Positions 1 through 64,000 of a stretch of DNA of 64,000 nucleotides are shown here, one piece after another. A model generated the notes under the pieces. It worked only from the letters and a program-made list of their open reading frames with translations. It searched no databases and had not been told where the DNA came from. How positions within the stretch are numbered: the first letter of the stretch is position 1; the number at the start of each line of letters is the position of its first letter. The translations under genes and the position numbers were made by a program. Source of the stretch: Tubulanus polymorphus (taxonomy: Eukaryota; Animalia; Nemertea); NCBI RefSeq assembly GCF_964204645.1, contig NC_134032.1, positions 16,425,337 to 16,489,336 of the forward strand, in the 5' to 3' direction.

Positions 1-221
1 TTCAGTGTCTCCTCCGGGTTCAGTGTCTCCTCCGGGTTCAGTGTCTCCTCCGGGTTCAGTGTCTCCTCCGGGTTCAGTGTCTCCTCCGGGTTCAGTGTCT
101 CCTCCGGGTTCAGTGTCTCCTCCGGGTTCAGTGTCTCCTCCGGGTTCAGTGTCTCCTCCGGGTTCAGTGTCTCCTCCGGGTTCAGTGTCTCCTCCGGGTT
201 CAGTGTCTCCTCCGGGTTCAG
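1..221. repeat. 18-bp minisatellite (TTCAGTGTCTCCTCCGGG)n in a KICS2 intron, truncated by the window edge
   Basis: About 12 perfect copies. ORF 5..226 is just this repeat. Confidence 0.95.
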
Positions 222-239
222 GATAAATATGTTACGTAC

Positions 240-1770
240 CTTGGCGACGAGAACTGATTTCAGTTTCATCATCCACTGATAAAGAGCTGGTGCTGCTGGA
301 ATTTTACTACCAAACGATAATTTACGGTTCTTAAAAACAGAAAAACAATAATTAGAAAAAGTAATCAACTCGCGGCCGCGCCCCCTAGTGGCATTAAAAC
401 AAACCTCTTTATTAGGGTCTACATAACCCCAGGCGTTTAGTTTAACGTGAGCCTCTTGTAGATGAAACAATGACGGTAAGAACTGCCATAAACTCATCTG
501 TATTTGAGCTTGTAATAATTGACTGATTATATCACATTCCAAACTGAAAAACAACAACAATTCATTCTAAAAACTCAACCTCAAATTTCAATTATTTCGA
601 CGACTTTTCATGTTTCTATTTTTACCCGAACGCAGCTTTAAGCGGTGCTAATATCGGATGATGAAAGTTTTTCTGCGTAGATTGAATGATTTCAGTAATT
701 ACAGCGAGACCGTCTTCAAACACGATCTGTTTCATTCCTGACATCGTCTCCATCTGTTCATAACTTCATAACACGTTAAGGTTCCGTCTGTGACCATGAC
801 ACCCCCTCAAACTCCAACTCCCCTTCTCCAACTCCTCCCCCTCCTCCCTAATACTGTTACCAAAGGATACAAATCAATCATTTTTAATCTAGCGGTTACA
901 AAGTGACCGAGTTGGCCACACAGATGAGACAGTAATTTCTCGATGGGAGGAATCGGATCGGTGAGATTCAGACGGCTGTGTTGATCTTCAATCTTTCTCA
1001 ATTCACTGAGTAAAATTTGAAACGATGATCGCAAATTCTACAAAATAGAAATATCAAACACGATTAGTTCCTCCCTCAGTATCCACTCACAGCTAAGAGT
1101 GATCCACTCACAGCGGGGAGAGTGATCCACTCACGAGAGTGATCCACTCACAGCGGGGAGAGTGATCCACTCACAACAAGGAGAGTGATCCACTGACAGC
1201 GGGGAGAGTGATCCACTCACAGCGGGGAGAGTGATCCACTCACGAGAGTGATCCACTCACAGCGGGGAGAGTGATCCACTCACAGCGGGGAGAGTGATCC
1301 ACTCACGGCGGGGAGAGTGATCCACTCACAGTGGGGAAGAGTGATCCACTCACGGCGGGGACAGTGATCCACTCACGGCGGGGACAGTGATCCACTCACC
1401 GCGGGGAGAGTGATCCACTCACAACTCTTACCTCCTTTCTACCAAACCATTTCAATCCGAGGTAAACTAATGATGTGTACATTTTCTCAGCGAGGCTGAA
1501 ATGTGATAATGAGTTTAACATGACCCCCCATGAAGAGCCGAAGTTTGCTTTATGTGAATCACGTTCTCTTTCCTACAATTAGAATAAACAGAAAACTATT
1601 TGAAAACCTTCCTCCTCCTCAGAGCCCTCCTCACACTTGACTCAAACACTTACAACTTTATCTTTAGCTTTATCATACATAAAACAACTGATTAAATTGA
1701 AGAATTCTTCCAGTACACTCTGTTCTACACATATAGTATTATCAGCACCAGAAGCAGCAGCTGTCGCCAT
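240..1770 (-). CDS. KICS2: KICSTOR subunit 2 (C12orf66 orthologue), 5' part; continues off-window
   Basis: Spliced translation MATAAASGADNTICVEQSVLEEFFNLISCFMYDKAKDKV..LLSHLCGQLGHFVTARLKMIDFYEQM..FHHPILAPL..WQFLPSLFHL..LYQWMMKLKSVLVAK matches recalled C12orf66 motifs (VEQAVLETFF, YDKAKD, FHHPILSPL, WKFLPSL). GT-AG junctions keep the frame. Confidence 0.9.
764..870 (-). other. U12-type (minor spliceosome) GT-AG intron in KICS2
   Basis: Donor GTATCCTTT at 870, branch site CCTTAAC at 781-775, AG at 765-764, no polypyrimidine tract. Removal gives in-frame MIDF-YEQM. Confidence 0.85.
1078..1423. repeat. ~23-bp minisatellite (GAGAGTGATCCACTCACAGCGGG)n in a KICS2 intron
   Basis: About 15 copies with 17-bp variants. 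The sense (minus) strand carries GTGAGT in each unit. Confidence 0.9.
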
Positions 1771-2759
1771 CGTTGCAGCAGCAGCAGCAGCAGCCAGGCA
1801 GCAGGACCGCGCACCAGTCAGTCAGTCAGTCTCTCTCAACCTCAGCCGCAGAGTGGTGGCAGCAGGAGAGAGGGGAGTTAGAGAATGCTAGAGCCGCAGG
1901 GTTCGGGTCAGAAAAATTTAAAAAATACAAGACAGTAATCAATCTCTCTCCTCTTGTAGCGAGAGAAACTTCAATAAATTTAAATTTACGTGTTATTTAC
2001 TTTTCGTATCGGGCAACGACCTTGGGTGAAGCGCCGGTGATGACTATATCGCGGAGTACGGCCTCGGAGTAGAGAACGATGGATCCCGGACACGGACGAC
2101 GGACCAGGAAGCGCACCCACCCATCCTCGCTTGCCAGGGGTCCAGTATCACTCCCGAACTCGCTTCCACCAGCCCCTTGGCCTCACGAAGCGTGATTTCA
2201 TTACTGGCGCTGTTGCGCAAGACGTCATATATCGATTCGCGAAATACTTCCTTGTTCGGTAAAACGTTCGCTGATTGGTCCATTTAACGGGAAAACAAAC
2301 AGAAGTCTACTGTCGGTTTGTTACAAGCGCTGTGATTGGTACGACCGGATTCTGGTCGGCTAGTAACGACTCTAACGACTCGTGAGGTCGAGGGGTTCGG
2401 CGAACAGCTTTAGCGTAGTGGGTTCGAATCCCTTGACGGGTGAAGATGCACCCGCCGAGAATGCCGGATCCAAATTCTTGACTCGAATTAATTTTGTCTC
2501 AACCGCGAGATCTGTAAAAAAGGATCATAATATTGATACAGAAAATTGAATATTCCAAATGATTCATGATCAAAAGAGAGATTGTTGATCAAACTTCAAT
2601 TTAGCTTGTGAATTGCGTCGCCGGGGACCGATCTCGGCCCTACTGCCGATTGGTATTAAACTCCCCATCTCAGCCGCGGGTCGCTGGCTCGCAATGCGAC
2701 CAACGGCCTCATCACCCACACACCTGACAGGCCAATCCACAAACTCAGTGGGCCCCGGT

Positions 2760-2945
2760 CAGTCACCAAGTGCCAACCAGTTATCACACCAGACAAACTC
2801 CCGACTACAATCGCTATTGCTCTATGGTCTAGTGGTTAACTTGCTCGACTGGCACGCTTGAGGTGTCGGGTTCGAGACTAGTTAGGGTTAGGGTTACTAG
2901 ATATGACCTAGGGTTAGGGTTGGTCAATCAAACTGGTGACACTGC
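2760..2945 (+). mobile_element. Repeat with tRNA-like core followed by TTAGGG units (copy 1)
   Basis: A-box TGGTCTAGTGG, CTGGCAC loop, B-box GGTTCGAGAC, then TTAGGGTTAGGGTTA. Similar to 10265-10400 and 50772-50997. Confidence 0.65.
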
Positions 2946-3548
2946 CGCATTTTTGCACATTTTAGTTCTCTGCAAGAAGTCTTTTTTACGGATCTGAAAC
3001 CCTTCTGCGTAAGTTCGACTGATCTATAGTCATTGTTTACCAACAATAAGGGAAGTATATAAAAATGCGGCACCAGCAGTGAGGAACAGTCACAAATAAA
3101 AAATCAGAAAACTCCAAAACGAAACTACGTTTCTGTGCCATTTTTCCACGGACTGCCGGAACCGACACGGATACGACAGCTCGCCAGCTGAGTGTCGTGG
3201 CTGAATGTATGTCAAGTTGAATCGTTAAAAAAAACAAACGAATGACGCCCAGCAGCACTGCATAAGCTCACATTAAAATAACAGCAAGCGTTTGATTGTA
3301 AAAGGCTATAGTGTGTTCCATCTACGAGCAATTATCTAACAAGGCTCGTAGGTTCTATTCAATATAACGGTAAGAAGCTCACTGTAGTTATCGCGACAAC
3401 TGGTGATTATTCAATGGTTTATCTGGATTTAAGTTCAGACAGTCAACGATTGGTTTTCACAGTATAAAGGAACCACTCGCGTTGTTCTCTATACCAGACA
3501 AGCTCCAAACCACAGCAAATCGAGGTCGTAACTCTACTCTGGGTAGCT

Positions 3549-6500
3549 ATGGGTAAGTCAGTAGATATTACGATATATTTTTTTCAATTCTACATCGCAG
3601 TTTGTTACACAAATGATATTTTGAAAAAAACTTTATTTCAATATATCACACTTAGCCAAGCCCCTGACCATTTAGTTACAATGACGTTATTCCTTGAAAA
3701 TGGATTTAGTGGAAAACCGAAAATGATTCAGATTTTAACATTTTGATATTTTGTCGGATTTCTGATTGTTGGACTTGGATTTCTTTTTTAATGTTAGAAA
3801 GAATTTTAATGCTAAACGGCGCGTGAAAGAATTGGTCCTCTCCAATCTATATATCCTTAGATTATTCAGAAATTTTCATTTTCAGAAATTAGATTTAAAT
3901 CATATAGGCTCTTATAGACAAACCTTCTGAAGCGTGGCGGTGTATAAAACTGGGTCATAACCATTATAAACCTTTATAACGTCCGCTCTCACCTCCGTTT
4001 CCTCCCTCCTCCCTTCCTCCCTCCCTTCCTCCTTCCCTCCCTCCCTCCCTCTCTCCCTCCCTCACTCTCAGTTTCTCTCACTCCCTCTCTCTTTTCTAGC
4101 GTGTTGTAACGATGAAGATAACGGACCTGGTTATAGGACCCCCCTCGAAGCGATGAAAGGTCCTCGTGAAAAGTTAATCTATGTATCATGTATCAGAAGG
4201 AAGACGCCGTCTGCGCACCTGCCTGATTACATGGCTACTGTTGATGTCGACCCAACATCGTCCACTTATTGTCAGGTAGTGATCGTGGTACCCTCTAGGG
4301 GGCGGGGGTTACATGACAACCACTAGGGGGTGGGGGTTACATGACAACCACTAGGTGGAGTGGAAGTTGGACCACTTTCAGGACAGAATGAACCTAATTT
4401 GATTTGTTAGTTTCGATATCGTTGATAGACAATATATAAACATAGTGCAAAGAGCGCGTTCCAATCTAGAAAATAGAAACCGGTCTGGACTAGTTCGTTA
4501 CTAACTAGTTCACCGTGTTGTGATCGTCTGTACCAGATAACGCTGAAAATCTATACCGGGTTCACATCGAGTTCAAAACTATATGCAATTCAATATCCTT
4601 ATGTTCGAGTTTTAGTCAGAAAACAATAAAATGTATAACGACAGCCAAAATCCGCCCAACGCCCACATACAAAAAATGTATGAAATGAATATATTTCTAT
4701 TCACCTTTGTGCAGGTGATTTCGAGGGCAACAACAACTCATCTTGAAGATGAACTTCATCACTCCGGGTGGAACGTCTGCTCAAGTTGTCATGGTGATAC
4801 GGAGAAGGCCCGGAAGTATATAATTTTTCCGACGATAGAGGGCGATCGGGTGTATCTGTTCGACACGAAAACCGACCCGAGATCCCCGAAATTACACAAG
4901 GTTTGAGAAAGAAAATGAATCCATTGATTTCAGGAACCGTGGTTTCACTGTCGTGGGTGGGGACTAGAATATTCAACTCAAGAATGAAAACATCTGGAAT
5001 AAACTAATGTGGGTTCAGTGCTAACTGTGGAACTGGGTTCAGTGTTAACTGTGGAACTGGGTTCAGAGTTAACTGTGGGACTTGGTTCAGTGCTAACTGT
5101 GGAACTGAGTTCAGAGTTAACTGTGGAACTGGGTTCAGTGTTAACTGTGGAACTGGGTTCAGTGTTAACTGTGGAACTGAGTTCAGAGTTAACTGTGGAA
5201 CTGGGTTCAGTGTTAACTGTGGAACTGGGTTCAGTGTTAACTGTGGAACTGGGTTCAGTGTTAACTGTGGAACTGGGTTCAGTGTTAACTGTGGAACTGG
5301 GTTCAGAGTTAACTGTGGAACTGGGTTCAGAGTTAACTGTGGAACTGAGTTCAGTGCTAACTGTGGAACTGGGTTCAGAGTTAACTGTGGAACTGGGTTC
5401 TGTGTTAATTGTGGAACTGGGTTCAGAGTTAACTGTGGAACTGGGTTCTGTGTTAACTGTGGAACTGGGTTCAGAGTTAACTGTGGAACTGGGTTCTGTG
5501 TTAACTGTGGAACTGGGTTCAGAGTTAACTGTGGAACTGGGTTCAGAGTTAACTGTGGAACTGGGTTCAGAGTTAACTGTGGAACTGAGTTCAGTGCTAA
5601 CTGTGGAACTGGGTTCAGAGTTAACTGTGGAACTGGGTTCAGAGTTAACTGTGGAACTGGGTTCAGTGTTAACTGTGGAACTGGGTTCAGTGTTAACTGT
5701 GGAACTGGGTTCAGAGTTAACTGTGGAACTGAGTTCAGTGCTAACTGTGGAACTGGGTTCAGAGTTAACTGTGGAACTGGGTTCAGAGTTAACTGTGGAA
5801 CTGGGTTCAGTGTTAACTGTGGAACTGGGTTCAGAGTTAACTGTGGAACTGGGTTCAGAGTTAACTGTGGAACTGGGTTCAGAGTTAACTGTGGAACTGG
5901 GTTCAGTGTTAACTGTGGAACTGGGTTCAGAGTTAACTGTGGAACTGGGTTCAGAGTTAACTGTGGAACTGGGTTCAGAGTTAACTGTGGAACTGGGTTC
6001 AGTGTTAACTGTGGTTACTGGGTTCAGAGTTAACTGTGGAACTGGGTTCAGAGTTAACTGTGGAACTGGGTTCAGGGTTAACTGTGGAACTGGGTTCACA
6101 GAGATATTGAATGGTTGTATTATTTACAGGTGGTGGAAGCCGAGGACATTCTAGAGAAAACCGGACTTTCTACCCTGCACACGTCACACTGTTTGGGTTC
6201 AGGAGAAGTGATGATCAGTACTATGGGCGATATTAACGGTGACGGGAAAGGTATTGTTGTGTTGCGAGGCGATAACGGGTTCCGGGCCGTGTTAGGTCAA
6301 TTGTTATCGAGATAGATATAAAACACTTGATATTAATATTTACATAAATAATCGCGTGCAAATCGGGTCAAATTATTCAGAACACATTTTAACGATGATT
6401 AGATATTGCCCCCGATTTAGTTAGGCCAAAGGCCATTTATACAATACAATCATATTACCATAAACATTTTAAACTATGATTTTTGGGAATCCAGTTTTAT

Positions 6501-8439
6501 TTGTTCGAGTTATTTTCAGGTGAATTCCTATTGTTGGATGGTAGTGATTTTTCTGTGAGGGGTAAATGGAATCGAGGTCACGATATCGCGGAATTTGGAT
6601 ACGATTTTTGGTATCAGCCGAATCATAACGTACTAGTATCGACTGGATGGGGTCACCCTCGCTGCTTCAAGAAAGGATTCGATATCGAAGACGTGAAAAA
6701 TGGTAAAGTTGACAGACTGATGGTCTGACTCATAGAGGGTTCAGGAGGAAGCCACCAACATTAGCCCAGCACCTGTGCCTATAACAGCTGTGAAGAGCTG
6801 TTTGGTTTAGGGGGGGGGGGAGTGGACCCCGCTCCTATGTGTTTTAGTTTGATAAAAATCCCATCCTCCCTCGGCAGAGATTCGAATCTGATGCGAACGC
6901 CTGTGGTATTCTCTATGATTCAGGTTGTTATGGCAACTCGTTGTATATATGGGACTGGACGACTCATGAATTACGACAGACGATCAATTTAGGACCAGAC
7001 GGAGTGATTCCGTTAGAAGTGAGATTCCTTCACGATCCTGAATCTCCAGTCGGATTCGTCGGATGCGCTTTGAGCAGTTCTATTTTTAGAATCTATAAAA
7101 CAACGGTCAGTTTAACACCCTTCGACGTCATAGGGTGAGGATCCACGGAACCAGGACGCGAATAATGATTTGAATATGATACTCTATTTGTAGGGCGGAA
7201 GTTGGGCGGCTGAGAAAGTGATCCAAATTCCAAGCAAAAAGGTCGAAGGTTGGGCACTTCCGGAGATGCCATGTATGTATTCCTCTAGCATAGTGCTCCC
7301 TTCCTTCCCCCGCACCCTTTCCTCCCTCCCTCCCTCCCCCGCACCCTCTCCTCCCTCCCCCGCACCCTCCCTCCCTCCCCCGCACCCTCTCCTCCCTCCC
7401 CCGCACCCTCCCTCCCTCCCCGCACCCTCTCCTCCCTCCCTCCCTCCCTCCCTCCCCCGCACCCTCTCCTCCCTCCCCGCACCCTACCTCCCTCCCCCGC
7501 ACCCTCTCCTCCCTCCCTCCCTCCCCCGTACCCTCTCTCCCTCCCCCGCACCCTCTCTCCCTCCCCCGCACCCACATAGTCTCAAGTATAAATACATCTA
7601 TTTTAGCTCTAATCACTGATATCCTGATTTCTCTCGACGATCGATATCTGTACGTCAGTAATTGGTTACACGGTGATCTCAGACAGTACGATATATCCGA
7701 CACTCGACATCCGAGATTAGTCGGTCAGGTAATCCGTCAATATCTTACGTACATAATTCTTATATTTCTACCAATTGACTTCAGTAACAAATACATCGTT
7801 TCAATTCTCTTACAATTCAAAGGTTTTCATTGGAGGAAGTTGTTGTTCCGGTGAAGGGGTGAAGGTCACACACGATCAAGAACTTCCGGTACGTTGTCTA
7901 TACCCAAGTCGTTAACGGATCAGTAACTTTACGGTGTTGTTGCGGTACCAACAACTCTTGACGCAGAAAGCCCGTGATTTTGGCCACTTGTAACTTATTT
8001 CATTCCCGTATATTTAACAGGCTCAACCGGAAGCGCTGTTTCTGAAGGGTAAGAAAGTTGAGGGCGGATGTCAAATGTTACAGTTAAGTTTAGACGGTAA
8101 ACGGATGTACGTCACGACCTCCCTCTTCTCAGCCTGGGACCTTCAATTCTATCCTCAACTTATCAAGTACGTAAATATGATTAGCAGTAAATATGGCTGC
8201 CTCCATGCGTCCCCTAATGACGTCACATGCATGTTTTTCAATGTTTCAGTAATGGTGGTATGATGATACAAATTGATGTTGATACTATCCACGGCGGTTT
8301 GAAGGTTAATAGAGATTTCTGTGTGGATTTTGGACAAGAGCCCGGTGGTCCATCGCTAGCCCACGAGATGCGCTACCCGGGAGGTGATTGTTCCTCTGAT
8401 ATTTGGCTGTGTGAACCAAAAGCTCAATCGAAGATTTGA
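3549..8439 (+). CDS. SELENBP1: Methanethiol oxidase / selenium-binding protein 1
   Basis: Exons 3549-3552, 4100-4275, 4715-4900, 6130-6250, 6520-6702, 6924-7105, 7194-7272, 7607-7728, 7823-7888, 8021-8166, 8250-8439. Motifs [70 protein letters not shown]. Confidence 0.95.
5007..6098. repeat. 24-bp minisatellite (AACTGTGGAACTGGGTTCAGWGTT)n in a SELENBP1 intron
   Basis: About 45 copies between donor 4901 and acceptor 6129. Confidence 0.95.
7297..7575. repeat. C-rich minisatellite (CCCCCGCACCCTCTCCTCCCT) in a SELENBP1 intron
   Basis: Degenerate ~21-bp units. Confidence 0.85.
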
Positions 8440-8944
8440 ATATTATATGTCACCGTTAATGCTTATTTAATTGTCTAATGTACAATGAAAATAAAAGTGA
8501 AATAATTAGTGCGTTCAAAAAAGAATTTATGGATTCGATTCTCAATTTTGGATGGATTGACATTTACAATATGGTCGCTGCAGATCTCCTTATGACGTCA
8601 TCACTGAATACGAGCTCAAAGATTCGAAGAAAACAATAAACGGGATTTAGTTTAAAAATAAAGAACCTTGATTCCTCCCCAGATTGTCAACAAGTTCCGG
8701 TTGTAGGATCGTCACAGCGTGTTTACGAGTTATCGCAGCTGGTCAGTAAGAGACGGCTTGGTAACGAGTTAGAGCTGTCGTCTGTCACCAGCTGCAGCAG
8801 CAGCAGCTGCTGCTACTGACCAGTGAGGTCCTAATTCATTGTAACATACGTCTTCAAGTACAAATCAGTTTGACATACAACTATAGACACATTATCAGAC
8901 ACATCATCAGACACATCATCATCAGACACATCATCATTATTAGA

Positions 8945-9044
8945 ATGAATTCATATCAGAAATTCAGCCTTTTTATCGTTTTTTTTATTTTCACAGGAAT
9001 TATTTTGATGCGCGTAAGTAGAATATTTCTAAGATTATTACATA

Positions 9045-9129
<85 letters not shown>

Positions 9130-12115
9130 TGCTGCTGCTAGGGTTATCAGTTCAAAAAAGTCAATAACGAGTTTAATGAGGTCACTGTAGAGTTTAATGA
9201 GAGGTCACTGTAGAGTTTAATGAGAGGTTACTGTAGAGTTTAATGAGGTCACTGTAGAGTCTAATGAGAGGTCACTGTAGAGTTTAATAAGAGGTCACTG
9301 TAGAGTTTAATGAGAGGTCACTGTAGAGTTTAATGAGAGGTTACTGTAGAGTTTAATGAGAGGTCACTGTAGAGTTTAATGAGAGGTCACTGTAGAGTTT
9401 AATGAGAGGTTACTGTAGAGTTTAATGAGAGGTCACTGTAGAGTTTAATGAGAGGTCACTGTAGAGTTTAATGAGAGGTCACTGTAGAGTTTAATGAGAG
9501 GTTATAGTTTTGTTATTTGTAACTCACCTCGTTATTGCTGCCTCTATCACTGTCTGTGTACATCTGTTCATCGGACTGGATTACCCCACTGGGCTGGGGC
9601 TGTTGACCAGTTTCAACGGGCTGGGGCTGTTGACCAGTTTCACCGGGCTGGGGCTGTTGACCAGTTTCACCGGACTGGGGCTGGATGATTACACTCGGCT
9701 GCTGACCTGTAATCGATGACAAGTTAAGAATTGATTTATGATAACAATTTACGGAGTAAAATACAATTGAAATATGAAACTAGAGTAACTAACGTTGAGC
9801 AGCTGAGACACCAGACGAGGGGATTCCCCGACCAGACAACGGGATTCCCCGACCGATTCCACGACCAAAACTAATCATCCCCGAATTATTCAATCCTGAC
9901 ATTGAGAATGAAGCTGGAGTGAGTAATCTGTGAGTCGATCCTCCTCCTCCTCCTCCTCCTCCTCCTCCTCCTCCTTCTTTGGAAGATGCTTTAGCATCGT
10001 TTTCATTCTTCTCCTTAAACAGCAGGTTTTGTTCCGTGAAAATCTAGATTTGACAATAATCAACACAAGTTCAAGAAATACTACAGTGAAGTCATCAGGT
10101 GAGACGGCGTCAAAATCACTCATCCTTACTACTTGTGACATCATCAACTGTTGTTATTGACTTAAAAACTAAATAACTATCGATCCTTCATAGATAAAAA
10201 GATCACCATTTGTCTAGCAACTCCCTGACAAAAACTCGAAATAAAGCTTAACCCATTGAGAGCTCGGCCATAACCCTAACCCTAGCCAGACTCGAACTCG
10301 CTATCTCTAGCATGCCAGCCGAGCATGCTAACCACTAGACTACAGACCAGGAATGAATGTCATAGCTTGTCGGTTTGTCTGGTCAGTGTGGTGACTGGTG
10401 ACCAGTCAGGTGTGGTGACTGGTGACCAGTCAGGTGTGGTGACTGGTGACCAGTCAGATGTGGTGACTGGTGACCAGTCAGGTGTGGTGACTGGTGACCA
10501 GTCAGGTGTGGTGACTGGTAACCAGTCAGATGTGGTGACTAATGACCAGTCAGGTGTGGTGACTGGTGACCAGTCAGATGTGGTGACTAATGACCAGTCA
10601 GGTGTGGTGACTGGTGACCAGTCAGGTGTGGTGACTGGTAACCAGTCAGGTGTGGTGACTGGTGACCAGTCAGGTGTGGTGACTCTATTTACTAACAACA
10701 CCCACTCTATCAGTCTCTGCTGATTACACCAGTTTCTTATCAAGATTTTTCATCTATTGTATAGTAATCATCGGGTTCAATATATTTTTAGAGTTGACTT
10801 TAAAATGGTGGGAAGGTGAGGCGCTGATTTATGGGTAAGAAGGGAATCCCGATTCCTCATTATGGAACAAACTATAAACAAATGTAACTAGTTGTAACTG
10901 TTTATTACGATGTTGTTGGTTGAAAGTATTTTATTTTATTTATGAAACTGAAACTGGAACAGCTATATGAAGAGAGGCGCGATGTATGAATGTAAGAATA
11001 AAGTCCTATACGGTAAAGGAGGTGAAGGAAGCTGGTATGTTTGTCATGATGAACCGTTTGCGCCTAAACCAGGCTGTTTAGCGCTGTCATTCGGGTTAGT
11101 ATACTTCTACTGAACTACTGCGAATTTCTTTTTAAGAATTCCAACAATCTGTTCAGCAAAGGACACAAAGTTCTGGTGAATATCGAACTGATTTTACTAA
11201 ACTGATTGTAATAAACTGATTGTGACATTCATCGACATTTTCTCTTTCGCTATGGTTGTTGATCACGTGATTTAGAATTGGAAATCTGTGGCAATTCGAC
11301 GATCAAATGGAAAAATTCGGTTGTGAAGTTTATGCATTCGACCCGAGGTGTGTACTCAAGCATCGAGTTGTTCGAGGACTATTTTAGATCAACTATAGAC
11401 ATGCATGTTTTTATATTCTAGTATGGGCGTCTCCGATCATAAACATTCGAAGAATGTTTGGTTTTACAACTTGGGAGTGGGCGGCTCCGATACGGATAGC
11501 TTTGTGCCGAGAAAAAACAGCTACGTCAAAAATGATCAAATCTGGAAAATACGAACAGTAAAATCTATTCTAAAAATGATCAAGCGTGAAAATGTAAGTT
11601 GCAGAAACTTTAAAACCCCCGAGTACTGGGGGAGAAGCATATAGGGCCTACCATTCACTCGCCAGGGGCGCTGCAGTTGCTTAACGGTTGGTTAGAAAAA
11701 ACCACGGATAAATACCATGTAACAATGAAAGCCTAGGACCGTTAGGATTGAACCCCAACTTGTTGTAATTAACCAATCAATTTATGTCTTTATTTCTATT
11801 TATTTTCTGTAGAGAATTATTGATTTTCTAAAGATCGACGTTGAAGGAACAGAATTCGACGTTTTGCGCAGCATTCTTAACGACGGAACAATGAACATCG
11901 TTAAACAGTATCTAGTTGAATATCACGTGTTCGGTGATCAGAAGTTTAAAATGGGTCAGTACGCGATTGATATGAAACGAACTCTTCAATTAGGATTTAA
12001 TCCGTTCCTAGTTCGCAATAAATTCCCGCTAGTCGGCGTGAACCGGAAGTCGTATCGATGGCAAGCTGATGTCGGTTTCGTCAATATGAATTTTCTGAAG
12101 AAAATAAAGAAATAA
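8945..12115 (+). CDS. METTL24-like (Methyltransf_22/FkbM-like) methyltransferase with N-terminal membrane anchor
   Basis: Exons 8945-9013, 10026-10098, 10792-10834, 10963-11094, 11276-11347, 11422-11593, 11813-12115. Motifs GEGSWYVC, CLALSFGIGNLWQFDD, GCEVYAFDPS, IDFLKIDVEGTEF, VKQYLVEYH. Confidence 0.85.
9147..9975 (-). pseudogene. Inverted genomic copy of GTSF1 region ~18385-19494 (part of exon 5, intron, exon 6, 23-bp minisatellite) inside a METTL24-like intron
   Basis: Reverse complement is near-identical to the source. ORFs 9513..9722(-) and 18624..18806(+) encode the same peptide apart from one extra 9-aa unit and minor substitutions. Flanked by (GCT)n and (TCC)n. Confidence 0.9.
10265..10400 (-). 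mobile_element. tRNA-like + TTAGGG repeat (copy 2)
   Basis: Minus strand reads TAGTCTAGTGGTTAGCATGCTCGGCTGGCATGCTAGAG..GAGTTCGAGTCTGGCTAGGGTTAGGGTTA. Confidence 0.65.
10380..10684. repeat. 24-bp minisatellite (GTCAGGTGTGGTGACTGGTGACCA)n
   Basis: About 12 copies. The unit matches the single-copy segment at ~50779-50802 of element copy 3. Confidence 0.9.
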
Positions 12116-12240
12116 AAAATACACATTTTTCCGATTCAAAAAGTTCGAGTTGTTAGTTTTCGAGGTTCTGATGGTGACCCGCCGGGATCGTAGTCCCCCC
12201 CCCCCCCACACAGGCGGCCGCGTCTTACATTGTCAGACAC

Positions 12241-12375
12241 CAGGGTCCAATTTCACGAACAAGTTTAAGCTCAAAACGGTAAAGTTTGAATTGTTGTCCT
12301 CATTGAAAACATGAAGTAACTAATGGCAATTACACCAAAAATTTGAGTTAAACTTTTTTGTGAAACTGGGCCCTG
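12241..12375. mobile_element. MITE with ~35-bp imperfect terminal inverted repeats
   Basis: CAGGGTCCAATTTCACGAACAAGTTTAAGCTCAAA ... TTTGAGTTAAACTTTTTTGTGAAACTGGGCCCTG. Confidence 0.7.
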
Positions 12376-12902
12376 GGCCTGAAACCGGCCGTCAACCCAG
12401 ACAGGTATCTGTGCAGAATATAATCATATCGGACTGGTATTTGAAATTAAATCCGCCATTGGACTGATCAAAATCTCGAGAGACGAATTCAGTGATGGTC
12501 CAACCGATTCTTCCCGTCGACGATGTCTACAATCCCGATTGTGAAAATCAACTGATGGAAGTACACGGCCCGGTTTCGGCGGTTTAGTTTCATATCGGAT
12601 CAGATTTGGCGCCCGACCGCGCGGGCTTCAAACTCTTTCAATAAAGTCAGTAAATTAAATTCAACTCACCGGATTACATTCCGAAACCTTATACGCCGTA
12701 TGGCCGGGGCACAGTCCTAAACCGGAGTCGTCACTTTACAAATTACCACTGCGCAGTTTCTGAGAAAGGACGCGAGGACAGTAAGTATTTTTTGGCTTCT
12801 AAGTTCGGTTTTCTCAGTATGTGACGACCGCACGGATTGCTGTAGATTGAAGTAGATTTTATTCCATATTTTTATCAGGTGACCGAGACCCCCCGCAGAG
12901 AA

Positions 12903-15900
12903 ATGGCGCTACACCGTATAAAAGACCCGGATGATCTAATCGAATGTCCCTATGATTCTGTACATATGGTCAGAGCTAAAAGATTCCCTTATCATTTGAT
13001 GAAATGTCGCCGAGTAAGTATCGATCTAACATTTAAATGTATTCCAATAATTCCTGCTGATTTCTGTAGTGTAAATGTTGTTGATGTTATTTTACAGAAC
13101 TATGCAGGAATGGATTACGCGACGTGTCCGTTTAACGCACGTCATGAGTTCCCGGTTCCCGAGAGACGTTATCACATCGCCAACTGTCCCGATAAAGCTA
13201 TATTAGAGAAACAGATAGCTGAAGAGTCTGGTCGCGGTGGGACGATGTATAAAGGTTGTACGGAAATGCCGATATCCGACTGGGTTCCTCCAGAGGCGAC
13301 GGAGGATTGGGAGACTGAGGCAACACCTGTCGCTCGTATCGGAATAGATGAAAGATTATTAGATATCGACCCGAATTTACCGAGATTTAAAGACATGACC
13401 GGAATGAAACCATCGGAGAAAAAAGAGTTTAAACGTCGCTTATTACTGATTGCGGAGAGAAGAGAGAGAGGTGAGGGGGTTTCACAGGGTCGTCATACGA
13501 GACCGGTGAGGGGGGTTTCACAGGGGTGTCATACGAATCCAGTGAGGGGGGATTCACAGGGGTGTCATACGAGACCGGTGAGGGGGGATTCACAGGGGTG
13601 TCATACGAGATTGGTGAGGGGGTTTCACAGGGGTGTAATACGAGACCCTCTATATTTTCAGTTTTAATTCGAGAACAATTTCTGACAAATAAACTTGATT
13701 GAATTGAATGTTGATATTTCAGGTGAGTGCGTTGATGACATCAGTTTAGACGTCGTTAAGCATCCTGTAAATCCTGTCGCCGTGACAACGACTACGACAA
13801 CCAGACTGCCGAAAACTAAACCTCAAGTAATAGCGGCAAAGGTAAATATGCCACAAAACACGCAGAGGTGCGGCTGCCTGCTTGTGTACTGATACCGGTG
13901 ACAACAGTAACCGTTGATTTCAGACACATCCGGCTAGCCGCGTGTTAATACTCTACTGATACCGGTGACAACAGTAACCGGTGATTTCAGACACATCCGG
14001 CTAGCCGCGTGTTAATACTGATACCGGTGACAACAGTAACCGATGATTTCAGACACATCCGGCTAGCCGCGTGTTAATACTCTACTGATACCGGTGACAA
14101 CAGTAACCGGTGATTTCAGACACATCCGGCTAGCCGCGTGTTAATACTCTACTGATACCGGTGACAACAGTAACCGGTGATTTCAGACACATCCGGCTAG
14201 CCGCGTGTTAATACTCTACTGATACCGGTGACAACAGTAACCGGTGATTTCAGACACATCCGGCTAGCCGCGTGTTAATACTCTACTGATACCGGTGACA
14301 ACAGTAACCGGTGATTTCAGACACATCCGGCTAGCCGCGTGTTAATACTCTACTGATACCGGTGACAACAGTAACCGGTGATTTCAGACACATCCGGCTA
14401 GCCGCGTGTTAATACTCTACTGATACCGGTGACAACAGTAACCGCTGATTTCAGACACATCCGGCTAGCCGTGTGTTAATACTCTACTGATACCGGTGAC
14501 AACAGTAACCGGTGATTTCAAACACATCCGGCTAGCCGTGTGTTAATACTCTACTGATACCGGTGACAACAGTAACCGGTGATTTCAGACACATCCGGCT
14601 AGCCGCGTGTTAATACTCTACTGATACCACTGACAACAGTAACCGGTGATTTCAGACACATCCGGCTAGCCGCGTGTTAATACTCTACTGATACCGGTGA
14701 CAACAGTAACCGGTGATTACAGACACATCCGGCTAGCCGCGTGTTAATACTCTACTGATACCGGTGACAACAGTAACCGATGATTTCAGACACATCCGGC
14801 TAGCCGCGTGTTAATACTCTACTGATACCGGTGACAACAGTAACCGGTGATTTCAGACACATCCGGCTAGCCGCGTGTTAATACTCTACTGATACCACTG
14901 ACAACAGTAACCGGTGATTTCAGACACATCCGGCTAGCCGCGTGTTAATACTCTACTGATACCGGTGACAACAGTAACCGATGATTTCAGACACATCCGG
15001 CTAGCCGCGTGTTAATACTCTACTGATACCGGTGACAACAGTAACCGGTGATTTCAGACACATCCGGCTAGCCGCGTGTTAATACTCTACTGATACCGGT
15101 GACAACAGTAACCGGTGATTTCAGACACATCCGGCTAGCCGCGTGTTAATACTCTACTGATACCGGTGACAACAGTAACCGGTGATTTCAGACACATCCG
15201 GCTAGCCGCGTGTTAATACTCTACTGATACCACTGACAACAGTAACCGGTGATTTCAGACACATCCGGCTAGCCGCGTGTTAATACTCTACTGATACCGG
15301 TGACAACAGTAACCGGTGATTTCAGACACATCCGGCTAGCCGCGTGTTAATACTCTACTGATACCGGTGACAACAGTAACCGGTGATTTCAGACACATCC
15401 GGCTAGCCGCGTGTTAATACTCTACTGATACCGGTGACAACAGTAACCGGTGATTACAGACACATCCGGCTAGCCGCGTGTTAATACTCTACTGATACCA
15501 CTGACAACAGTAACCGGTGATTTCAGACACATCCGGCTAGCCGCGTGTTAATACTCTACTGATACCGGTGACAACAGTAACCGGTGATTTCAGACACATC
15601 CGGCTAGCCGCGTGTTAATACTCTACTGATACCGGTGACAACAGTAACCGGTGATTTCAGACACATCCGGCTAGCCGCGTGTTAATACTCTACTGATACC
15701 GGTGACAACAGTAACCGGTGATTTCAGACACATCCGGCTAGCCGCGTGTTAATACTCTACTGATACCACTGACAACAGTAACCGGTGATTTCAGACACAT
15801 CCGGCTAGCCGCGTGTTAATACTCTACTGATACCGGTGACAACAGTAACCGATGATTTCAGACACATCCGGCTAGCCGCGTGTTAATACTCTACTGATAC

Positions 15901-18900
15901 CACTGACAACAGTAACCGGTGATTTCAGACACATCCGGCTAGCCGCGTGTTAATACTCTACTGATACCGGTGACAACAGTAACCGGTGATTTCAGACACA
16001 TCCGGCTAGCCGCGTGTTAATACTCTACTGATACCGGTGACAACAGTAACCGGTGATTTCAAACACATCCGGCTAGCCGCCTGTTAATACTCTACTGATA
16101 CCGGTGACAACAGTAACCGGTGATTACAGACACATCCGGCTAGCCGCGTGTTAATACTCTACTGATACCGGTGACAACAGTAACCGGTGATTTCAGACAC
16201 ATCCGGCTAGCCGCGTGTTAATACTCTACTGATACCGGTGACAACAGTAACCGGTGATTTCAGACACATCCGGCTAGCCGCGTGTTAATACTCTACTGAT
16301 ACCGGTGACAACAGTAACCGGTGATTTCAGACACATCCGGCTAGCCGCGTGTTAATACTCTACTGATACCGGTGACAACAGTAACCGGTGATTTCAGACA
16401 CATCCGGCTAGCCGCGTGTTAATACTCTACTGATACCGGTGACAACAGTAACCGGTGATTTCAGACACATCCGGCTAGCCGCGTGTTAATACTCTACTGA
16501 TACCACTGACAACAGTAACCGGTGATTTCAGACACATCCGGCTAGCCGCGTGTTAATACTCTACTGATACCGGTGACAACAGTAACCGGTGATTTCAGAC
16601 ACATCCGGCTAGCCGCGTGTTAATACTCTACTGATACCACTGACAACAGTAACCGGTGATTTCAGACACATCCGGCTAGCCGCGTGTTAATACTCTACTG
16701 ATACCGGTGACAACAGTAACCGATGATTTCAGACACATCCGGCTAGCCGCGTGTTAATACTCTACTGATACCGGTGACAACAGTAACCGGTGATTTCAGA
16801 CACATCCGGCTAGCCGCGTGTTAATACTCTACTGATACCGGTGACAACAGTAACCGGTGATTTCAGACACATCCGGCTAGCCGCGTGTTAATACTCTACT
16901 GATACCGGTGACAACAGTAACCGGTGATTTCAGACACATCCGGCTAGCCGTGTGTTAATACTCTACTGATACCGCTGACAACAGTAACCGGTGATTTCAG
17001 ACACATCCGGCTAGCCGCGTGTTAATACTCTACTGATACCGGTGACAACAGTAACCGGTGATTTCAGACACATCCGGCTAGCCGCGTGTTAATACTCTAC
17101 TGATACCGGTGACAACAGTAACCGGTGATTTCAGACACATCCGGCTAGCCGCGTGTTAATACTCTACTGATACCGGTGACAACAGTAACCGGTGATTTCA
17201 GACACATCCGGCTAGCCGCCTGTTAATACTCTACTGATACCGGTGACAACAGTAACCGGTGATTACAGACACATCCGGCTAGCCGCGTGTTAATACTCTA
17301 CTGATACCGGTGACAACAGTAACCGGTGATTACAGACACATCCGGCTAGCCGCGTGTTAATACTCTACTGATACCGGTGACAACAGTAACCGGTGATTTC
17401 AGACACATCCGGCTAGCCGCGTGTTAATACTCTACTGATACCGGTGACAACAGTAACCGGTGATTACAGACACATCCGGCTAGCCGCGTGTTAATACTCT
17501 ACTGATACCGGTGACAACAGTAACCGGTGATTTCAGACACATCCGGCTAGCCGCGTGTTAATACTCTACTGATACCGGTGACAACAGTAACCGGTGATTT
17601 CAGACACATCCGGCTAGCCGCGTGTTAATACTCTACTGATACCGGTGACAACAGTAACCGGTGATTTCAGACACATCCGGCTAGCCGCGTGTTAATACTC
17701 TACTGATACCGGTGACAACAGTAACCGGTGATTTCAGACACATCCGGCTAGCCGCGTGTTAATACTCTACTGATACCGGTGACAACAGTAACCGGTGATT
17801 TCAGACACATCCGGCTAGCCGCGTGTTAATACTCTACTGATACCGGTGACAACAGTAACCGGTGATTACAGACACATCCGGCTAGCCGCGTGTTAATACT
17901 GATACCGGTTAATTATTATTATTTTAGGAGCAGTTTGTTCAAGCTCGTAACATGGCTGGTATCGGACGAGGCATTAAACCACCAGGTTTGTATTCTCCCT
18001 AACCCTCCTCTGATCACCTCCCCTGATCACCTCCCTCCCCTGATCACCTCCCTCCCCTGATCACCTCCCTCCCCTGATCACCTCCCTGCTCCCTCTAATC
18101 CTCCCCTGATCACCTCCCTCCCCTGATCACCTCCCTGCTCCCTCTAACCCTCCTCTGATCACCTCCCTCCCCTGATCACCTCCCTCCTCTGATCACCTCC
18201 CTCCCCTGATCACCTCCCTCCCCTGATCACTGTCTTCTCATTTCTCCTCTTGTATTTATATCTCCTTATTTAAAGTGTTCTCTTTATTTCGTTGAAGCAC
18301 AAAAATCTCGACTAGTGGCAAATTTTAACCTGAATAATTCTGGAGCAGCAGCAGGAGGAGCAGCAGGAGGAGGAGCAGCAGCAGGAGGAGGAGGAGGAGG
18401 AGGAGGATCGACTCACAGATTACTCACTCCAGCTTCATTCTCAATGTCAGGATTGAATAATTCGGGGATGATTAGTTTTGGTCGTGGAATCGGTCGGGGA
18501 ATCCCGTTGTCTGGTCGGGGAATCCCCTCGTCTGGTGTCTCAGCTGCTCAACGTTAGTTACTCTAGTTTCATATTTCAATTGTATTTTACTCCGTAAATT
18601 GTTATCATAAATCAATTCTTAACTTGTCATCGATTACAGGTCAGCAGCCGAGTGTAATCATTCAGCCCCAGTCCGGTGAAACTGGTCTACAGCCCCAGCC
18701 CGGTGAAACTGGTCAACAGCCCCAGCCCAGTGGGGTAATCCAGTCCGATGAACAGATGTACACAGACAGTGATAGAGGCAGCAATAACGAGGTGAGTTAC
18801 AAATAACAAAACTATAACCTCTCATTAAACTCTACAGTGACCTCTCATTAAACTCTACAGTGACCTCTCATTAAACTCTACAGTGACCTCTCATTAAACT

Positions 18901-19727
18901 CTACAGTGACCTCTCATTAAACTCTACAGTGACCTCTCATTAAACTCTACAGTGACCTCTCATTAAACTCTACAGTGACCTCTCATTAAACTCTACAGTG
19001 ACCTCTCATTAAACTCTACAGTGACCTCTCATTAAACTCTACAGTGACCTCTCATTAAACTCTACAGTGACCTCTCATTAAACTCTACAGTGACCTCTCA
19101 TTAAACTCTACAGTGACCTCTCATTAAACTCTACAGTGACCTCTCATTAAACTCTACAGTGACCTCTCATTAAACTCTACAGTGACCTCTCATTAAACTC
19201 TACAGTGACCTCTGATTAAACTCTACAGTGACCTCTCATTAAACTCTACAGTGACCTCTCATTAAACTCTACAGTGACCTCTCATTAAACTCTACAGTGA
19301 CCTCTCATTAAACTCTACAGTAACCTCTCATTAAACTCTACAGTAACCTCTCATTAAACTCTACAGTAACCTCTCATTAAACTCTACAGTGACCTCTCAT
19401 TAAACTCTACAGTGACCTCTTATTAAACTCTACAGTGACCTCTCATTAAACTCTACAGTGACCTCATTAAACTCGTTATTGACTTTTAAACTGACTAAAC
19501 GTTTTTGACTGATAAAGATGTTTTGATATTTAATGCAGAGTTCGTCATCCGATGATTTGAATCGTGAAATCAAGAAGATAAATAAGAAACTGAGATCAAT
19601 AGAGAAATTAGAGGAGAAAGTTGAGAGGGGCGAAATGTTAAACTCTGAGGAGTTACTCAAACTCGAAAGTCGAACCGATTACGAATCACGTCTTGAAGAG
19701 TTGAACATGAAACTAACGGAGTCTTAA
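12903..19727 (+). CDS. GTSF1: Gametocyte-specific factor 1 (Asterix) homologue with long RG-rich and coiled-coil C-terminal extension
   Basis: Exons 12903-13013, 13098-13470, 13723-13841, 17928-17985, 18298-18552, 18640-18791, 19539-19727, all phase-compatible. Two CHHC zinc fingers (CPYDSVH..HLMKC; CPFNARH..HIANC) and an acidic Trp motif DWVPPEATEDWETE. Confidence 0.8.
13471..13648. repeat. ~36-bp repeat x5 starting exactly at a GTSF1 donor
   Basis: GTGAGGGGG..CACAGGGGTGTCATACGAGACCG, with GTGAGG at 13471, 13506, 13542, 13578 and 13614. Confidence 0.85.
13886..17909. repeat. 67-bp satellite array (~60 copies) in GTSF1 intron 3
   Basis: Unit ATACCGGTGACAACAGTAACCGGTGATTTCAGACACATCCGGCTAGCCGCGTGTTAATACTCTACTG, with no spacers. 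Confidence 0.95.
17995..18230. repeat. 17-bp minisatellite (TGATCACCTCCCTCCCC)n in a GTSF1 intron
   Basis: About 12 copies. Confidence 0.85.
18818..19473. repeat. 23-bp minisatellite (CCTCTCATTAAACTCTACAGTGA)n in the last GTSF1 intron
   Basis: About 28 copies here and about 14 in the inverted duplicate at 9170-9502. Confidence 0.95.
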
Positions 19728-20377
19728 AATACATAGTAGTATCATAACACAGCCTGCAGTTCATTGAAACCCTACTCTACTCCAAATACAGGGATAACAG
19801 GGCGGAGAGGGTTTAATGAACTGTTAGGTTAGAGTAATAGTAGTAGGATATCCAAGTACGCAGTGTTTATTGGCTGTGTTTACTAATTCGAGACCCGCGG
19901 GGAATGCAGGCGCTTATATGTTCCCCCGAGGGAGGGAAGCCTCATGGCCCCCGCTAGGGGAGATGTCTCATGATTCCCCTTATTTATGGCGGAAAAGTCT
20001 TGTGTGTGTTCAGTTTTTAAAGCTTTTTATTAAAAACGAAACATTTTGCATTATTTCTTTTAAATTGATTTTATTTTACATGTAAATTTACTAAGATTAC
20101 TGGATGTATGAATCATATATAAACTATTTGTAAATATGATCAAGACACAAATAAAATAAATAATCGCTTTCAATTCTTCTTGTATTTCTTTAAATAAGTT
20201 GTTTTATCTATAAAGGCTATTTTTATTTGCTGGTATTTTAGACGTGGTTTACGGTAGCGAGTCTATGAAGTGCTTCTTTTTATTTGCGGTTCGTCTGAAC
20301 AAATCTTCGCATCATTTTTGAAATAGATTAGATAAGGACGAAGGACTTGACGGTTCTAGGCGATTAGTTCCTAGTGC

Positions 20378-20546
20378 GGTGCGATTCAAGAATAGGGGAC
20401 TATAGCAATATATATGTAGTGATGGTAATCAATTAAGTAATAATATTAGTAATTGATAATAATGATAGTAATGTATATAGTAATTAATGATGATTAGGGA
20501 ACTAAACCTAATCCTAACCACTAGTCCCCTATTCTTGAATCTTACC
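20378..20546. mobile_element. MITE with 8-bp target-site duplication
   Basis: TIRs GGTGCGATTCAAGAATAGGGGACTA / TAGTCCCCTATTCTTGAATCTTACC. CCTAGTGC on both flanks (20370-20377, 20547-20554). Internal TAAACCTAATCCTAACC. Confidence 0.8.
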
Positions 20547-21471
20547 CCTAGTGCATCAGTAAAATGAGCAAAATTTATTGGTCCCGTTTAACCTTAGAAA
20601 AGTGTTAGTAGAATATTGATTAATTCAGGTTCGGGAATTAAATTTAATTTGCTGTAGATTCTTCCTGCGGCATGTGAGTCTGCCGCTTTTCCGGATGCTA
20701 GTAATCTACATTCGCTGAACAAAGAGTTCTATTAAAAATTACTTGAAAATCGATTAAAAACGTTGATTTCCCCTAAAATAATGATCCTTAGTTGATTGAA
20801 TAATGCATTCTAAACTTAGTATTGAATAATGAATGGAGTTTGACTATCTGTATTCCTCGCATGCCACAGTAAAATATCGAGGCTTCGTAAATGCTCAACC
20901 GTTCAGTGCTGCCTCTATGAATAACGATAGCGGAATTTTGGTGAACTAGGGTAGCGCATATTTACACCGGCGCCGGAATATGAATTTCCGCACACCCCTG
21001 TAGCGCCTAATTCTATTAATCTATGATTGTATGAATCCGTCCAAAATCTCAAATAATCTTTTCATATTTCTAATTAACGGTATTACAGGGCTCCAACCAC
21101 AGGTTTAGTCGCGGCAGTCTGGAAATGCCAGGGGAATATTTGCGGCCATTTTTCAAAGCCATGGAACTTTGTTTTTCTCTCCGTGGCTGCAAAGTCAGCA
21201 AATGTTCACAAAATGAAATGTTCCTACAATAAAGGGAGTAGATTGGGTTAGCAGCTGTTACAGACCCAGTGCATCCTACCGCTGAAATCTGGATTCCTCA
21301 GTGAAAACAACAAGCTAAATATTATTCCATAAATTATTTCATTTCATAACTGATTATATATTTATGTAACAAGTAAATCAAATTCCTGATCAAGTTTAAA
21401 AATGGGAGAGTCAACTAGTGACTCCCAGCTGAGCGTAATTCAAGTATGAAGGAGTCAATTAATGACCGAGT

Positions 21472-23868
21472 TTAACTTTCGACTGGTGGAGGCAGAATAT
21501 GCATTTTCAGTTCAAGGTCATTGTAGTATTGTTGTATTTCTTGTTTCTGTTGTGTAAACCATGAATCGACCCGGGAACTCTTCTGACACATTTCACCGAT
21601 AAAACTCGCCCATTCCTCAGAGCGAGTTTTTCTCTCAGCCTCCAATAAATCAATCTATAAAAAACACAACAAATATCAGTAAAAATAGATCCAAAAAATA
21701 GATACATCTCAATACAAATACATAGTAAAACACCCCCAATATACCGACATACTCTCTATACCGCCATACTCTCTATACCGCCATACTCTCTGTACCGGCA
21801 TACTCTCTATACCGCCATACTCTCTATACCGCCATACTCTCTATACCTCCATACTCTCTATACCTCCATATTCTCTATACCGCCATACCGCCATACTCTC
21901 TATACCGCCATACTCTCTATACCGCCATACTCTCTATACTGGCATACTCTCTATACCGCCATACTCTCTATACTGGCATACTCTCTATACCGCCATACTC
22001 TCTATACCGCCATACTCTCTATACCGCCATACTCTCTATACCACCATACTCTCTATACCGCCATACCCTCTATACCTCCATACTCTCTATACCGCCATAC
22101 TCTCTATACTGGCATACTCTCTATACCGCCATACTCTCTATACCGCCATACTCTCTATACTGGCATACTCTCTATACCGCCATACTCTCTATACTGGCAT
22201 ACTCTCTATACCGCCATACTCTCTATACCGCCATACTCTCTATACTGGCATACTCTCTACACCACCATACTCTCTATACCGCCATACTCTCTATACCGCC
22301 ATACTCTCTATACTGGCATACTCTCTATACCACCATACTCTCTATACCGCCATACTCTCTATACTGGCATACTCTCTATACCTCCATACCCTCTATACCG
22401 CCATACCCTCCATACCGACATACTGTCTATACTGGCATACTCTCTATACCGCCATACTCTCTATACCGCCATACTCTCTATACCGCCACACTCTCTATAC
22501 CGCCATACTCTCTATACCGACATACTCTCTATACCGGCATACTCTCTATACCGCCATACTCTCTATACCGACATACTCTCTATACCACCAGATACCAAAT
22601 TTCATCTATATATCGCTAATAGTCATCTTCGAGAGAAATAAATGAAAATGATCTTGTTTTAACTGCAGAAATGAATCCTGCCCCAGGCACATGTTCAACC
22701 TCTGAGGATCTGTCACAATATTTACCGGTTTCTGATCTTGCTCTTTATCTGCGACTTTATTAATCATTTTACTGCAAGTCTCACCTGAAAATAAAATCAC
22801 ACACAGTTTGTTTGTTTTACGTCGTTTTGATTTTAGATTCCTGAAACTGAACCCTATTGGAGTATTTATTCAACCCGATGTTGCTTGCCGCACACTGTAG
22901 CAGCCAACAGGACTCAAACCTGCTTGTAGTGTCACTTGGCAACAGCATCATGCGTTATTCCACTGACTGAGCTACCGTTAGACAGCCCTCCCAGGATCAT
23001 CCATCCTAGAGCCAGTTTACCTCCCATCCCAGATATCGTCTAACCCCCACGACCAGTTCACTCACTTGTTGAAATGATTCCACTCAGTAATGTTTTCATC
23101 GTCGCCATCGTTTCATCCAATGATTTGTGTTTTAGTTGATCGATGTGTTCTCCTATAATCTGCGTCCTCTTGAGTTCTCGATCTTTACGTTTTTCCTGTT
23201 TCAAATTGAAGATAAATTATAGATACCTCATTACGGACATCCTCCTCAGGATTCCCCAACACGGATGTTCCGGATAACTTTCACTTTACCTCAAATTCTT
23301 TGACGAAAAATGATATTTCTGCTTGTATAACGGCATGATGCTGAAACAGCCGACCGTGAACCTCTCCAATATCTACAATAACAATATGTTTAACCACCGT
23401 CACGTGGGCCTAACTCTGCCCTGCCTAGTTAGTTACCTAATCGTTGGTGGTAAGCTTTTTATAATTGGATGGGCTTATACCAACGTGGTTGTGGTTTGTG
23501 AAAATATCCGATTGTGAAACTAAACCACAGACAGGTTACTGACTATGCCCTGCCCACGGGCACGGCTTGTAGGCTACATACTGTGTATAAACGTTGCTAA
23601 TCTAGGTGTCGCATATAAAACACATTTTAGCTGGATTACACTGTGAGTGTGACTAGGGCTAGGCTGGGACTCTGCTCTGGATTGGATGGGAGCCAGGAAT
23701 CAGGACAGGTTCGCGGTCTCAGGACCGAGTCACTTGTGGCTTTGACAACATTACTGAAGTGTTGACATAGATTATATAAACTGAATACATCATAAATATG
23801 ACGTATTGAATCCGTTAAAACTGTTTAAACAACTGTGAAATACCTTTTATGATTAGTTCAGTTGTCAT
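21472..23868 (-). CDS. BLOC1S5: BLOC-1 subunit 5 (Muted)
   Basis: Five exons giving MTTELIIKDIGEVHGRLFQHHAVIQAEISFFVKEFEEKRKDRE..EEWASFIGEMCQKSSRVD..YYNDLELKM. Matches recalled human LIIKDLGEIHSRLLDHRPVIQGETRYFVKEFEEKR. Confidence 0.9.
21741..22590. repeat. 17-bp minisatellite (ATACCGCCATACTCTCT)n in a BLOC1S5 intron
   Basis: About 50 copies. Confidence 0.95.
22905..22980 (-). mobile_element. Degenerate tRNA-derived SINE head
   Basis: Minus strand GGTAGCTCAGTCAGTGG (A-box-like) ... GGTTTGAGTCC (B-box-like). Confidence 0.35.
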
Positions 23869-24690
23869 CTTAACCAACTAGCAATCAATCATTGAATTGC
23901 ATTGACATCTCTGGGCGCCGGCGGAGGTCTCCGGATCTTATCATCGACGAAATAGCGAAGCATTAGATTATTCATCAAAAACTGATAAAAATTATTTGAG
24001 AAATATTTTTTTAATCAATCTTGTGGTAAAATAAAATTAAGTGTAAATATATACATGATGTGGTCAGTGTTTACAAAGATTTCCTAGCAAAACCTTTTCG
24101 ACGTTTCGTTAAGCCTGGGCCAAAGTGTGCGAGTTTGTATTTTGATAAACGGCTGGAGTGGTGCGAGAGCGTTGTGAGATGTTAGTCAGGTTGCCTGATT
24201 AGGGTTAGGGTTAGCTGCTGCTAGGGTTAGGGTTACTCGTAACGCACGGTACCGCCAGTGTTTAAGAACCGGCAGTAAATATGGCCGCCTCCGTGAAATA
24301 GAAACGTGTGTTTAGAATAAACCAGTTTAAAACGTGATTTAAAGCGATTAGAATCCGTTAAGTTAACATTTATTTTTAGATCTACTTGTTTTTGATCCGA
24401 TGATTCTAATATATTCACGCGTCATTTTTATAAACCGCTGTTTTATCGGTTTTTCCGTTGATGGTGTATAGATGGCGCTAGTAGTCTCAATGCGTTCTCA
24501 GTTCGTTTTGTCTCTATAAATATCAAGTGTTAATCGTTTTCTAAACGTATTCTTGTAATCGTTGCGTTTCACTGATGTTGCAGTATGTTTGAACAGCTTG
24601 GTTCAGACCGTGTGAGGAGTATTTAATCGACTACTGGCTTTGGAAGAACCGAGATCACTGACTGATTCTACTACTGACTGGAGCTGGAAG

Positions 24691-27600
24691 ATGGAGTCAT
24701 GTGAATTGTGTCGTCGTAAAGGCATCTCTTCAAAACTCGAATATTTTCAACTCAATTTCGATGAAGCTCTAAAGTCTTGTCAAAATCCTGATGTAAGTAT
24801 ACAGTGCCCTCTGCTGGTTTTAAACCACATTACACCGGGTCTCCTAATTTTAAACAGATGGTTTATACAGCGCCCTCTGTTGATTGTATTTTATACAGCG
24901 CCCTCTGTTGATTGTATTTTTCAGTGTTGTTTTCCGATTGGTCTCGGATTATTATCAGAATTCATCGTCAAACATAAAGTGCATGAAGTATCATCGTCGC
25001 CATGCCGACCAATTGTAACAATGAGCGGTGTAGATAACGAGTCACTTGCCACAGTCTCCTCTGATCGTCGTCACTTTACAACAAACGTCATTAAACAATC
25101 AAAACACCAACAGAAATTACTGAAAAATAGACGGTTACCGTTATCACGGGAACAGAACACTGATGTATCATCACCACGGATACCGTTACCGCAGCAACCA
25201 TTACCCCAGCAACATAGCACTGATGTATCATCACCACGGATACCGTTACCACGGGAACATAGCACCGATGTATCATCACCGAGGATACCGTTACCACAGA
25301 TTCTTGAAAATATACGATTAGGACATAATATACAATGGGTGAATAGTGACGCCCTCTGTTGGCTGGATGTGACACTATGTTTATTAGTTCATTGTCACTC
25401 ATTGCGTCGATATTTGAACCGTTTAAACACTGATCGCCATGACAACTGTGATCACATTTCAATAATGAGAATCATGTGTATAGTTTATGATCAGGCGTTG
25501 ATTTTATTGAGAACCGGACGATCGGTAAATTATCCGAGTTTAAAATGTATGCTCGGTACCGGAGGAGGGAACGGTCTGTTTACCGGTGGAACTCATATCA
25601 CTTCAGCTGAAGTTTTAGACAGTGTCGATTATTTGTGTATGAAAGGTGTTACGCCACCTATTGCCAGAGCATTGAAACTATTATTCTCATTCAGTTCACC
25701 GTCGAATGAACCAGTAACAGCTGCAGCAGCAGCAAGTATGGTACCATCTACAGCAGCAGCAGCGAGTACGGTACCAGGTACAGCAGCAGCAGCAGCAGCT
25801 ACCTCATCATCCGCTGCTACTTGTCGTCAAACATCTAGAATCGATCAGCTGAAAATGAAATATCCCGATATTTCTAGTGAGGGATTTGTGAGGAGTTTCG
25901 AGTTAATAAATGAACTACGCGAGTGTCTATTCTTACACCTAAAACCTCGTTTAAACTGTAATCGCGGAGAGAATGACAGCGCAATGATCGCTTTAATGAT
26001 GTTACTTCATGAAAACGGTGAAATTAGACAACATTTTAACATGGATTTTACGTGGAGGCTTCAGTGTGATATCTGTGGTGATATTAAACTAGATCGGTAA
26101 GTGTTACTGTCCAGGGGCTGCAGTGTTACTGTCCAGGGGCTGCAGTTGCTCAAAAGTTGGTTAAGATAACTGGCGGATAAATATACCATAATAACAATGC
26201 AATTGTCAATTGTCACTATGTCAACTATCCACTGGTTATCTCTAACCAATTTTTGAGCAACCGGTCCCAGTTCCCAAACAGATTCAAAACTACATCAGTG
26301 TATTACATGCTTTACTTTAAAACGGCTCAAATTGATTTTCATTGAATATCTGACAGGAATCGAGCTATGGTTCTAATTGTAGTTGTTGTATATTTACAGG
26401 AATGAGAAGCCATTAATCAGTTTCGCGAATACACCCGATCTATTTACAATGGATTCACCATATTTCGTAAGACCGTGTTATAGTTGTAATTCTCTTCAAC
26501 AGAAAAGATTCCTCATTATGAATCGGTGAGTGTAGTATGTTTTAAACTGTTAAGCCTAGCGCACATCGACGCTGCGATCGGAGACAACTAGTTGCTACCG
26601 AACGATTACCCCGCGCACATCGAAATCTAGTTACAACCGGTCAGTTGCAGCAACTGCATGGCGCATGTCGATCGTCGAAATCCAGAGCGCGCACATCGAC
26701 GGATATGACTGCGATTGAGTACAACCAGTTGCTCAAAAGTAGAACACGGGCAACTGGCTGGAACTGGAGATAGATCGACGCTTACCAATCGTAAGCTCGC
26801 TCACATCGACACATTCAAGCAACTGATCGTATCCAGCCAGTTGCTCTCATGCACCGAAAACTGCCTTGCAACTAGTTGTCTCCAATCGCACTGTCGATGT
26901 GCGCTAGGCTTTAGGTTCCTAACTGTGTGTGGGGGGGGGGTCGCTGTAAGCCGATGGAAACTGGATACATTCGACCATGACTTAAACCATGTAATGTCGA
27001 TTCATCTGCTGCAGATTCAGTCAAGGAATTAAGTCTTACAGATTCAGTATTAACAAAAATAAATCAGGGAATTTGTATGAATAGGTGTAAAGTAGTGGTC
27101 ACTGTTATTTATTTTGCTGCTCTGTTTCAGATTGTCCGGATGTCTAGTATTACACTTCATGCAAGGTTTACCGCCTCACGCAGATTTAAATAGTTATGAT
27201 TTCATTCACGAGGGGAGCCACTGGTATCGTGTTATCGGGGTCGTTCAGTACAAGAGAAATCCGGATCATTTTATAGCATGGATCAAAAACACGTGCAGTA
27301 AGTATCACGCGTTGATACTCCTTTCATTCTTGATACCGTTCAGATACTTCATATATTTGATTTCTCATTTTCTAATTTCAGATAATTTATGGATGGAATG
27401 CGATGGTTTAAAATTCCCAGTTTGTGATTACGATCAAACCGTGCCAAATATAGAACCATCAGAAATACACCTCGTAATGTGGGAGAGAACTGACCAGCCA
27501 ACAACATCGACCTGTAACCAGCCAACATCATCGACCTGTAACCAGCCAACATCATCGACCTGTAACCAGCCAACAACATCGACCTGTAACCAGTCAACAT

Positions 27601-29630
27601 CATCGACTTGTAACCGGCCTACGATCACGTCGACCTGTAACCAGCCTGCGATCACGTCGATCTGTAACCAGCCTGCGATCATGTCGACCTGTAACCAGCC
27701 TACGATCACGTCGACCTGTAACCAGCGTGCGATCACGTCGACCTGTAACCAGCCTGCGATCACGTCGACCTGTAACCAGCCTACGATCATGTCGACCTGT
27801 AACCAGCCTATGATCACATCGACCTGTAAACAGCCTATGATCACGTCGACCTGTAACCAGCGTGCTACCTGTTCAATAACTGATGATTCATTGAGTGATT
27901 TTGATGATTTATTGTCTTTGTTTCAACCTTCAATTGCTGCTGATTTACAATCTCCAGATCAGACACCTGCTGATTTACAATCTCCAGATCAGACACCTGC
28001 TGATTTACAATCTCCAGATCAGACACCTGCTGATTTACAATCTCCAGATCAGGCACCTGCTGATTTACAATCTCCAGATCAGGCACCTGCTGTATCCTCT
28101 GCTGGTAGTTTGGAATCTTCTGCTCATAGTCTGGGGTCATCATCTGCTAGTAGTTTGAGGTCATGTGCTGGTAGTTTGAGGTCATCTGCTGGTAGTTTGA
28201 GGTCGTCCACTGGTAGTTTGAGGTCATCTGCTGGTAGTTTGAGGTCGTCTGGTGTTCTGAGAACTGCGTCAATCAAATCACAAACTCCACCTCTGTCACC
28301 AGTTTTATCCAATTCAAGTTCAAGGTCGGTTAAAAGTCGAATTCAATCGATTTTACGTCGGACTGATAACAATACGGTGTCGTCCCCGGTTACCACTTTA
28401 CTCGGACTCAACAAACCTAGTTCATCGTCAAGCGTCGTAAGTAACGCATCATCTGTTTCTATGACAACTGCGAGAAGTCGTCTGCTTAAAATGAACGAAA
28501 GAATTGAGAATAAAACGAAATCGTATTTAGACCTGGTTAAACCGTTATTAAAACTGAGTAAATCACCGGCGGCAACCGCTACAACAAAGAAATCAGCAGC
28601 GTTCGTTAGAAACAGTAAATTCGACCGGTACGTTCCTGGTCGACAGGCAGCAGCAGCAGCACCAGCAGCAGCTGCAGCAGCTGCGACCAGTGGTAAACGT
28701 AAATTAGATATTCGAGCTAAAATTGATAAGATATTTGAAATGGGATGTGAGAGTGGTGAGGGACGCGAGGGACGCGGTGAGGATGAGGATAGTTTGAGTT
28801 CATGTAGTTCATCATCGAGTACGAGTTCTAATAAACGACTCAGGGTCACGTTTATAGATACAACGCAACAATCATCGTCCAATCAGAGAACGGCATCGGC
28901 CAAACCGTCCAATCAGAAGACAGCATCCATGAGACCTTCCACCAATCAGAGATCAGAGAAGAATCAAACGATATTTGTAGCCAATGATTTCGAGAGACGA
29001 AAAGCTGTAAAATTGTTAAATAGTGGCCTCGATATCGACAAGATCAACAGAGCATTACTGAACCCTCAAACCACTTCAACAATACTACCCGTTATTGAGA
29101 AACCAACGACGACTACATCCGTCTGTCATGATGCAAACTATGCTGCTGGAAAACATGTAAACATGTTTTCACAATTCAGACACTTAGCAAAACCTGCACT
29201 TTCTGTCGATGAACTAGATTTCAAATTAAAACCAGACATGGCCTGTAAACCAGTGACCACTCCAAGACCACTGACCACTCCGAGACCTGTCACCACTCCG
29301 AGACCGTTGACCACTCCAAGACCTGTCACCACTCCGAGACCAGTGACCACTCCGAGACCTGTCACCACTCCGAGACCGGTAAACCCAGTACCTTTTCAAT
29401 CGGAATGTAGGGAAAAACAGTATTATGAAGTCAATGACAAGAAATTGACACCAGCTTATAATCAATCTACTTGTCTCAGTACAGCAGCCATTATTAATTC
29501 TGTCACTGATCCTGTAAATAATTGTGTAACTAATTCTGTTACAAATCCTGTAATTAGTTGTGTAACTAATTCTGTTACAAATACTGAAAATGTAATTGAC
29601 AAATTTCTTCTCAATATGTTGCAAAATTAG
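24691..29630 (+). CDS. USPL1: SUMO-specific isopeptidase USPL1 (peptidase C98)
   Basis: Exons 24691-24792, 24925-26096, 26400-26525, 27131-27297, 27382-29630. N-terminal CxxC..L..FQLNFDEAL..C...C.FP motif, catalytic QWVNSDALCWLD, DHFIAW and WMECD. Confidence 0.88.
26133..26270. mobile_element. MITE in a USPL1 intron
   Basis: Inverted arms GTTGCTCAAAAGTTGGTTAAGATAAC / GTTATCTCTAACCAATTTTTGAGCAAC. Confidence 0.7.
26553..26910. mobile_element. PIF/Harbinger-type MITE with TTA target-site duplication
   Basis: ~45-bp TIR AGCCTAGCGCACATCGAC..GGAGACAACTAGTTGC, with TTA on both flanks. Confidence 0.85.
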
Positions 29631-30831
29631 AAAACTAGCCAAACTGTAGGCGCCCTCTAGCAGGAAGGACTATAACTTGGTCATATTGCATTTGTTTATG
29701 TGTTGTGATATAACAGTAAAACCTGAAATCGTCTCAAGCAGTTTGTGAAAATAATGAGGTTTTTACTGTCTGCAAATATTCAAACAATTTGTTCTTACAA
29801 GTTTTTCTATTGGTTTCAATAAAATACTGATAATAACGAATCCTAGTTTTATATGATTCCATTGATGAGCAGGGTTCACTCAGTGAAGGAGGATACACTC
29901 TGTGAGGAATTGATTCTGTGGTCAGGGGAGGATTCCATGGATGAGAATTAGTCATTCTGAGGTGTTGTGATCAATGGGTTACTCTATCTGAAACCCGGTC
30001 TGTTTGGTTGTATTTTTTGTTTGTAACTTTTGGGGAAAAATTTGTTTATGACCCTCGATCCTACTTATCACAAAAATGGTGAAATTATGGCATCCAGGAA
30101 ATCCTTCGAATGACAAAAACTTTCATCGACTTTAATATAAAAACACGAGCAGCGCCCTCTCCCCAACCCAACAAAAATATAAATACCCCGATAAAAACTC
30201 ATTCTATTATAAAAACAATTTCCCAGTGCTGTTAAAAGTCTTGAGAATTATCTCGGAATCCGGCCCGCAAATCGGTAAATAGTTTGTAAATCGGTAAATA
30301 GTTTGTCCATTACGGCCACCGAGAGACTTTGGCAAGCGGGTATTATGTTAGTTCACGCTTTCCCCGCTAACGTTGTATATAGGGGCAGCACCAGACGGTT
30401 GACATGCGAATATTTGTGTGGCGGGCAAATGATATATTAATCTTTCATTCGCAAATTCCATCAACGCTATTACGCTTCAATTAAGGAAATCATTTTTTAA
30501 AGGCTTTTGTAGCCACTTTCTAAATAGATATCATTCGCAGTGGAATTCGTTTTATAGGATTTTTGTTGTGTAGTGCCGGGGCTGTACAGGCCAATGTCAC
30601 TTGTTAGCCTAACAACTGTGTTGCCCTAGATGCAACTGAGAGTGGTTAATGGCGTATCTGTGGTTTGGCTAAAGCAGCTTACAATAAGAGACCACATGAA
30701 GACAATGGTTAGCGTCCATCTACTGATCTAAAGCTTCACTTGAGAAAAAATGAGAGACACAAAAATAAATTACTGAAATATTACATTTATATTTATTTCT
30801 TATCTGTTGAAGCTTTGATAACAAAGCGATC

Positions 30832-31145
30832 TGTGATTACCTGACCGGTCCGTGATTACCAGACTGGTCCACGATTACCAGACCGGTCCACGATTACCAG
30901 ACCGGTCTGTGATTACCGGACCGGTCAGTGATTACCAGACTGGTTCGCGATTACCAGACCGGTCCACGATTACCGGACCTGTCCGTAATTATGGAACCGG
31001 TCAGTGATTACCGGACCGGTCAGTGATTACCGGACCGGTCAGTGATTACCAGACCAGTCCGTAATTATGGAACCAGTCAGTGATTACCGGACCGGTCAGT
31101 GATTACCGGACCGGTTCGCGATTACGCGTAATTATGGAACCGGTG
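30832..31145. repeat. ~19-bp minisatellite (GTGATTACCGGACCGGTCA)n in the INO80C 3' UTR, including copies of the stop-codon junction
   Basis: CGTAATTATGGAACC occurs at 30984, 31060 and at the true CDS end (31127). Confidence 0.85.
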
Positions 31146-31683
31146 TATTAGCCTTGCGTAGTGTTAAATACCCAGTAATAATATCAACAGGTAAAGTACG
31201 TATTCGAGTGAATTCATCGATCGTTGTATAACGTAGTTTAGTTTGAGGGTCCGTATAAAGAGCTCGTAATCCGGTGATATCCGAGTATTTCCTCGCAGGT
31301 TTATTTAACGACGGAATCGCATCTAAACTTCCGTACGTCGGTTCATCCGTATTACGTGTCTGTCTCTCTAACGCTATTATCTGTTTCAAATTCTTCCAAA
31401 CCCGTGATTTCCTCATACCCGCGTTCTCCTTCGCCGAATGTACAAAGTTTCGATCTTTAAAACAATAAAGCGGTTCGGATTCCCCGCTCGCCGCAGTCTC
31501 CTCCAGCACACTTGCTACGAGTGTCTCTGATGTTTCTTCGATGTCATTATCTGATTTTTTTAGTCTTTTTGATGGATTTAGAATAGCACCTGCACCAGCA
31601 CCTGCACCAGCTGCTGCTGCTGCTGGACTTCCAGATCTGGAAGGTGTTTTGCGTTTACTACTGTTTGAAGGAGTAGTTGACAT
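31132..31683 (-). CDS. INO80C: INO80 complex subunit C (Ies6), intronless CDS
   Basis: FKDRNFVHS..WKNLKQII..TYGSLDAIPS..KYSDITGLRALYTDPQTKLRY..YLTLRKA (YL1_C domain). ATG at 31683. Confidence 0.93.
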   Translation of the reverse strand: MSTTPSNSSKRKTPSRSGSPAAAAAGAGAGAGAILNPSKRLKKSDNDIEETSETLVASVLEETAASGESEPLYCFKDRNFVHSAKENAGMRKSRVWKNLKQIIALERQTRNTDEPTYGSLDAIPSLNKPARKYSDITGLRALYTDPQTKLRYTTIDEFTRIRTLPVDIITGYLTLRKANTPVP

Positions 31684-32015
31684 GGCGCCTTGCTCCAACC
31701 CGCTCACCACCTACAAGTATCAAATTGTTTCCGTGTGGTAATTAGTACGACTATTCTAATAACGATTAGTTTTCTATGTTTAAAGGTGAGTTTAACGAGT
31801 TGATTTGAATTGTAAACTCACCTGTTCGATTCTATTTGAATATAAGGATAGTTTAAGCCAGGTTTCAGTCCTGTTTACTGAATATATTTTACTGATTTCT
31901 TCAAAACATCAAAATCACTACAAACACACCAGTAGCTGGCGCCCTCTAGTGATAGATTGTGTAAATGGCGGAGATTGTGATCGGTGTTTGTTGGGTGAGG
32001 AAGAGAACATTTATT

Positions 32016-32315
32016 AACTATCCTTTGAGAATTGTTTAGTATAGGACACCCCTCCCTCACGTAGGCCAGAAGTATTCAGTCCTGTCATTTTTGTGAGGCT
32101 GCACCGTTCAGTGGCTCCATTTCTCGATTTGATGAGGGCCGAGGAGGCAGTGAGTAGCTGCAGCTGCTGTGTTGATGAGGGCCGAGGCAGTAGCTGCTGT
32201 GTTGATTAGCTGTAGCTGTGAGCTGTGGTTTAGTTGTTATAGTAACGTATAAACAGTGATGTGTGTGTGTAATATTGATCACAGTCTCAGTCTTACAGCG
32301 AGACATACGACATTC
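32016..32315 (+). ncRNA. Candidate long box H/ACA RNA
   Basis: AACTA/TAGTT closing stem, H box ATAGTA (32239-32244), stem CGTAT/ATACG, ACA at 32310-32312. Family not recognised. Confidence 0.3.
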
Positions 32316-33001
32316 ATTTACTGTCCGTCTGTCAGTCTCTGTTAGTTCACTGGAGGAGGTATTGTATCTAATACTTCCGTCAGGCAATATTCTCTACCCT
32401 AGATTGTCCTAGGGTATCTTGTATCCAAGATTGTCCTAGGGTCAGTATCTTGTGTCCAGGATTGTCCTAGGGTCAGTATCCTAACCCTAACCCTTGATGC
32501 TGTAGTGGTTTATTGTATATTTTCAGTTGAGCGACGACCGATGATGACGATGTCTCCGATGTGGAATAAACACAGTTTAGATTTCAGTGAAATCAGTCCA
32601 AAACGATTATCAAACAGTTTCCCGATAACATTCCTACAAAAACAACAAAACAACAGCAGCAGCAGCGGCGGTTGTCGCAGGGTACCACATTTACAGGTCA
32701 GTCATTAGTTTATCATACTACCAGCAGGTCAGTGTGTCAGATAACTCCCCCTCTCCCCCAGTCTGCTGATAACTAGCTCAGATTACCGTAGACTTGTGGT
32801 TACCTCGAAATGGAAAGAGAAATTACAACCATTTTATTTTATGTCATCAATCGTTTTATTATAAATATATTTTTTATGGTACAAAATCTTAACTTAAACA
32901 ATTAGACTTAGTGCTTCTCGCCCCCTGGTGGTGGAATGTGAAGCTATAAGACGGTGTACTTGCCCGCCCTCTGGTGATGGAATTTGAAATAAACTTTTAC
33001 T

Positions 33002-34290
33002 TTATAAAACTATTTTCACTACGATAGAAGTAGCAGTTACAGTCGCTACGGCGATAATGATTTCAAATTTATTGATTATTTTACGCAGCGGTTGATTGGT
33101 CAGTTTCGATAGTCTCCACAGTTCGTATAGCGGTACAATAAAATGTAATAGGTCGGGAAACATGAATCCGATATCTCGAAAAAACTGATGTTTCCCCGAC
33201 CAGTTCTGCAGGATTACGTTTTCTATAAACTGGTCGCCGCTGGATACTATAATATGTAAACAACTGATCGATAATATTACCAGTAACTTCCTAGGAGTCA
33301 TCTCGACTTCAATATCGCACAGATTCAATACAAAAACAGTCGAAACGACTTCCGTAACCGTAAAAAACAACTGATGATACCATTGTTGATAGAAGTTGTC
33401 GCTATAGTAACCGAAATAACTCCACCACGAGTAATAATGAGAATAAACGACAGACGCGAATAAAATAAACATGGAACGTCTGAGACAACGGTTGCTTAGT
33501 AACCGTGTGAGGTATTTGATAGTTTCATATAAAGATAAAACGGCTAACATTGTTATAGCCCAGATTTTACCAGTCTCAGCGGTCGCATTGAAATATACAT
33601 GTTTATACTTAGAGGGAGGATACTCATAGGAACCTGAAAATAATAAAAATATATTTATTTATCTGAACCCAGTTCCACAGTTGTGGAGCCAGTTCCATAG
33701 TTGTGGATCCAGTTACACAGTTGTGGATCCAGTTACACAGTTCTGAATCCAGTTCCACAGTTGTGGAGCCAGTTCCACAGTTGTGGATCCAGTTACACAG
33801 TTCTGAATCCAGTTCCACAGTTGCGGACCCAGTCCACAGTTGCGGATCCAGTTCCGCAGTTGTAGAACCAGTTCCACAGTTGTGGACCCAGTTCCACAGT
33901 TGTGGACCCAGTTCCACAGTTGTGGATCCAGTTCCACAGATGTGGATCCAGTTACACAGTTAATTCACGATGTGTCTTCTCTTACCTTTATAGACCGTAT
34001 CGAAACATTCACACGTACACGTCTTTTTATCAACCTCTGGTTTGTTAGGAGTCCATATTTTCTGTATGATACCTAAACATGAAACAATAATTAATCAGCC
34101 GGTCGGGCGGTCGGTCAGCCGGTCGGTCAGCCGGTCGGGCGACCGGTCAGCTGGTCGGTCGGTCGGTCAGCTGGTCGGTCGGTCGGGTACTGGGGTTCTA
34201 ATAGTTACCGATATGTATACAAGGTAGCGCCACTAGTATCACGTATCCTATAAATGATTGCGTAAATCTGTGTTTAGTTTCGCCAGTCAT
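33002..34290 (-). CDS. Uncharacterised multi-pass membrane protein
   Basis: Three phase-1-joined exons: MTGETKHRFTQSFIGYVILVALPCIHIG-IIQKIW..CTCECFDTVYKG-SYE..YKHVYFN..HYYSWWSYFGYYSDNFYQQWYHQLFFTVTE..RDIGFMFPDLLH. Several hydrophobic segments. Confidence 0.75.
33665..33962. repeat. 20-bp minisatellite (CCAGTTCCACAGTTGTGGAT)n filling an intron
   Basis: About 15 copies; shares AACTGTGGAACTGG with 5007-6098. Confidence 0.9.
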
Positions 34291-34775
34291 TGTCGTGTTG
34301 ACTGTATGCTGCTGCTGCTGCTGCTGCTGGTGCTGCTGCTGCTGCTAGTGCTTGTGTATAATCTCACTACACTCACTGGTTGTATGTCTCACTGTATACA
34401 TGTGACACATACATTGCCTTTATGAACTCCTCCTATCTATTCACTAGTATATCTCTGTGTACATTGATTAAACACAATAAAAACTGGTCTCAATTTCTCA
34501 ACACAAAACGCACAAAGCCTGCTAGATTGGTTATAATCATAGAATGAATGGAATGAATGGAATTTATTACATCAATGATCCGATTAAAAACCCAGTTCTG
34601 TAGTTGTATCCTATAACAACCTATAGTTGTTTGTAGAAGGTTAAGTTAAACCTTGAACTGGCTATAATGGTTATAGAAGTAGTTTAATCATTGTCTGGTC
34701 ACTGACTTCTTTTTGATTAATCATTGATTACTAAATAAATGAAAATACTAAATAAATGTCGCATGGTTCAACCAG

Positions 34776-35486
34776 GCTACCTGTCAGTATACCTGTCTAC
34801 CTGTCAGTATATCTGTCTACCTGTCAGTGTGTCTGTCTACCTGTCAGTATATCTGTCTACCTGTCAGTGTGTCTGTCTACCTGCCAGTGTATCTGTCTTC
34901 CTGTCAGTGTGTCTGTCTATCTGTCAGTGTGTCTGTCTACCTGTCAGTGTGTCTGTCTACCTGTCAGTGTGTCTGTCTATCTACCTGTCAGTGTGTCTGT
35001 CTGTCTACCTGTCAGTGTGTCTGTCTGTCTACCTGTCAGTGTGTCTGTCTGTCTACCTGTCAGTGTGTCTGTCTGTCTACCAGTCAGTGTGTCTGTCTAC
35101 CTGTCAGTGTGTCTGTCTGTCTACCTGTCAGTGTGTCTGTCTGTCTACCTGTCAGTGTGTCTGTCTGTCTACCTGTCAGTGTGTCTGTCTGTCTACCTGT
35201 CAGTGTGTCTGTCTATCTACCTGTCAGTGTGTCTGTCTGTCTACCTGTCAGTGTGTCTGTCTGTCTACCTGTCATTGTGTCTGTCTGTCTACCTGTCAGT
35301 GTATCTGCCTGTCTACCTGTCAGTGTGTCTGTCTATCTGTCAGTCTGTCTGTCTACCTGTCATTGTGTCTGTCTGTCTACCTGTCAGTGTATCTGCCTGT
35401 CTACCTGTCAGTGTGTCTGTCTATCTGTCAGTCTGTCTATCTACCTGTCAGTGTGTCTGTCTGTCTACCTGTCAGTGTATCTGTCC
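34776..35486. repeat. 20/24-bp minisatellite (TCTGTCTACCTGTCAGTGTG)n
   Basis: About 30 copies; source of three spurious ORFs. Confidence 0.9.
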
Positions 35487-35559
35487 TGCACTACTCTCTC
35501 TCTCTTTCTCTAATTATCTGTTGTTGAATTATTCACATATCAATGACTGATTTGTAATG

Positions 35560-38500
35560 ACTCTCTCTACCTCCTCTCTCTCATCGACCTCCTCTACCTC
35601 CTCTACCTCCTCTCTCCTCCATCGACCTCCTCTACCTCCTCTACCTCCTCTCTCCCCCATCATCGACCTCCTCTACCTCCTCTCTCCCATCGACCTCCTC
35701 TACCTCCTCTACCTCCTCTCTCCCCCATCGACCTCCTCTACCTCCTCTCTCCCCCATCGACCTCCTCTACCCCCTCTCTCCCACATCGACCTCCTCTACC
35801 TCCTCTACCTCCTCTCTCTCATCGACCTCCTCTACCTCCTCTCTCCCCCATCGACCTCCTCTACCTCCTCTCTCTCATCGACCTCCTCTACCTCCTCTAC
35901 CTCCTCTCTCCTCCATCGACCTCCTCTACCTCCTCTACCTCCTCTCTCCCCCATCATCGACCTCCTCTACCTCCTCTCTCCCATCGACCTCCTCTACCTC
36001 CTCTACCTCCTCTCTCCCCCATCGACCTCCTCTACCTCCTCTCTCCCCCATCGACCTCCTCTACCCCCTCTCTCCCACATCGACCTCCTCTACCTCCTCT
36101 ACCTCCTCTCTCTCATCGACCTCCTCTACCTCCTCTCTCCCCCATCGACCTCCTCTACCTCCTCTCCCCCATCGACCTCCTCTACCCCCTCTCTCCCACA
36201 TCGACCTCCTCTACCTCCTCTCTCCCCCATCGACCTCCTCTACCTCCTCTCTCCCCCATCGACCTCCTCTACCTCCTCTCTCTCATCGACCTCCTCTACC
36301 TCCTCTCTCCCCCATCGACCTCCTCTACCTCCTCTCTCCCCCATCGACCTCCTCTACCTCCTCTCTCCCCCATCGACCTCCTCTACCTCCTCTCTCCCCC
36401 ATCGACCTCCTCTACCTCCTCTCTCCTCATCGACCTCCTCTACCTCCTCTCTCCCCCATCGACCTCCTCTACCTCCTCTCTCCCCCATCGACCTCCTCTA
36501 CCTCCTCTCTCCTCATCGACCTCCTCTACCTCCTCTCTCCCCCATCGACCTCCTCTACCTCCTCTCTCCCCCATCGACCTCCTCTACCTCCTCTCTCCTC
36601 ATCGACCTCCTCTACCTCCTCTCTCCCCCATCGACCTCCTCTACCTCCTCTCTCCCCCATCAACCTCCTCTACCTCCTCTCTCCCCCATCAACCTCCTCT
36701 ACCTCCTCTCTCCCCCATCGACCTCCTCTACCCCCTCTCTCCCACATCGACCTCCTCTACCTCCTCTACCTCCTCTCTCTCATCGACCTCCTCTACCTCC
36801 TCTCTCCCCCATCGACCTCCTCTACCTCCTCTCTCTCATCGACCTCCTCTACCTCCTCTACCTCCTCTCTCCTCCATCGACCTCCTCTACCTCCTCTACC
36901 TCCTCTCTCCCCCATCATCGACCTCCTCTACCTCCTCTCTCCCATCGACCTCCTCTACCTCCTCTACCTCCTCTCTCCCCCATCGACCTCCTCTACCTCC
37001 TCTCTCCCCCATCGACCTCCTCTACCCCCTCTCTCCCACATCGACCTCCTCTACCTCCTCTACCTCCTCTCTCTCATCGACCTCCTCTACCTCCTCTCTC
37101 CCCCATCGACCTCCTCTACCCCCTCTCTCCCACATCGACCTCCTCTACCTCCTCTACCTCCTCTCTCTCATCGACCTCCTCTACCTCCTCTCTCCCCCAT
37201 CGACCTCCTCTACCTCCTCTCTCCCCCATCGACCTCCTCTACCTCCTCTCTCCCCCATCGACCTCCTCTACCTCCTCTCTCCCCCATCGACCTCCTCTAC
37301 CTCCTCTCTCCTCATCGACCTCCTCTACCTCCTCTCTCCCCCATCGACCTCCTCTACCTCCTCTCTCCCCCATCGACCTCCTCTACCTCCTCTCTCCTCA
37401 TCGACCTCCTCTACCTCCTCTCTCCCCCATCGACCTCCTCTACCTCCTCTCTCCCCCATCGACCTCCTCTACCTCCTCTCTCCTCATCGACCTCCTCTAC
37501 CTCCTCTCTCCCCCATCGACCTCCTCTACCTCCTCTCTCCCCCATCAACCTCCTCTACCTCCTCTCTCCCCCATCAACCTCCTCTACCTCCTCTCTCCCC
37601 CATCGACCTCCTCTACCCCCTCTCTCCCCCATCTACCTCCTCTACCTCCTCTCTCCCCATTGACCTCCTCTACCTCCTCTCTCCCACATCTACCTCCTCT
37701 ACCTCCTCTCTCCCCCATCGACCTCCTCTACCTCCTCTCTCCCCCATCGACCTCCTCTACCTCCTCTCTCCCCCATCGACCTCCTCTACCTCCTCTCTCC
37801 CCCATCGACCTCCTCTACCTCCTCTCTCCCCCATCTACCTCCTCTACCTCCTCTCTCTCATCGACCTCCTCTACCTCCTCTCCCCCCATCTACCTCCTCT
37901 ACCTCCTCTCCCCCATCGACCTCCTCTACCCCCTCTCTCCCACATCGACCTCCTCTACCTCCTCTACCTCCTCTCTCTCATCGACCTCCTCTACCTCCTC
38001 TCTCCCCCATCGACCTCCTCTACCCCCTCTCTCCCACATCGACCTCCTCTACCTCCTCTACCTCCTCTCTCTCATCGACCTCCTCTACCTCCTCTCTCCC
38101 CCATCGACCTCCTCTACCCCCTCTCTCCCACATCGACCTCCTCTACCTCCTCTACCTCCTCTCTCTCATCGACCTCCTCTACCTCCTCTCTCCCCCATCG
38201 ACCTCCTCTACCTCCTCTCTCCCCCATCGACCTCCTCTACCTCCTCTCTCCCCCATCGACCTCCTCTACCTCCTCTACCTCCTCTCTCTCATCGACCTCC
38301 TCTACCTCCTCTCTCCCCCATCGACCTCCTCTACCTCCTCTCTCTCATCGACCTCCTCTACCTCCTCTCCCCCCATCTACCTCCTCTACCTCCTCTCTCC
38401 CCCATCGACCTCCTCTACCCCCTCTCTCCCACATCGACCTCCTCTACCTCCTCTACCTCCTCTCTCCCCCATCTACCTCCTCTACCTCCTCTCTCTCATC

Positions 38501-39585
38501 GACCTCCTCTACCTCCTCTCTCCCCCATCGACCTCCTCTACCTCCTCTCCCCCATCGACCTCCTCTACCTCCTCTCTCCCCCATCGACCTCCTCTACCTC
38601 CTCTCTCCCCCATCTACCTCCTCTACCTCCTCTCTCTCATCGACCTCCTCTACCTCCTCTCTCCCCCATCGACCTCCTCTACCTCCTCTCTCCCCCATCT
38701 ACCTCCTCTACCTCCTCTCTCTCATCGACCTCCTCTACCTCCTCTCCCCCCATCTACCTCCTCTACCTCCTCTCCCCCATCGACCTCCTCTACCCCCTCT
38801 CTCCCACATCGACCTCCTCTACCTCCTCTACCTCCTCTCTCTCATCGACCTCCTCTACCTCCTCTCTCCCCCATCGACCTCCTCTACCTCCTCTCTCCCC
38901 CATCGACCTCCTCTACCTCCTCTCTCCCCCATCGACCTCCTCTACCTCCTCTCTCCCCCATCGACCTCCTCTACCTCCTCTCTCCCCCATCGACCTCCTC
39001 TACCTCCTCTCTCCCCCATCGACCTCCTCTACCTCCTCTCTCCTCATCGACCTCCTCTACCTCCTCTCTCCCCCATCAACCTCCTCTACCTCCTCTCTCC
39101 CCCATCAACCTCCTCTACCTCCCCTCTCCCACATCTACCTCCTCTACCTCCTCTCTCCCCCATCGACCTCCTCTACCTCCCCTCTCCCACATCGACCTCC
39201 TCTACCTCCTCTCTCCTCATCGACCTCCTCTACCTCCTCTCTCTCTCATCGACCTCCTCTACCTCCCCTCTCCCACATCGACCTCCTCTACCTCCTCTCT
39301 CCTCATCGACCTCCTCTACCTCCTCTCTCCCCCATCGACCTCCTCTACCTCCCCTCTCCCACATCGACCTCCTCTACCTCCTCTCTCCTCATCGACCTCC
39401 TCTACCTCCTCTCTCCCCCATCGACCTCCTCTACCCCCTCTCTCTCTCATCGACCTCCTCTACCTCCTCTCTCCCCCATCGACCTCCTCTACCTCCTCTC
39501 TCCCCCATCGACCTCCTCTACCTCCTCTCTCCCCCATCTACCTCCTCTACCTCCTCTCTCCCCATTGACCTCCTCTACCTCCTCT
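35560..39585. repeat. 4-kb polypyrimidine/polypurine satellite (CATCGACCTCCTCTACCTCCTCTCTCCC)n
   Basis: ~26-37-bp variant units with higher-order blocks (294-bp direct duplication at the start). The 1353-aa ORF cycles between three frames of the unit. Confidence 0.95.
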
Positions 39586-40228
39586 TATTCGCGTGTGGCT
39601 GATATTGAAACCATTTGATGATTTATTTTATGAATATTTTAATCGACTCTCCTCGAGTCGTGCAGAATCGGTTGTCAACGTGTCAACCGGTTGCCTGGAG
39701 CCATCATACACATCTTGTTTCAATTCTAACGAAGAAAAAGTGGATGTATCTCCGGCTACGTGGCTGTATTACCCTATAACGGATGGCTGCGTATTATAAC
39801 CCTATAACGGGTGAATAGAAAACATGATGGATTAGTATGAGATATCCTATTAATGTGTGTATTTGTCACTTGTTGCATCATTGTCAGCAGCAGCAGCAGC
39901 AGCAGCAGCAGCTAGTGTTAACTCATTATGGGTGCAAACTATTCTAAAAAGCGAAATAAATATTCAAAGGTAGGAAAATAAATAAAAGTTTCTTTTATGA
40001 AATAAGGATGAGGTTTCTGTAGTTAAATTATTTCTAGTTTTTGTGAAACAAAATAAATAATTACGGAATAAAAATCAATTTTCCGGATAAAATAAGAAAA
40101 TAATCTGAAAATTCATATTTTTGCGAGTATTTTAACTGAAGATTTTCGGTAATTAAAACCATAAAATTATGATATTAACAGATTACCAATAAATTCACTG
40201 ATTTCATAGATTTAATGAAAAGTATTAG

Positions 40229-49562
<9,334 letters not shown>

Positions 49563-49939
49563 AACACCTCTACCCTCCCTCCCCGTCAATCCCTCCCTCC
49601 CTTCACCCCTCCATCCCTCCCCTCCCTCCCTTCACCCTTCAATCCCTTCATCTCTCCCTCCTCCCTCCATCTCTCCCTCCTCCCTCCATCTCTCCCTCCT
49701 CACTCCATTGCTCACTCCTGTTGAACTATTGTGTTGTATGATAAATTATTTGTGATTAGATATTTTGTGATAAAAATGAATGTGTGTGATTTGATTTGTA
49801 TGAATAATGTTTATAAACACTGCCTTCAAATTATCTGCACTGCTGCATTTACATTTACCATAAACGGCTACTTATACAATATACGAACAGTTCAAAATAT
49901 TTGTGTTTTATTTTCACTGTCTGGACTTAGCATGTTCAT

Positions 49940-50700
49940 GGAGGAGGATGTACAGGAGTGTCCCGGGTTCGAACCAAGCAATTACTGATACAAATTCAGA
50001 GTGCTCCTGATGCTGTATGGAGGAAGTGCAAGGTTTGTGGGGTTCGCCATCTATCGGAATTTCACTGAACTCTCGGAAATTTCTATTCTTGCTAATGATA
50101 ACGTTTGACAATGAGAGGTATTTTACATGCGCCATCTAACGGAAAATGACATTAACACATTGAATCGAAAGATAAAAGGTTCTCCTTCGTAATTACTGAT
50201 ATTGATTCAGAGTGGTCCTGATGCAGAATAGAGATGATCCGGGGTGTCCCGGGTTCGAACCCAGTAATTACTGACACTGGTTCAGAGTGGTACTGATGCT
50301 GAATGGAGGATGTTATTGTACAGGGGTGTCCCTGGGTTCGAACCCAGTAATTACTGGTACTGGTTCAGAGTGGTCCTGATGCTGAATAGAGGATGTGCAG
50401 GGGGTGTCGCGGCCGTACGGTGCTGCCGCTATGCTCATCGTTAGCGGGTTTTTCATACACTAACGCAAGCCAACTCTGGCAATCGATGTGCTTCCCTGTT
50501 ACTGCCATAACCCTAGCTTGCCATAGTTGACTAACTTTAGTGTATGAAAATCCCGCTAACAATGAGCATAGCGGCAGCACCGTACGGTGAAATGTTGATA
50601 TCTTAAAAGTAATTACTGACACTGATTCAGAGTGGTCCTGATGCAGAATAGAAGATGTACAGGGGTGTCCCGGGTTCACAGTAATTACTGTGTCCCGGGC
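49940..50700. repeat. Degenerate ~80-bp tandem/dispersed repeat containing GGTTCGAACC
   Basis: TTACTGACACTGATTCAGAGTGGTCCTGATGC..GGGGTGTCCCGGGTTCGAACCCAG, about 5-6 copies. Confidence 0.7.
50413..50587. mobile_element. Near-palindromic MITE
   Basis: CCGTACGGTGCTGCCGCTATGCTCAT..TTTTCATACACTAA / TTAGTGTATGAAAA..ATGAGCATAGCGGCAGCACCGTACGG, arms of ~70 bp. Confidence 0.8.
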
Positions 50701-50771
50701 TCCATTCTGAACTAGTGATTTAGGAAATTTGAAATGGATTGCGACCCTAACACTTATCGTAGAATGATACG

Positions 50772-50997
50772 CGAGTATGGTCACCACACCTGACCGGTCA
50801 CCAACACTGACCAGACTGGCTTAGAAACTATGTCCGGCGGTTGTGGTCGATGGCCTAGTGGTTAGTGTGCTCGGCTGGCACGCTGGAGGTGTTCGGTTCG
50901 AATCCTGCTAGGGTTAGGGTTACGGACGGGCTACGGTTAGGGTCATGGACGAGCCGGCTAGTTATGGGCGCAGTTTAGTATGTGACCCAGTATTCGA
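50772..50997 (+). mobile_element. tRNA-like + TTAGGG repeat (copy 3) with imperfect inverted ends
   Basis: TGGCCTAGTGG, CGGCTGGCACGCTG, GGTTCGAATCC, TAGGGTTAGGGTTA. Ends CGAGTATGGTCAC / GTGACCCAGTATTCG. Confidence 0.65.
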
Positions 50998-51388
50998 GAA
51001 GTATATTTTGGTGTGAATTTTTGTAGGCTATATTTCTAATTCAATCATTTTGATAATCCGACTACAATTCACATAATAATGAATTTGGAAGCAATTTTTA
51101 TTTCTGATTTTTTAAACGGAACCGGTTTGAATCCCGTAGTCCAATTTTGGTGACAGACAAAAAGCGTCACGCAATAAATGATGTATTATATATAGTGTGT
51201 GCGCGACTCTTGGGTATTTCACTCTTTACTGACAACATATGTTTTATGTATTGAACGCGAGCTCGATGTTGGTTTTTATAGATATTTCACAGCATAATGC
51301 GTAATACACTGAACTGGAGCTCGTATGTGCGTTCAGTTGAGTCCTGGGACGGTTCTGATGCTGGTGCTGCTGGTGCTGGTGCTGCTGG

Positions 51389-51422
<34 letters not shown>

Positions 51423-51446
51423 TGTAACAGGAATACGCCTTCAAAC

Positions 51447-54400
51447 ATGATCGGGATGTACGTCAGAATTAGTTTTATTCTATGGTTATTTGTGGTGTTT
51501 ACTGCGGCTCAAGACGTCGATGAACCGCGCTGTACAATCATTAAAATAGGTCAGTATAGTAACAGTACCGCCTTGCCTCCAGAGGTGACCTTGTCCTAGT
51601 TAGGGGTGACCTTCGTAGAGCGTCCTCTGGGTGGAAACCGTTACAATACTGTTCATAAACATTTATACCCAGCATATGCGCTATCTATGGAGTTCTGTGA
51701 ATTTTAGAATTTATCTTTAATGAATTATATTTGACTCTTGTTTCATTTTTCATTTTAATCAACAATATTGTGCAACCACCATACTCCCTGACGAGGGCGA
51801 CGGTTTATCGGGGGTTGTTGTTAACTCGTTTATCTCGTTTAAATTGATACCAGTTTACAATTGGCTGTAAAACTCCGCTCATAATAAACACCGCAGTGTC
51901 GTCTTGTTATTGTGATAGGTTTGATAAGAGGAGATGACGAATTCAGAACCGGTGCGATTGAAATTATCTTAAGAGGTTTGGTCAGTACTCAGAGATTTGA
52001 AACTTCGAGCGCAATAGTGCAATATTTCTGGAATCGCACAGCACCAGTTTTATGTACAAATAATCGACCAGGATACAAGTTAATCACAAGAGTAGTTCAC
52101 GTTCTACCAGGACGATACAGCATTCAACGTGAGTAGTTTTATCTGTGGTCAGTCAATGGCAGTTGCCCCCCCCCCCTCCACTCACAGTCAGTGGCAGTCT
52201 GTCAGCCCCCCCCCACTTACAGTCAGTGGCAGTCTGTCAGCCCCGCCCCCCCCCCCACTCACAGTCAGTGGCAGTCTGTCAGCCCCGCCCCCCCCCCCCA
52301 CTCACAGTCAGTGGCAGTCAGTGGCAGTCTGTCAGCCCCGCCCTAGTCAGTGGCAGATTTGATATAAACTTTTAAATTTTTAAAATTTTAGGCAATGAAA
52401 TTTTGAAAGCAGATTACGATATTTTTATCGGTTCAGTTAACGAATTAGTGTTGAACATAGCGATGACTCATTCGATCCCGTATATTGTATACGAGATGGG
52501 AACAACAGATATCAAACAGCGACGCAGCGACAAATTCCGCAATTCTACAATTATCAACATGTTCCCGTTATTTCAAGATACAATACATGTTTTCACCGAT
52601 TTCGCCTCAGTGCACGCTAGAACAAGGATCTACCTATTGGCCGGCTCTGAATTCGCTGAGAGTGAGTTTATTTCATTATGGATGAACGGCCGGATAAGCT
52701 GGTTGTTGTTGCTGGTATTAATCCCGGTATATTGTTGTGTTGTAGAGGCTGCCAGTGTCCGACAGGCATTTAGTGGTAACAACCAGTACATCGAGTTAAA
52801 CATCGGACTTCCTGGGAAATCCTTTAATGCGCCCTCTATTGCTAAAACCATCGTCGAAAAAGACATCGATATCGTGTTTTACTGGTTATTTAAGGAACGA
52901 TTTGATATTTTTCAGGTGATTCAGTTAAGTGTGAACCTCGGTTTCGGTTGTGAATCAATTGTAAATTCTGGATTTTGTTTCAGGTTATAGTTGAAACACA
53001 GCGACGAAGACAAGGTAAAGAAAATATCGTGTGGGTCGATTCTAACTTGGTAAGTGACTATAGATACTGGTTCCTGCCTCGGCTGGGATTCCAACCTCTA
53101 TCATTAACTCCTCCTCCCTTTCAATCTATTTACAGGATGAAAACTTACGACGCGATTATATTGAAATAATAAAACAACACGATACAAGGACATATTGGTT
53201 CGCTATTTCTGCTCTACCATCTTTAGTTTATAATCATCGGTTCCATATTTTGGTAAACGAGCTGAAACCGTTCGAAGTTAAAAACACTGACCAGATATCT
53301 ATAGGTCTCGAGCCGATTATTTTACTGATGCGCGCGCTACAGGAAATATCGTATCGCGAGTTTACGAGTAAAAAACTGGCGAAAATTCTCAAAACGGTAC
53401 AAAACATGAAAATACAACTTAAACTCGATTAGTCGCAGTGATGATCATAACATCGTTGATTACTCATCGAAATAATGACTTTTACACTTAGTTAATTGAA
53501 TTAAGAAAATAAATAACGACTCGTAATTACGAGTAATAGGGATGATTTCAGTCACGTGACGACCTATACAAATGATGATGTAACAAGGTTTAACTACGTT
53601 TCAGGTCAATGAATCGATCAGATGCAGATGTTGAATTTTAATTCAATGTCGTTTAATAATTGTTGATTTATCGCACGCGCAGGAATTCCATCCATTCCAT
53701 ATACAATACGATCATGTACGCCACCTTTTATCGTTTAAGGTCACTATAAACCATGTAATAGATAAACGTCACTGGTGGAGGAGCGATGTTCACATCGCTG
53801 GTGATGTTTCATTCGATGAATTTGGAACCAGGGAAAATTTCACGTTATTTCTAAGACTTCGGAATCTGCGCGGAGTTTTCAAAGAAGTAAGTTTGAAATG
53901 TCGAAGCATAAGTGAAAACTCATACTGCGCCCTCTACTGACAGTTTTGTTTATTACAATACAGAAACTATGGTTGTCGAATGATAAAACTTTACCACATT
54001 TGTTCAAATCAGCGAAACGAGACAAGGACAAAATGATCACAATAGCAGCAGTACTGGTAAGTCTCCTCGGCGGGTCAGTAGCTGAGCGGGGGGGGGGGCA
54101 TGAATAGCAGCAGTACTGGTAAGTCTCCTCGGCGGGTCAGTAGCTGAGCGGGGGGGGGGGTGCACGAATAGCAGCAGTACTGGTAAGTCTCCTCGGCGGG
54201 TCAGTAGCTGAGCGGGGGGGGGCACGAATAGCAGCAGTACAGGTAAGTCTCCTCGGCGGGTCAGTAGCTGAGCGGGTGGGGAACCCCCTCTGGATCCGCG
54301 CCTGCAGTTATTGCAATTTACTATGCTTTATATACAATTAATGCAATGTTTCTGAATTTCAGGATGAGCCATTTATCTTTCATAAAACTATCAATACAGT

Positions 54401-56451
54401 CGACTATAAACACGACAATAAAACGAGACCATTGTCTGATTTTCAAGGTTTATGCGTCGACATTTTGAAAAAGATCAAACGTTATCTCCGCGATTATCAA
54501 GGTTTAAATGTGGATTTCCAGATATTACCCGTTACTAGATACGGTCAATTAGAACGCGCAGGTGATTGGTCGGGCGCATTTGGTTATCTAGTAAGTGTTG
54601 TTTGTGTCTGTGATACTAACTAAGACCCATTTGGACACGCGCCTTTTTCTTCCTAACTCCTATTAATGGTTTTTCTTAAACACTCGATTCATCCCACATG
54701 GCTGGGGGTCTCACAGGTTTGATCCTTCATCAATCACACGTGACCGTTATATGTAAATTGTTTTCTCTCTGGCAGCACAACTCGTTGTATAACGTCAGTC
54801 TACTGGTCGGTGGAATATCATCAAATAAACAACGTTTAGCTGATTTTGAATTCACCGACGGTTACATATTCGACGGAATATCATTCATTTATAAGAAACA
54901 TTCCTATTACAACATGTTCGGATTTGCGAAACCGTTTGATTTGAAAGTTTGGTTCGCCCTCGCTATCGCGCTCATCGTCAGCGCCATCTTTTATTACGCC
55001 GTCTACCGGTTAAATCCTAGCGGAGCGGACAACGACCCGGACACCAGGTTCGATTTGAAGCAGAGTTTCTGGTATTCGTACAGTACTATTATTCAAGCTG
55101 GCGCCCCCTATGAACCGGTTCGGTTGCACATGCGCGTGTTCAGCTCATTTTACTTTTTCTTCGCGCTGATAGTTATAGGCTGTTACACGGGTAATCTAGC
55201 GAACTTCCTCACCGAACAGAATTACCCGAAAATGAATTCATTCGAACAACTTAGAACAACGCAAAGAAAACAAGGCAATGAGATATTCATGATAAAAGAC
55301 GGCGCCACTGAGTTATATTTTGAAGATCAGGCTCGGTATTATTTGAAGAGCGGGGACTCGATTAAATGGAAAACGGTGAAATCAGCGATTGAAGGAATTA
55401 AAACGGTGGAGAACTATACGAATTCTGATACTAGAATATTCATCAGTAACTGGGTTCGTCTGTCGTACGCAGCAGGTAAACCATGACCTCACAACGCGTC
55501 ATAATGACCGTCAAATCCTTAGTGCTAGGGGTTGGACATTTAACGGGTTGTTTCTATAAACAGGTCGAGCGGATCGATGTGATCTAGTGGTTTCTCCATC
55601 TCTGGTAGATATTCAACCATTAGCGTTTGCCATGCGTCGAGGTTATGTGCTCAAATCTGACATACAACACGCGATGCAAGCTTTATTGAGCGAAGGGAAG
55701 GTCGATCAGTCCATGAATTAGTGAGTTCAACTTAAACTTAGTCCGATGCTACAGTTAAATTAAACCCTAACCACAACTCTAAAACCGGGTCCACAGTAGA
55801 AATCAACTCACACAACTGTGGAACTGGATTCAGAGTCAAACCTAACCCACACAACTGTGGAACTGCAAAAGCCTAAACTAATGTAGAATTGTATATTTGA
55901 TACTGAAGTAATATATGATTTATGTTTGTATAGTTGGTTGAGACCGCGAGGTAAATGTCAAGTTTTTACCAAGGAAGATAAAGATGAAATTGAACCGTTA
56001 ACTATTCACCATTTTGCTGGTATAATGATCATTCTTACTGTGATGGTTATTTTCTCGTTTATCGTCGTCGGAGGGAAATTACTATTCTATAAATGTGGAG
56101 GCAAACGAACCCCGATCAGAGCACCGCCGGTAATTATTTCATCATCTAACCCCGATCAGAGCACCGCCGGTAATTATTTCATCATCTAATCCCGATCAGA
56201 GCACCGCCGGTAATTATTTCATCATCTAATCCCGATCAGAGCACCGCCGGTAATTATTTCATCATCTAATCCCCAAATGATGAATAGACGAAATCAATAT
56301 GTTATAAAAGTCACATATTTAGTTCGTCCTAAAGTGCGGAAACCTGTTATCGCTGCCTGGCGGCTATTTTTATATATTCGTTATTTTCCAGGATGAAACC
56401 GAGGAAAATGAAACGAAGAAACTAAATCCCGGTGGTATGAAATTAAAATAA
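51447..56451 (+). CDS. Divergent ionotropic glutamate receptor family subunit with amino-terminal domain
   Basis: Signal peptide; S1 EPF..FQGLCVDIL..YG..WSGAFGYL; M1 FAKPFDLKVW; pore SFWYSYSTIIQAG; M3 CYTGNLANFL; S2 DGAT..CDL..LAFAM; M4 PLTIHHFAGIMIIL. Confidence 0.85.
52150..52355. repeat. ~40-bp repeat in an iGluR intron
   Basis: ACTCACAGTCAGTGGCAGTCTGTCAGCCCC(C)n, 4-5 copies. Confidence 0.8.
54041..54276 (+). repeat. ~62-bp repeat x4 spanning an iGluR donor
   Basis: AATAGCAGCAGTACTG|GTAAGTCTCCTCGGCGGG.., with donors at 54057, 54119, 54183 and 54243. Confidence 0.9.
56111..56272 (+). repeat. 40-bp repeat x4 spanning the last iGluR donor
   Basis: CCCGATCAGAGCACCGCCG|GTAATTATTTCATCATCTAAY. 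Confidence 0.9.
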
Positions 56452-57847
56452 ACTACTAATTACTTAATTACAATTAACAACATAATCTTTAAATACAATC
56501 AGCTGTTTTTTCCTTTTTGCAGTAAAAAATCAAACACAGACCTCGAGTATCTGAAAAACTGTGACGTCATACGTTTACTAATCACGTGACATAGATGTTA
56601 ATATCACATGGCGTCGTCGAAAGCTACTAATCACGTGACATACGTCATATCTCTCATGACGCCATGTATCGAATAATCACGTGACTACGCAGATTAGGGG
56701 CAGGCGAGTTGAATTTAACCCCATGACTAACAATGTGAACCATGACCTGAAATCTACAGGGTTTTTCTCTATATTTTTACTATATACATGTTTTTTCGTT
56801 GATATTTTTCTAATGAGTGTCTGATTTTATAACGTATCGATGTAAGGGTTTTCACTTGAAGGTATAAATTAAAAATATAACATAAAATATCTATTACAAA
56901 TTGATAAATAAACTACATGTATATTTGAATAAATGTTCTAATTACAAGTAGAATGATTCCGTTTTTTATTTCATATTTCTCCCGTCTTGGTATTACCTTC
57001 TCGATGAGTGCTGCCCTCTAGTGGTGCCCTCTAGTTCAGCAGTTTGACTAGAGTTTATCTAATATTACTAGACATCTTCGAATGCTAACATATAATTCTT
57101 ACTCTCAGTGTCATTTGGGGAATTCATCGCATTACTGAAATCATGTCTATTTTTTGGTTCAAATTTATGATTCCAATCCAATTTACAAAGTGTTAGTCAT
57201 TTTGATAAACCATTAGCACTGATGAAGTCAGTCTCTGGGGATGACGACATTTCACACATATAAACGGTTTTAATGATGTTGAAAGGATGCAGGTTACAGG
57301 CTACAGATTGTCTGAAGGGTTTCAGGTTCCAGGCTGTAGATTGTCTGGAAGGAATGCAGGCCCCAGGCTGTAGATTGTCTGAAGGGATGCAGGCTCCAGG
57401 CTGTAGATTGTCTGAAGGGATGCCGGCTCCAGGCTACAGATTGCGATTCTGTGATTTTTGAAAACACTCCCGATATTCAGATCGTAAAACCAGTAAATCT
57501 AAAATATGTCAAAACCTAATTTATTAATAATTTGCCGATATAAATATTAGAGAAAATGTTACATCATTTTCACAATAATACATTCTAGTTAAACTGGTGC
57601 ATATAGTATAGACGAGCCAGAGACTGCGGGGTCCGGTAACATGGCGGCGAGACGAGCCAGAACTGCACCGACAAGCTTAGCTTTATCTATGGCTCCCCTG
57701 CTGTTATTTTACCTAAACGTATATAAACAAGATCATAATGTCTATATTATCAAAATTGTAATTGTATTCATTATATATTGAGGTTGATTATCGAGGAAAT
57801 AAAATGATATGATGATATTATTATACGTCTATCAACTATAGTGAAGT

Positions 57848-58206
57848 GTGTTTCATGTTGTTTAAGCGTGATGTTTCATGTTGTTTAAGCGTGATGTTTC
57901 ATGTTGTTTAAGCGTGATGTTTCATGTTGTTTAAGCGTGATGTTTCATGTTGTTTAAGCGTGATGTTTCATGTATTTTAAGCGTGATGTTTCATGTTGTT
58001 TAAGCGTGATGTTTCATGTATTTTAAGCGTGATGTTTCATGTTGTTTAAGCGTGATGTTTCATGTTGTTTATCCCGCGGTGTTTCATGTTGTTTATCCCG
58101 CGGTGTTTCATGTTGTTTATCCCGCGGTATTTCATGTTGTTTATCCCGCGGTGTTTCATGTTGTTTAACCGCGGTGTTTCATGTTGTTTAACCGTGATGT
58201 TTCATT
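57848..58206. repeat. 23/24-bp minisatellite derived from the last laccase codons and stop
   Basis: Sense unit ATGAAACATCACGCTTAAACAAC; the first unit encodes MKHHG-stop. Confidence 0.9.
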
Positions 58207-61200
58207 CGAGCCGCTTTACGAGTGAAGAACGGTGTATAACGACCACATGTCGGGAATGAACTGGGAACATCCCATTCCTCCTGCCCTTCTAACACAACCA
58301 TAGCCATCCCGTCAGCGAGGTGCTCCTCGATGTGACAATGCAGGAACCAAACTCCCGGATTGTCGGCCTTGAAACGAATTACAGCATATCCTCCCTTGGG
58401 AATAAAAATCGTATCCTTCTGAGGCGGGTTATTCAGATTCAAACCCGGGATGTTATCTCCTCCCCACGACGAATTCGCCCACTTGCCCTTATTACAGAAA
58501 TCACCGTCACAGGCAATATCCGGATTCTGGCGGATGTTTTTACCCTTGCTATCCAGAACTGGAAGACCGTATTTCAACACGCTGAAGTGATGGCCGTGTA
58601 GATGTATAGGGTGTTTACCCTTACCCTTACCCATACTCATAAACACCATTTGTATAGTCGAATCTTTGCGGATGTGTAAGTGATGTGTGCACGAACACAA
58701 CTGTTGACTGCCACATTTCATCGGGTCACAGTCGGTCAATCCTGAGTTTGGATTTGTCAAAAGCGACGTCTTGGGGAAAACGAATTTGATACCATTGATC
58801 GAGTGTGGTCCCTCTTTGTTACCGTAACCGGGTTTGCCGAAATTCAGGAAGATATCGTCGGGTGAATCCGGTGTTAAAGCGGGTGCTGCTACTGGCGGGT
58901 AGGAGAGAATTTTATCGAAATCTTTACACACGGTGAAAGCTGGAATCGGTTTTTCATAAAGACAGTTCACATACACGCATCGAGTAGTCGCGGAACAGGC
59001 TATGGGCTTACTGGTTTTGGCAACCGGGTCAGAGTCCGGAGCAGTGCGGTACCGTAAAATAGCGTCAACCGACCAGCCGTTCTTATTCATGGCTCTGATC
59101 CAGTAATTAGCTATCGGTTGATCGGTCGTCACGACGATATCGTATCGTTCGCCAGCACTGACGCCAAGAGATGTCGCTTTGAACGGTACGATATCAGCGC
59201 CATCTGACGCAATTACCTCGAACCAGTGTCCGTGGATGTGTAGGATGAACTCTTTATCGGCTTGTCCACCGATAATTCGGAAACGGTAACGTTTGTTCGG
59301 TTCGACGACGTAGGTTTCGAGAGGACCGTCGGTTATGAAGGAGCCGTTCTTTGCCGGTAACCGTCCCTTGCCGTTAATTAAGCCACCTTCGAAATTCTTG
59401 AATTGATCAGTCGTGTTATACCTGCAATATATCATTGATTACGTTCAATTAGAAATATGTATTATTCTGATCAACAGTTGTGCATCTTATGATTTTAAAA
59501 GGAAAGTTTTTGATGAAATAAATAGAATAAATTGAATATAAATTGAATATAAATTGAATATAAATTGAATATATTGAATATATACTTGTCTCCGAGAATT
59601 TCGTTCAATTCGCCTTGACTTTTATACAAGAACCATTCGTTAGCTCCGTATCGACGATTCCAAACTGCCAATAACAGAACGAAATCTCCGTCATAGTGAA
59701 CCGGTGGGTTCTTCTTATGAACGATCAGAGGTCCGAACATACCATCACCCATCTGAAAGCCGACGTGTGCGTGATACCAGTGTGTGCCGTGCGGTGAGGC
59801 GTACACGGGACTAGTAACCACCAGACTAGGAGCTATGGGACACATGTTTATGAATCCGGTACCGTCGAAGTAAGCGGTAGATTTCGAGTGAAGCCCGTGC
59901 CAATGAATCGTCGTAGCGTCGCTGAACATATTGTTATGGACGTTAATGATAAGTTTCTGACCCTCGTAGACGTCTAGACGCGGCCCGGGTAGAGTTCCGT
60001 TTATAACAACAGCTCGACGAGGGACGAAATATGAATCACCGACAATCACCTGAAAAATCAATCGATAATAAACAAACAACCCCCAATAATAAATAGGTTT
60101 GAGAGTTAAAATGGCCGCAGTGGATAACATGGCCGCTGTGGATAACATGGCCGCTGTGGATAACATGGCCGCTGTGGATAACATGGCCGCTGTGGATAAC
60201 ATGGCCGCTGTGGATAACATGGCCGCTGTGGAAAACATGGCCCGCTGTGGATAACATGGCCGCTGTGGATAACATGGCCGCTGTGGATAACATGGCCGCT
60301 GTGGATAACATGGCCGCTGTGGATAACATGGCCGCTGTGGATAACATGGCCGCTGTGGATAACATGGCCGCTGTGGATAACATGGCCGCTGTGGAAAACA
60401 TGGCCCGCTGTGGATAACATGGCCGCTGTGGATAACATGGCCGCTGTGGATAACATGGCCGCTGTGGATAACATGGCCGCTGTGGATAACATGGCCGCTG
60501 TGGATAACGAACTGATTAGAAAAAAGCGAAATATTTTTCTAACCTTGTTTGGATCAACTGGGACGCCTTTCGGGTCGTATAGTTTACCGTTACGCGCCAC
60601 TAGAAGTTGTTGATTATAAACCATTGTTAGCTTCTCCTCGACAACCAGTGTAATCACACAAACCGGATCTTCCGGTTTACACGTGCTAGGGTGTATCGGT
60701 TTGTACTTTTTCGCCGGAGCTGAAATCAGAACAGGTTATTCGTCTATGACGTCATAGGACAGTTGCGACTTGTAAAGAAGATTAGAATGAAAATGTTATA
60801 CCTGGTATCCGGTAGGCGGCGTTCCCAGCGCTCATATCCTCTGCCTGCCAATATGGCGGCTCTGTAAAAAAAAAAAAATAGCAAAATCAAATTACTCGCG
60901 TTTCATAAAAAGAATGTAACACTTGAAGAATTATTATTAAATTCACAAGTAACTGATTCGTCACTGAGTCCTTGAGTCACTGAGTCCTTGATTCACTGAG
61001 TCCTTGATTCACTGAGTCCTTGAGTCACTGAGTCCTTGAATCACTGAGTCCTTGATTCACTGAGTCCTTGATTCACTGAGTCCTTGAATCACTGAGTCCT
61101 TGATTCACTGAGTCCTTGATTCACTGAGTCCTTGAGTCACTGAGTCCTTGAATCACTGAGTCCATGAGTCACTGAGTCCTTGATTCACTGAGTCCTTGAA

Positions 61201-62486
61201 TCACTGAGTCCTTGAGTCACTGAGTCCTTGAATCACTGAGTCCTTGAATCACTGAGTCCTTGAATCACTGAGTCCTTGATTCACTGAGACCTTGATTCAC
61301 TGAGTCCTTGAGTCACTGAGTCCTTGAATCACTGAGTCCTTGAATCACTGAGTCCTTGAATCACTGAGTCCTTGAATCACTGAATCACTGAGTGACTGAA
61401 GACTCTAAATTATACTCTATTTCTAAATACAAACATACTTACTACAGTAATCCCAGTTAATATTTCCAGGGAAGAATCCACTGGATGTTGGGCACCAGGT
61501 TTTATCCTTATCTTTCTTTGATTGAACGCACGAAAATCTGATTTCGCCTCCCCAGTAAAACGGGAAATAACACAATTTATCTGTTTCCGTTTCTGCGAAA
61601 ATTAAACAAGAAGAAAATTAAAATAATGATCACAGAATTAGAAACCGTGAACCAGCTCGACACTTACCGGTTTCACTTTTTCTACCAGTCATCCCAGCTA
61701 AAACGAGATTTTACATATCGATTTAAATCAAGTGACATTTATCAGTTTCTAGAAATTTGTCCTGTATTTAAACTATAGTTCACACGCAGTATTTAATCCT
61801 TGTGTGTGAACTATTGTTCGTTGTTCGATCACGTGTTTTTAATTAAAATGAAGTTATTATTGTTTATTATACGTACTACAATAATCCCACGCTGTGCTAT
61901 CATCCGGGTAATCGTCTGAAGTGGCGCACCAATACGCCGTGTCATCTTCACGCGTACACTCATTAGTGTATGTTTCATCTTTATACTTGTATTGTTGCAC
62001 GCAAGTTTTACCTCCACGCGTCCCTGGACACAGATATCAATATTCATCAACTTCATTTACATATGACGTCATTCGCTCGAGATGACCAATAAAACTAATC
62101 GATAGAACATTTCTGACATTTTGAATCGATAATAAGATACTCACTTATGACGTCACCACGAGCTGGAAATACAATCAAAACGAAATTATGAAATTATTCT
62201 TCAAATAGATTTGAAAATTTGAGAAAAATTGAGAAATAAAATTGGAAAATGTATTTGCGTGCACCAAAAACTTATATCTTTAAATATCGAATAATTTCAC
62301 TGTGTGTTGGATGAAAATTGCAGAAATTCAAATGATCTTTTATTAGATTTAAATTATGAAATGTGATATAGTTATTTTAAACGCTTACTTACGATGTTTG
62401 TACAATTTCACCGATCCGGCGTGACCCCATATCACCTCGATCACGTGACAGAGTATGATAACTACAGTCAGCGCATTCACTCGCAT
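58188..62486 (-). CDS. Secreted laccase-type multicopper oxidase with two N-terminal fibronectin type II domains
   Basis: Exons 62486-62393, 62162-62145, 62023-61877, 61697-61668, 61592-61443, 60861-60802, 60719-60544, 60049-59586, 59421-58188. Copper motifs HWHG, WYHAH, HPIHLHGH, HCHIEEHLADGM. Confidence 0.88.
60110..60508. repeat. 18-bp minisatellite (ATAACATGGCCGCTGTGG)n in a laccase intron
   Basis: About 22 copies with an internal higher-order duplication (GAAAACATGGCCC variant occurs twice). Confidence 0.92.
60958..61400. repeat. 16-bp minisatellite (TCACTGAGTCCTTGAD)n in a laccase intron
   Basis: About 27 copies. Confidence 0.92.
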
Positions 62487-64000
62487 TTTGTTGTATCTGA
62501 AATAATGCATCAATCAATTGATTTAAACTGAGCCCAACATATTCACGGCGTGGTGTATCCACGCTTCAGCTACGAATTCCACAATTCAGCTACGAATTCC
62601 ACAATTCAACTACGAATTCCACAGTTCAGCTACGAATTCCACAGTTCAGGACCATCGCCATTCACAGTTAACTCTTAATTCAGTTCTACGAGTTTTGTTT
62701 ATTTACGACCATTTCAAGAGTCAAATCATAATCGAGAACAAACTGTGAACAAGTTTTTACTGACAAGTGTTAAATATCAATCACAATCCGTTAGTTAATG
62801 AATAATATTATTACAATTAAATATTCATTACTGAACATTAAAAACAATTCATAACTAAAAATCCTAAGCGAAATAATGAGTTTGGATTTTTACCAACCTG
62901 AACCTCGATTCAACACGAACAACTAAAAGTAAGAATAATCGAATCATTTATATAGATGAGAGTCACGTGACTGTGGTATCAATGGTAAGATCAGGTGTGA
63001 ACCCTGAGAACTCCACGTGGCCTTGAGCTGTCAAAACGTCGTCGCAAGTAAAGGCATCATTGTGAGATCGAACGCTATTCATAATTCACGAGACGACTAA
63101 TCAATCCCTCGATTATTGAATGCTCAAAAAAGAGAATTGAATGATTTTCGTGCGGGTCTCGTGAAAGTTCAGTTGTCTGGTCTGATTGTCAGAGCAGACA
63201 CAACCTATAGAGCATTCATCGAAAAAAAACTTACCTCAAAGCGTTCAATAGATTGAAAACGTTCACGGGAGGTTTAGCAAATAGACATTGAGTGCCTGGG
63301 GCTCAATTCCTTCCATTTGTTCAAGTTGATTCAAGAATAAATATTTGAATATGCATTTACCATTAAAAAAAAATCGTATGCAAAGGAGAAATGAGTGAAT
63401 TTGATTCCTAATAAACAAATAGTTTTGGTTTTTTCTTACAGCTATAGCCCAACGCACACGTCACCGAAAACATGTTTTTTCCTCGTGAAAAAACGTTTTC
63501 TGAAAAACGTGTTTTCTGTTTCGGCGAAACAATTCTTTTGCCGTGTGCGTTGGGCTTATGACATACTTATGACATACAATAAACTATAGCGGTTTCTAGG
63601 TGTGTGAATTTAAGGAATTAAGGAATCTGGAGGTAACACATAGATTGGAGCTTATAATCCTGTGATTAACATAGTGAACACAATGCGCAGTACTCGAGTA
63701 CCGCGATTTAGGTGCAAGTGTTATTATATAAAAGTACTCCCTTTTTATAACTGTTCAATTCGCACTGTATGCTACCAAATAAAAACCACTTACAGCAACT
63801 AATGGACGATCATAGATAGCAGTAATTTAAAAAAAGAAAATATTCGATAAAAACACGTAATTCAAATAAAGCCTAATAAACGAAAACCGGTTTCTTCAAG
63901 GTCGTTCATTTAAGTCGCGAACGCAAATTCCGAGTAAAGTCTTGTGAAAAAGAAGAAAAGACTCAACTGCATTGATTCCTTTACTCTCTTTATTCGCAGG

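Follow-up and report, generated by a model that had tools for sequence, protein, structure and literature searches.

The question raised by this locus is whether two fibronectin type II (FN2) modules, each encoded by a single small exon, belong to the laccase gene that lies downstream of them, and what such modules might do on an oxidase. The window, that is, the whole stretch of DNA that was analysed, comprises 64,000 nucleotides of contig NC_134032.1 of the nemertean Tubulanus polymorphus (positions 16,425,337 to 16,489,336 of assembly GCF_964204645.1), and positions given below refer to it unless another locus is named. A script check of the sequence found nine GT-AG exons on the minus strand, running from 62486 to 58188, that form one continuous frame (Table 1). 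The coding sequence of 2373 nt specifies 790 amino acids (790 codons and a stop). A signal-peptide exon is followed by an 18-nt mini-exon, the first FN2 module (FN2-1), a 30-nt mini-exon, the second module (FN2-2), a linker exon and three laccase exons, and exons 2 to 6 are all phase 1-1. The initial annotation had proposed that six small minus-strand exons, absent from its track of open reading frames, splice in frame onto the laccase, and that each module occupies one symmetric phase 1-1 exon, of 147 and 150 nt. All coordinates, peptide strings and sizes of the six exons were confirmed, and the script returned the same phases and lengths for the two module exons.

Table 1. Exons of the FN2-laccase gene (LOC141910414), its paralog, and the tandem arrays in and around the gene
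Feature	Coordinates	Strand	Length	Content
Exon 1	62486-62393	-	94 nt	ATG and signal-peptide-like hydrophobic stretch; out phase 1
Exon 2	62162-62145	-	18 nt	Phase 1-1 mini-exon, RGDVI; paralog has 18 nt at the equivalent place
Exon 3	62023-61877	-	147 nt	Phase 1-1; FN2 module 1, GKTCVQQYKY...AWDYC; divergent, QQY instead of FPF
Exon 4	61697-61668	-	30 nt	Phase 1-1 linker mini-exon; paralog likewise 30 nt
Exon 5	61592-61443	-	150 nt	Phase 1-1; FN2 module 2, DKLCYFPFYWGG...NWDYC; canonical C-x-FPF...WC-x-T...W-x-x-C
Exon 6	60861-60802	-	60 nt	Phase 1-1 linker, YRIP at end; paralog exon 72 nt, also with YRIP at end
Exon 7	60719-60544	-	176 nt	Start of laccase body, C-x6-C, VITLVVEEKLTMV; in phase 1, out phase 0
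Exon 8	60049-59586	-	464 nt	Cu-oxidase_3, HWHG and WYHAH copper motifs; Pfam E-value 2.4e-30
Exon 9	59421-58188	-	1234 nt	Cu-oxidase and Cu-oxidase_2, HPIHLHGH and HCHIEEHLADGM, stop; Pfam E-values 9.5e-27 and 4.3e-39
Paralog	L001 4227-7543 = G000:C8:10430226-10433542			NCBI model P0001 (LOC141910001), 588 aa
23-mer x15	57849-58205			Spans the stop codon and the five codons before it; tail ...MKHHG* within the first repeat unit
18-mer x22	60107-60508			Fills intron 7
16-mer x26	60961-61383		423 bp	Satellite filling intron 5
20-mer x4	62565-62649			Just upstream of the start codon

The peptide of exon 1, MRVNALTVVIILCHVIEVIWG followed by HAGSVKLYKH, corresponds to residues 1-31 of the predicted protein. 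Its string agrees with the signal peptide that had been placed upstream of the modules, its residues 5-20 have a mean Kyte-Doolittle hydropathy of 2.4, and the exon is homologous to exon 1 of a paralog described below. No signal peptide belongs to the laccase body itself, and exon 1 supplies the only one available. The same gene is already carried in NCBI and UniProt as "uncharacterized protein LOC141910414" (790 aa; hereafter P0262), which is identical to the translations of the nine exons, mapped onto it consecutively with one split codon between neighbours, and for which the precomputed Pfam matches are fn2 and the three Cu-oxidase families. An independent annotation pipeline thus arrived at the same model, and the architecture is already present in public databases. 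The mini-exon that follows exon 1 contains an RGD within PRGDVI (62146-62160; P0262 residues 33-35), which was considered as an integrin motif; it probably arose by chance and has no such function, because the paralog has APN at this place (AAPNLI).

The enzyme body has the Pfam domains Cu-oxidase_3, Cu-oxidase and Cu-oxidase_2, in that order. The copper motifs lie in P0262 at 274 (HWHG), 316-320 (WYHAH), 650 (HPIHLHGH) and 741 (HCHIEEHLADGM); all four align with those of solved fungal laccases, with Met at the axial position. Since the four motifs are intact, all copper ligands are present, and the predicted product is an animal laccase-type multicopper oxidase with three domains, which would be secreted.

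Scored exon by exon against the Pfam fn2 profile (PF00040; cut-off 22.2 bits), modules 1 and 2 reached 26.3 and 28.5 bits, and the entire protein reached 34.1 bits across two stretches; P0262 matched fn2 and the Cu-oxidase families only, with no gelatinase zinc metalloprotease domain. When both modules were aligned with 20 other FN2 exons from the same genome, the four Cys and two Trp (C, C, WC, W, C) proved invariant in both. The aromatic pocket position, FPF-x-Y in the consensus, reads CYFPFYW in module 2, CVQQYKY in module 1 and CVSQYTY in module 1 of the paralog. Module 1 has QQY in place of FPF and one additional residue before the second Cys, and both oddities are common to the paralog. 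The signature C-x-FPF-x-Y...WC-x-T...W-x-x-C, which the initial annotation had cited as that of FN2, stands in canonical form in module 2 but not in module 1. The GRxDG-type loop of gelatin-binding FN2 modules is kept in neither. In sequence comparisons with the PDB, the tandem region matched the FN2 pairs of MMP-9, fibronectin and MMP-2 (E about 1e-6). AF2 models, guided by an alignment that consisted of FN2 sequences, had a pLDDT of 85 for module 1 and 88 for module 2. In Foldseek comparisons of the models with the PDB, the best among the matches listed were for both modules FN2 modules of solved proteins, with TM-scores by query of 0.6-0.79 and E-values that are weak because each query is shorter than 50 aa; the proteins listed were Factor XII, MMP-2 and MMP-9, fibronectin, PDC-109, Endo180 and the mannose receptor. 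The best match of module 2 was the FnII module of Factor XII (TM 0.76), followed by MMP-2, MMP-9 and fibronectin. By signature, by profile score above the Pfam cut-off and by modelled fold, both modules are FN2 domains, as had been proposed from the signature.

The genome as a whole holds at least 68 fn2 matches, many of which are exons with one module each, arranged in tandem (C9:9.29-9.31 Mb and C1:30.62 Mb are examples). The FN2 family has expanded in this nemertean genome, and its modules are exon-shuffled.

The same contig carries a second laccase at a distance of approximately 6 Mb (G000:C8:10.43 Mb), and 2.5 kb upstream of it, on its own strand, lies an fn2 match. The two genes have seven N-terminal exons and their phases in common, with exon sizes of 106/18/147/30/159/72/176 nt in the paralog versus 94/18/147/30/150/60/176 nt in the window gene. 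Module 2 of the paralog scored 39.1 bits against fn2, and module 1 scored 20.1 bits, just below the cut-off of 22.2. Identity between the copies is 27/48 residues for FN2-1, 22/53 for FN2-2 and 36/58 for exon 7. Exon 7 is the sole match between the two loci at the DNA level, and the introns do not align. Between the copies, the FN2 exons have a pS of 0.76-0.84 and a pN of 0.31-0.32, compared with a pN of 0.29 for laccase exon 7; the silent sites of the FN2 exons are saturated, which makes a dN/dS ratio unusable for them, and pN and pS are given instead. Low pN against saturated pS, together with introns that can no longer be aligned, argues that both FN2 exons have been retained as coding sequence ahead of the laccase in two old copies. 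The exon arrangement is beyond chance, given a paralog in which the seven N-terminal exons recur with equal phases and an identical NCBI model of the window gene. The NCBI model of the paralog itself, P0001, takes as its start a Met inside exon 7, with neither a signal peptide nor an FN2 part; we take this model to be truncated and to give no evidence for an FN2-less product. Six intact exons, both FN2 modules included, lie upstream of its start and are unannotated in that model.

In the public runs assembled over 61421-62540, no transcripts joining the exons were found. The runs that matched the locus, through exon 9, were four (X1-X4), all from one study. Over this interval, X2-X4 yielded a few contigs, of 126-151 letters, which continue into intron DNA and several of which end at GATC; these two properties mark the runs as Hi-C-like DNA. 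Run X5, which dates from 2015, bears the same species label and may be RNA, gave no match over the same interval. We consider it very probable that FN2 exons and laccase exons together make up one gene, and as far as the gene model goes, the FN2-FN2-laccase architecture is genuine.

The surroundings of the gene are repetitive. Four tandem arrays lie in or around it, at 57849-58205, 60107-60508, 60961-61383 and 62565-62649 (Table 1). The C-terminal tail of the paralog is longer and basic, as compared with the tail encoded here within the 23-mer array. A fold-back structure lies at about 63446-63556, approximately 1 kb upstream of the gene, with perfect inverted ends of about 15 nt (AGCCCAACGCACACG ... 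CGTGTGCGTTGGGCT); an Rfam search of 57000-64000, which included the fold-back, returned no match. A plus-strand open reading frame at 54698-55486 matches Lig_chan (PF00060) with 80.8 bits and is thus an exon of a channel of the ionotropic glutamate-receptor type.

The initial annotation had regarded the combination of FN2 and laccase as an architecture not known from the literature. This view stands insofar as no other FN2-laccase was found in the proteins and literature searched, but the protein is already a predicted entry of RefSeq and UniProt with fn2 and Cu-oxidase matches. Among about 240 relatives, P0262 was the only laccase that carries fn2. These comprised 120 matches to an exon 9 query, 88 matches to the 588-aa paralog query and 34 long representatives; the length window applied to the first set left out the 790-aa product itself, and the paralog query returned it. 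The long representatives were taken from the best 150 matches listed by HMMER, run exhaustively against 1.84 billion representatives. A word search with the N-terminal part of P0262 (residues 36-232) recovered P0262 itself only, and the ESM Atlas contained no large cluster combining the fn2 and Cu-oxidase families. The literature searched yielded neither an FN2-laccase nor a relevant nemertean laccase, one of the FN2 queries returning mostly papers on "type III" modules. The FN2-laccase is a lineage-restricted exon-shuffling variant, recorded so far in one species, Tubulanus polymorphus, and its apparent rarity is to be read with the small amount of public palaeonemertean data in mind.

The laccase body also places the fusion in time. 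In a tree of laccase bodies from which the FN2 part was left out, the window gene and its paralog are sisters with an SH-aLRT support of 100, and this pair groups with two Tubulanus laccases that lack FN2 (99); those of Lineus fall elsewhere in the tree. From this placement, the FN2 exons were most likely gained in the ancestor of the two copies, within the Tubulanus lineage. Exon shuffling would have put the FN2 exons into a laccase of this lineage, downstream of the signal peptide and ahead of the enzyme body. This insertion would have preceded the duplication that left two copies on one chromosome-scale contig, and purifying selection has since kept the FN2 exons in both.

On the protein, the FN2 pair is hypothesized to act as a non-catalytic docking module that would attach the oxidase to a matrix outside the cell, probably a collagen-like one, where the docked laccase could oxidise phenolic or catechol groups locally and so bring about cross-linking or tanning. 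The docking idea is drawn from the behaviour of FN2 modules in vertebrate proteins, namely the gelatinases and fibronectin. Taken as a whole, the explanation of one FN2-FN2-laccase gene, shuffled before its duplication and bearing its FN2 pair for matrix docking, appears to us reasonably probable. Docking of the enzyme to extracellular matrix, considered by itself and by analogy, is a tentative proposal that we would call plausible and not yet probable. More doubtful is the specific version in which a collagen-anchored laccase of tubulanids would work on the basement matrix, tube or mucus and form quinone-type cross-links independently of peroxidasin, lysyl oxidase and the insect cuticle laccase.

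The alternative that survives best accepts the gene as real and denies the FN2 pair the part of a matrix anchor: the modules would bind another ligand, or would serve in latency, oligomerisation or sorting of the oxidase. FN2 modules can have such ligands, that of PDC-109 binding phosphorylcholine lipids and the FnII module of Factor XII binding gC1qR, and it is the latter module that module 2 matches best in structure. Between the second and third Cys, module 2 has a Lys-rich loop and module 1 an acidic one, neither being of the gelatin-binding GRxDG type, and FPF is missing from module 1 of both paralogs. The abundance of fn2 matches in the genome (at least 68) further suggests that the uses of FN2 there are probably diverse. 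Against these points, the tandem is matched best in sequence by FN2 pairs that bind collagen, those of MMP-9, fibronectin and MMP-2, and the conserved aromatic positions are retained in module 2. On balance we consider this alternative unlikely, and docking on a matrix remains the preferred reading of the modules.

A further alternative is that the FN2 exons are optional, with a main transcript that skips them, or that stops after exon 5 and yields a short secreted FN2-FN2 protein, so that the laccase would mostly be made without FN2. The symmetry of exons 2-6 would allow any of them to be skipped in frame, read-through of the exon 5 donor meets a stop after 7 codons (...WDYCSKYVCI*), and the NCBI model of the paralog is without the FN2 part. 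This last point loses its force with the truncation of P0001, as seen in its internal Met start and missing signal peptide; moreover, the NCBI model of the window gene includes all nine exons, and the FN2 exons, linkers, phases and order upstream of the laccase are kept in both paralogs. We therefore judge optional FN2 exons to be distinctly improbable as compared with FN2 exons that form a regular part of the product. Finally, that the join is an artefact of prediction, the FN2 exons being remnants or a separate neighbouring gene that merely lies upstream of the laccase, agrees with the absence of RNA evidence from the runs searched but is barely credible, given that order, strand, sizes and phases recur at a paralog with unalignable introns, that the FN2 exons are under constraint at the protein level, that the laccase body lacks a signal peptide of its own, and that intron 5, of only 581 nt and mostly satellite, leaves no room for another gene.

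One gene encoding an FN2-FN2-laccase represents a clean and datable case of exon shuffling, with symmetric phase 1-1 FN2 exons set between the signal peptide and the enzyme, and it places a module of matrix-binding type on an oxidase. If the FN2 pair binds collagen, the gene would offer a handle on the hardening or protection of matrix, tube or mucus in a soft-bodied and poorly studied phylum, as well as a natural template for collagen-targeted laccases.

Among known systems, the closest are the three-domain laccases of molluscs, nemerteans, cnidarians and deuterostome invertebrates, exemplified by Tubulanus P0007, Haliotis P0002 and Lineus P0021. These have the same Cu-oxidase body and copper motifs as the FN2-laccase, share its N-terminal C-x-C...LTM motif and are 40-45% identical to it; they differ in that the signal peptide directly precedes the enzyme body, immediately upstream of the exon-7 motif, and FN2 is absent. 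Two proteins of other organisms carry different additions, P0212 having a CUB domain at its C-terminus together with weak F5/8-C and chitin-binding matches and P0303 having a C-terminal Hint domain, both without FN2, and these fusions demonstrate that laccase bodies of the animal type do acquire accessory modules. Insect laccase-2 is likewise a secreted enzyme, which oxidises catechols and hardens the chitin-protein cuticle, but it has no FN2 and belongs to a different laccase clade. Peroxidasin and the lysyl-oxidase-like proteins join an oxidase to non-catalytic extracellular binding modules and thereby cross-link in the matrix; unlike laccase, they have haem peroxidase and copper amine oxidase folds, and their modules are LRR, Ig and vWC or SRCR domains. 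MMP-2 and MMP-9 are, like the FN2-laccase, secreted enzymes with tandem FN2 modules, they include the best PDB sequence matches of its tandem, and the FN2 repeats of these gelatinases dock the enzyme on denatured collagen. They are zinc metalloproteases with three FN2 modules inside the catalytic domain, whereas the FN2-laccase is an oxidase with two at its N-terminus, and the resemblance is an analogy of design and not a kinship of enzymes.
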